A stretch of 64,000 nt of DNA from Octopus vulgaris (lineage: Eukaryota). The stretch lies in the NCBI GenBank assembly GCA_951406725.2, contig OX597837.1, forward strand, positions 23,436,001 through 23,500,000. The letters run 5' to 3'. A model generated the notes under the pieces. The model was given only the letters and a program-made list of their open reading frames with translations. It was not told the DNA's origin and searched no databases. Position numbers and translations under genes: made by a program. Of this stretch, positions 1-64,000 are shown piece by piece (position 1 is the stretch's first letter; each line of letters opens with the position of its first letter).

Positions 1-50
1 ACTAACCCCACTTCCAGTAAATTTCAGGCCTTGTGTTTATAACAGAAAAG

Positions 51-130
<80 letters not shown>

Positions 131-188
131 TATCTATTATTTATTATTATTATTATTATTATTTATCCTTATTATCATTATTATTATT

Positions 189-263
<75 letters not shown>

Positions 264-265
<2 letters not shown>

Positions 266-471
266 GGCAGTGAGCTGGCAGAATCATTAGCACACCAGCA
301 AAATGCTTAGTGGCATTTCGTCCATCTTTACGTTCTGAGTTCAGATGTTGCTGGGTTCAATTTTGCTTTTCATCCTTTTAGGACAAGGAAATAAGCACCA
401 GTTATACACAGGGGTTGATGAAATCGACTACCCCTCCACCAAATTGCAGGCCTTGTGCCTATAGTAGAAAG
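264..471 (+). mobile_element. tRNA-derived SINE family M (aaggc..gagctggcagaa head; gccttTCATCCTTTCGGGGTCGAT core)
   Basis: Same head and core at 20210, 27180, 57445 and 10563-10700 (-). A 3' part of another copy is at 1-50. Confidence 0.75.
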
Positions 472-472
472 G

Positions 473-515
<43 letters not shown>

Positions 516-779
516 TTATTATTATGATCATCATCATCATCATTATTATTATTATTATCATCATCATCATCATTATTATTATTATCATAATTGTTTTATT
601 TCCTTCTTTCTTCAAATTTTCTTCAATTTTTTGCCAAGTGTTTCCCATACACCTAGGGCAAAGAAGCTCATTCTATGCATTCTCAGATTACACATGCAAA
701 TTCACAGGTAAAATATGTATTTAAAATAAATAAATAAATAAATAAATAAATGAATTCATGAATGGCCGTTGTTTTCCAC

Positions 780-995
780 AGCAACACATTTTCTCCCTCA
801 GTCACAGCTTCAGGATGGTGTTTATACCATTTGTCAGCAGTTTTGATTTTATAATGTCAACATATTATCCAGGGTAAATACTGGCTGACTCTGTCATGTC
901 TTGCTTTATATTCTACAGGTGCTAAGACTCTACACCCTGAGATTAGGTGGCTTATAGTTTCAATCTCACCGTTACAGAATTGGTATTTTGGGTCA
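780..995 (-). mobile_element. R4/Dong-like (RLE-type) non-LTR retrotransposon C-terminal fragment
   Basis: Minus translation DPKYQFCNGEIETISHLISGCRVLAPVEYKARHDRVSQYLPWIIC*HYKIKTADKWYKHHPEAV: a CCHC knuckle remnant plus RHD, which precede the RLE domain. Confidence 0.75.
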
Positions 996-1134
996 GCTTC
1001 ATTTTTATTATTATTATTATTCTATGTTTGATTTTTGCTTTATATTTGTACAACAGGTTGGAAGTTCACCTTGTTGTTATGCCTAGTGTGCCATATATTT
1101 GGTTGGTTTTTTTTTGTGTTGTACTAGTGGTGTC

Positions 1135-1168
<34 letters not shown>

Positions 1169-1228
1169 ATTATTATTATTATTGCTGTTGCTGTTGTTGT
1201 TGTTGTTCTTCTTCTTCTCCTTCTTCTT

Positions 1229-1360
<132 letters not shown>

Positions 1361-1507
1361 GGTTTAGTGAGAGGAGGAAAAAGCAGTACTTTGATGTTTT
1401 CCAGAATCTCTGAAACTGGTATGAGGAATGGTGGGAGTCTGAAAGATTTGAGTTCTACAAGGGATGTCTGCGATTGAGTAGACCCTGCTGCTGACACCTG
1501 AGGGTGT

Positions 1508-1930
1508 TAGGTGGTGGCAGTAATAGTTGTTGTTATGGTGGTAGTAGTGATGGTTATGGTGGTGGTGGTGGTGGTGGTGGTGGTGGTGGTGGTGATGGTT
1601 GCTGAGCTGGTCTTGGTGGTGGTGACTGTGGTGACTGGCATTCTGGTTGTGGTGATGGTTGTGTGTATAGTGGTTGTATTGGTGGTGGTAGTTATGGTGG
1701 TGATAGTTACAGTGGTGTTGGAAGTAGTAGAGAATTGTTGTAGTGGTTTTAGTGGTGGTGGCAGCTGTGGTGATGTGGGTTGTGATGGTGGTTGCTGTTG
1801 TAGTGGTGGTGGCGGTGGTGGTGGTGGTAGTGGTGGTGGTGGTGGTGTTGGTATGGTGTTGATGGTAGTGGTGGTGGTGATGGTGGTGGTGGTAAGTTGT
1901 GGTGTGGTGTTGGTAGCAGGAGGGGGTAGT
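1508..1930. repeat. Degenerate (GGT)n repeat
   Basis: Read directly from sequence. Confidence 0.9.
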
Positions 1931-2206
1931 CGTGGTGCTAAATCAGCTAACAGTTTAAGCCTTTCGGCCCAGCATTTATACGACAGAAAACAAGCAAAAA
2001 AGAAAATACCCCCACCCCCCACAAAAAAACAACAAAATAGCACACAAAAAACAAACTTGACAAAAAAAGCAATACTCATTCTCCATTGAAGTAATGTGTA
2101 TGCTCACACTTGCGTGTATGTTGTATGCATATAAGTGTGTGTATGTGTGTGAGAGTGTGTGTATTTGTGCGTGTGTATGTGTGTGAGAGTGTGTGTATTT
2201 TTGCAT

Positions 2207-2245
<39 letters not shown>

Positions 2246-2543
2246 CCTGTGCATATGTGTGTAAGTTATGTGCAGGAAAATATGGAAGTAGAGAGATTTG
2301 GGAGTTCGTTAAACATTTAGACTCTACAGAGATTTCTTCAGCAAACCCAGAATTCTGGTTGATGAATTTTCACACTGACTAAATGCTAATTGAGTACATT
2401 GTTTCGTTCTAATCCTTGTCTTCTTCATCTCATAGTTTTTATTATTCTCACACCATCAATAATCACGTTTTGCTTTAGTTATTTATTATTTTTCTTATTG
2501 CCTCTTTTTCTCCCACAAAGGAAAGGTGTTTCTAGTAGTAGTG

Positions 2544-2585
<42 letters not shown>

Positions 2586-2782
2586 ACAGTAGTGGCGGTA
2601 GTATCATAGTGCCAGTAACTGCATGAATGTGTGTATATATAATATATATATATATATATATTAGTATGTGTGTGTATACACATATATATATATATATATA
2701 TGTACATACACACACATATATGTATATATACACACACACACATACATATACATATATGCATACACAGACACATATATATGTA

Positions 2783-2818
<36 letters not shown>

Positions 2819-3804
2819 GTATATATATATAAATAAATATGTATATATATATATATATATATATCATCATACACACACACACAATTATATAAACACACAT
2901 ATATATCAATATATATGAAAATGTGTGTGTGTGTGTGTGTGTAGAAATATTCCCTGAGATCAGAATATTTGTTTACTGTACCGAATTATAGCTGCTTGAG
3001 GCCAAATAAATAGCTGATTTATTCTGCACAGGGAAAGTTAGATTAAAGATTTATTATCTAAGTTTAATTTGGCATAAAAAAAAAGATATATTTTTATCAA
3101 CTGTTTCACAAGTGGAAAACGCAAAAACTGAAAAACACACACACACACGCACATATATATAAATATATATATACATATATGTACACAATATAATATAGTC
3201 AAATTGAATTTAAAATATCACCGAAATATCGCCAAATATTTTAAAAAGAAAAGAATGAAGAAAAGGTAAAGATATAATATTAGAGATCTTGACAATAAAT
3301 CATGTAGACAACTCTTAGTTCTTAACAAGAATGGTTTAGCTATTCCATTGCATCTATCTTTGACTTTAATTCTATGTTTTAGCAAAATACATATGTGGCT
3401 ATTGGGAATTGTGCTGAGCTTTCTCTTTTTGTTATCATTTTTATTTGCTATATTTTTGTTTTGTCTTCAGGATATCTTAATAAAATTGCATATGTCAATC
3501 TTGTAGAAAAATTTCTGATAAGGAAATAATTCAATAGGAACAAGAAAGAAAAGAAAAGAAAAGGAAAAGAACTCTTTGGGATATTTCTTTAGAAGAATTC
3601 TTATACACAAATATGTGATGAAAAGTCTGGTAGCAGTTTGATATAGGAAGACAGAGGTGGAATAAATACATTTTTTGCTTAAATATTAAGTGTTGGCGTC
3701 AGGAAGAGCATCCAGCCATAGAATACTGTATTAAGAAGTCGTGTTTTATCCAGCAAATGCCAGCTAGGAAAAAAAAATGAGAAAAAAATGTTTGTAAAAA
3801 TTAA

Positions 3805-4069
3805 AATGATGACTTATGATGTGGCAATAATGATCGTGACAACAATGACGATGACAGTGATGATGATGATGATGATGATGATGATGACAATGTTGGTGTT
3901 GATGAGGGTGAGGAGGAGGAGGAGGATGACATCAATGATGATAATGATGACGACAACAACGACAACGATGATGATGATGATAATGATGACGATGATGGTG
4001 ATGCTGATGACAACGATGATGATGATGACAAAGATAATGATGACGGTAATATTGATGACCATGATGACA

Positions 4070-4114
<45 letters not shown>

Positions 4115-4340
4115 GTGGTGGTAGTGATGATGATGATGATGATGGTGTTGATGAGGGTGACGATAAGGAGGAGGATAATGTCCACAATGATGATAATGAT
4201 GGTGATGATGCTGACAACGACGATGATGATGATAAGGCTGATGATGATATTGATGATGATGATGATGACGACGATGATGATGATGATGATGATGAGGATA
4301 ATGATAATGTGGTGGTGGTGGTGGTGGTGGTGGTGGCAGT
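3805..4340. repeat. Degenerate (GAT)n array following an RTE-type tail (3690-3805)
   Basis: gttggcgtcaggaagagcatccagcc precedes the array. Confidence 0.9.
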
Positions 4341-5281
4341 AGCAGTGACCTTGGAGGCAGCAGTGGTGGAGATCATGATGGTGAAAATAAGTGTAGAAAA
4401 TCTAAGACTGTGCAAATTATTCCTCTGTGACAAAAGTACATGTGACATTAAAAGTGTTTCGAGTACAATTACTAATTAATACGCCAATACTTTTGGAAAC
4501 TAACATTTTGTGTGAGCATTAATTTTCTCGTGCACTGATTAATTTCTTCGGTGTGCACGAGATAATTGCAGAGCGCATAGGTGCACATGCATGCATGCAC
4601 GCACACAAACAGAGGTGAACAGTGCACTCAATCATGAAATAGTAAATGCAATCCGTTACCTGGTCCACTCAAGCAAATATGAGCTCTTAGTTGTACCCCA
4701 TACACTGGCAAGAGTATGACCAAAACCTGTGACCTTGAGGACAGTAGTCCAGCAGCACAGCCATTGTACTTCATAAGTGATATATTCATCATCATCATCA
4801 TCATCATTATCATCATCATCATCATCACTGCCACCTTCACCACAACCACCACCACAAACCTCATCACCAGAATCACTTCCACTATAACCATCCACTACCT
4901 CCACCACCTCCACCACCGCCGCTGCCATTGTCGCCACCACCACCACAACCACCTGACACCCTTGGGTACCATTAGCAGGGTTCACTCTATTACATGCATT
5001 CAGGCAAGATCTTTGTTGGTTTTCTTTCTTTTTTTTATCACAAGAATCAATTCTCCCTCTAAAATGATGTTGTTTCCATTTACATCAAAACTATGGAATG
5101 AGGTTTATGTAAACCCTTTAGCATTTAAACTGACCATATCTGGCCAAAAGATTCTACTGGTTTTATGTTCAAACTGGCCAGATCTGGCCTCTCACACCAG
5201 TCCTAAAATGTCCTAAAATAAATAAACAATCACATCGTTGAAATATTGAAGCTACGAGATGATACATGATTAATTTAAAAC

Positions 5282-6280
5282 ATCACCATCATCATCATCG
5301 TTTAATGTCAGTTTTCCATGCTGGCATTAGTTGGACAGTTTGACTGAGGTGTGGAGAGCCAGCAGCTATACCAGGCTCCAATCTGATCTAGCAATGTTTC
5401 TACAGCTGGATGCTCTTCCTAATGCCAACCATTCCAAGAGTGTAGTGGGTGCCTTTCATGTGCCACTGGCACAGGAGCCAGTTAGGTGGGCCTGACATCG
5501 ACCATGTTCAGATCGTGCTTTTTACATGCTACTGGCATGGAAGCCAGTCTAGGGATACTGGCATTGGTCACATTTGGTTGGTGATTTTTATGTGTCACCA
5601 GAACAGGAGCCAGTCAGGCAGACTTGGCATCAGTCGCGTTTGGATGGTGCTTTATACGTGCCACACTGGCACAGGAGCCAGTCAGGAGTCACTGGCCACA
5701 GCTATGATATTGGTTTTACTTGACTCAACAGGTATTCTCAAGCATATCGTATCACCTTACGCATCAAGGATATACTTAGCAAGGCTGGACATGCGTAGCT
5801 GTGATGTCACTTTAGTTGCTGGGTCATCTCAATCACAGTCTCCTGTCATTGCCTCTGTGAGGCCCAATGTTCAAAGGTCATGCTTCACCACCTCATCCAT
5901 GTCTTCCTGTTATGGTGGTGGTGGTTGCTGAGCTGGTTTTGGTGATGGTGACTGTAGAGTTTGGCATTCTGGTTGTGGCGATGTTTGTGTGCATAGTAGT
6001 TGTACTGGTGGTGGTAGTTATGGTGGTGATAGCAAATATCCACATGAGGTGTATACAGAAGGCTATTCTTCAACAGCTTCCTTCTACAGTTAGGGAGTGG
6101 CACTTCCTCACACAGCTGTCTTCATCCATCCGTAACACTTGACCATACCAGCACAGTAAACCACATCTGATGCCTCTTATGCCCAACTTTTCTCTCAGGA
6201 TGCTTACACTCAGTCATGTATGCACACTGACATTACACATCTAGCGGATCATATTAGCTTCATTTCTTTCGAGCCTATGT
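5282..6280 (-). mobile_element. Degenerate RTE LINE 3' fragment with ~4 array units and an internal foreign insertion
   Basis: Tail at 5282-5450, array at 5450-5700, ORF end (aggtcatgcttcaccacctcatccatgtcttcctg) at 5875-5910, foreign insert at ~5910-6045. Confidence 0.8.
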
Positions 6281-6638
6281 GAATAAATAACATTTGACAA
6301 AGGAATCTGAATGCTAAAGGATTAAATATGGGTGTGAGTGCCACTATTTCAGAATTCCACTTTAGAGGGTTCCACAACAAAATAAGTTTAATAAGTGCTG
6401 CTGCAAGACAATCCTAAATAATAACTTAACATTTGCTGGGTGGTTGCCCTTATGATAGTGTTTAAAACCAAGAGTTATTTGTGTGGTACATGTCTTATAT
6501 ATATAAGAAGATAACAAATGCAATGTAGATATAGAGGAAAATTTCTTTTGTTGAAAATTAACCAAATGGGAATAAAATTTGCTTAGTGTTTACAAATCCA
6601 AGTGCAAAATTTTGTAAAAACAAGGTTAGTGTGTGTGA

Positions 6639-6691
<53 letters not shown>

Positions 6692-6958
6692 TGTGTGTGT
6701 GTGTGTGGTCTTTCTGTCTGATTGCCTCCCACCCCAGTGTTGGTGTGCTTATGCCTCCTACATCAGTGTTGGTATGTTTATGCCCCAGTAACTTAGCAGT
6801 CTGGCAAATGAGACCAATAGAATAAGTACCAGGCTTTAAAATGCAATAAAGACTGTGGTCGACTCATTCAAAAGAAAAAAAAATTCTACAAGGTGGAGCC
6901 CCAGCATGGTCACAGTTTAATGACCGAAACAAACAAAACATAAAAGATGAAAGATTAC

Positions 6959-7320
6959 CTACAGCAGGTCTTTGAAACCAATGTCTTCTGTGAGTCCAAC
7001 AGGATTGTTGTCAAATAAGACTTTTACACAGGAATGTCTTTTTGACTGTGAAAATGCTGTGTATAGTTGACCATAAGCTAATAAAATGGACCTTGGTAGG
7101 TTGATTCCAACTCCATAATTTTTTTGTCCATGGTGTTTATATATTTTCTCTGTATGAACAGTTTCTGATGAAAAATAGTTACCTGATGATGGTGGAAGGT
7201 AATTCGTTGTCTCTGTCATGGTGAGGGATACAAGGTGAAAAAGACCTGGAGACTTTTCATTGTTCTCATTGAAATTTTTATTTTTAACAAACATTTTCAC
7301 CAGCTTGATGACATTCATTC
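6959..7320 (-). pseudogene. Decayed Helitron PIF1-like helicase C-terminal fragment
   Basis: VGINLPRSILLAYGQLYTAFSQ...VKV...TEDIGFKDLL resembles the Helitron RepHel end VGIYL..PVFSHGQLYVAFSR...T.NIVYKEVL. Confidence 0.55.
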
Positions 7321-7380
7321 CAATCTCATTTCAGAGACATTATGCTGAATCTGTTTGTCAGTTAAGTAAGAAAATAACAT

Positions 7381-7807
7381 AGGTGCAGGAGTGGCTGTGT
7401 GGTAAGCAGCTTGCTGCCCAACCATATGGTTCTGGGTTCAGTCCCACTGTGTGGCATCTTGGGCAAGTGTCTTCTGCTGTAGCCATCTGGCCGACCAATG
7501 CCTTGTGAGTGGATTTGGTAAACGGAAACTGAAAGAAGCCTGTAGTATATATGTATATATATATATATATATGTATGTATGTGTGTGTGTGTTTGCGTGT
7601 CTGTGTTTGTCCCCCTAGCATTGCTTGACAACCGATGCTGGTGGGTTTACGTCCCTGTCACTTAGCGGTTCGGCAAAAGAGACCGATAGAATAAGTACTA
7701 GGCTTACAAAGAATAAGTCCCGGGGTCGATTTGCTCGACTAAAGGCGGTGCTCCAGCATGGCCGCAGTCAAATGACTGAAACAAGTAAAAGAGTAAAGAG
7801 TAAAAGT
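7381..7807 (+). mobile_element. tRNA/CORE-like SINE family O with an internal (TA)/(TG) microsatellite
   Basis: A-box gtggctgtgtggtaag, B-box ggttcagtcc, CORE-like catcttgggcaagtgtctt, tail aagtaaaagagtaaa. Confidence 0.85.
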
Positions 7808-8730
7808 GTAGGGGGACCAATTTTTGGCACCAGTTCATGGTCAGGTAGGTGACATGGTTATCATGCTACCAAGGTATTCCATTAGAATGGCATGTTTTTG
7901 ATCATCTTTTAATATTGAATCATCAGAGATCTAGACTTTTGAGTCACCTAGAAACTTTTCAGCAAGTCTATTTATTTCATATACATTTGTATTCAATAGC
8001 ATCTAGATATTTCCTTTTATAAAGTTTTCAGTTGAGTCACAGCCATTTTGTGAGTCTAAGAATGTTTTTTGAGTGTAGAAATGTTTCTTTGATGAAGCTT
8101 TTGTGGTCTGGAATCAAGTTCTGACGAGGAATCCTTTTGATAGCTTCTCCTTGCCCAGACAGTGTTCTACAGAATTGCTCATGAAGAACATGTTGTGGGT
8201 CTTTCAATAATTGAATTGACTAAATACCACAACATGTACTGAAGGTTTTTGCATTACTTAAAAGAAGCATTATTTGAAGCTTACAACAGTGTATATGAGG
8301 CACCTTATGATTAGTGGTGTTTAACAACATCTAATAGTCTTATGATTTTATTTTGCATATTCCCCTCTCAAATCCACACACTCATTGGTCATACAGTAGT
8401 CTTTATGTTTTTCTAAGCCCTGTAAAATAACTCAGAAGGTTGGGACTCTAACCAGGCCTTTTGCGATACCCTTAAAACCAGGAAAATTTCAGTACCCCCT
8501 CATACATACATACATACATACATACATACGTATATATATATATATATATATATATAGTTTTATTTTTCATTCCTTTTGAAGATTGCTCTTAAATGTGATT
8601 TCAGTCGTTTTGACTACTTCTTCTAGCATGTAAAAACTGCCTGTTGAAGGCAGTTTTCTCTTGTGTTTAAATGTACACTATTTCATATATATATATATAT
8701 ATATATAAGGAATGGAGTTGATAATATCCA

Positions 8731-8815
8731 GGCTACAAATGTTTCACAGCAAGCAGAACCTCGGAAGTGGCAATTATCCAAGTTAGGTGTATACTGCAGG
8801 CTGTTCTTCAGAATC
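8731..8815 (-). ncRNA. Hammerhead motif, left arm of an inverted repeat (helix I decayed)
   Basis: Minus strand: CTGAAGA-acagc...gctgt-GAAAC-attt-GTA-gcc. Confidence 0.55.
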
Positions 8816-8868
8816 ACATTCTAATTGAATCACTCGTGTGTTGACATGTACCTCCTTGTGACAATTTA

Positions 8869-8966
8869 ATCAAGATATCTTTGACCTGAAGAGTAGCCGG
8901 CAGTATATGCCTCACTTGGATATCTGCCACTTCTGTGGCTCACTATGAAACATATGTAGCCTTGAT
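8869..8966 (+). ncRNA. Hammerhead motif, right arm of an inverted repeat
   Basis: atcaa...gac-CTGAAGA-gtag...ctat-GAAAC-atat-GTA-gcc-ttgat. One mismatch in helix I. Confidence 0.65.
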
Positions 8967-9377
8967 ATTATCCACTCCATTCTTTAACTCCATCCTTTAA
9001 CCCATGAAACGGTGGAAAATGAATCTGATGCACCATGACATGGTAACACATGTTGAGGAAGGCGAGGCTATTATGGCAGTCCAGAAACCAGTTCATGTGA
9101 GTCCAAATACTTGAATGTATGCTGAGAAATTGTTTTAGCCCGTTTGCCTTTGGAAGGTTGTTTTCTGTAGTTATTATCAGGGTATTTTGGCAATTTAAAT
9201 AAGAGTTTTGACTGTTATTTCCAGCAGGTAGACATACTTAGTATGTCCTTTGATTAATATATAGGCATATTATATATGTATATACATGTTTATATATATG
9301 TATGTATATGTATAGATCGTTAGCTCCGACACGCATATTTTTCTCTCCTTGTTTCTCTCCTTGTTTTTTTCTGTGTA

Positions 9378-9415
9378 TCTTTCTGTCGAAGAGCGTAGGC
9401 TTGAAACGTAAAAGA
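9378..9415 (+). ncRNA. Minimal hammerhead-like motif with U6 core, inside a dispersed repeat (~9325-9515)
   Basis: tcttt-CTGTCGA-a-gagc-gtag-gctt-GAAAC-GTA-aaaga. Related copies at ~19280-19320 (-), 26940-26980 (+) and a partial one at 40785. Confidence 0.55.
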
Positions 9416-9511
9416 CTTTTTCTATTTCTATTCCTGAGTGCTATACTAATACATTTGTTTGTTTGTACTCCACCTGCCTTCGTCTTTTGTTTATTTTCGT
9501 GAACTTTCCCG

Positions 9512-9587
<76 letters not shown>

Positions 9588-10039
9588 GCCTATATACATA
9601 CATATATGCACATACTTACATATATATGTACATACACATGTATATATGAGCACAGGACACCACAGAACATACATAACATGAAATACAAAATACTAAAACA
9701 TGGAATACGAACTTTCTTGCGAACAATGAAGGAAACAAAGGGAAAACAAAAGACAAGGAACATAAAAAACGACCCTTCATCAGTTGTCGGCTGTTTTTCT
9801 ACTTCGTATTTTGAGCAATTCACAAGATACGTTTTCAACAAAACAGTTGCTCCCAGAAAGCAAATTAAATAAAATTTTGGATTTTGCAGAAGGTCAAAGC
9901 TGGTAACAAAAACAGGACAGTTAAAACAAACAGGAAAGGTGTTGAGCCTGAATGAGGTGAGTTGGTGAAGGCGGAGGAACAAGCTCGGACAGGAGACAAT
10001 ATATATGTATGTTTATATATACACAGCAGATAAATAGAT

Positions 10040-10094
<55 letters not shown>

Positions 10095-10097
10095 TAT

Positions 10098-10552
10098 AGG
10101 CGTAGGAGTGGCTGTGTGGTAAGTAGCTTGCTTACAAACCACATGGTTCCAGGTCCAGTCCTACTGTGTGGTACCTACTATAGCCTTGGGCCGAACAAAG
10201 CCTGGTGAGTGGATTTGGTAGACGGAAACTGAAAGAAGCCCATTGTATATATGTATTTATATATGCATATATATGCATATATATATATATATGCATATAT
10301 ATATATGTATATATATATATGTGTGTGTGTGTATATGTTTGTGTGCCTGTGTTTGTCCCCCCAACATCGCTTGACAACCGATGCTGGTGTGTTTATGTCC
10401 CCATAACTTAGCAGTTCGGCAAAAGAGACCGATAGAATAAGTACAAGGCTCATAAAGAATAAGTCCTGGGGTCAATTTGCTCGACTAAAGGCGGTGCTCT
10501 AGCATGGCCACAGTCACATGACTGAAACCAGTAAAAGAACAAAAGAGTAAAG
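10098..10552 (+). mobile_element. SINE family O
   Basis: Same structure as the 7381 copy, with a small deletion in the CORE part. Confidence 0.85.
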
Positions 10553-10716
10553 ATATATATATTTCTTTACCACCCACAAGGGGCTAAACACAGAGGGGAC
10601 AAACAAGGTCAGACAAACGGATTAAGTCGATTACATCGACCCCAGTGTGTAACTGGTTCTTAATTTATCGACCCTGAAAGGATGAAATGCAAAGTCCAGC
10701 TCTTGCCGCCTTTAAA

Positions 10717-10781
<65 letters not shown>

Positions 10782-10841
10782 TATATATCATCATCATCAG
10801 ATATATATATATATATAGATATATAGATATATATATATATT

Positions 10842-11059
10842 ACTCTTTTACTCTTTTACTCTTTTACTTGTTTCACTCATTTGACTGCAGCCATGCTGGA
10901 GCACTACCTTTAGTTGAGCAAATCGACCCCGGGACTTATTCTTTGTAAGCCCAGTACTTATTCGATCGGTCTCTTTTGCTGAACTGCTAAGTGACGGAGA
11001 CGTAAACACACCAGCATCGGTTGTCAAGCAATGCTAGGGCGACAAACACAGACACACAA

Positions 11060-11092
<33 letters not shown>

Positions 11093-11261
11093 CATATATA
11101 CGACAGGCTTCTTTCAGTTTCCGTCTACTAAATCCACTCACAAGGCATTGGTCGGCCTGGGGCTATAGTAGAAGACACTTGCCCAAGATGCCACGCAGTG
11201 GGACTGAACCCAGAACCATGAGGTTGGTTACCAAGCTACTTACCACACAGACACTCCTGTG

Positions 11262-11264
<3 letters not shown>
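10842..11264 (-). mobile_element. SINE family O
   Basis: Full reverse-complement copy. Confidence 0.85.
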
Positions 11265-11295
<31 letters not shown>

Positions 11296-11740
11296 GCATG
11301 TGTGTGTATAGACATGTAGATGCTAAGATATACACAAATTCAATATCATATGCCATAATCCATTAGAATGGAAGTGCTATTCATGAGAATCAAGACAGTT
11401 TACAATCAATTATAAACTGTGGGAAAAGTCTCTGGTTAGGAAATTACACAGAAGGAAAAAAAATTTGATTTACCATTTTAATTGAAATATGAACTGTACT
11501 ATAATACAGCTTTACATATTTCTCTAGTGACGAGACTTTGTGAAAATGGCTGACCGCTTCATAAGGCCATCTAAATAAAAGAATCTCCCTTACGGCTGTG
11601 GAACTTAGTAGTGGGTCACATGGGACTCGGTTTAAATCAATTGAAATGAATAAATATACTGAATGAAAGATCTTGTAGCCTACTGGCTGAACTGGCATAC
11701 AGACGCAGAAATACACATACATACATACATTCAGATATAT

Positions 11741-11871
<131 letters not shown>

Positions 11872-11960
11872 TTTAGCGTATATATCTAGCATGGGTTATA
11901 GGCTTCATATATCAGATATATGGATGCCTTCCTAACGCCACCACTCGCGAGTGTAGTGGC

Positions 11961-12003
<43 letters not shown>

Positions 12004-12039
12004 TACATATATATATATCATATATATATATATATATAT

Positions 12040-12485
12040 CATCATCATCGTTTAGTGTCCACTTTCCATGCTAGCATGGATTGGACGGTTCAACTGGGGT
12101 CTGGGAAACCAGAAGGCTGCACCAGGCCCAGTCTGATCTGGCAAAGTTTCTATGGCTGGATGCCCTTCCTAACGCCAACCACTCCGCGAGTGTAGTGGGT
12201 GCTTTTTACGTACCACCGGCACAGTTGCCAGACGAAGCTGGCAAACAGCCACGATCGGATGGTGCTTTTTACGTGCCACCGTCACGGCATGCCACTGGCA
12301 CGGCATGCCACCACATACACACACACATATATCATCATCATCATCATCATCATCATCCTTTAACATCTGCTTTCCATGCTGGCATAGATTGGACAGTTTG
12401 ATCAAAGCTGGCAAGCTGGAGAGTTGCACCAGGTTCCAGTCTGATTTAGCTTGATTTCTACAGCTAGATACCCTTCCTAATGCTA
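12040..12485 (-). mobile_element. Two adjacent RTE 3'-tail copies (12040-12300, 12332-12485)
   Basis: Both start with (atc)n followed by the reverse-complement tail. Confidence 0.8.
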
Positions 12486-12685
12486 AGTAATGGCAAGTCA
12501 GTGGGTTACCATTGGTTTCACGTATATTATTGCTCTTAGAAATATAGCAATAATAGAACAATTATAGACACGAAAGTAGTAGCAACTTTCTGACCAGCCA
12601 TAACCTACAACTATATCAAATATTATGCTCCAAAAATGGTTTTCAGGGAGTACTTGCTTTTGACTTATGAATAACTGACTAATTA

Positions 12686-12889
12686 TGCATACATACATAC
12701 ATACATACATACATACATACATACATACATACATACATACATTCATTCATGCATACATACACACATACATACATACATACATTCATTCATACCTACATAC
12801 ATACATACATACATACACACACACATACATACATACATACATACATACATACATACATACATTCATACATACATACATACATACATACA

Positions 12890-12920
<31 letters not shown>

Positions 12921-13065
12921 GTATGTATAATTTGTAAAAAGCATAATTCCAAAAGAAGAAGCACATGTTAAGATATAGAGCAGTATATATTAAAAATGGG
13001 GAAGGCTGGTTTATGGGATTACCGTAGGTTTCCTGTCCATAAAGGGTTTAGCTTTATGGAGATAG

Positions 13066-13144
<79 letters not shown>

Positions 13145-13173
13145 GTAGGTAGGTAGATAGATAGATAGATAGG

Positions 13174-13248
<75 letters not shown>

Positions 13249-13259
13249 GTAGATAGATT

Positions 13260-13330
<71 letters not shown>
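12686..13330. repeat. (CATA)n at 12686-12925 and (GATA)n at 13060-13330
   Basis: Read directly from sequence. Confidence 0.95.
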
Positions 13331-13333
<3 letters not shown>

Positions 13334-13364
13334 AAAGTAGAGAGACAGATAAATAGACTTTTCT

Positions 13365-13855
13365 GATGGCATGCAGGTGTTAATGAATGGTTGAATGATC
13401 AAATCCATGCTTCTCTCCTAGTTCATCAACAGTTGTGATGGGATTTTGTTCCACCAGGGTTTGCAGAACATCCTCATCAAGCTCTACAGACCTTCCATAA
13501 CAAGGCTTGTCTTCTAGGCTGTAGTCTCTGACACAGAATTTCTGGAACCACCATTGACACTGTCTTACGCTTATTGTCCAATCCCCATATACTGCATTAA
13601 TATTCCTCACACTTTCCATTCTGTTGTTGCCTTTATTGAACTCATAAAGCAAAATATGCCAAATATGCTCCATTGTCACTTCCATTATAGCTTTAAAAAA
13701 ATAAGTGTTAAAATCGAACTGCACTCTTCAAAACTTGCACTAAGAATAAGGTCATGGTAGAGTTACTACCTGCTTTTATAGCAAGTTTATCGTGTCCCCC
13801 TCTGACCTTTAGTTCATGCAATTGGAAAAGCCACATTATTTCTGGGATGACCCAA
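13365..13855 (-). mobile_element. Mariner transposon 5' half, same family
   Basis: ORF 13380-13724 MEVTMEHIWHILLYEFNKG...WFQKF...SLEDKPCYGRSVELDED (mariner HTH). TIR ends gatgacccaa|ta at 13855. Confidence 0.88.
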
Positions 13856-13921
13856 TACATACTGACATTTATGGTGGTTCCCCAGCATGGCCGCAGCTCT
13901 TCAGCTGAAACTAGTAGAGAA

Positions 13922-14062
<141 letters not shown>

Positions 14063-14344
14063 TATGTATGGTAAATATATCACATTGACTGCTTCAGTAT
14101 TGTTATATAACATTTAGCAAATTAATTAATTAATCTATTAAGTAATTAGTTAGTTAATTGTTTTATCAAAGGTCCTTCAACTGAGCCTTTGACCTTATTG
14201 ATAGCAATACGTCCTGGATAGAATTAATTCTTCAATACTAGCAATCTGCAATTCATTTCTTGGAATGTCATGGTTAATATTTTGTGTCATGTAATTTTGT
14301 TTATGGTGATAATGTATAAATTGCACATGTATGTTTCATCTGTC

Positions 14345-14701
14345 ATCTTTTACTTGTTTCAGTCATTAGGCTGTGGCCATACTGGAACACCACCTTGAAG
14401 AATTTTCAGTTGAATGTATTGATCCCAGGACTTATTTTTTTTAAAGCCTGGTACTTATTCTATCAGTTGCTTTTGCTGAACTGCTAACTTAACAGGGATG
14501 TAAACACACCAACACTGGTTGTCAAGCAGTGGTGGGACACATACACAGACACACACACACACACAGACAGACAGACAGACACACACACAGACACACACAC
14601 ACAGACACTCACACACGGACACACACACAGACACACACACACAGACATACACACACACAGACACACACACACAGACACACACACACAGACACACACACAC
14701 A

Positions 14702-14756
<55 letters not shown>

Positions 14757-14796
14757 ACACAGACACAGACACAGACACAGACACACAGACACACAC

Positions 14797-14831
<35 letters not shown>

Positions 14832-14995
14832 ATGGGTTTCTTTCAGTTTCTGTCTATAAAATCCACCCACAAGGCTTTGGGCAGCCCAGGACTGTAGTAG
14901 AAGACACTTGCCCAAGGCACCACATGGTGGGATTGAAATGGAAAACATTTAGTTAGGAAGCAAGCTTCTTACCACACAGTCACATCTATGCCTAT
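14345..14995 (-). mobile_element. SINE family O with the internal microsatellite expanded to ~290 bp
   Basis: Both halves flank (CA)/(CAGA) at 14540-14830. Confidence 0.8.
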
Positions 14996-15276
14996 GTATA
15001 TATAATTTTTAATTGTGGTTATATATCTACTTTTGTATATGACAACAAGTATGGATGTGTGGGTGGATGAGAGAGAGAAAGAGAGAGAAAGAGAAGGAGA
15101 GAGAGAAAGAGAGAGAGAAAGAGAGAGGGAGGGAGAGAGAGATTCATTGTAGTTGTTATGTTGTTGACTTGCTTTTGTTGTACTTAGAGCTTCAGATTAC
15201 AATATTGCTGCAAGTGTGTGTGTGTGTATGAGTATGTGTGTCTGTGTATGTGTGTATGTATGTATGTATGTATGTA

Positions 15277-15313
<37 letters not shown>

Positions 15314-15344
15314 ATTTGACTGTGTATATGTGTGTGCATGTGTA

Positions 15345-15590
15345 TCATCATCATCGTTTAGCGTCTGTTTTCCATGCTACCATGGGTTGGATGGTTCGAC
15401 TGGGGTCTGGGAAGCCAAGAGGTTGCTCCAGGTTCCAATCTGATCAGGCACTGTTTCTACGGCTGGATGTCCTTCCTAATGCCAACCACTCTGTGAGTGT
15501 AGTGGGTGCTTTTTACATGCCACCAGCACAGGTGCCAGGTAAGGCTGGCAACAGCCACGATCGGTTGGTGCTTTTTACATGTCACCAGCA
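15345..15590 (-). mobile_element. RTE LINE 3' tail with 2 array units
   Basis: Reverse complement of the tail: atcatcatcgtttagcgtctgttttccatgct...gatgtccttcctaatgccaaccact. Confidence 0.85.
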
Positions 15591-15622
15591 AAATAAAAAG
15601 TGTATATATATATATATATATA

Positions 15623-17122
15623 TAGAATCGAGGGGCCTTAGAGTCAACCTAGCTAAAACCCAAGTACTAATAAGTAGAAAGGTAGAAAACCCACAAATAT
15701 CCTCAGGAAGATGGCCCTGCTCGATCTGTAGAAAAGGTGTAGGTAGAAACTCTATAAGATGTACCCAGTGTAAGCTATGGACACATAAGAGGTGCAGCAA
15801 TGTCAAAGGTAGGCTAACTGGGAAGATAGTTTTTGTATGTGGCAGGTGCTCTGGAGCATTGACCTCCGAAAATCTGCAGAAAACAACTTCTGTCACTTTC
15901 CGGGGGGAAAAACTAGAAGTAGTTGATAGCTTCCGCTATCTAGGTGACCAAGTCAGTAGTGGGGGTGGGTGCGCTGAAAGTGTAACTGCTAGAATAAGAA
16001 TAGCCTGGGCAAACTTTAGGGAGCTCTTACCTCTGCTGGTGACTAAAGGCCTCTCGCTCAGAGTAAAAGGCAGACTGTATGATGCATGTGTACGAACAGC
16101 TATGCTACATGGCAGTGAAACATGGGCCGTGACTGCTGAGGACATGCGTAAGCTCGTGAGGAACGAAGCCAGTATGCTCCAATGGATGTGTAATGTCAGT
16201 GTACTTACTCGACAGAGCGTTAGTACCTTGAGAGAAATGTTGTACCTAAGAAGCATCAGTTGTTGTGTGCAAGAGAGACGATTGCGCTGGTATGGTCATG
16301 TGGCGAGAATGGATGAAGATAGGTGTGTGAGAAAGTGCCAATCCCTAGCAGTTGAGGGAACCCGTGGAAGAGGTAGACCCAGGAAAACCTGGGACGAGGT
16401 GGTGAAGCACGACCTTTGGACGTTAGGTCTCACCATGGAAATGACTAGAGACCGAGACCTATGGAAGTATGCTGTGCGTGAGAAGACCCGGCAAGACTAG
16501 TGAAGCCATAATCCGTGGCCCCTACCTGGGACGTAGTCAGTCCACCTGTGCATACCTTCCTTCTTGTGACACTTGTGAAGACCTGTTGAGGCAAGTGAGA
16601 ATCGAATCGTATCGAATCAAATCGAACCAAATCAAAATAGATGAACATCAATGGAATTTGTATCCTTGTGGTACCAGTGCCGGTGGCACATAAGAAAACC
16701 ATCCGAACGTGACCGTAGTCAGTACCGCAATGACTGGCCTCCGTGCTGAGGGCACGTAACAAACACCATCCGAGTGTGGCCGTCCGCCAGCCTCGTCTGG
16801 CACCTGTGTCGGTGACACATAAGAAAACACCATCCGAGCGTGGCCGTCAGCCAGCCTCGTCTGGCACCTGTGTCGGTGGCACATAAAAAACACCATCTGA
16901 GCGTGGCCGTCTGCCAGGCTCGTCTGGCACCTGTGTCGGTGGCACATAAAATCACCCACTACACTCTCGGAGTGGTTGGCGTTAGGAAGGGCATCCAGCT
17001 GTAGAAACACTGCCACATCTGACTGGCCTGGTGCAGCCTTCGGGCTTCCCAGACCCCAGTTGAACCGTCCAACCCATGCTAGCATGGAAAGCGGACGTTA
17101 AACGATGATGATGATGATGATG
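15623..17122 (+). mobile_element. RTE LINE 3' fragment (open PHD/C-terminal frame, 5 array units, tail)
   Basis: C-terminal part of ORF 15238-16500 (ESRGLRVNLAKT...PHD...FRYLG...RGRPRKTW), close to 59025-59903. Array at 16670-16960; (GAT)n tail at 17104-17122. Confidence 0.92.
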
Positions 17123-17153
<31 letters not shown>

Positions 17154-17285
17154 TAATATTTTATTATATATATATATATATATATAATAAAATATTTGGG
17201 TTGATTCATTCAACTAAAAATTCTCTGAATGAAGCTCCAGCATGACCACAGTCTAATGAGAGAAACAAATAAAAGACAAGTAAAA

Positions 17286-17397
<112 letters not shown>

Positions 17398-17569
17398 CAT
17401 CCACACACATACGACACCTTTCAGCTTCTATCTACAAAATTCCCTCACAAGACTTTGATCGGCCCAAGGTTATAGTAGAAGACACTTGTCCAAGGTACCA
17501 TGCAATGGGACTGAACCTGCAAGCATATTCTTGAGAAGAAAACTTCTTGGCACACAGCCATGTCTGTGC

Positions 17570-18002
<433 letters not shown>

Positions 18003-18509
18003 GTGTGGGTGTATGTGTATGTGTGTGTCACAATAAAGTAGAACATCTGTTTCAAAACATGATTTTGCAACAAGAATTTTGCAACCTGAATTTATAAATA
18101 GCTGAAAAAAATATTCACAATACATTCAGTAGAGTTTATTGATTTGCTTGCAAAGAGGTGATGAACAATGACGAGAGGAATATTGAGTGAAGCCTAGTAA
18201 CCAGTTGATCTAGCAAGTTGGGCCTCATATCAGTGAGAGGGTAGTGTGGTGCACAATAATACCATTCAGAAGAAGGGATTCTCTCTTGCTAGAGTCCAGT
18301 ATGCGGAACTTTCAGCTGGTAGCATGTGTATCTTTAAGCTGTTTGCAAATAATAAAAGCTTCATCCAGATATAAATTTTATATTATTTGATGCTCTGTCT
18401 GTAAAACGTCAAATTGGAGATATCTTACATGTTTCTCTTACTTGTACAATTTTGTAACTCCTATTAGCAAGTGAAACATGTGTAATGGTGGATATATAAT
18501 TATTTATTA

Positions 18510-18908
18510 TTTTATTTGTTTCAGTCATTTGACTGCGGCCATGCTGGAGCACAACCTTTAGTCGGGCAAATCAACCCCAGGACTTATTCTTTGTAAGCCT
18601 AGTACTTATTCTATCGGTCTCTCTTGCCGAACCGCTAAGTTACGGGGACGTAAACACACTAGCATTAGTTGTCAAGCAATGTTGGAGGAACAAACACAGA
18701 CACAGAAACATATACATACACACACACACACACACATATATACGACAGGCTTCTTTCAGTTTCTGTCTACCAAGTCCACTCACAAGGCTTTAGTCAGCCC
18801 GAAGCTATAGTAGAAGACATTTGTCCAAGGTGCTACGTAGGGGGACTGAACCCGGAACCATGTGGTTGGTAAGTAAGCTACTTACCACACAGCCACTCCT
18901 GCACCTAT
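18510..18908 (-). mobile_element. SINE family O
   Basis: Full reverse-complement copy. Confidence 0.85.
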
Positions 18909-19092
18909 ACAATGCCAAAATTTTTTTTCCAATCTCCTGTTTTGATATGTAAGTACACAGTAAAACCATTTCCTAGTATTTTTCAACTCTTATGCATACC
19001 TCACACAATTATGACGTCTTATATAGTTTTGGAGTACTGGAATAAGCAGAGGTGTTTCAAGAGGGGAGAGTTTGGATTTTAAACCTATCTAC

Positions 19093-19184
<92 letters not shown>

Positions 19185-19429
19185 TGTGCGTGCGTAGTTC
19201 AAATTTACAGAAAACAAAACACAAAGACAAGTGAGGATACAACAGGTGTATTAGCTTGATACTCAGGAAGAATGAAAAAGCGTTTGGTGTTTCAAGGCTA
19301 TGCTCTTTGACAGAAAGGACTGAGAGGGAAAAAAATGGAGAGAGAATGAAAAGACAGAGAGTGAAAAAAATGTGTAGGAATTAATGGTTTGATATTTATA
19401 CACACACACACACATACAAATTCGATGAC

Positions 19430-19898
19430 ATCACCACATGTCTAGCACCTGTGCTAGTGGAGCGCTAAGAGCACCAGCCGAGCATGATCGTTGCCAGGGC
19501 CGCTGACTGGCCACTGTGCTGGTGGCACATAAAAAGCACCATTCAAGCGTGATCATTACCAGTGTCGCGTTACTGGCACTTGTGCCGGTGATATATGAAA
19601 AACAACATTTGAGCGAAGGTGTTGCCAGTCCTGCTGGACTGGCTTCTGTGCAGGTGACATGTAAAAAAAAAAACATTTGAGCATGGCTGTTGCCAGTACT
19701 GCCTGACTGGCCCTCGTGCCGGTGGCACGTAAAAGCACCCACTACACTCTCGGAGTGGTTGGCGTTAGGAAGGGCATCCAGCTGTAGAAACTCTGCCAGA
19801 TCAGACTGGAGCCTAGTGCAGCCATCTGGCTCACCAGTCCCCAGTCAAACCGTCCAACCCATGCCAGCATGGAAAGTGGATGTTAAATGATGATGATG
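19430..19898 (+). mobile_element. RTE LINE 3' UTR-only copy (~5 array units + tail)
   Basis: ggcacgtaaaagcacccactacactctcggagtggttggcgttaggaagggcatcc...ccaacccatgccagcatggaaagtggatgttaaatgatgatg. Confidence 0.85.
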
Positions 19899-20209
19899 TG
19901 TGTGTGCGTGTGTGTATGTATGTATATATACTGTTGACTGCATATACTCATCATGTATTGTTCACCAGTAGGCTGCGGTTTAATGCAGTGGGGATGACTC
20001 CCTCATTATGCTGAGTGTTAAAATCACTGACAGGTGAGACAACTCATCTCAAATACCATACGGGAGTGATAGGTACTGATATTTTACCATTTTTGTGACT
20101 TATCAACATCATATACCTGAATCAATGAACAAGCAAAACACATACATTGAGTATGTGCGATTGATAATGTTTACAACACTAGTACTTCTTCTAATTATAT
20201 ATATATTTC

Positions 20210-20778
20210 AAGGCGGCAAGCTGGCAGAAACGTTAGTGCACTGAGCGAAATGCTTAGTGGTATTTCGTCTGCCGTTACGTTCTGAGTTCAAATTCTGCCG
20301 AGGTTGACTTTGCCTTTCATCCTTTCGGGGTCGATTAAATAAGTATCAGTTACGCACTGGGGTCGATATAATCGACTTAATCCGTTTGTCTGTCCTTGTT
20401 TATCCTCTCTGTGTTTAGCCCCTTGTGGGTAGTAAAGAAATAAGTATTTCGTCTGCCATTATGTTCTGAAGTCGACTTTGCCTTTCATCCTTTCGGCGGT
20501 CAATAAATAAAGTACCAGTTACGCACTGGGGTCGATATAATCGACTTAATCCGTTTGTCTGTCCTTGTTTGTCCTCTCTGTGTTTAGCTCTTTGTGGGTA
20601 GTAAAGAAATAGGTATTTCATCTGCCATTATGTTCTGAGGTCGACTTTGCCTTTCATCTTTTCGGGGTCAATAAATAAATTACCAGTTACACATTGGGGT
20701 CGATGTAATCGACTTAATCCCTTTGTCTGTCCTTGTTTGTCCCCTCTATGTTTAGCCCCATGTGAGCAATAAAGAAAT
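20210..20778 (+). mobile_element. SINE family M with its body tandemly triplicated
   Basis: gtatttc.tctgcc...cccttgtgggtagtaaagaaat repeats start at ~20260, 20444 and 20613. Confidence 0.85.
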
Positions 20779-21132
20779 ATATATATATATTTCACTTTGT
20801 ACTTCGAAGAGATGCATAGTACCAGGATTATCAATTTGAGTCAACTATAGCAGACTACGCCAAATTCTTGTCTGAATATCTGCATAAGTAGAGTCTGGAC
20901 CACCTAGTTCCAAGATGTGGAGGATGGACATGGATTCTTCTGGATGAGCAGTAGTGACGGTGTGGGTGGTGCAAGCATACTTTTTGCAGAAATATGGTGC
21001 TGTTGCAATGTAAAAAAGCACCTGTTATGCTCTGTAAAGTGGTTGGCATTAGGAAGGGCATTGAGCAGTAGAGACCATGCCAAAGCAGTCTTCTGGCTCA
21101 GCAGCTCCTGTTAAACCATCCAGTGGACAAAA

Positions 21133-21670
<538 letters not shown>

Positions 21671-22102
21671 TGATATATATTTATTGATGTACACACACAA
21701 CCACCCCCCCCGCACACACACACACACTCTATCTCTCTCCCTCTCTCTCAAAAGATCATGTACAAATTCTCATATTACTACTGCAAGAGGTGACCAAAAT
21801 GTATACAGCACACAACATGGCTGGGACTATGGTTTAGAGTAACAGAATATGAAAAAAACATTAAAACAACTCTTTGGGCAGCTTCTGAAGAGTGGAATTT
21901 CTGATCAATAATTCGTCAATCGGGAGTTGAAATTTCTTTCTATTTTATCTCTTTACGTTGCAATTTCATTTCGTTTTCTTTTTCTTTTTTAACCACTTAA
22001 AAAAAACGTAATGAAAACATATTCATCTTCTTGTTTATAATGTGTAAATGTATGTATGTATGTATGGCTCTGTCTCTCTCTACTTACCTCCCTCTCTGTC
22101 TC

Positions 22103-22247
<145 letters not shown>

Positions 22248-22291
22248 ATATATATATCATATATGTATATGTTTATGTATCTGTGAGTGAA

Positions 22292-22325
<34 letters not shown>

Positions 22326-22427
22326 TACACACACACATATATATAAATATATATATATATATACACATATCCATCTATCTATCTATCTATCTATCTATAT
22401 ATATATAATGTATATATATATATATAT

Positions 22428-23400
22428 CATTATCATCATCATCGTTAACCTTCCGCTTTTCATGCTGGTATGCGTTGGACAATTTGACTGAGGACTGGCA
22501 AACAGATGGCTGCACAAGGCTCCAATCTGATCTAACAGAATTTCTATAGCTGGATGCTCTTCCTAACACCAACCATTCCAAAGTGTAGTGGGTACTTTTA
22601 CGTGCCACTGGCACGAGGGCTAGTCAGGTGGTACTGGCAATGGCCATGCTCAAAAGATTTTTTTATACGTGCCACCTGCCCAGGAGGGTGTTTTTTACAT
22701 GCCACCTGCACAGGAGCCAGTACAGTGGCACTGGCAACGATCTTACATGAATATTTTTCATGTCCCACTGGCACAAGTGTCAGTAAGGTGACGCTAGTAA
22801 TGATCACGCTCGAATGGTGCTTTTTACGTGCCGCTGGCATGGAAGCCAATCAGCTGCTCTGGCAACAATCACGCTTAGATTGTGCTCTTAGCGCTCCACT
22901 AGCATGGATGCCAGTCATCGAATTTGATTTCGATTTCGATTGCCTCATCAGGTTTTCGCAAGCAGAGTTTAGTGTCCAATGAAGAAAAGGTATGCATAAG
23001 TGGGCTGGTTACACCCCTGGCATAGACCACGGGGTATGGTCTCACTTGGCTTGCCGGGTCTTCTCAACCACAGCATATTTCCAAAGGTCTCGGCCTCTAG
23101 TCATTGCCTCGATGAGGCCTAATGTTCGAAGGTCGTGCTTCACCGCCTCATCCCAAGTCTTCCTGGTCTACCTCTTCCACAAGTTCACTCAACTTTTTCA
23201 CACAGCTATCCACATCCATTCTCACCACATGGTCATACCAGCACAGTCATCTCTCTTGCACACAACTTCTGATGCTTCTTAGGCCCAGCTTTTCTCTCAA
23301 GGTACTTACACTCTGTTGAGTATGCACACTGACATTACACATCCATCAGAGCATACTGGCTTCATTCTTTGTGAGCTTACACATGTCCTCAGCAGTCACC
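22428..23400 (-). mobile_element. RTE LINE 3' fragment with ~5 array units
   Basis: Reverse-complement tail, array (ttttacgtgccac repeats) and ORF-end sequence at 23060-23400. Confidence 0.85.
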
Positions 23401-23539
23401 GGTCACATAGGAAGAGAAGAGAGAGCGTTAGAGGCAGAGGGATAGAAGAATTAAGGAGGGGCAAGAAAAAAATGAAAGAGACACAGTGAAGTGAAAGTGA
23501 ACATGAAGAGAAGGCCAGGAAATGTGAGAGAGGGGGAAT

Positions 23540-23619
<80 letters not shown>

Positions 23620-23630
23620 TTATATATGTA

Positions 23631-24427
23631 CTAGCAGCATAGCCCGGCGTTGCTCGGGTATGTAAGAGCCCCTAGTAGGCAACGACTAATCCCAATCTAG
23701 TCCTTTCCCTCTAGGGAACAAAGGCGCATGTGTAGGTTGCAATGTCTTCTCTTCACTCCCAAATAACTATCAATCAGCTATCGATAATTCAACCCAACCA
23801 ATTCCTACCAGGAAGAAATTACATTCGAGACTTTACCCCCAACTTCTGCTAATAGCTGTTGCAGCCACAAGTTATTCGAATACTTTTTTTGTTTAAACTT
23901 TCTTTATAACTACCATCCCAAACGTTTTACCTTAAATTTTTGACGTACCCTAAGGGTCCTCGGACGCTACTTGCAAACTCTTGGTTTATTATAAACCGCT
24001 TTTGTCGTGTGCACCAAAAAACCTTTTCCATTCGTTTGTTCAGTTTGGTCACTTTTGACTTTTTCGTTGTTGTCACTCACATTGCTGCCCGCTTTTTTGC
24101 CGTTTTTGTACATTTTTATACATTTTGGGATACTTACCCCACGTGTTCCGAGAGTTAAAAAGGTCGAGTTGCGTCCCCTAGACAGTCTGTAGAAATGTGT
24201 TGCATATAAAAAGCTTAGATTCTTGACCCAAGTCGAATTTATCGATTTTTTTCAGAACTGGGGGAACTTTTCAAAATTTTCGCTGCGTTAGTTTTGAATT
24301 ATGACATTGGGCTATGTGTGTGTCAAGTTTCATCAGAATCTGTTGAAAGCCGTGGTCAGGGTGAGGGTACAACCTGACAGACACACAGACACACAGACAG
24401 ACAAACTGCCGTTTATATATAGAGAGA
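23631..24427 (-). mobile_element. Non-autonomous Helitron
   Basis: Minus strand begins A|TCtctctatatataaacggcag followed by (tgtc)n, and ends with the hairpin cccgagcaacgccggg then CTAG|T. Confidence 0.8.
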
Positions 24428-24642
24428 TTTCTGTGTCTGTGTTTGTCCCTCCGCAATTGCTTGACAACCGATGTTGGTGTGTTTACATCACTGCAACTTA
24501 GTAGTTCAGCAAAAGAGACCGATGGAATAAGTACTAGGCTCAAAAAGAATAAGTCCTGGCGTTGATTTGTTTGACAAAAGGTGGTGCTCCAGTATGGCCA
24601 CAGTGAAATGACTGAAACAAATAAAAGAATAAAGGAATGAAA

Positions 24643-24687
<45 letters not shown>

Positions 24688-24821
24688 TAAATTAGAGATA
24701 AAACCACTATTAGGCAAATCAAACAATGAAAAACTTAAGCCAATACATAAAATTAATTAATTTATATTATTTTAAATATATATCAAAAGTATTAAAGTTT
24801 AATAAAAGATAATGAGTAAAA

Positions 24822-24891
24822 CACTACGATCGTTTCATAGCTGTCCAATTCGTAATAATTCGAGTTATGGTTACAGTCAATCTTCAGGTAA
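24822..24891 (-). ncRNA. Hammerhead motif, partly degenerate
   Basis: Minus strand: tac-CTGAAGA-ttgactgt...acagctat-GAAAC-gatc-GTA-gtg. Palindromic helix III acgatcgt. Confidence 0.6.
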
Positions 24892-25295
24892 TTGAAATAT
24901 CTAAAATATAATCAGAAATATTTAAACAATATTTTTAATATATAAATAATATAATAATTTTACTTATAATAAACTCTATTATCAAACTAGAAACATAGAA
25001 CTTAACAATTATGATTATATCAAAATCAACTATAATGTTAAATATTAATTTTAATTTATAAGGTAGGAAACCCACCCATAATCTAATATCGGTATTAGTC
25101 TATATCTAATTACATAAATATTTAAAAATGACTAATAAATATAAATTATCAATGAAAATATATAAATGTATATAAATATTATAATTAAGATCTAAAATAA
25201 TCTCTATAAATAAATGTATATATATATATATTTTTATAAAATTTATGAATAAATGAAAGAATGGAGTTGAACGACAAATTAACAAATTTCCTTTA

Positions 25296-25378
25296 TTTTC
25301 GACATATGTTTCGAAGGCTGCATATTCCTAATTGTGAAGGAATAAGGAGTACATTATGCCGCTTTCTCATCAGGAAAA
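25296..25378 (-). ncRNA. Type I hammerhead ribozyme motif, intact core
   Basis: Minus strand: ttttc-CTGATGA-gaaagcggcat...atgcagccttc-GAAAC-atat-GTC-gaaaa. Palindromic helix III acatatgt. Confidence 0.85.
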
Positions 25379-26189
25379 ACAAGGAATTTATGTCAACATC
25401 AAGATTCACAAAAACTTTTAGATGACTGCTCTCACGGAGTGCATAGCGATAATGAGTGTCTCTTTAATATTCCTTTATAAGGAGTGACATCAAACTGGTT
25501 GAATGTAGAAAATTCTAGAAGGTTCTAAAGGTTCAAGAGTTCAAACGAAGTAGGGGGAGAGAGGCCTAAGAAAAGTAAGGTGATTTGGAATGGGTCGTAT
25601 GTATGGTGGGTTTTGTTAAATTCTTTTGTGAATGAGTGTCTGTGTGAGTGAATGAATATAACTGTATTAATACCTATGTGTATGTATGTGTGTGCGTGAA
25701 TGTGTATGTGGATGGGTAGATGTAAAAAAAAAACAGATAGTGGTGTTGTAGCAGATATGTGTCTGTGTGCTTGATTACTATAGATAGAGGAAAAGAGAGA
25801 GAAAAAGAAAGAGGAGGGCGAGGTATTGGGACAAAGGCAAAACAAACCTCAATGGATTGGGTAGTATGTCTTTGAAAGCATAAAAATTTTTTTAAGGGGT
25901 GAAATATATAAATGGAAATATATTAATTAAAATTCAAGGGGGTTATCTATATTAGTCATTATTCATATGAATGAAAGGTGTGTTTTCTCCAGTGCAAGCA
26001 TCTGTAGGACCTCTCGACGATTTCATTTATTCATAAATTTTATAAAAATACACACAAATTTCCACACGAAAACACGTGGTCTCTGCCCTAGGCACGTAAC
26101 TTCAACCGTGTTATTTCTGATGTGAATTTGCTAACCAGGTATTGGTTAAACGAATTATCCATAAAAAGATATTTCATTTTTCTACTCAA

Positions 26190-26217
<28 letters not shown>

Positions 26218-26220
<3 letters not shown>

Positions 26221-26545
26221 AGACGCATGGCTCAGTGATTAGAGTGTCGAACTTATGATCGTGAGGTTGTGAGTTCAAATCCCAGACCGGGCTGCGTGTT
26301 GTGTTCTTGAGCAGGACACTTTATTTCATGTTGCTCCAGTTCACTCAGCTCTAGAAATGAGTTGCGACATCACTGGTGCCAAGCTGTATAGGCCTTTGTC
26401 TTTCCCTTAGATAACATCAGTGGTGTGTAGAGGGGAGGCTGGTATGCATGGGCAACTGCTGGTCTTCCATAAACAACCTTGCCCAGACTTGTGCCTGGGA
26501 GGGAAACTTTCTAGGTGCAATCCTATGGTCAGTCAGGGGGTCTCA
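26218..26545 (+). mobile_element. tRNA-derived SINE family C (tgtgttcttgagcag.acacttt core)
   Basis: A-box tggctcagtgattag, B-box gagttcaaatccc. Reverse copies at 50205-50545, 37345-37524 and 63752-64000. Confidence 0.8.
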
Positions 26546-26606
<61 letters not shown>

Positions 26607-27179
26607 CACACAGTAATCCCTTGATTACATTCCAAAACCTCCCACAGAAATAATTAAAATCTAAAAAAATATAAATACATATCTGCCACGGAAATCCATG
26701 ATATATTGTGGACTCCAGGATATAAATTTACATATATTAGCTAGAAAATTCCGTGATGTACTGAGTGCATGATAAGTGAAACGAAATGTACTGAGTGTGC
26801 AATAGGTGAACCACGATATGGCAAATAATTGCACACATGTACAGCCTCTTTCTTCTAGTCATTTCATCATGTTGAACCATTAATCCTACATGTTTATTTC
26901 TCTCTCTGCTTTTTCATTCTCTCCATTTGTTCCCCTCATCCCTTCCCGTTGAAGAGCATAGGCTTGAAATGTCAAAGACTTTTCTATTCTTCCAGAGCAT
27001 CAAACAAATACACCTGCTTGCTGTTCCCTCACCTGTCTTCATATTTTTTTCTGTAAATTTGAACTACACACACAAACACACACACATTTGCGCATATATA
27101 TATTATGTATATAATCTTCTGCAAATGCCCTGGGCCAACCCAAGTCTTGTGAGTGGATTTGGTGGACAGAAACTGAAAG

Positions 27180-27414
27180 AGGCGGCGATCTGGGGGAAAA
27201 GTTAGCACTCCAGGCGAAATGCATTGTAGTATTTCATCTATTGTTGCATTCTGAGTTCAAATTCTGCCGAGGTCGACTTTGTGTTTCATCCTTTCGGGGT
27301 CGATAAATTAAGTACCAGTTACATACAGGGGTCGATATAATTGACTTAATCCCTTTGTCTGTCCTTGTTTGTCCCCTTCTATGTTTAGCCCCTTGTGGGC
27401 AATAAAGAAATAAG
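27180..27414 (+). mobile_element. SINE family M nested inside a family-O SINE
   Basis: Interrupts ...gaaactgaaaga|...|gaaactgaaagagacctgtcgtat; gaaactgaaagag flanks both sides as a probable TSD. Confidence 0.8.
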
Positions 27415-27824
27415 AAACTGAAAGAGACCTGTCGTATATGTGTGTGTGTGGGGGGCGTGTGTGTGTGTGGGGGGCGTGTGTGTGTGTGAGTGTTGTGTCT
27501 TTGTTTTTGTGTTTGCTCACCACCACACCAACATCACCACCACAACCACTGCCACCACAGCCACCAATGCTGCCACCACCACCACCATCACCACTACCAT
27601 TACTTGACAACCAGTGTTGGTTTGTTTACACCTCATTAGCTAGCAGTTCAGCAAAAGAGATCGATAAAATAAGTGCCATGCTTTAAAAGGAGAACGTAAG
27701 TACTGGGATGTGAGTGGGGTCAATTCATTTGCCTAAAAATCCTTCAAAGAAGTGCTCCAGCATGGCCGCTGTCCAATGACTGAAACAGGTAAAATGTGAA
27801 ATATATGAATGACTGTGCAAGGAA

Positions 27825-27986
27825 ATGTGTGTGTGTGTGTTTGTGTTTGTGCATATGTGTGTGTGTGTGTGCATGCATGTGTATGTGTGCATATGTGTGT
27901 GTATGTGTTTGTGTGTTTGTGTGTGTGTGTTTGTGTGTGTGTGTATGTGTGCATGTGTGTGTGTGCATATGTGTGTGTGTATGTTT

Positions 27987-28030
<44 letters not shown>

Positions 28031-28460
28031 ATGTGTATGTGTGCATATGTGTGTGTATGTGTGTGTGTGCATGCATGTGTATGTGTGCATATGTGTGTGT
28101 GTATGTGTATGTTTGTGTGTGTGTGTGTGTGTGCATGCGTGTGTATGTGCGCATATGTGTGTGCATGTGTGTGCGTGCGTGTGTATGTGTGCATATATGT
28201 GTGTGTGTTTGTGTGTGTTCATGCATGTGTATGTGTGCATATGTGTATGTGTATGTGTGTGAGTTTGTGTGTGTGTGTGTATGCGTGCATGTGTATGTGT
28301 GCATATGCGTGTGTGTATGTGTGTGTGTGTGCATGCATGTGTATGTGTGCATATGTGTGTGTGTATGTGTGTGTGTGTGTTTGTGTGCGTGTGTGTGTGC
28401 GTATGTGTGTGTATGTGTGTGTTTGTGTGTATGTCTGCATATGTGTGTGTGTATGTGTGT
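27825..28460. repeat. Compound (TG)n with a recurring gcatgtgtatgtgtgcatatgtg higher-order unit
   Basis: Read directly from sequence. Confidence 0.9.
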
Positions 28461-28991
28461 GATAGAACATTGAGTGATGTCAAAGCTTTTGTGTTCTGCT
28501 ATTTTCAAGCGAAGGAGTGAAAATATAGCTCCCACTTTTATGTCTTCGAAATGATTTATCAAAATACTCTGAACTACTGACAATTATAAATTAATCTTGA
28601 GAAGGAGAGAGGAAAAAAAATTCTTTTAAAAGGTTAAGTAAAAAAAAAAAAAAAACAAGCAAACAACAAAAAATGTGAAATAAAGTCATCAATGACACAG
28701 ACTGACACCCATACGGCCATGAATGTTGGTATATATGTCTGCGTGTGTATTTGTGTGTGTATTTGTGTGTGTATTTGTGTGTGTGTGTGTGTGCATGTGT
28801 GCTTGTATGTGTCTGTGTCTGAGTATGTGCATATATGTACATACACACACGCACACCCACACACGCACATATATACATACATACACACACATATATATAT
28901 ATCTATATCTATATCTATATATGTATATATATATTTATAGATATAGATAGATATGCTAATATTAACACATTTGTCTGAACACACACACACC

Positions 28992-29024
<33 letters not shown>

Positions 29025-29274
29025 GTGTATATATATGTATATATATGTATATATGTATGTATATATATATATGTAGATATATATGTGTGTATATATATAT
29101 ATGTATATATGTATATATATGTATGTATGTATGCATGTATGTATGCATGTATGTATGTATGTGTGTGTATATATGTATATACATATACATACATATATAT
29201 ATATATACATACATGTACATATACATATATACATGTATATATATATACATATATATATATGTGTGTGTGTGTGC

Positions 29275-29653
29275 GCGTATGGATGAGGACAGCTGTGTAA
29301 AGAATTACTGATTTCTAACTGTGGAGGGAACTTGTGGTAGAGGTAGACCCAAGAACGCATGGAACAAGGAGGTGATGCATGATGTGTTTGAGCTTTGAGC
29401 CTCACAGAGGCAAAGTGGCCAAGTTCCTTTTGAGTGTTGAGCGCCATGAAGCAAAATCGCAGTTGTGGTGGACACCAGTGTCACACAAATTGACACCCAT
29501 GCTAGTGGCATGTAAAAGCACCCATTACACTCTTGGAGTGGTTGGTGTTAGGAAGAGCGTTCAGCTATAGACTGGAGTCTGGTACAGCCTTTCAACATGC
29601 CAGCTCGATCAAACCATCCAACCCATGCCAGCATGGACAATGGACAGATGTTA

Positions 29654-29690
<37 letters not shown>
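29275..29690 (+). mobile_element. Degenerate RTE LINE 3' end (1 unit + tail)
   Basis: atggatgaggacagctgtgt...gaggtagaccc, a single ggcatgtaaaagcaccc unit and a (GAT)n tail. Confidence 0.8.
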
Positions 29691-29691
<1 letters not shown>

Positions 29692-29929
29692 ATACATACA
29701 CACATATATATACACACACACACACACACATACACACACACACATGCACACACACACATACACGCACACACACACACACATATATATATTACGGAGATGT
29801 ACTTGCATAGCAAGTGACCTGATCTGAGATCGGGCGCTGGAACGAAAACAATTGCAGCGTGGAAGGTGTTTATAAGCCATTTAAGAAACACACAAAAACC
29901 GTTCTATTCACTTCAACATTCAAATTTAA

Positions 29930-29980
29930 TTTGTCAAAATATTTTCGGCGCTTTGAGACCATGACCTGTTCACTGACAAA
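29930..29980 (-). ncRNA. Hammerhead-like motif with a G3:C8 swapped core
   Basis: Minus strand: tttgtca-GTGAACA-ggt...gcc-GAAAA-ta-TTT-tgacaaa. Helix I 7 bp; palindromic helix III aatatt. Confidence 0.6.
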
Positions 29981-30096
29981 ACTTCGTGCTGCAACTTAAA
30001 TGGTTTATAAACACCTTCCACACTGCAATTGTTATATATATAAGAGGTAATGGTGTCATTGAGACCCAAAGGTGTCAGGTAATGCTGAATAAGTGC

Positions 30097-30160
30097 TATA
30101 GACACACCATAGTTAAGTTCCAGGTTCGTGAACCTGGAAATTAACTATGGTCTGTCCATA
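30097..30160. repeat. ~60-bp near-perfect palindrome flanked by TA
   Basis: gacacaccatagttaagttccaggttc-gt-gaacctggaaattaactatggtctgtc; 27-bp arms with 2 mismatches. Confidence 0.85.
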
Positions 30161-30408
30161 TATATATATATATATATATAAGCAACCATAAATCTCTAAG
30201 CGTAGTAGCAACGCACTATCGCGAAGTATATTTGCCACCTAAATGTGGCTGACCAATGTGGGTCAAAAATAAATCTCTGATCAAGATGTAAGCACTGGTA
30301 CTCTTTACATTTCGCTCAGAGAGTTATTATTGCTTGTTTGTCCTTTTTCGAGATCAGCGATGGTTTGTCACTGGAAAAAGCATATATTATTTTGCGTTTG
30401 GAAAGCTG

Positions 30409-30467
30409 GTGATTGTCACATGCTGATGATGGGTTATGAACCAGAAACCCAGGTCCATGTGTATCAC
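30409..30467 (+). ncRNA. Type I hammerhead ribozyme motif, intact core
   Basis: cacatg-CTGATGA-tgggttatgaacca-GAAAC-ccag-GTC-catgtg. Helix I is 6 bp plus an outer gtgat/atcac. Predicted cleavage after C30455. Confidence 0.85.
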
Positions 30468-30684
30468 GTAAGGCTACAGATGGGAATGATGATTTCCCTT
30501 TGCAAATACTGATCACACACAGTGTGTCGTTATCCAGCTGGAGGAGATGTCCTCCTGGGGCTATAAACTACAGTAGAATCGTCCCATATGGGTCAGTCAC
30601 ATACATAGAGAAATAGATACATAGACAAACACACAGACATGTATGTATCTATGACTATACTGTCTTAAATTGTACATATTCTCT

Positions 30685-31075
30685 CTTTCTCTTTTACGTG
30701 TTTACGTCATTTGACTGTGACCATGCTGGAGCACCGCCTTTTAGTCGAGCAAATCGACCCCAGGACTTATTCTTTGTAAGCCTAGTACTTATCCTATTGG
30801 TCTCTTTTGCCGAACCGCTAAGTTACAGGGACATAAACACACCAGCATCGGTTGTCAAGCGATGTTGGGAGACAAACACACACATACACACATGTATATA
30901 CTTATATATACGACGGGCTTCTTTCAGTTTCCGTCTACCAAATCCACTCACAAGGCTTTGGTCGGCTCGAGGCTATAGTAGAAGACACTTGCCCAAGGTA
31001 CCACACATTAGGACTGAACCTGGAACTGTGTGGTTGATAAGCAAGCTACTTACCACACAGCCACACCTGGGCCTA
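30685..31075 (-). mobile_element. SINE family O
   Basis: Full reverse-complement copy. Confidence 0.85.
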
Positions 31076-31194
31076 TGTGAGTAGTTTTGTGTTCCTATCC
31101 ATGTATATGTGTGTATAAGAGTGTGTTGCTATGTATTATGTGTGTATAAAAGTATGCATAATACTTATATGTGTATATATGTATGAGATATGGG

Positions 31195-31578
31195 AATGGA
31201 GGCATTCCGTCGGTTACGACGATGAGGGTTCCAGTTGATCCGATCAACGGAACAGCCTGCTCGTGAAATTAATGTGTAAGTGGCTGAGCACTCCACAGAC
31301 ATGTGTACCCTTAACGTAGTCTCGGGGATATTCAGCGTGACACAGAGAGTGACAAGGCCGGCCCTTTGAAATACAGGTACATCAGAAACAGGAAGTAAGA
31401 GTGAGAGAAAGTTGAGGTGAAAGAGTACAGCAGGGATCACTACCATCCCTGCCGGAGCCTCGTGGTCCTTTAGGTGTTTTCACTCAATAAACACTCACGA
31501 CGCCCCGTCTGGGAATCGAAACCGCGATATCACGACCGCAAGTCCGCTGCCCTAAACACTGGGCCATTGTGCCTCCAC
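31195..31578 (-). mobile_element. tRNA-derived SINE family A
   Basis: Head gtggaggcacaatggcccagtgtttagggcagcggac...ggtttcgattccc. Head and body are shared with 48765-49060; the tail is shared with 63752-63915. Confidence 0.75.
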
Positions 31579-31929
31579 ATATATGAGATATAGATTATGA
31601 ATCAACACTTTTAATATTCATATCTAAATGTACTTAAATTGGAACGAAACAGATATATGATATATGATATATGAATGTGAAATTTTAGTTGAATATATAT
31701 GTACATATGTATGTATGCACATATGTATGTATATATGTACGTATGTATGTATGTATGTATGTATGTGTGTGTGTGAATATACACACACACACATATACAT
31801 ATATATATATATATAGATATAGATATTATATACATGTACACACATATACACATGTACACATGTACATTAGAGGTATGTATATGTCTTTGTGTAAATATAT
31901 ATTCATATGAATATGTATACATATTTATA

Positions 31930-31964
<35 letters not shown>

Positions 31965-31965
31965 A

Positions 31966-32012
<47 letters not shown>

Positions 32013-32067
32013 ATATATATATATACAGATAGATACATACATACATACATGCACACATACATACATA

Positions 32068-32870
32068 TGATGGCCGTCCATTCATGATCAATGAAAACCA
32101 TTACTGACCTTCAGGAATATTGTGTGTGCTAGGACTAACTTATATTTTGCATATGCAGCTCCATTGGTGGCTAATGAGCCCTGCTCTTTACAAGCATACA
32201 CGACTGCAAACATTGCAGCCCAAGCTTTTCCCATTCACTACACCAGCAGTGCACTTTCGAGCAGCACACTTAAGTTATTCATGCAGAATACGTGCTCTCA
32301 CAAAAGTGTCGACCCTCTCCTTAACCTGCATCCTCCATCTGTGGTGATGACAGGCATTGCTCTCCCAGTCAGTCTCCTGCATATCACAGGCCTTTAATGT
32401 GGACCTGACACAGTCCTTAAATTGCAGTCTTGGTTTCTGTCAGGGTCTCTTTCCATTCACAAGTTCTCCATATAGCATCTGCTTAGGGATCCTGCTATCC
32501 TTCATTCTTATAAGGTGTCCAGTTCAACATAACCGGTGCTTGTGCACCACCGCCTCAATACTCAAGATATTAGCTGTCCTCAGGACCTGTGTGTCTGGAA
32601 TTTTTAAGGTTCAGCCAACATTCAGAATGTGTCTGATTTTTGGTTCACCTTTTCTAGAACCGCCCCGGACTCCAAGTGAGCAGTGCTCTCTCCAAACAGA
32701 GTTGCTCAGACACCCATGCAGCAACTGAATCCTACCACTGTCTTGGGCAAGAAGGAGATGACTTTATATCTAGCATGGGCTGCCTACATGTAGATCGCTG
32801 ACTACATGCTTGCAACTCATCAGGTCTGCATGCTTCACCCCCTTCCCATTGCCGCCGGACTTCCAAATAA
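32068..32870 (-). mobile_element. Second RTE family (BovB-like C-terminus with a degenerate C2H2-type finger), internally deleted
   Basis: Minus-strand translation ...IPDTQVLRTANILSIEAVVHKHRLC*TGHLIRMKDSRIPKQMLYGEL...KPRLQFKD...CNVCSRVCL*RAGLISH. Confidence 0.75.
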
Positions 32871-32953
32871 AAATAAAATGAAAATATACTAAAAATAAAT
32901 AAATATATACTAAAAATAAAGATACATATATACTGAAAATAAAATAAATATAT

Positions 32954-33333
32954 AGGCACAGGAGTGGCAGTGAGGTAAGTAGCTTTCTTACCAACCACAT
33001 GGTTCTGGGTTCAGTTCCACTGAACTTGGCACCTTGGGCAAGTGTCTTCTACTATAGCCTTAGGCCTTGTGAGTGGATTTGTTAGACGGAAAGTGAAAGA
33101 AGCCCGTCGTATATATATGTGTGCGTGTGTGTGTGTGTCTGTGTGTGTGTTTGTCCGTGTTTGTCCCCTCCCAACATCGCTTGACACACATATACGACAA
33201 GCTTCTTTCAGTTTCCATCTACCAAATCCATTCACATGGCTTTTGATTGGGCTGAAGCTATAGCAGAAGTCACTTGCCCAAAGTGCCATGCAATGGAAAG
33301 CAAAGTTTTTCACCACACAGCCATACCTGTGGC

Positions 33334-33335
<2 letters not shown>
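32954..33335. mobile_element. Two family-O SINE 5' halves fused in inverted orientation
   Basis: Plus copy 32954-33185 runs directly into minus copy 33185-33335. Confidence 0.75.
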
Positions 33336-33370
<35 letters not shown>

Positions 33371-34079
33371 ATGTGTATGTATGTATGTATGTATATATGT
33401 ATTTCAATAAATATATACATTCATATAAATGGATTTATGCACATACACATATGTATGTATATATATATGTATACATACATACACACATATACATGTATAT
33501 ACATTTATACATATATATATATATGTGCATGCGTGTGTGTGTATGTATGTATGTATGTACATATGTATGTCTGTTTGTACGTGTGTATATGAGTTGGTGA
33601 CTGTTTGGTGTTTACAAATAAAATAAAATATAAGCAATTCATAATGTAAGCACGAGTATTTCTTTTTATTTGAAGCTGAATTTCTTTTTTTTTTTGAATC
33701 ATGGTTGTGTATTTCCTATTGACAATTATTCAAGAGTTTGAAGTAGTGAAGCCATGGGAAAAGAAGCAAAAATATTCACAAATACATCTTAATATGTTTA
33801 GCCATCAAGATTTGTTTGATTACAATGTTAGAAAATTCATTATAATATTATCTTTTCAATTGTCCGTCACAGAACACATTATCTGTCCAAATATTCACAT
33901 ACAACAATAAGAGATATTTTCATGTTTTTAGTATCATATCTGTAAAATACACATGAGCTAGTATAGTAGCTATTGTTAAAAAAGTTTTCATATTAATGAA
34001 TAGAAGTTTTTCCCTTCATATCTCCATTATGTGGGGAATCTGTATAGTGAGCTGTTGATCAGAAATACATTGATAAAAT

Positions 34080-34445
34080 TCAGTGTAAGAATTTTTAAGA
34101 AATATGAATCTTAATTTTTTGTTCAAAATTGCGAAATGTATCTGGATGATATAATATTCCTCCAGAAGACAATTTTTAGATTCATTAATATGGGAATAAA
34201 TGTTCTCTTTTAAGATCAGTTGATGTTTGGTGACATTATCCTTCTTTACAATTCAAATAGACTTGTGTATAGTGAGGTGGTGTGTCCCATTTCTAAGTAT
34301 CTGAATGCATACTTATGTTTGCAAGATTTGGTTTTAAAGGTATTTTCAATAAGCCCTATACAGCATTTTATTTTATTCTCATTTTCAAGAGAGATTTTAG
34401 TTTCATAAACTGATGGAAGAGAAGAGCATTGAGAGTGTGGATATT
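34080..34445 (-). mobile_element. Penelope-like GIY-YIG remnant, highly decayed
   Basis: SVYETKISLENENKIKCCIGLIENTFKTKSCKHKYAF...TSL...SKNCLLEEYYII resembles the PLE YIGLTE.TFK.R...HK.SF and C.LC..E..I motifs. Confidence 0.55.
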
Positions 34446-36091
34446 AAATATTTTGCAATTAAACAAAAGAGAAAAATACTTTGTGTATTTATACTGGAAA
34501 GTTTCTACTATTTATATTAACTAAAGAAAAAGCAAAACACTTGGTGCAAGTGTAGTTCACCTTGATACTATTTGTCAACACATGCTTATACTATCTTCTC
34601 TCATAAGCTCGTCTTCATAGCATTCATAGTAATTTTTCTATCGTCTTGGCTTAACAGCCCTCACTGTTTGGTTTTACTGTTTTATTCTCACTGTCCTGTT
34701 CTTGTACCACTTTCACCCTCTGCAAAAATCCCAAATTTTATTTAATTTGCTTTGCAGGAAGGACTGTCCCAACGAAGTCGTGTATTGTCCTTGCCTTCGT
34801 AATGTGGAGTAGATGAAACAGGGACAACTAAAGAAGGGGAATATTCTTTATGTTTCTCTGTTTGTTTTTCTTTGTTGTTCGAAAAAAGTTCGTTTCTATG
34901 TTTTTGTTTTTGTGTTTTCATTTCTCCTTGTGTTCAACGTCTTTTTTGATGTCCTGTACCCATGTATGCATCTGTATATACATATATATGTAGGTATGTA
35001 CATATATGTATGTATATATGCATATATTTATATATATATATATAAAAATATATATATATATAAATATATTATATATATAAAAAATTCTGGCCTATATTAG
35101 GACAATCTTTTAAACTACATGTGGGGTTATACCATATTTTGTATCCAATATTTATGTTACTGAATAGTCTATCAATACTATAGAGAACAAACCCAGTAGA
35201 ATGCAGAGCAAAATCTCTTCATTACATTTGTGAAGTACAACCTCCTCAACCTACAAATCTCAGCTCTATGGCATGATCTAAATGGCTAAATCAAACAATT
35301 TCTGGTTAGCATGTTTTACCTTAGAAGTATTATTATATAATAGCAAAGATTTCCTTGCATGCGCATTAATATTAATGTATGAATTACTAATTGGAGTAAG
35401 GCTTCTACCAGATTCTAAAGCTTTTAAAGTGGGGATTTAGAAAGAAATGGATACAATTCTGCTATATCAAACTGAATAAATTATTCTCTCTATTGCTCAG
35501 CACTTCTTATCTCTATTTACGAGCAGCTCAATAACCAACAAACTGTTATTCTATATTGGAAGGGAAAAGAATTGTTTAATGTTAAAAATGATAGAATTGA
35601 TTGAATTTAAGATATTTTTCTCACCTCACCTATTCCAAATCTCCACAGATTTATTAATCAACATTGAAGGTTAACAAGAAATTTCTTTAGGCTTTTTAAA
35701 AATAATGTCTGGTTCACATAACACTGAAGTTACCATTATATTTTGAGCTTGTAGCTAATTCTTAGGCTCTTAAATTACTTACAGGCATTAATGATGTTGA
35801 TGGAAAGGTGCCTATGGCTTGTACAACTCACTTTCACAGATATTTTTGGTTTTGTATGAAGAAACATAGTTTTGTTTGGAACATTCCAGAAGCATTCAAA
35901 AAGAAAGAAACACATTTAGTGTTTACTTGAAAAGGCTGACTTTCTAATTAAGAGGATGTAATAGAAATCATATTTCTTTAATAAAAGCTGAAGATTCAAG
36001 GACAAAATCATTGCTAATGGCTGTCTCCATTACCCTATGTGTTTTAGAAGTAAAAGTAATAGGACAATAAGGAATAAGGCTCACTGAAATT

Positions 36092-36554
36092 GTACATTAT
36101 TTACATTTGACGGATATTTGTCCTCATCTTGCTTGTTGTTAACATAACGTTTTGGCATGATATACCCTCCAGCCTTCATTAGGTGTCTTGAGGAAATTTC
36201 GAACCTGGGTTCTCATTCCTAAGGTACTTTTCGATGTTATTATTATTATCATTATTCTGTTTGACTTTTGCTTTACATTTGTACAAGTTGGCTCCAAGTC
36301 TTACCCAGAGACCTCAAGAGACAACAGGTTGGAAGTTCATGTTGTTGTTATACCTAGTGTTGTACTAGTGAATGTCTAAAAAAAAATTAATTATTCAAGG
36401 CACTGCCTGAAATCGAACTCAGAATCTTGGGGTTAGTAGCCCGCACTCTTAACCACTACGCCATATACCCAAGACATCTGATGAAACATTATGTTAACAA
36501 CAAACAAGATGAGGACAAATATCTGTCAAATGTAAATAATGTAAATAATGTACA
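36092..36554. repeat. Inverted-repeat cassette with hammerhead remnants and a tRNA-like SINE head
   Basis: 36092-36190 and 36471-36554 are reverse complements. Minus strand gacac-ctaatga-aggctg...gcc-aaaac-gtt-atgtt is a mutated hammerhead. 36395-36470 (-) folds like a tRNA head. Confidence 0.65.
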
Positions 36555-36847
36555 TAATTTCTCATCTCTTAAATATAGAACTGTATCACTGAAAATGTGT
36601 TTCCAAATGTCAGCATATAAATTTCAACTTATCTAGGATAAATGGTTAGTCCATATTACTCTGTGAGGAACATAGGGCCAGTTTCTTAAGAATAACTACT
36701 ATACTTGCTTGAGTGTATTTTACAGATATGATATTAAAAACATGAAAATATCACATATGATATTGTTGTATATTAATAATTGGACAATAATGATGTGTTC
36801 TGTGTAGGACAATTGAAAAGATATTATTATGATGAATTTTCTAACTA

Positions 36848-37245
36848 GCTGTGCTTGAGGAGACCTATTGAGTCAAGTACATCAACATCAAAATAAAAAT
36901 CAAATGGAAATTGTGATGTGATACCCATGCCAGTGGCATGTAAAATGCACCATCCAAATGTGGCCGATGCCAGCGGTGCCTTGACTGGCTTACGTACCGG
37001 TGGCATGTAAAAAGCACCAACCGATTGTGGCCGTTGCCAGCCACCCTTCGCCCCTGTGCTGATGGCACATAAAAAACGCCCACTACACTCACAGAGTGTT
37101 TGGCATTAGGAAGGGCATCCAGCTGTAGAAACACTGCCAGATCAGATTGGGACCTGGTGCCGCCTCCTAGCTTCCTGGACCCCGGTTGAACCGTCCAACC
37201 CATGCTAGCATGGAAAACGGATGTTAAACGATGATGATGGTGATG
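36848..37245 (+). mobile_element. RTE LINE 3' UTR-only copy (3 array units + tail)
   Basis: gtgcttgaggagacctattgagtcaagtac, then units at ~36930-37080 and the tail. Confidence 0.85.
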
Positions 37246-37964
37246 TATTTGTGAATATTATTGTTTATTTTCCCATGACTCTCCTACTTCAAACTTTTGA
37301 AGAATTGTCAATGGGAAACATACAACTATGATTTGTATGTATTCCTCCCTGGAAAGGATGCTGGTTCATTGCAGGATTACTCATTTTTATCAGCTGACTG
37401 GACTGGAGCAAGATGAAATAAAGTCTTTTGCTCAGGCACACAATACGTTGCCCAGTCCAGAGATCAAACCCACAATCTTACAATCATGAGTCCAACACCC
37501 TAACCACTAAGCCATGTGCTTCCATTGTCTAAGATAATAACCTGACTATATTGCAAACCTCTACTCCATCAAGACAATCCATTATAATATTTTTAAACGA
37601 ATCATTGGTGTCATTCACACATAGAAAGACTATGAAGAGGAGATTTTAACGTACGTAGTTATGTAAAAAATCAGAGTTCCTTTATTCAAATATGTACTAC
37701 AAAATAAACTAAACTACATATATAAATCAGTGCCCAATATCTTCTATCATAGACTGACACACAGACACATATAAATGTGCCCGTGTGTGTGTGTATCTAT
37801 GTGTAAAAATGCACTCACAGACAAATGCACATATATATACACACATACATATATTTCCCTCACTTTTTGTTAGAAGTACATAAAAGTGCTTGGTGCAGTG
37901 TACTTTTATTAGTTGCTTGAATTTGCTATATATATATATATAATCTGAATATATATACATATAT

Positions 37965-38038
<74 letters not shown>

Positions 38039-39059
38039 GTATATCATCATCATTGTTTAACATCCACCTTCCTTGCTGGCATGAGTGGGACATATATACA
38101 TATATATACACACACACACATATATATGCACATATATATACACACACATACATACATTCACACGTACATACGTACATACACACTTTGGTTAAACACATTT
38201 AAATACATTCATTTCATTATTAGACACTTTAGCATATACAATTATCAAGCACAAAGACATCACACACACGCACGCACACACATACATGCGTGCGAACACA
38301 CACTTGTATATACATACACACACACACACACACCACATATATACATACACAGTCGCACAAAGGCATATACACACATACATATATATATATATATCATTGA
38401 TTGAGTTCATTTTCAAATTATCGTTTCATTGTTACCAATCTATAATGTACGCAACACCCAGCAAGCCACCCAACCACACACACACAAATGCAGTCTCAGA
38501 CACGCACACAACCCCTCCCCAACGACTACCACAAGGAATACAAAATAAAGCACACACACACACACAGAAACACACATATGCGCACATAGAATATAAGACG
38601 CGTATATAGATACACATAGATAAACATACACCAGTTGAACACATTTTGATTTCTGGAAGGAAAAAGAGGAGAAATGAATGTCTTTAGTAAGAAGAGTTCA
38701 AAAACCACAAATAATAATAGAATGTTTCCACAAATTAAAAGATGAGAAAGCAAAACTATTTTTCTGTCAAAGAGAAAAAAAAAAATCTAGCAAACAAACA
38801 AACAAGCAAACAAACAGCAAAAATGATCAAAGCTACAGAATAATGAAGATGGTGGGGAAGGCAAGGAGGGTGGCGGTGGTGGGGGTTGTTTGCAGAAGGG
38901 TTTGGTGGGTGGATGGGTGGGTGGACGGGGGTGAAAAAGGTGAAGGTGGTAGAGAATGGTGGCAAATGGTTATCTTCTGGATGCTTCATTAATTATGAGA
39001 AACGGTGTCAGAAAAATTCACACGTATTAAGTAGAAAGCTTTTGGTAGATTGTATAGCA

Positions 39060-39667
39060 TAACGATGATGATGATGATGATGATGACGACAACGATGGTG
39101 ATGGTGATGACGACGATGACAATGATGATGACGATGATGATAATGACAATGATGATGATGATGATGTTGACAGGGGTAATAGTGTTGGGAGTAGTTGTGG
39201 TGATTATAGTGGTGGTGGCAGTGGTAGTGATAGTTGTGGTGGTGGTGGTGGTGGTATTGGTGGGGGTTGGAGGTGGGAGTGATGGTGATGGTGGTGACAA
39301 CAATGATGACGTTGAAGAGGATGATGATGCTGGTGGTGGTGATGATGATGATGATAGTGGTGGTGGTAGTGATGATGATGATGATGATGATGATGGTGGT
39401 GGTAGTGATGATGATGATGATGATGATGATGATGGTGATGATGGCAGTGGGGGTGATGACTGTGATGATGATGATGGCGATGATGATGACGACTATTATG
39501 AAACTGAAGGTGGTTGGTTGTGGGGATTATGATGATGTCAAGGCAATACAGATGATGGTGATGATGATGGAGGAGGAGGGGATGATGATCGTGATCACAA
39601 TGATGATGATGGTGGTGATGATGATGATGATGATGACGATGATGATGATGATGACGACGACGATGAC

Positions 39668-39701
<34 letters not shown>

Positions 39702-39737
39702 GTGATGATGGTGATGATGATGACGACGACGACGATG

Positions 39738-39769
<32 letters not shown>

Positions 39770-39793
39770 GATGATGATGACGATGACGACGAC

Positions 39794-39827
<34 letters not shown>

Positions 39828-39901
39828 GTGATGATGGTGATGATGGTGATGATGGTGATGATGATGATGATGATGATGGTGGTGATGAGGATGACGATGA
39901 C

Positions 39902-39942
<41 letters not shown>

Positions 39943-39949
39943 CGACGAC

Positions 39950-39991
<42 letters not shown>

Positions 39992-40030
39992 TGATGATGG
40001 TGATGATGGCTGATGATGATGATAATGATA
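39060..40030. repeat. ~1 kb (GAT)/(GGT)/(GAC) trinucleotide array
   Basis: Read directly from sequence. Confidence 0.95.
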
Positions 40031-40405
40031 GAAATCAGTAATGATGAAATGCAGGAATATAAAAGGAGAGAAAAGTAAAAAGCTAAACAAACGAAACCTC
40101 TAATGGTTAAGCATAACCCCCACCCCCACCCTACCCCCCACCCCCACCCTACCCCCCCACCCGATATAAAAAAAAAAGCTGAGACAAATAGAACCTATAC
40201 TACTATAACAATAGTGATGACAAGAAGAACAACAACAACAACAGCGACTAACATTGAAATTTCCATGAAGTCAGAATTTTCTAGATAAAAATTAATTGCT
40301 GGAAACAATAAAAGTCTATGAAAATAGTTGAGGAAAAGAAAAGTAGAATAAATGATTAAATATTTTATTCTTTGATATTATTTCATGAGTGTGTATATGC
40401 ATTTA

Positions 40406-40449
<44 letters not shown>

Positions 40450-40500
40450 CATACAGACATACATACATACACACACACATATATATGTGAATGTGTGTAT

Positions 40501-40535
<35 letters not shown>

Positions 40536-40625
40536 CTTTTAAGAGGTATTTATATCCTTGAATTAATATATCTATATCTATCTATCTATCTATCTACCTA
40601 TCTATCAATCTATCTATCTACCTAC

Positions 40626-40714
<89 letters not shown>

Positions 40715-40921
40715 TATAGATAGATAGATATAGATTTTGATATAGATATAGATATAGATATAGATATAGATATAATATCTATATAACGTAAAAGAGTTTT
40801 TGCAATTCCTGAGCGTTATACTAATACATCTGTTTGTTTTTTACACCACCTGTCTTCGTCTTTTGTTTTTTTCGTGAATTCTCCCTATATATAGATATAG
40901 ACATATATACATGTATATATA

Positions 40922-41765
40922 TTGGATCATCCTGTAAATAGTGCGGGCTTTTTCAGTTGCATGAACTAAAAGTCAGAGGGGGACGTGATAAACTACCCAC
41001 ATCAACTTGCTATAAAAGCAGGTAGTAACTCTACCTTGACCTTATTCTTAGAGCAAGTTTTGAAGAGTGCAGTTCGATTTTAACAGTTATTTTTTCACAA
41101 CTTAAATGGAAGTGACAGAGGAGCATATTTAGAATATTTTGCTTTATGAGTTCAATAAAGGCAACAACGCAACAGAAAGTGTGAAGAATATTAATGCAGT
41201 ATATGGGGAATGGACAATAAGCGTAAGTCAGTGTCAATGGTAGCTTCAGAAATTCTGAGCCAGAAACTACTGCCTAGAAGATGAGCCTCATCCAGGAAGA
41301 TCTGTTGAGCTTAATGAGCATGTCCTGAAAACCCTGGTGGAGCAAAATACTATCGTAACTGTTGAGGAACTAGGAGAGAAGCTTGGATTTGGTTATTCAA
41401 ACATTCATCAACTGTACTGAAAGAAAAGCGACCCTCAAGATGGTTTCAAGATGTTCTTCCATCATGATTAATTCTCAGCCACATACAGCAAGGATGTATT
41501 CCAAAGGCTGGTGCAGTTTGAATGGGAAATAATGGACAGAAAAATATGAATTCTGTAGACGAGGTCAGAATAGTACTCTGAAGGAGTATTTTTCATCACG
41601 AACAAGGGAATTTTGGAAGAGGAGCCTTGCAAATCTTCTAGATAAATGGAAGAGCATTGTAGAAAATGAAGGAAAGTATATTTTAGATTTAAAAAAACTT
41701 TGTTTATCTAAATTTTGAAAGATAAAAGAAGTATAAAAAAATGCATTATTTATGGGATGACCCAA
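40922..41765 (+). mobile_element. Mariner (Tc1/mariner) transposon, internally deleted, both TIRs present
   Basis: TIRs ttggatcatcctgtaaatagtgc / gcattatttatgggatgacccaa, flanked by TA. Decayed transposase MEVTEEHI..ILLYEFNKGNNAT...LEDEPHPGRSVEL and an FHHD-like motif. Confidence 0.88.
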
Positions 41766-41832
41766 TATATATATATATGTATATGTATACACACACACAC
41801 GCACACACATATATATATATATATTTATAAAT

Positions 41833-42456
41833 GTGGTGTGCAAGAGAGATGACTGTCTTGGTATGGTCATGTGTTACATATGGATGCGGATAGCTGTGTG
41901 AGGATGTGCTACTCCCTAACTGTGAAAGGAACCTGTGGAAGAGATAGACCCAGGAAGACATAGGACGAGGTGGTGAAGCATGACCTTTGAACAATGGGCC
42001 TCATAGAGGCAATGAGAGGAGACCAAGACCTTTGGTGATATGCTGCGATTGAGAAGACCCGGCAACTAAAGTGAGATCACAGCCATGCATGTCCAGCCCA
42101 GTTAAGAGTACCTCTGATGTTTCGTGCGATATGATATGCTTGAGAAGACCTGCTGAGTCAAGTAAAACCAATATCATAGCTATTGCCAGTGCCCCCTGAC
42201 TGGATCCCATGCTGGTGGCACATAAAAAGCACTATCCAAACATGATAAATGCTAGGCCTGCCTGACTGGCTCCTGTGCAGGTGGAACGTAAAAAGCACCT
42301 ACTACACTCTCGGAGTGGTTGGCATTAGGAAGAGCATCCAGCTGTAGAAACATTGCTAGATCAGATTGGAGCCTGGTGCTGCTGGTGTCTCTCCATCCTC
42401 AGTCGAACCATACAATCCATGCTAGCATGGAAAACCAACACTAAACAATGATGATG
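41833..42456 (+). mobile_element. RTE LINE 3' fragment with 2 array units
   Basis: gtggtgtgcaagagag...gacgaggtggtgaagcatgacc, followed by the 3' UTR and tail. Confidence 0.85.
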
Positions 42457-42865
42457 CGCAGGAATGGCTGTGTGGCAAGTAGCTTGCTTACGAACCACAT
42501 GGTTCCGGGTTCAGTTCCACTGCATGGCACCCTGGGCCGACCAAAGCCTTGCGAGTAGATTTGGTAGACGGAAACTGAAAGAAGCTTGTCGTATATATGT
42601 ATATACATATATATGTATATACATATATATGTGTTTGTGTGTGTTTGTGTGTGGTTATGTGTCTGTGTTTGTCCCCCCAACATCGCTTGACAACCGATGC
42701 TGGTGTGTTTACGCTCCTGTAACTTAGCAGTTCATCAAAATAGACCAATAGAATAAGTACTAGGCTTACAAAGAATAAGACCTGGGGTCGAGTTGCTCGA
42801 CTAAAGGCGGTACTCCAGCATGGCCGCAGTCAAATGACTGAAACAAGTAAAAGAGTAAAAGAGTA
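42457..42865 (+). mobile_element. SINE family O directly after an RTE tail
   Basis: gcgcaggaatggctgtgtggcaag head to gtaaaagagtaaaagag tail. Confidence 0.85.
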
Positions 42866-43552
42866 TATGTGTGTGTGTGTGTGTGTGTGATGAAATAATG
42901 TATTTCACTCATAATTATTTTATTTTATTATTAGTTAAATTAATTTCAGTTGTGTTTGTTTTGTTCTGGAGAGATTTATATAACGTTTTAACTTTTATTA
43001 TAATAGTAACTATGGAAGACTAGTAGGATTATTATTTATATGGACTTAAAGATTGGTCATGGTTTAGCATATAATTTAGTTATTGCAATTTACTATTAAT
43101 ACTGATGCAATGTACATTGGTTTATTTGCTTCTTTGTTGTAGTTTAATTAAAGTTAGTGTTTAATCCTACCTATAAATTGATTGATTGAATGACTGTGGT
43201 TATTAAGCTTTCACTTTTATATTATACTATGGAAGATGGTACGGATTATAATTTTTGTATGACTTAATGGATGTGTCGCTGTTTAGTTACGTGTTTAGGA
43301 GTTGGTTGTAATTTACTTACTGAATTTATTTACTGATGAGGTTGTACGTAAGGTAAATGTGTTTGAAAGTTGTGGTGTTTTTTGGTTTGTTCCCAAATGA
43401 TGCTTATATTAGTGCTGTTGATACTGACAGATTGAATGGTACTGCCTAGGTGTGTGAAGGCTAAGACAATGTGAAATACATTGTCACCAGTGATGTATAA
43501 CAACATCTGATAGTCTGGTCAATTCTATGATATTGTAATATATATATATCAA

Positions 43553-43885
43553 ATTAAATTAGAGATAAAACCACTATTAGGCAAATCAAACAATGAAAAA
43601 CATAAAGCAAAACATACTTAATATAATACACAAATATATAAATATATAAAAAAATTATTAATTTAAAAATTTAAAAATTTATTAATTTAAAATTAAAAAA
43701 ATATTTAAAAAATATAAAAATTTATAAATATAAATTAAAAATCTTAAATTTAAATAATTTAAATTTTAAATTTCCATATTTTATATATTTGTATATTTTA
43801 TTAATTATGTTTATTTTTATGTTTTGATTTATGTTTTTCATTGTTTGATTTGCCTAATAGTGGTTTTATTGCTAATTTAATTTAA
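43553..43885. repeat. AT-rich fold-back (inverted repeat) element
   Basis: attagagataaaaccactattaggcaaatcaaacaatgaaaaac at 43558 has its reverse complement at 43835-43880. The same end occurs at 24685-24740, upstream of a hammerhead. Confidence 0.75.
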
Positions 43886-43957
43886 TTTATATTTATACTG
43901 TGAAATTGGATTTAATCTTAAATTTAATTTTTCTCTGTAAGTTTGGATTTACTCCCC

Positions 43958-44017
<60 letters not shown>

Positions 44018-44239
44018 GTATGTATGCATATATATATGTATATATGTATATATATTTATGTATATATGTATATATATATATGTATATATATATAGTTATT
44101 TAAATCTTGGGTATAGACATGCCTGTAGGCAACCACCCACAGCCAAACAAAAACATGTAGTATAATTAAACCACATGAAACTGGGTTTATTGAAGGAAGT
44201 ACCTTTTGAAATGTCACCTGACAAGACACATCTGCACAA

Positions 44240-44900
44240 ATGAGCATTTTAGCCTGTGGTTGCATCTTATAACTCTTTTGGAGTACTTGTTCACCAGTTT
44301 TATCTGCACACATTAAAATGTATAGGGTTTCCTCAGAACAGAGATTGCAAGGTCTAGACAATGTATTTTACAGATATGCATTTTTCAGTACCAATTTTTA
44401 AAGGAATTGGCAGTCGCACCAACATATACAAAGTATATGCTAATGTTCTCTCAGTACATTTCTATATTACATTCTTCTAAAGGCATTAATTTCACAGAGG
44501 ATACGTGTTCCTGTCCTTAGAATTACAATTCCTTACCACAATGTTTTCTAATCAGCTTTAACCAGTCTTCACCACTCTGTCACTTTGTTATCTCTAAATG
44601 CTAATTTTTATTGTTCATTTTATTCTTCAGTTTGTTTAGAACTTTCTTCTGTATAATCTGACCATCACAATAGAATGGTAATTTATAGTTAACCTGACCC
44701 TTTTCTTTTCTTTTATCTGTTCCTTTATGAATTTTGTATTTTGATTATAATTGTATTCTGTTTGTCATCATTATCTATGGTTTTAGTTTTGTCTCTAAAT
44801 TGCTGAAAATAACACATCACTTTGGATATGCATTCTTACACTGAGTGAAATGATGGTACAATCTGATGAAGAACTTATTTAAAGAATCAGATTCTGACTG
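44240..44900 (-). mobile_element. Penelope-like GIY-YIG endonuclease remnant
   Basis: Broken frames read CNSKDRNTYPL..CL.KNVI.KC, YVGATANSFKN and CNLCSEETLYIL...NK....RCNH. Confidence 0.65.
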
Positions 44901-44966
44901 AATCCTGTGTGTGTTAATATTGGCCTCCTAATGACAAAGTAAACTTCATATAATCAAGGTACCTTC

Positions 44967-45048
44967 GGCCTGAAGAATAGACTGGAATATACACCTTGCT
45001 TGGATACTTACCACTTCTGTGGTTCAGCTCACTGTGAAACATGTAGCT
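44967..45048 (+). ncRNA. Type I hammerhead ribozyme motif (same family as the 8731/8869 copies)
   Basis: ggc-CTGAAGA-atag...ctgt-GAAAC-at-GTA-gct. Lies next to, and inverted relative to, a PLE endonuclease remnant. Confidence 0.75.
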
Positions 45049-45110
45049 CAGATTTTTATCTGCTCCATTCCTTGATCTGTATATATATATATAAATAAAT
45101 AAATAAATAT

Positions 45111-45145
<35 letters not shown>

Positions 45146-45147
<2 letters not shown>

Positions 45148-45490
45148 CGGATGGTGCTTCCGTGTTGGTGGCACGTAAAAAGCACCATCCGAATCGTGGC
45201 CGAAGCCAGTGCCGCCTCGACTGGCTTCCATGCAGGTGGCACGTAAAATGCACCAATCCGACCGTGGCCGATGCCAGCCTCGCCTGGCTCCAGTGCAGGT
45301 GGCACGTAAAAAGCACCCACTACACTCACGGAGTGGTTGGCGTTAGGAAAGGCATCCAGCTGTAGAAACACTGCCAGATAAGACCGGAGCCTGGGGCAGC
45401 CTTCTAGCTTCCCAGATCCCCGGTCGAACCGTCCAACTCATGCTAGCATGGAGAATGGACGTTAAACGATGATGATGATGATGATGATGA
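45146..45490 (+). mobile_element. RTE LINE 3' UTR-only copy (3 units) with a fold-back 5' end
   Basis: Array and tail are present. The 5' end ttcggatggtgctt is the reverse complement of aagcaccatccgaa ~20 nt downstream. Confidence 0.85.
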
Positions 45491-45519
45491 TATATATATA
45501 TACACACACATATATATAT

Positions 45520-45945
45520 TCTTTTATTCTTTTATATGTTTCAGTCATTTGACTGTGGTCATGCATGCTGGAGCACCACTTTATTCTTTGTAAGACTAGT
45601 GCTTATTCTACCAGTCTCTTTTGTCCATCTGCTAAGATACAGGAATGTAAACACACCAACATCAGTTGTCAAGCGATGGTGGGGAGACAAACACTGACAC
45701 AAAGACATACACACATAAATGCATATAAATATATGTATATGCATATATATATATATATATATATACACACATGCATATATATGATGGGCTTCTTGCAGTT
45801 TCTATCTACCAAATCCACTCACAAGGCTTTGGTCAATTGAAGAAATAGTAGAAGACACTTGTTGAAGATGCCACATAGTGGAACTGAGCATGGAACCATG
45901 TGGTTGGGAAGCAAGCTTCTTACCACACAGCTATATCTGCACTTA
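45520..45945 (-). mobile_element. SINE family O (degenerate)
   Basis: Reverse-complement copy. Confidence 0.75.
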
Positions 45946-45949
45946 TATA

Positions 45950-46243
45950 TCTTTATATATAAAAGTGAGGTTGTGTGAGTGTCTGTCCCCTTCGATTTAG
46001 ATTCCTAACTACTCCCACATTTTGTGATGCAGTTTAACCAAAACCGGGTATCTTATAGTCGTGATTCATATCGAGCCCTTCTGGATATTAGCACACGTCT
46101 ACGATGAGTCTACGATTTTAAAAATAATTTACCATCATTTTTTTCCATTTTAATGCATTTTTTTGCTATTATAGTAACTCTCTAAAAATGCTTATATAGT
46201 TATTTCCCTTACAAACCCGAGCAACGCCGGGCGATACTGCTAG
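45950..46243 (+). mobile_element. Short non-autonomous Helitron
   Basis: A|TCtttatatataaaag ... cccgagcaacgccggg-cgatactg-CTAG|T. Same 3' hairpin as the 23631 element but a different interior. Confidence 0.8.
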
Positions 46244-46269
46244 TATGATATAAATGTTAGAATTGGCTG

Positions 46270-46790
46270 GTTTATAGGATTACCTTTGGTTTCATGTCCA
46301 TAAAGCACTTTTCTTAACAACGTATCATCAGATCCCAAAACCTGTTGGCTTAAGGCCTCTCTGGCATATGGAAATGACCTTGCTACCTAATGTTAACAAC
46401 AGAGAATTGGCTGTCAATTACCTGTACCCTGTTATCCTGTAGGTTCTAATAGGCTAGCAGGAATTTCCTGAAATATAAGCATGGTCTCAAGACCTCCGTT
46501 CTGGAGTTAAGGATGTTCCCTGGTTTGAATGGGTCTTTTAGGGTTCTTGTGCATTCAGTTATGCATTACTTGCAATTCTTCATCCTGTTGATGTAGAAGC
46601 CTGTGATCCCGAGGATTTTGCATGAGATTGAGTATGGAACCCCATCATCTCTAAGTTGCCAGACGTGGCTGGCCAGTGATGTTACATATCTCCTTTCCAG
46701 AACTCTGAAGGAGGACCTGTGGCTGGGGGACCATTGCTTGAAAGAGTTCCCGGAACATCCAATGTCTCACCATGAGGATGTGCTGTTGGT
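46270..46790 (-). mobile_element. Penelope-like 3' remnant with a downstream hammerhead
   Basis: Broken frames YINRMKNCK*CITECTR...LNSRTEVLRPC, followed on the same strand by a hammerhead motif at 46277-46335. Confidence 0.6.
46277..46335 (-). ncRNA. Hammerhead motif (helix II decayed)
   Basis: Minus strand: ggat-CTGATGA-...ctttatggacat-GAAAC-caaag-GTA-atcc. A sister half-copy at 13015-13060 keeps the tccataaag/ctttatgga helix II. Confidence 0.62.
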
Positions 46791-46877
46791 ACTGTACCTG
46801 CTGGTGTTGTTGTCGCTGTTGCTGCTGTATATATATATATATATATCTACACATGTATGTTTATGTGTGTGTGTATG

Positions 46878-46932
<55 letters not shown>

Positions 46933-47042
46933 AAGAATATTTAAAAAATAGGACATGGAATGTGAAATAGACTTTATTGGGTAATCGAAACTGTGCCGGT
47001 ACCTTACTCATCGTCCATTTATACATTTTGTACAATTTCTCC

Positions 47043-47100
<58 letters not shown>

Positions 47101-47305
47101 CATGTATGTATGTGTATTTGTCTTTTATTTAATGGCAAGTTAATTTCCAGGAATTCGTTATTCTGAAGATTATCTCCCCTTCTCATTTAGAGATGGCAGC
47201 AATTTCTACCAAGTGATTGGTCTCCTCTTTCAGAAAGAAGAGATAATTTCAATAAATCAAGAATATATCTTGTATGCTTTGCTATTATACTTTTATTTAT
47301 CTTAC

Positions 47306-47362
<57 letters not shown>

Positions 47363-47484
47363 TGTAAACATATGACTGTCTCTGTGGGGTGGGGGCGAGG
47401 GAGACAGAGACTGAATGAGAAACAGAAATAGAGTAACTAAGAGAAAGCTGATGGATATATAAGTAGATAACGAGGTAGATCAAT

Positions 47485-47515
<31 letters not shown>

Positions 47516-47737
47516 CACACACACATACATGTAAATATATGTTTATGTAAATATACTTATATAGACATACATATATATTTATATATATGTGTGTATATAT
47601 ACATATACAGTGCATATGTGTGTATATATAATGTGTATATATATATATATATATGAAAAAATTTATATATATACACTGTATATGTATATATATTTATACA
47701 CACACACATATTTATGGTAAATATATATGTATACATA

Positions 47738-47775
<38 letters not shown>

Positions 47776-47791
47776 TTGTATGTGTATATTA

Positions 47792-47847
<56 letters not shown>

Positions 47848-48764
47848 TACACATATATATATATATTTGTATGTGTGTATATTAAATGAAATACAAGAAC
47901 ACTGGATGTGTTGTTTGTGGAATCATTATAAATAACTAGATTAATGAATGTAATATCATCTTAGACAAATCCCGTAAGATAGCAATTGTCTTTTATTCCA
48001 GTTCTTTGCATTCACTTTCAGACAGATATACAGACAGATGGACAGTTGTATGAAGAAACTAACAATGGGTCAGACTCCAACTACAACAACAAAAAACAAC
48101 AACACCAACAACAACAACAACAGAACTTATAACCTTTTGAAGTTTCAACAGGAAGATAAAGATAATGCGAGGGAGAGATAATATTTAACAATTACAGTTA
48201 AAACCAACACTACCACTGACACCAACACCAACACCAACAACATCAACAACAACAACAAAAAGTACACTAACAATGAAGGCAATAGCTACAACAACTATTG
48301 CAGAGAATATGAAGACAATGGTATTAATATTAATAATAACTGTCTTAAATAGAGAGACGTGTCTGGAATTTCAGAAAGAAATGAGAAATAAAAAGACGGT
48401 GAAAATAAGAACAGAACTGTTGTGTTGTGTATTTGTTATTTAGTTTTGTTAAAATATTCATCGTCTCTGTTATTTACAGTTTGTTGTACATGTTTGTTTT
48501 TTATTGTTGTTGTTGTATAATATTTCGTGGGTTGATTTTTTTTGTCTCAAATTTTATTTTTAAAATTGTTGAATTTTAAAACTCTTTCTTTTCTTTTATT
48601 TTGTTTTCAAAGGTGATGGGGTGGACTTTTTAAAGATGTTGTGAAATATTTGCAGTGATAACTGGCTATGTAAAAGACATTAGGATATATATAAGTGTGT
48701 GTATGTATGTATGTATAAAAAGATGTTTGTGTGTGTGTATATATGTATATGTATATATATATCT

Positions 48765-49060
48765 TGTTCCTTCTCGAGCCAGGTCTGGCTTTAGGGCTGG
48801 ATTCCTGGTTTCCTTGGCATATAGGTTCCCCGCCTGGACAGGATGCCAGTCCATCGCAGGTGAGTCGCAAGATGCAGGAGGAAAGAGTGAGAGAAAGTTA
48901 TGGCAAAAGAGTCAGCAGAAGTGCAACATTACCTTCTGCCAGAGCTGCATGGAGCTTAGGTGTTTTGCTCATAAACACACACATCACCCAGTCTGAGATT
49001 CAAGCCTGCGATCCCTTGCCTGCGAGTCTGCTGCCCTAACCACTAGGCCATGTGCCTCCA
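48765..49060 (-). mobile_element. SINE family A with an alternative tail
   Basis: ctgccctaaccactaggccatgtgcctccac head and gagtgagagaaagtt body. The tail is shared with 37345-37375. Confidence 0.7.
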
Positions 49061-49159
49061 CATATGTATATATATATACATACATATATATACACACACA
49101 TATATATTTCCTTGGTGGCTTCTTGCAACTTGAAAAGTCAACCTGAAAATGTCGATTCT

Positions 49160-49470
49160 GGAAATCTCATTAAGAGGTCATTCTGGAACAAGGAGATCAA
49201 GGACAGAACTGGAGTGAAGGGTGTTGCCATTGAATACTACCACACAAAATTACAATGGACCGGTCATGTTGCAAGGTTCTCAGATGATCAGTGGACCCAT
49301 GCAGTTGTTGAGTGGGGCCCGTGTGAGTGGAAGAAACCACTAGGAAGACTTCCAGTCATGTAGGAAGATGATTTAAGAAAAATGTCTGGAGCAATAAGGG
49401 GAATGGCACAAATGCTGTGGCTAGTCGAGCCAATTTGGCACCAGACAGCCTGGCTGATGCAGGGGATATA
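49160..49470 (+). mobile_element. Third RTE-like LINE C-terminal remnant
   Basis: ORF 49052-49363 ...NKEIKDRTGV...KLQWTGHVARFSDDQWTHAVVEW..KKPLGRLP. Confidence 0.7.
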
Positions 49471-49482
49471 CATATATCTCTC

Positions 49483-49845
49483 TAGTTGTTTCAGTCATTT
49501 GACAGTGGCCATGCTGGAGCACTACTTTTAGTCGAGCAAATTGACCCCAGGACTTATTCAATCGATCTATTTTGCCGAAACACTAAGTTACGGGGACGTA
49601 AACACACCAGCATCAGTTGTCAAGCAATGTTGGAGGGGACAAACACAGACACACAAACACACACACACACACACACACGCATATATACATATATACGATG
49701 GGCTTCTTTCAGTTTCCATCTACCAAATCCACTCACAAGGCTTTGGTTGGCCCGAGGCTATAGTATAAGACACTTGCCCAAGGTGCCACACAGTGGGATT
49801 GAACCTGGAACCATATGGTTGGTAAGCAAGCTACTTACCACACAA
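49483..49845 (-). mobile_element. SINE family O
   Basis: Reverse-complement copy. Confidence 0.8.
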
Positions 49846-50204
49846 TATATATAATCTGCATCGTCATCCTTTAATGTCTGTTTTCCATGTTGGCATGGGT
49901 TGGATGGTTTGACCAGAGCTGGGAATTGGAGAGCTTATGGTGACCTCATTTGTCATTCCACCAACTGAAAGTTCTATGACAATGGAAGAGCTGCAATGTG
50001 GGCAGATGTAACTTGTTGGAAGTGCATAATAAGTTATAATAACTTTTGTCTGTCACTTATACTTCCAACCATGCAGATCTGCATTGGACTGAAGAGTCAT
50101 CTGAATGGTCATGGATGGAAAGTCAAAACTACCATTGACAACAAGAAAGCAGGAAGAGACAACAATCATTTGTGAAGGTGGAGCAATCACCATATGCTGA
50201 GACC

Positions 50205-50545
50205 CCATTCGGTCATGACTAACCATGGGATTGCACCTAGAAAGTTACCTTCTCAGGCACAAGTTCCGGGCAAGGTTGTTTAAGGAAGACCAGCTGTTGC
50301 CCATGCATACTAGCCTCCCCTCTCCATGCCACCAATGTTATCCAAGGGAAAGGCAAAGGGGCCGATACAGTTTGGCACCTGTTACGTCGCAGCTCATTTC
50401 TAATTTCTACAATTGAGTAAACTGGAGCAATGTGAAATATAGCGTCTTGCTCAAGAACACAATACACAGCCCGGTCCGGGATTCAAACTCACAACCTCAC
50501 GATCGTAAGCTCAATGCTCTTACCACAGAGCCATATGACTTCACA
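50205..50545 (-). mobile_element. SINE family C
   Basis: Reverse complement of the 26218 copy. Confidence 0.8.
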
Positions 50546-51049
50546 CCAATCACACATATATATATATGTGTGAAGTCATATACTAATGTATGGTCCCGAC
50601 CTCTATACATCCCTTATCTTTACATTCTTTTACACTTTTATCATGTTTTTATCAGGTTCTTTTACTTCTTTTACTATTATTTCCATTTCTATTTTTACTT
50701 TATATGCCTTTACATTTATTTATATATATTTCTTTATACCCCTTTACATCTCCTTACAACTCTTTATATCTTTACCCTCTACATTTTTATATTATTCTAT
50801 ACGTACATTTTTTATATATATTTTTTATCCCTCGTCCCGAACTCTCGCCCCTCCATCTTCACCTCTATATACGTATTTATTTATTTACATTACCTCAACA
50901 TCCAAGTTTCCTCATTCTACATAGAGAGAAGAAAGAGATGGACGCTTCAATTCTATGCTGCTGCCGCATTATGTCATACGTGAACGAGAGGATTTGCATC
51001 CCCAACCAAGAATTTTTGATGTAACGCATGTCCTTGTGGAAGCTGTTGT

Positions 51050-51130
51050 GCGGGCTGAAGAAGGCCACAGACATACAGTTGATGCTTTGTTATAAATCTG
51101 TCTAATAAAGGCCCGAAACATATGTACCGC
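51050..51130 (+). ncRNA. Type I hammerhead ribozyme motif
   Basis: gcggg-CTGAAGA-aggcc...ggccc-GAAAC-atat-GTA-ccgc. A:C mismatch at the base of helix II; helix I needs a one-nt slip. Confidence 0.72.
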
Positions 51131-51188
51131 TGAATCCTTCGCCTCATGTTTTTATTTTTATTTTGATCAATTTATATGTATATATATG

Positions 51189-51254
<66 letters not shown>

Positions 51255-51400
51255 ATAAATATCGTGTACATTAGTACACATTAAGAGGCTTCCAAATAGG
51301 AAAGCCTTGTGCTAGAAAGAGCAGTAGAAAATTCAAACCACTAATTATGGATAAATTCTCGAAAGGATTGAAAATTAAAAACGTTTACCATCTAATTTAG

Positions 51401-51470
51401 TTCCTAGACCATGGTTTCTAACTCATTCCAGTGCAAAAATATTCATTGAGGCTAGTTTCATCAGTAGGAA
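51401..51470 (-). ncRNA. Type I hammerhead ribozyme motif
   Basis: Minus strand: ttccta-CTGATGA-aact...agtta-GAAAC-catg-GTC-taggaa. Helix I 6 bp; palindromic helix III accatggt; base of helix II imperfect. Confidence 0.8.
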
Positions 51471-51675
51471 GCCTTTAGATTTCAAATATACACACAACTA
51501 GATTCACCTGTAAAGCAGTTACCTGTATATCCTAAGTTTTCAAAACAGCTGCGTCGATGCAGTTTTTCTGGCAACAGAGAGGATGCCAGTAAAAATTTCA
51601 AACAAATCTATCAAAAAATATTTAAACATAATAAATAATATTAGGGTAATAAGAATTATAGAAATTATTATTACC

Positions 51676-53065
51676 AGTGTGGAAGCTAGGTTTAGAATCG
51701 AAGGGCCTTAGAGTCAATGTCGCAAAGACCAAAGTTATAGTAAGTAGGAAGGTGAACACATCACACACCCATTCAGATAGATGGCCCTGCTCAATCTGTA
51801 GAAAAGGTGTAGGTAGAAACTCCATAAGATGTACCCAGTGTAAGCTATGGACACATAAGAGGTGCAAAAGCATCAAAGGAAGATTAACCAGGAAGATAGC
51901 TTTCATGTGTGGCAGATGTACAGGGGCAATAAGCACCACAGATGCTCAGAAAACAGATTTCATCACATGCCAGGGGAAGAAACTAGAAGTATTTGATAGC
52001 TTCCGCTATCTAGGTGACCAAGTCTGTATTGGGGGTGGATGCTCAGAGAGTGTTTCCACTAGAATAAGAATAGCCTGGGCAAAGTTCAGAAAGCTACTAC
52101 CTCTACTGGTGACAAAGGGCCTCTCACTCAGAGTGAAAGGCAGATTGTATGATGCATATGTGCGAACTGCCATGTGACTGCTGAAGACATGTGTAGGCTC
52201 AAAAGAAATGAAACTAGCATGATCCGCTGGATGTGTAATGTCAGTGTACACACACGACAGTGTATGCGCCCTGAGAGAAATGTTGGACATAAGAAGCATT
52301 GGATGTGACATGCAAGAGAGACATTTGCATTGGTATGGTCATGTATTACAGATGGATCAGGATGTGACATGCAAGAGAGACGTTTGCATTGGTATGGTCA
52401 TGTATTACAGATGGATGAGGAGAGCCATGTGAAGAAGTGCCACTCCCAAACAGTGGAAGGAATCTGGGGTAGAGAGAGACCCAAGAAGACATGGGATGAG
52501 GTGGTGAAGTGTGACCTTCGAACGTTGGGCCTCACAGAGGGATTGACAAAAGATCGTGGCCTCTGGAGATATGCTGTGACTGAGAAGACCCTGCAAATAA
52601 AGTGAGTTCACAGCTGTAACCCACACCAGGGTCGCATAACCAGCCCGCTCAAAAGTACCTTGGATCGTAGAGTATCATGCCGTGCTTGAGGAGACCTATT
52701 GAGTTAAGTACATCAAAGTCAAATCAAATCACACTCAAATGGAAATTGTAGTTGTGATCCCCATGCCAGTGGCATGTAAAAAGCACTACCTGAATGTTGC
52801 CAATGCCAGTGCCACCTTGGATGGCTTCCTTGCCAGTGACATGTAAAAAGCACCATCTGATTATGATCGATGCCAGCCCCTCTGGCCCCTCTGCTAGTGG
52901 CACGTAAAAAGCACCCACTACACTCAAGGAGTGGTTGGTGTTAGGGAGGGCATCCAGCTGTAGAAACACTGCCAGATCAGACTGGAGCCTGGTGCAGCCT
53001 CCTGGCTTCCCAGACCCCAGTCGAACCATCGAACCCATGCAAGGATGGAAAATGAACATTAAAAC
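51676..53065 (+). mobile_element. RTE LINE 3' fragment (PHD, C-terminus, 3 array units, tail)
   Basis: ORF 51677-52177 has WPCSICRKGVGRNSIRCTQCKLWTHKRC...FRYLG; ORF 52330-52605 follows. Internal ~59-bp tandem duplication at ~52300-52417. Confidence 0.9.
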
Positions 53066-53069
53066 TTTT

Positions 53070-53260
53070 TGCATGCCACTGGCATAGGGACCAGTCAGGC
53101 AGCACTGGTATCCATCACGTTCAGATGGTGCTTTTAATGTGCAACTGGCATGGGAGTCAGTCAGTGGGTACTGACATCAGCCATGTTCAGATGGTGACTT
53201 TTATGTGCCACCAGCACGCAGGCCAGTCAGGTAGTCCTGGCATTGATGACGATCCAGGCA
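53070..53260 (-). repeat. Inverted fragment of the 3' UTR array abutting the preceding LINE tail
   Basis: gatggtgcttttaatgtgc / ttttatgtgccacc units in opposite orientation to 52770-52920. Confidence 0.7.
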
Positions 53261-53545
53261 TCGATAATATATATGTATATATATAAGAAATTAAAGAAGG
53301 GAAATGCACACACTTTACATACTTTTAATATAATTTTTGATATATCTTGTATTGTGTTTGTCGACCGGTTTCACTTTCGCTATTTATTTAAATATGTATT
53401 TTCTTAAAAAGAATTCTTTTCTCCATGTTGTGTGTGAAGTTTATGAATGAATGATGGAACAAGTAGAAAAATCTAAGGGGAGGTAATTGGTTAGCCTTAT
53501 TATTGTGAGCAGGGGAGATAATTGTTCAGCTTTTGGTGGCAGGAG

Positions 53546-53586
<41 letters not shown>

Positions 53587-53659
53587 AAAAATTAAAAAAC
53601 TAGTGTAGTGGGGAGAAATATGTACAGTGGTGGGTATGTAATCATGAATTAAAATATGT

Positions 53660-54910
53660 AAAGAGATCAAAGTTGGTTATGCGTGCATATTTAGACATGT
53701 TCTGTATTTTTCAATGAAAAAATTTACTTTATTTAAATGTTCATGAAAAGAAATTGTATCTTTGCACTGGTAGAAGGGGAAAACAGTGAAATTTGGTTTG
53801 ATGTTACCTGCACATTTCTCTATGTGTTCACTTAAAGGAATTTGTCTGTATTGCGGGAACCAGATCTGCTCTTTATGTAGAGTGGTTCTCCGTCTCAATG
53901 TCATACTTGTTTGTCCTATATAGTGATGTCCACAACCCGAGCATAAAGTAGATTCTCAGAGGCACAAGTGAAGTTCGTATTAAATGTGAACATCTCTCCT
54001 TGTTTGAAAACAAAATCGGAGCCTTCAAGTAGGTTGGGACATGTTCCAAAGTTTGGGCATCCACATTTTTTAACCGTTGGTTTTGTGGTTGTTGTGTAAA
54101 GCTTTGCATTTGTTAGAAGTCTCTTTAGCGATTTGTGCTGCCTTTTGCATTTGATGAGTTTATGAGCTTTCAGAATGTTGTCCATTGTTGGGTCTCTAGT
54201 TAGTAAAGGGAGATTTTGCACAATAATGTTGTATGTGTCATTGTTCCAAGGGTTGTGGGTTGATATATACAGTAGTGTTTTGGAATGAGGTGTGGTGTTA
54301 TGTTTTGTTGCTCTTAGTGTTTTTATGTCTAATTTCTTAGCATGCTTAATTCCATCATCTATAAGTCAGGGTGGGTATTGTCTTTCAGTCAGTGTTGTTT
54401 TGAGGTTTTGAAGACAAGCATCCTGAGTAGTTCTATCCCACAATATTGTGCAAATCCTTTTGCCAAATTAAAGGGGATATTTATTTTGATGTGTTTCGTG
54501 TGGTATGAGCTAAAGAGATATTGTTTCAAGTCCGTTGATTTATGATACATGTCGGTTATAATTTGGTTGTTGACTTTTTTATCATAATATCCAAAAATGC
54601 AAGCTGTTCTTTGCTGTATTCCATTGTGAATTGAATGTTACTATTTATATCATTTAGTGTTGATTTGAAGTCCAAAAGTTTGTCGATAGTCTCCTTCCAA
54701 ATTATAAAACAGTCATCTAGGTATCTTTTCCAGCTTTCTCTTATGTAATGGTGAAATGGATAACCATAGTTTTGAAGTGACACTTTATATATGGTGAATT
54801 CAAAATAACCAATTATCAGGTTCACAAGAACAGGGCTGCTTTCATTCCCATCACAATTCCGCATTTTTGATGATAGTAGGTGTCATCAAATAGGAAATAA
54901 TTGTTCTGAA
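53660..54910 (-). mobile_element. Penelope-like element remnant (RT + Cys linker/GIY-YIG), frameshifted
   Basis: WKRYLDDCFIIW...IQFTMEYSKEQLAFLDIMI (54556-54864) and VKKCGCPNFGTCPNL...FTCASENLLY (53916-54221) are PLE-type motifs. Confidence 0.85.
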
Positions 54911-56009
54911 ATATAAATTTTAAAGATTCAATAATAAAGATCTAATTTATTCATTCTTTGTCCTGTCAAGAGGAAACAGTGATTGATGTGTTTCCACTTG
55001 ATCCATGATCTCATTGGGGTGGATGTCAAGAGAGAAAATATTGACTTCAATAATGGGGAAAAAATAAATGGAAGGATAAAGTTGGTAAATATTTCGGTGT
55101 GAATGCAAATAGCTGTTTCGTGGTAGCAGGGCATGCTAGAAATAACAGTCAAATCTTTCCTTTTCTGGAAAAAGAAGCTGGTTAAGCTTGATTTTGATGG
55201 GACATTCATTGAAAGCATGCAAAATAACCTGGAAAAGAAAATAAATACCAGTAAAACAAAGCCCCCTTGGTGGGAAACTTCGAAGTCCCCACTACTCTTT
55301 CCACCTTTCTTTTCTGGAATAAAGTGGCTTGTGGTGGGTTTGGAGGTCAGATACGTTGAATGCACCTGTAAAAAAACTGGGGAAAAAATTATTCCACACC
55401 GAGGTACAAAATATTTACTGAAAGAATAAAATCTTGCACTAATTATACCTGTATTTTAATTCATTCAAATTAATGTACCTCATATTGAAAAGGGGCAAAA
55501 TTTTTGTCGGTTGCCACCTGGGATAATTTTAGTAACAAATTAAACAGGTAAGATGCATTAAGAATTTCAATTTTAGTGTCTATCCATAAGTTGTGCTTTT
55601 ACACCTGTTAATTCAATTTACCTGCCCATAAAAGTCAAATTTACCCAGCAAGATCAGCTAAAATTGCATAACTATAAACCAGCGGTATATAAAGCACCCA
55701 CTGACAAAATTTCAAATAATTCAAAATAACATGAACAAATGAGCATTACAATTGATAGATTAATATAAAGACTAAAGATGTTTTTAGGTGTTTTTTCTTA
55801 CACGCACACATAACACAGCCTCACTCAGTTGGGATTACACGTGTGTTACTCTGATATCATCATTCCATAAAATTTGTTTATGGAGATAAAAATATTGAAA
55901 AATATCAATAGATGTGTGAGTGAGAAAGAAATGAGGAGGGAGGTTTTGGGATGCACTAGAAACAACAGCCAGATCTCTCTTAAATCACACATTTTCCCCT
56001 GAAATTATT

Positions 56010-57420
56010 ATTTCTGGTAAGGCAACTGCAGGAGAAATACATGGCTAAAGATAAACTTCTGTACTTGGCTTTTGTTGACATGGAGAAAGCCTTTGACAGG
56101 GTCCTCCAATCCCTTACCTGGTGGTCAATGCAGAAACTGGGTATAGACAAGTGGTTGGTGAGAGCTGTACAAGCCATGTGCAGAGATACTGTCAGTAAGG
56201 TGAGGGTTGGTAACGAGTACAGTGAAGAATTCTGGGTAGAAGTAGGGGTTCACCAAAGATCAGTCCTCAGCCCCCTCTCATTCATCATAGTCCTCCAGGC
56301 AATAACAGAGGAATTTAAGACAGGCTGCTGCTAGGAGCTCCTCTATGCTGATGACCTTGTTCTTATAGCTGAATCACTACCAGAACTAGAGAAGAAGTTT
56401 CAGGTGTCGAAGCAAGGTCTTGAATTGAAGGGCTTTATAGTTAACCTAGCAGAAACCGAAGTCTTTGTAAACAGGAAAGCAAACAAATCACAATCCCTTC
56501 AGGTAGAGGGCCCTGCTCAATCTGTAGGAAATGCATAGGTGGGAATTCCATAAGATGTACCTCGTGTAAGCTATGGACACATAAGAGATGCAACAATATC
56601 AGAAGAAGGTTAACAGGGAAACTAATTTCTGTGTGTGGAAGGTATACTGAAAATAGACTCCATCAAAGACCAGTGGGGAAAACTTGAAATAGTTGATAGC
56701 TTCCATTACCTAGGTGACCAAGCCAGTAGGGGGGTGGTGAACACTCCAAGAGTGTAGCCGCTAGAATAAGAATAGATCAAGCAAAGCTCAGAGAGCTCTT
56801 ATCTCTGTTGGTAACAAAGGGCCTCTCCCTTGGAGTGAAAGGTAGATTGCATGATGCCTGTGTGCAAACAGCTATACTACACGGCAGTGGAACATGGGCT
56901 GTGACTGCCTAGGACTGCATAAGCTTGAAAGAAATTGAGCTAGTATGCTTTGCTGGATGTACAATGTCAGTGCACATGAATGACAGAGTGTAAGTATCCT
57001 GAAAGAAGAGATGGGCACAAGAGGCATCGAATGTGATGTGCAAGAGAGACAACTGCATTGGTATGGTCATGTGATGCATATGGACATGGACAGCTGTGTG
57101 AAGAAGTGCTGGTCTCTGCCAGTGGAAGGAAGCTGTGGAAGAGGTAGACCCAGGAAGACATGGGACGAGGTGGTGAAGCATGATCTTCAAATGTTGGGTC
57201 GCATGGAGGCAGTGGCAAATAGGCAATATGCTATGCTTGAGAAGAAGACCCATCAAGTCAAGTGAAAACATAGTCATGATAGATATCAGTGTCACCCAAC
57301 TGGCAACCATGCTGGTGGCACGTAAGTCACCCATTACACTCTCAGAGTGGTTGGCATTATGGAGGGCATCAAGCCATAGAAATCAGATGGGAGTCTGGTG
57401 CAGCTCTTCAACTTACCAGC
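56010..57420 (+). mobile_element. Degenerate copy of the same RTE LINE (RT fragment to 3' tail)
   Basis: ORFs 56041-56334 (LAFVDMEKAFDRV...GVHQRSVLSP) and 57011-57265 (LHWYGHV...RGRPRKTW). Many stops and frameshifts; a single 3' UTR unit at ~57310. Confidence 0.88.
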
Positions 57421-57444
57421 TGATGGTATATATACATATACCAT

Positions 57445-57678
57445 AAGGTGGCATGCTGGCAGAAACGTTAGTACGCCGGGCAAAATGCTTAGCGGTATTT
57501 CGTCTGCCATTATGTTGTGAGTTCAAATTCTTCCGAGGTCGACTTTGCCTTTCATCCTTTCGGGGTCGATAAATTAAGTACCAGTTACGCACTGGGGTCG
57601 ATGTAATCGACTTAATACCTATGTCTGTCCTTGTTTGTCGCCTCTGTGTTTAGCCCCTTGTGGGTAATAAAGAAATAG
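57445..57678 (+). mobile_element. SINE family M
   Basis: Full head, B-box-like gagttcaaatt, core and aataaagaaat tail. Confidence 0.85.
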
Positions 57679-57680
57679 GT

Positions 57681-57711
<31 letters not shown>

Positions 57712-57846
57712 TGAGTTTATGTCCGGTCATAGAGTGACAAATGGTTTTGCATCCGGAAAGGGCTTAGCCCCATCGACATCACATCAGACACTAAAGTCAG
57801 AGACGAGCATTAGAATGTGTTTCTTTTCCAGATATATGATACAATG

Positions 57847-57888
<42 letters not shown>

Positions 57889-57967
57889 TGCACAAACACA
57901 CACACACACGCACACACACACACACATAAACACACACACACACACATATATATACATACATAAATAC

Positions 57968-59903
57968 ATAGCCAGAGGGGAAGCAGATAAGAAAAAATTT
58001 GCCAATGTTCTGCGCCGTGAGGACCAAAGACTGGAGGTATTTCGCGTTGCAAGACAGTGTGTGAGAGAGAATTGTGATGTGGTGGGAGAGAAGTGTGTTC
58101 GCATGGAAGATGGTTCACTTGCGCTAAACGAGGATGCAAAGAGAGAGGCTTGGAGATGCCACTATGAAAGGTTGCTGAATAAAGAAAATGAATGGGATAA
58201 AGAGAGTCTGCCGAACGTTGACCCAACAGAGGGACCAGCTATCAGGGTTGATAGTTCCTTAGTAGCTAAGGCAATTAGAAGCATGAAGACAGGGAAAGCC
58301 CCAGGCCCATCAGGTATCACTGCAGAGATGCTCAAAATATCTGGTAGTGTCGGCTATAGCCTAGTCACCTGTATAGTTAATCAGGTGATACTTGAAGGAG
58401 TCATACCCAATGACTGGTGTAGCAGCATAATAGTCAACTGCTACAAAGGTAAAGGTGATGCCCTAGATACAAATAATTACAGAGGTATCAAGCTGTTGGA
58501 TCAGGTGATGAAGGTTACAGAGAGGGTCATAAGCCAACTAATTAGAGAGAGAGTTAGTTTAGATGAGATGCAGTTTGGTTTCGTGCCAGGGAAAAGTACC
58601 ACTGATGCTATATTCCTGGTAAGGCAGCTGCAGGAGAAATACCTAGCCAAAGATAAGGCCCTGTACCTGGCTTTTGTTGACATGGAGAAAGCCTTCGACA
58701 GGGTCCCCCGATCCCTCATATGGTGGTCAATGAGGAAACTAGGAATAGAAGAATGGTTAGTGAGAGCTGTGCAAGCCATGTACAGGGACGCTGCTAGTAA
58801 GGTGAGGGTTGGAAATGAGTACAGTGAAGAATTCCGGGTAGAGGTAGGGGTCCACCAAGGCTCAGTCCTCAGCCCCCTCCTATTTATCATAGTCCTCCAG
58901 GCAATAACGGAGGAATTCAAGACAGGATGCCCCTGGGAGCTCCTCTATGCTGATGACCTTGCTCTAATTGCTGAGTCATTATCAGAACTGGAGAAGAAGT
59001 TTCAGGTGTGGAAGCATGGTTTAGAATCGAAGGGCCTTAGAGTCAACCTAGCTAAAACCAAAGTCGTAATAAGTAGGAAGGTAGACAAATCACAAACGCC
59101 TTCAGGTAGATGGCCCTGCTCGATCTGTAGAAAAGGTGTAGGTAGAAACTCTATAAGATGCACCAAGTGTAAGCTATGGACACATAAGAGGTGCAGCAAT
59201 GTCATAGGAAGGCTAACTAGGAAGATGGTTTTTGTATGTGGCAGATGCTCGGGAGCATTAACCTCTGAAAATCTGCAGAAAACAACTTCCGTCACTTTCC
59301 AGGGGGAAAAACTAGAAAGTAGTTGATAGCTTCCGTTATCTTGGTGACCAAGTCAGTAGTGGGGGTGGGTGTGCTGAAAGTGTAACGGCTAGAGTAAGAA
59401 TAGCCTGGGCAAAGTTTAGGGAGCTCTTACCTCTGTTGGTGACTAAAGGCCTCTCGCTCAGAGTAAAAGGCAGACTGTATGATGCATGTGTACGAACAGC
59501 CATGCTACATGGCAGTGAAACATGGGCCGTGACTGCTGAGGACATGCGTAAGCTCGCGAGAAATGAAGCTAGTATGCTCCGTTGGATGTGTAATGTCAGT
59601 GTTCATAGTCGACAGAGTGTAAGTACCTTGAGAGAAAAGTTGGACCTAAGAGGAATCAGATGTTGTGTGCAAGAGAGACGATTGCGCTGGTATGGTCATG
59701 TGGTGAGAATGGATGAAGATAGGTGTGTGAAAAAGTGCCACACCCTGGCAGTTGAGGGGACCTGTGGAAGAGGTAGACCCAGGAAAACCTGGGTCGAGGT
59801 GGTGAAGCACGACCTTCGAACTCTAGGTCTCACCAAGGAAATGACCAGAGACCGAGACCTATGGAAGTATGCTGTGCGTGAGAAGACCCGGCAAGACCAG
59901 TGA
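57968..59903 (+). pseudogene. Frameshifted, 5'-truncated LINE ORF2 (RT + PHD); endonuclease domain absent
   Basis: Homology starts abruptly after a (TA)/(CA) microsatellite at ~57968 (IARGEADKKKF...). The N-terminus of the 535-aa ORF is simple repeat. Single +1 frameshift near 59317. Confidence 0.88.
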
Positions 59904-59950
59904 GAACAATCAAAATCAAATCATATATCAGAAAGCAGGGGTTAAGTGAC

Positions 59951-60808
59951 CCATCTGTTCGTGTCCGCTGTCAGCCTCGTCTGGCACCCGTGCCGGTGAT
60001 ACGTAAAAGCACCATTCGCTCATGGCCGTTTGCCAGCTCTGCCTGGCCCCGTGTCGGTGGCACGTAAAAGCACCATCCGTTCGTGTTCGTTTCCAGCCTC
60101 GCCTGGCCCCGTGCCGGTGACACGTAAAAGCACCGTCCGTTCGTGGCCATTGGCCAGCTCTGTCTGGCCCCGTGTCGGTGGCACGTAAAAGCACCATCCG
60201 TTCGTGGCCGTTTGCCAGCTCTGTCTGGCCCCGTGTCGGTGGCACGTAAAAGCACCATCCGTCCGTGTCCGTTGCCAGCCTCAGCTGGCCCCCGTGCCGG
60301 TGACACGTAAAAGCACCGTCCGCTCGTGGCCGTTTGCCAGCTCTGTCTGGCAACCGTGTCGGTGGCACGTAAAAGCACCATCCGTTCGCGTCCGTTGCCA
60401 GCCTCGGCTGGCCCCCGTGCCGGTGACACGTAAAAGCACCATCCGTTCGTGGCCGTTTGCCAGCTCTGTCTGGCCCCGTGTCGGTGGCACGTAAAAGCAC
60501 CATCCGTCCATGTCCGTTGCCAGCCTTGGCTGGCCCCCGTGCCGGTGACACGTAAAAGCACCGTCTGCTCATGGCCGTTTGCCAGCTCTGTCTGGCAACC
60601 GTGTCGGTGGCACGTAAAAGCACCACCCGTTCGCGTCCGTTGCCAGCCTCGGCTGGCCCCCGTGCCGGTGACACGTAAAAGCACCGTCCGTTCGTGGCCG
60701 GTTGCCAGCTCTGTCTGGCCCGTGTCGGTGGCACGTAAAAGCACCATCCGTTCGTGGCCGTTCGCCAGCTCTGTCTGGCACCTGTGCAGGTGGCACGTAA
60801 AAACACCC
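59951..60808 (+). repeat. Tandem array of 14 ~61-bp units in the LINE 3' UTR
   Basis: acgtaaaa recurs at 60001, 60062, 60122, 60183, 60244, 60305, 60367, 60428, 60489, 60550, 60612, 60673, 60733 and 60795 (spacing 60-62). Each unit has gccag-N6-ctggc and gtgyc-ggt-grcac stems. Confidence 0.95.
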
Positions 60809-61477
60809 ACTACACTCGCGGAGTGGTTGGCATTAGGAAGGGCATCCAGCCGTAGAAACACTGCCAGATCTGACTGGGCCTGACGAAGCCTTCCAGCTTC
60901 ACAGACCCCAGTTGACCCGTCCAACCCATGCTAGCATGGAAAACGGACGCTAAACGATGATGATGATGATGATGATGATGATCTAAAGAAACGTAATCTG
61001 TTGGAACACACAGCAATGCATTGAAATATTTTAAAATTGCATCCAAGGATTATTATTGTTATTACTAAAGACACACACACACATATATATACACATCAGA
61101 AACATGTCATGCAAAAATATTCAGAGTTGATAGTAGACATTAATAAAGTAGATTGTCAACAACTCTTACCATTCATCACAAGGCAATATGTAAACATATT
61201 TTATTAACCATGAAGATATCTATAAATAATAATTACACCTATATTGACATCTATATATATACATATATATATACACACACATATATATATACATATACAT
61301 ATATATGTATATATATATACATATATATACATATACATACATATATATATATATATCCATTTATCTATCAATTTTTCGATCGATCTCTATTTATCTATAT
61401 CAATATATTCATATGTAGTAAATGTACATATATATACATATGTATATATATATATACATACATATATAAATAAATAA

Positions 61478-61530
<53 letters not shown>

Positions 61531-62094
61531 TTTATATATATATGCATACATACACACATATATATTATGTGTTTATGTACACTTTTAAATGTATAAAATA
61601 TATTTTTCAATTAGACAGTTTTGTAGTTTTATACATATTTATATATACTTGCATGTCAAAAAAGGAAAAATTGAAAATATCTCGTAAAATTATTTCAGTC
61701 ATTAGAGGCAAACAGATAACCGAAGTTAATGACATAATGACATTTATAGTCGCAGTTTGATATCTGCCACCATTTTAAATATATTTTATGTATTATAGGA
61801 GCTGAACACAGAATGCATGATATTGAGAGCTGTACATGTCATTCGATATATTGAAGTTGAAAGTTATCAGATATTCTGCATATCTGATATCAAAATAGTT
61901 GCATTTTGCTGAATTATGCATTAAATTCCATAAATTAAATTATCATTTTTATAAGGAATTGGAAATCATTTGCATTTCTTTTTGTTTTTTTTTTAATATT
62001 TTGGTAATTAATATTTATAGTTTTTGTCTGGGTAGGCACTTTTAACCTTGTCGTAAATTTGGCAGAGCAATGACACACGCACACACACACACAC

Positions 62095-62125
<31 letters not shown>

Positions 62126-63004
62126 CAGATGCATGCACATGCACACACACACACACAGATGCATGCACATGCACACATACATGCACACACACATGCACAC
62201 ATGCACACATACACACACTCACTGAAGCATAAAGCATATCTGTGCATGTGTGTGTGTGTATTCGTGCTTGCATATGTATAACCATTTCCTCCTCTTCCTC
62301 CTCCTCTTCCTCCTCCTCCTCCTCCTCCTCCTCCTTCTCATCATCATCATCCTCTTTATCATCATTGTCATCATCATCATCATCATAATCATCATCATCG
62401 TTGTTGTTTTAACACCCACTCTCTCCATACTTGGTTGGGTTAGACGAAATTTTGTCGAGGCAGATTTATCTACAGCCAAATGCCCTTCCTGTCAACAACC
62501 CTCACACATTTCCAAAAAAAAAGTTGATATTTCCCCATGACCAGATCTGTTTTCACAAAAAGAACAAAAACAAAAGACGCCAGTTGCATGATGGCAACAT
62601 ACATTTACAACCATCATATAAAATCAAGACAAGCAAGCCTTCATTTGTTTCTTTTTTAGTTTCCAGACAATGTGTGTAGGACTATCAGTCCTAATGTGTT
62701 ATTTGAAGGTCAGTCATTTGGGTTTTTAGCTCAAGAGTTGGCCCGTTCAAGCAAACCTATAATTAAAGATAGTTCTGCCATAACTATCACACACTGGATT
62801 GGATTGCCTATGTTCAGTCCACTGTAGAATGAAGGACTCAGCATGTTCTCTCCACCAACCATGGTCTGATTTGGAGGCTGTGAGTTTGAGCTTTAGATCA
62901 TACTGGTTTGAAGAGCCTTCTCTGTTACACTGGCTTACCGTGGCTTGGCAGAGGGCTGCAGTTTTTATGCTCTTGTGTTTGTTTTCCAGATATATGATAC
63001 ATTG

Positions 63005-63049
<45 letters not shown>

Positions 63050-63252
63050 TCTTTAGTCTTTAATCTTTTACTTGTTTCAGTCCATGCTGGAGCACCGCCT
63101 TTAGTCGAGCAGATCGACCCTGGGACTTATTCTTTGTAAGCCCAGTACTTATTCTATCGGTCTCTTTTGCCAAACCGCTAAGTGACGGGGAAGTAAACAC
63201 ACCAGCATCGGTTGTCAAGCAATGCTAGGGGGACAAACACAGACACACAAAG

Positions 63253-63283
<31 letters not shown>

Positions 63284-63440
63284 CATATATACGACAGGCT
63301 TCTTTCAGTTTCCGTCTACCAAATCCACTAACAAGGCATTGGTCGGCCCGGGGCTATAGCAGAAGACACTTGCCCAAGATGCCACGCAGTGGGACTGAAC
63401 CCGGCAAGCTACTTACCACACAGCCACTCCTGCACCTATA
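63050..63440 (-). mobile_element. SINE family O
   Basis: Near-identical to 10842-11264. Confidence 0.85.
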
Positions 63441-64000
63441 TATATATAAATTATATAATAAGGGTAGAAATTGTTTAATTTTAAATTATTTAATTTTCAA
63501 TAAAAAATATTCTCTAGCCAGTAAATTGGCTGCTGTAATTTATTAACTGCAGAGTAATTTCCAACCTCAGCGCACCAAAGTGAAGGCATTTGAAAGATAC
63601 ACTTAAATATAATTTGTAGAACTTTATACATACTCGATTTCAGTTGAGCGTTCTGTATGTAATTCTGGAAATTATGTTTTGTAAACAACAGACTATGCTG
63701 ATGATCTTGCAGATATTTACGTGTTCATATACATAAATTTGATAACAACCTGGCACTCCGTCGGTTTTGACATCAAGGGAAGAGCTTGCTCACAAAATTA
63801 ACGTGCATATGGCAGAGCACTCCACAGACACATGTACCCTTAATGTAGTTCTCAGAGAGAGTCAGAGATTCAACATGATACAGCATGTGACAAGGCTGGC
63901 GCTTTGAAATACAGGTCCACCTCTTTTTTGCCAGCTGAGTTGACTGGAGCAATGTGAAATAAAGTGACTTACTCAAGGACACAACACATCACCAGGAATC

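Follow-up and report, generated by a model that had tools for sequence, protein, structure and literature searches.

The 3′ untranslated region (UTR) of S1, a young octopus LINE subfamily, holds a tandem array of about 61-nt units that is probably under selection, judging from how substitutions are spread over its columns. We examined a 14-unit array of this kind in a 64,000-nt stretch of Octopus vulgaris DNA (the window), where it belongs to a copy that is itself dead, since its 5′ end is truncated (about 57969) and its ORF carries a frameshift near 59320. The array is not specific to this locus but is the subfamily-wide S1 3′ UTR, and it grew by nested duplication. The element and its array are laid out as follows (window coordinates):

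57969–60982, + strand: 5′-truncated member of the young subfamily S1, an RTE-like LINE with a single ORF, 99.2% identical over 1975 nt to L042, a copy with an intact ORF
57969–59903, + strand: 3′ part of the ORF, covering the reverse transcriptase (RT), a PHD-like finger and the C-terminal region, with a frameshift near 59320
59951–60807, + strand: 14-unit array, corresponding to the 15-unit subfamily layout minus unit 14
60196–60685, + strand: higher-order duplication of units 5–8 and 9–12 as two 245-nt blocks, identical in the subfamily majority
60397–60412, + strand: hairpin H1 of unit 8, GCCAG-N6-CTGGC, with a loop of 4–11 nt in other subfamilies
60416–60440, + strand: core of unit 8, with stem CGTG/CACG, GGTG, TAAAA and CACC, predicted to form an H-type pseudoknot or one half of an A:B duplex between units
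60746–60807, + strand: last unit, whose motif columns are nearly unchanged across subfamilies and which is predicted to be unpaired with other units in the window copy

The intact relative P0003 encodes one 1047-aa frame with an APE endonuclease (PF03372), an RT (PF00078) and a PHD-like finger. No second frame of at least 200 aa lies upstream of the ORF in the three loci examined (L041–L043), which indicates a single-ORF element lacking ORF1. Intact frames of 1046–1047 aa were present in three of the 13 copies that were extended; by its frames, S1 is thus of the autonomous type, unlike ORF-less bipartite elements. A protein search yielded 1510 homologues among 7989 scored candidates, and since the best 120, which are 50–60% identical, are mostly unnamed and bear no clade names, we call the element RTE-like from its architecture and from the general features of the clade. 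A microsatellite tail follows the terminal stem-loop in the S1 family, and all sister copies shown end in (GAT)n. Clear target-site duplications were absent from the window copy and from the 12 copies inspected; young copies (the 57969 and 60982 ends and L007–L030) were mostly inserted in (TA)n or AT-rich DNA. Three copies (L275, L287 and L126) apparently start at their 5′ side with an inverted or rearranged piece of their own element. The 5′ UTR of the S1 family also has an internal repeat, and in some copies about 174 or 134 nt of it are duplicated in tandem (L042:4215–4860; G000:C45:35323–37659, C8:39674728–39676720 and C14:37364352–37365639). Elsewhere in the window, 20300–20779 and 57460–57680 hold a SINE-like repeat, present at 20300 as three tandem copies (169 nt), which may be of Deu/Nin type.

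Unit calling divided 59951–60807 into 14 units of 60–63 nt each, in the order aBaBBABABABABB, and TRF returned a period of 61 (14.0 copies, score 1107) together with one of 245. The array lies between the ORF stop (59903) and a conserved tail of about 150 nt that ends in (GAT)9 at 60956–60982. An earlier, sequence-only reading of the same DNA had placed 14 units between the stop of what it called ORF2 and the conserved tail, with two unit types in the same A/B order, and both statements are borne out. The duplicated block of about 245 bp that it described is real, but the exact four-unit repeat consists of units 5–8 and 9–12 of the 15-unit layout and not of units 6–9 and 10–13. Its counts of one, two, three or about five units in sister copies are likewise correct, except that the copies at 12205, 15510 and 45170 start inside the array, so that their low numbers reflect 5′ truncation and not short arrays; a further family copy at about 5450–5660 was missing from its list. 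The string cgtaaaa.cacc, which it took to be invariant, is so in S1 only; other subfamilies read CATAAAA and similar, and some internal units lack CACC or the stem. We concur that the array is not CRISPR: the variable parts differ by 0–15 positions and are identical between units 5–8 and 9–12. A CRISPR array was rejected on the ground that these parts are related among units, with no unique foreign spacers between identical repeats. We regarded the long minus-strand frames of 293 and 319 aa across the array as by-products of the GC-rich repeat.

We searched the G000 genome (2.8 Gb) for further loci, scoring 40 of 5897 candidates and fetching 30. All 30 fetched S1 loci carry the array in one basic order, with 13 units in eight copies, 14 in six, 15 in 11, 17 in two, 19 in two and 25 in one; the two ways of counting disagree by a single unit in a few copies, and copies with 13–15 units are favoured because candidates were ranked by their likeness to a 14-unit query. 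Since the same array recurs in 30 of 30 loci on many contigs, mis-assembly of the 14-unit array is unlikely. Fifteen units make up the most common layout, in which units 5–8 equal 9–12; the window copy lacks unit 14. Each copy carries about 0.5% private change, and shared variants define a sub-lineage whose members have 13, 13, 13, 17 and 19 units, so that a source with 13 units has spread as well. The number of units is not tightly fixed: the three intact ORFs are followed by 13, 13 and 19–20 of them, and other subfamilies have 1–7.

Five further searches recovered subfamilies that each have their own fixed array: a very young one with five cores, older ones with three, about five and one core, and one in which core and tail domain repeat together with a period of about 98 nt. 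Younger subfamilies carry more units, older ones 1–7 per copy. An evenly placed random sample of 1.0 Mb of the genome contained 68 tails with 0–7 units; long arrays are therefore a small young fraction of a very large family. A 1.34-Mb sample gave 89 matches to the tail motif, two to the S1-type tail and none to the S1 B-unit motif; the 89 matches correspond to roughly 190,000 tail copies genome-wide, and the copy numbers for S1 are only rough. The five-core subfamily (window 16500–17125, + strand; L223–L242) is younger than S1, with 40 of 40 scored matches at least 99% identical over about 625 nt; one of its units has kept the stem and lost GGTG. The 98-nt module (L303–L322) has a C at core position 10 and is accompanied by a long tail hairpin of different sequence that is fully compensated. 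In L142 (+ strand), a block of about 150 nt that includes cores is repeated three times before position 3623. Contigs assembled from sequencing runs of organisms A and B contained short pieces of the element, including the S1 ORF–array junction, and those of C and D contained array-like pieces.

We then asked how substitutions are distributed within the unit. Copy-level pair counts are dominated by CpG decay, and we therefore used unit types drawn from subfamily majorities, 39 distinct ones (43 before duplicate removal), a set that leaves out one-member subfamilies and groups S4, S6, S7 and S16. With CpG columns excluded, parsimony assigned 21 changes to 23 paired columns and 69 to 18 linker and loop columns (p = 7.5e-7) across source lineages, a contrast that is inflated in that columns are motif-anchored and non-independent and units recombine. 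It persisted among internal S1 units (4 changes in 28 motif columns versus 19 in 18 linker/loop columns; p = 7e-4 allowing for the dead-copy ratio), among the nine last units (1 in 28 versus 20 in 18), with S1 left out (25 in 28 versus 47 in 18; p = 0.002) and in families with at least 19 copies. As a control we used dead copies, which mutate without selection. In four families they showed 135 changes in 7230 motif positions versus 112 in 4247 linker and loop positions (1.87% versus 2.64%), a ratio of 0.71, compared with about 0.24 in source lineages, or about four times less change in the motif. Because the source-lineage ratio is far below that of dead copies, selection is supported, internal units included, in keeping with the earlier proposal that the array is selected and not a neutral minisatellite. 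The decayed unit types, which have lost CACC, GGTG or the stem, number about 5 of 39 and are all internal; single units are therefore dispensable.

These counts bear directly on the possibility that the source gene contains a neutral minisatellite in which slippage makes the units, and conversion together with palindrome repair keeps the stems. Several observations would suit such a history, namely the loose unit number, the recurrent duplications of many periods, the decayed internal units, the lack of significant covariation, and an A/B complementarity that amounts to a single event for which a template switch is possible. It does not account well for TAAAA and CACC, which are not palindromic and show no change in nine columns among S1 internal units, and dead copies, which undergo these DNA processes as well, reach a ratio of just 0.71. 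Nor, once CpG is set aside, are substitutions spread evenly, as a neutral minisatellite would have them. We consider neutrality distinctly unlikely.

Each unit combines the hairpin H1 with the core. The arms of H1 accumulated 5 changes in 10 columns, compared with 26 in the 6 columns of the loop, and they stay fixed while loop length varies from 4 to 11 nt among subfamilies. In the core, conservation covers GGTG (the loop of the earlier reading extended by one base), TAAAA and CACC, while core position 5 and the base before CACC have changed seven times each. This conservation of GGTG and CACC beside variable neighbours fits a pseudoknot better than a second hairpin. The predicted fold is of the H type, with a stem CGTG./.CACG, GGTG paired with CACC, a first loop of 1–2 nt and an A-rich last loop; its crossing stems were paired in 87% and 94% of cells in the 25 real copies from which the structure was derived. 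The hairpin gtgyc-ggt-grcac proposed by the sequence-only reading reached a pairing probability of at most 0.02 within units 1–13 in the whole-UTR fold, and we would replace the two-hairpin anatomy by a hairpin plus a predicted pseudoknot or cross-unit duplex.

The check for stem covariation gave no significant signal in the same 25 copies, with a score of 0.059 against 0.064 for shuffled data and 421 of 500 shuffles as high; 1 of 23 pairs had changed on both sides, in a sample with little variation. The 39 unit types contain no compensatory change in the GCCAG/CTGGC stem, and we found none in the GGTG/CACC pairing. Single units fold no better than shuffles on the + strand (z of −0.72 and +0.33). 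Cores with C at position 10 (n = 48) have lost the 4:10 pair in 48 of 48 cases, and a pair of position 10 with G is possible in 43. Their outer stem pair is A:T (17) or T:A (12) instead of C:G, and the junction could shift by one pair. The G before CACC was not significantly more fixed in these cores (30/36 versus 230/304, p = 0.41).

Letters conserved without compensatory change are what protein sites on DNA would give, and the array might accordingly act as DNA, with clusters of transcription-factor sites serving as an enhancer or as a 3′ or antisense promoter, a downstream analogue of mouse L1 monomers. As those are presented in the available part of PMC9022269, both systems have subfamily-specific tandem units, variable in number and more numerous in younger subfamilies, and parts of the 5′ UTR are also duplicated in some copies of our family. 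However, the mouse monomers are 5′ promoters acting as DNA, whereas the S1 array lies behind the stop codon, with units of 61–68 nt and predicted RNA folds. Other observations also speak against a DNA-level role: the spacing of the H1 arms varies from 4 to 11 nt, the outer core pair occurs in three Watson–Crick states across families, and the adjoining tail carries compensatory changes on the + strand. A DNA-level array seems to us rather improbable, and we judge it likely that selection acts on the RNA.

When the whole UTR was folded without pseudoknots, cores paired across units, and every partner above a probability of 0.1 was of the opposite type. Duplex energies were −24.1 kcal/mol for B:A, −20.8 for B:B and −11.9 for A:A. 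The two core changes that define A and B weaken pairing within the unit and are complementary between units; the last unit was predicted to be free of cross-unit pairing in the window copy. Cross-unit duplexes would exclude the pseudoknot. The A/B complementarity is best counted as one event and could be of template-switch origin.

The core has the consensus GTG..GGTG..CAC.TAAAA.GCACC, about 26 nt, and in many units GCACC stands on both of its flanks. An old copy (L039:700–1120) consists there of about ten core-only tandem repeats of 26 nt, the oldest subfamily has a decayed core in the sequence 5′ of its core (p = 0.0002), and in four other subfamilies the H1 region resembles the core (p = 0.0004–0.055). 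Thus, the array grew by nested duplication, from 26 nt through 61–68 nt and the A/B pair to the 245-nt block, and H1 probably derives from a decayed copy of the core. Duplication periods in the family as a whole are 26, about 27, 61–68, 98, 122 and 245 nt. Slippage at the GCACC direct repeats flanking the core may have produced the repeated core duplication.

Beyond the array, the tail of the window copy comprises further domains:

60813–60825, + strand: small hairpin CACTC-N3-GAGTG
60825–60866, + strand: second predicted pseudoknot domain of 42 nt, with counterparts in a related LINE's 5′ UTR and in SINE-like elements from other organisms
60872–60913, + strand: long hairpin with compensatory changes, three columns having changed on both sides among 11 subfamily majorities
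60917–60949, + strand: terminal stem-loop, the ancestral 3′ end, which relatives in other organisms also have, with a homologous stretch in L157, L364 and L363
60956–60982, + strand: (GAT)9 tail

Compensatory changes thus occur in both the long hairpin and the terminal stem (11 subfamily majorities). The 42-nt domain was found in six stretches from prokaryote bins that are evidently animal-type repeat DNA. In L363 (a single contig) it occupies a place in the 5′ UTR immediately ahead of a related frame; in L364 it precedes the same terminal stem-loop, in L368 it follows a tRNA-like head, and it is also present in L205. The 5′ UTR of the S1 family lacks this domain, and no tRNA head was found within the 64-kb window. 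The core itself was absent from 79 loci with related frames on metagenome contigs; the protein family, therefore, does not need it. The microsatellite tail begins within about 110 nt of the stop in 16 of the 17 closest relatives listed (26 of the 79 loci being listed). Together, these features suggest that the tail is a captured bipartite end, an RTE 5′-UTR domain plus an RTE 3′ end placed behind an intact ORF. The presence of animal-type RTE/SINE sequence in at least four prokaryote bins (L363–L368) points to contamination or mis-joined contigs. By eye, some bivalve V-SINE tails in the available part of the PMC4824008 supplement look core-like, ending in a stem that is followed by TAAAA/TTAAA and what may be a pseudoknot partner. 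We could not confirm a suspected likeness to the Meta-domain of SINEs, and two pattern scans of viral contigs gave no match. A hammerhead-like CTGACGA in the tail of the window copy was rejected because it is S1-specific, other subfamilies reading CTGGTGCA.

The position of the 42-nt domain in L363 matters for one reading at the RNA level, in which the folds serve as a module for host factors and stabilise, localise or aid translation of a LINE RNA ending in (GAU)n. Such a module would draw on the same motif conservation data, and a neighbouring pseudoknot domain just before the frame in a 5′ UTR would suit translation control. Given that this is a single 5′-UTR example and that nothing in Rfam matches, we hold a host-factor module to be unlikely.

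Viral nuclease-resistant repeats offer a parallel to pseudoknot-like units arranged in tandem in a 3′ UTR, and the array might similarly be a processing module made of ribozymes, nuclease blocks or a phased source of small RNAs, as the sequence-only reading had also envisaged. RTE 5′ ends are reported, in the available part of PMC5786205, to carry ribozymes. Our Rfam scan, however, found no ribozyme family at E values up to 10, its one match being at chance level (NLPC-P60, 18.6 bits versus 53.7). The 5′ ends of 80 copies truncated in the unit region were not phased either: 14 of the 80 apparent ends lay at the core edge compared with 12.4 expected (p = 0.36), in a set where some 5′ starts are subfamily mis-assignments. 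The processing idea thus gained no support from the Rfam scan or from truncation phasing, and we rate it as very improbable.

The reading we favour, though tentatively and at somewhat less than an even chance, is that the unit array is a selected RNA module offering extra grip to the element's own ORF protein. An ancestor may have gained a SINE-like 3′ end composed of the core, an RTE 5′-UTR domain and an RTE terminal stem-loop. If each unit forms a hairpin and a small pseudoknot, as predicted, the ORF protein would gain added binding sites, and sources whose units kept the fold would have been copied better; the extra units would be partly redundant, with upstream A and B cores able to pair mutually. 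The element's own protein is a candidate partner that we propose with reserve; the sequence-only reading had named an RT/PHD or host-protein binding platform among its possibilities. A precedent exists in R2, where a 3′ UTR pseudoknot of a LINE is bound by the element's protein (PMC12222951, as far as its available text goes). The two non-LTR retrotransposons share a pseudoknotted 3′ UTR element, predicted in S1; R2 has a single such element, with a solved structure, and belongs to another clade; the comparison made here is one of kind. A more elaborate scheme is doubtful in our estimation: the captured SINE-like end would be a multivalent RNA platform acting by dose, subfamilies would have been selected for more units, pairing between neighbouring cores would keep A and B, and the higher-order fold would tune protein loading or RNA fate.

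Little is known about the way in which LINEs that lack an ORF1 protein choose and package their own RNA. RTE-clade LINEs are abundant in octopus (PMC8967140, PMC13282606 and PMC9115989, in their available parts) and likewise have a single ORF with APE endonuclease and RT, a microsatellite tail and many 5′-truncated copies. In RTE-2_OV, as given in the available part of PMC9115989, the microsatellite begins at the ORF end, whereas in the S1 family the ORF is followed by a structured UTR that can reach about 1 kb or more. RTE-derived SINEs and non-autonomous LINEs join a piece of RTE 5′ UTR to an RTE 3′ end (Kojima 2018, PMC5786205, available part), the same design as in the S1 tail and in L364–L368. 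These bipartite elements are non-autonomous; in S1, by contrast, the joined piece stands behind an intact ORF, and its own 5′ UTR lacks that piece. The motif string did not turn up in the available part of the PMC5786205 supplement, where line breaks could conceal it, and the available part of the paper describes no array. Our literature search, including the available portions of PMC4758252, PMC4824008 and PMC6007223, found no description of the array, for which Repbase, Dfam or octopus repeat libraries may hold a consensus. Thus, the S1 array is a structured LINE 3′ UTR of a known kind, the array itself being without a description that we could find in the literature.

If, as suggested here, an autonomous LINE has taken up parts of 5′ UTRs or SINE bodies into its 3′ UTR, this would be the reverse of the usual LINE-to-SINE direction. 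Even if unit number proves to be neutral, the family remains a clear record of the birth of a higher-order minisatellite inside a retrotransposon. Within a single genome, it also provides a natural gradation from 1 to 25 copies of the same conserved module in the 3′ UTR, on which the effects of dose and structure can be tested.
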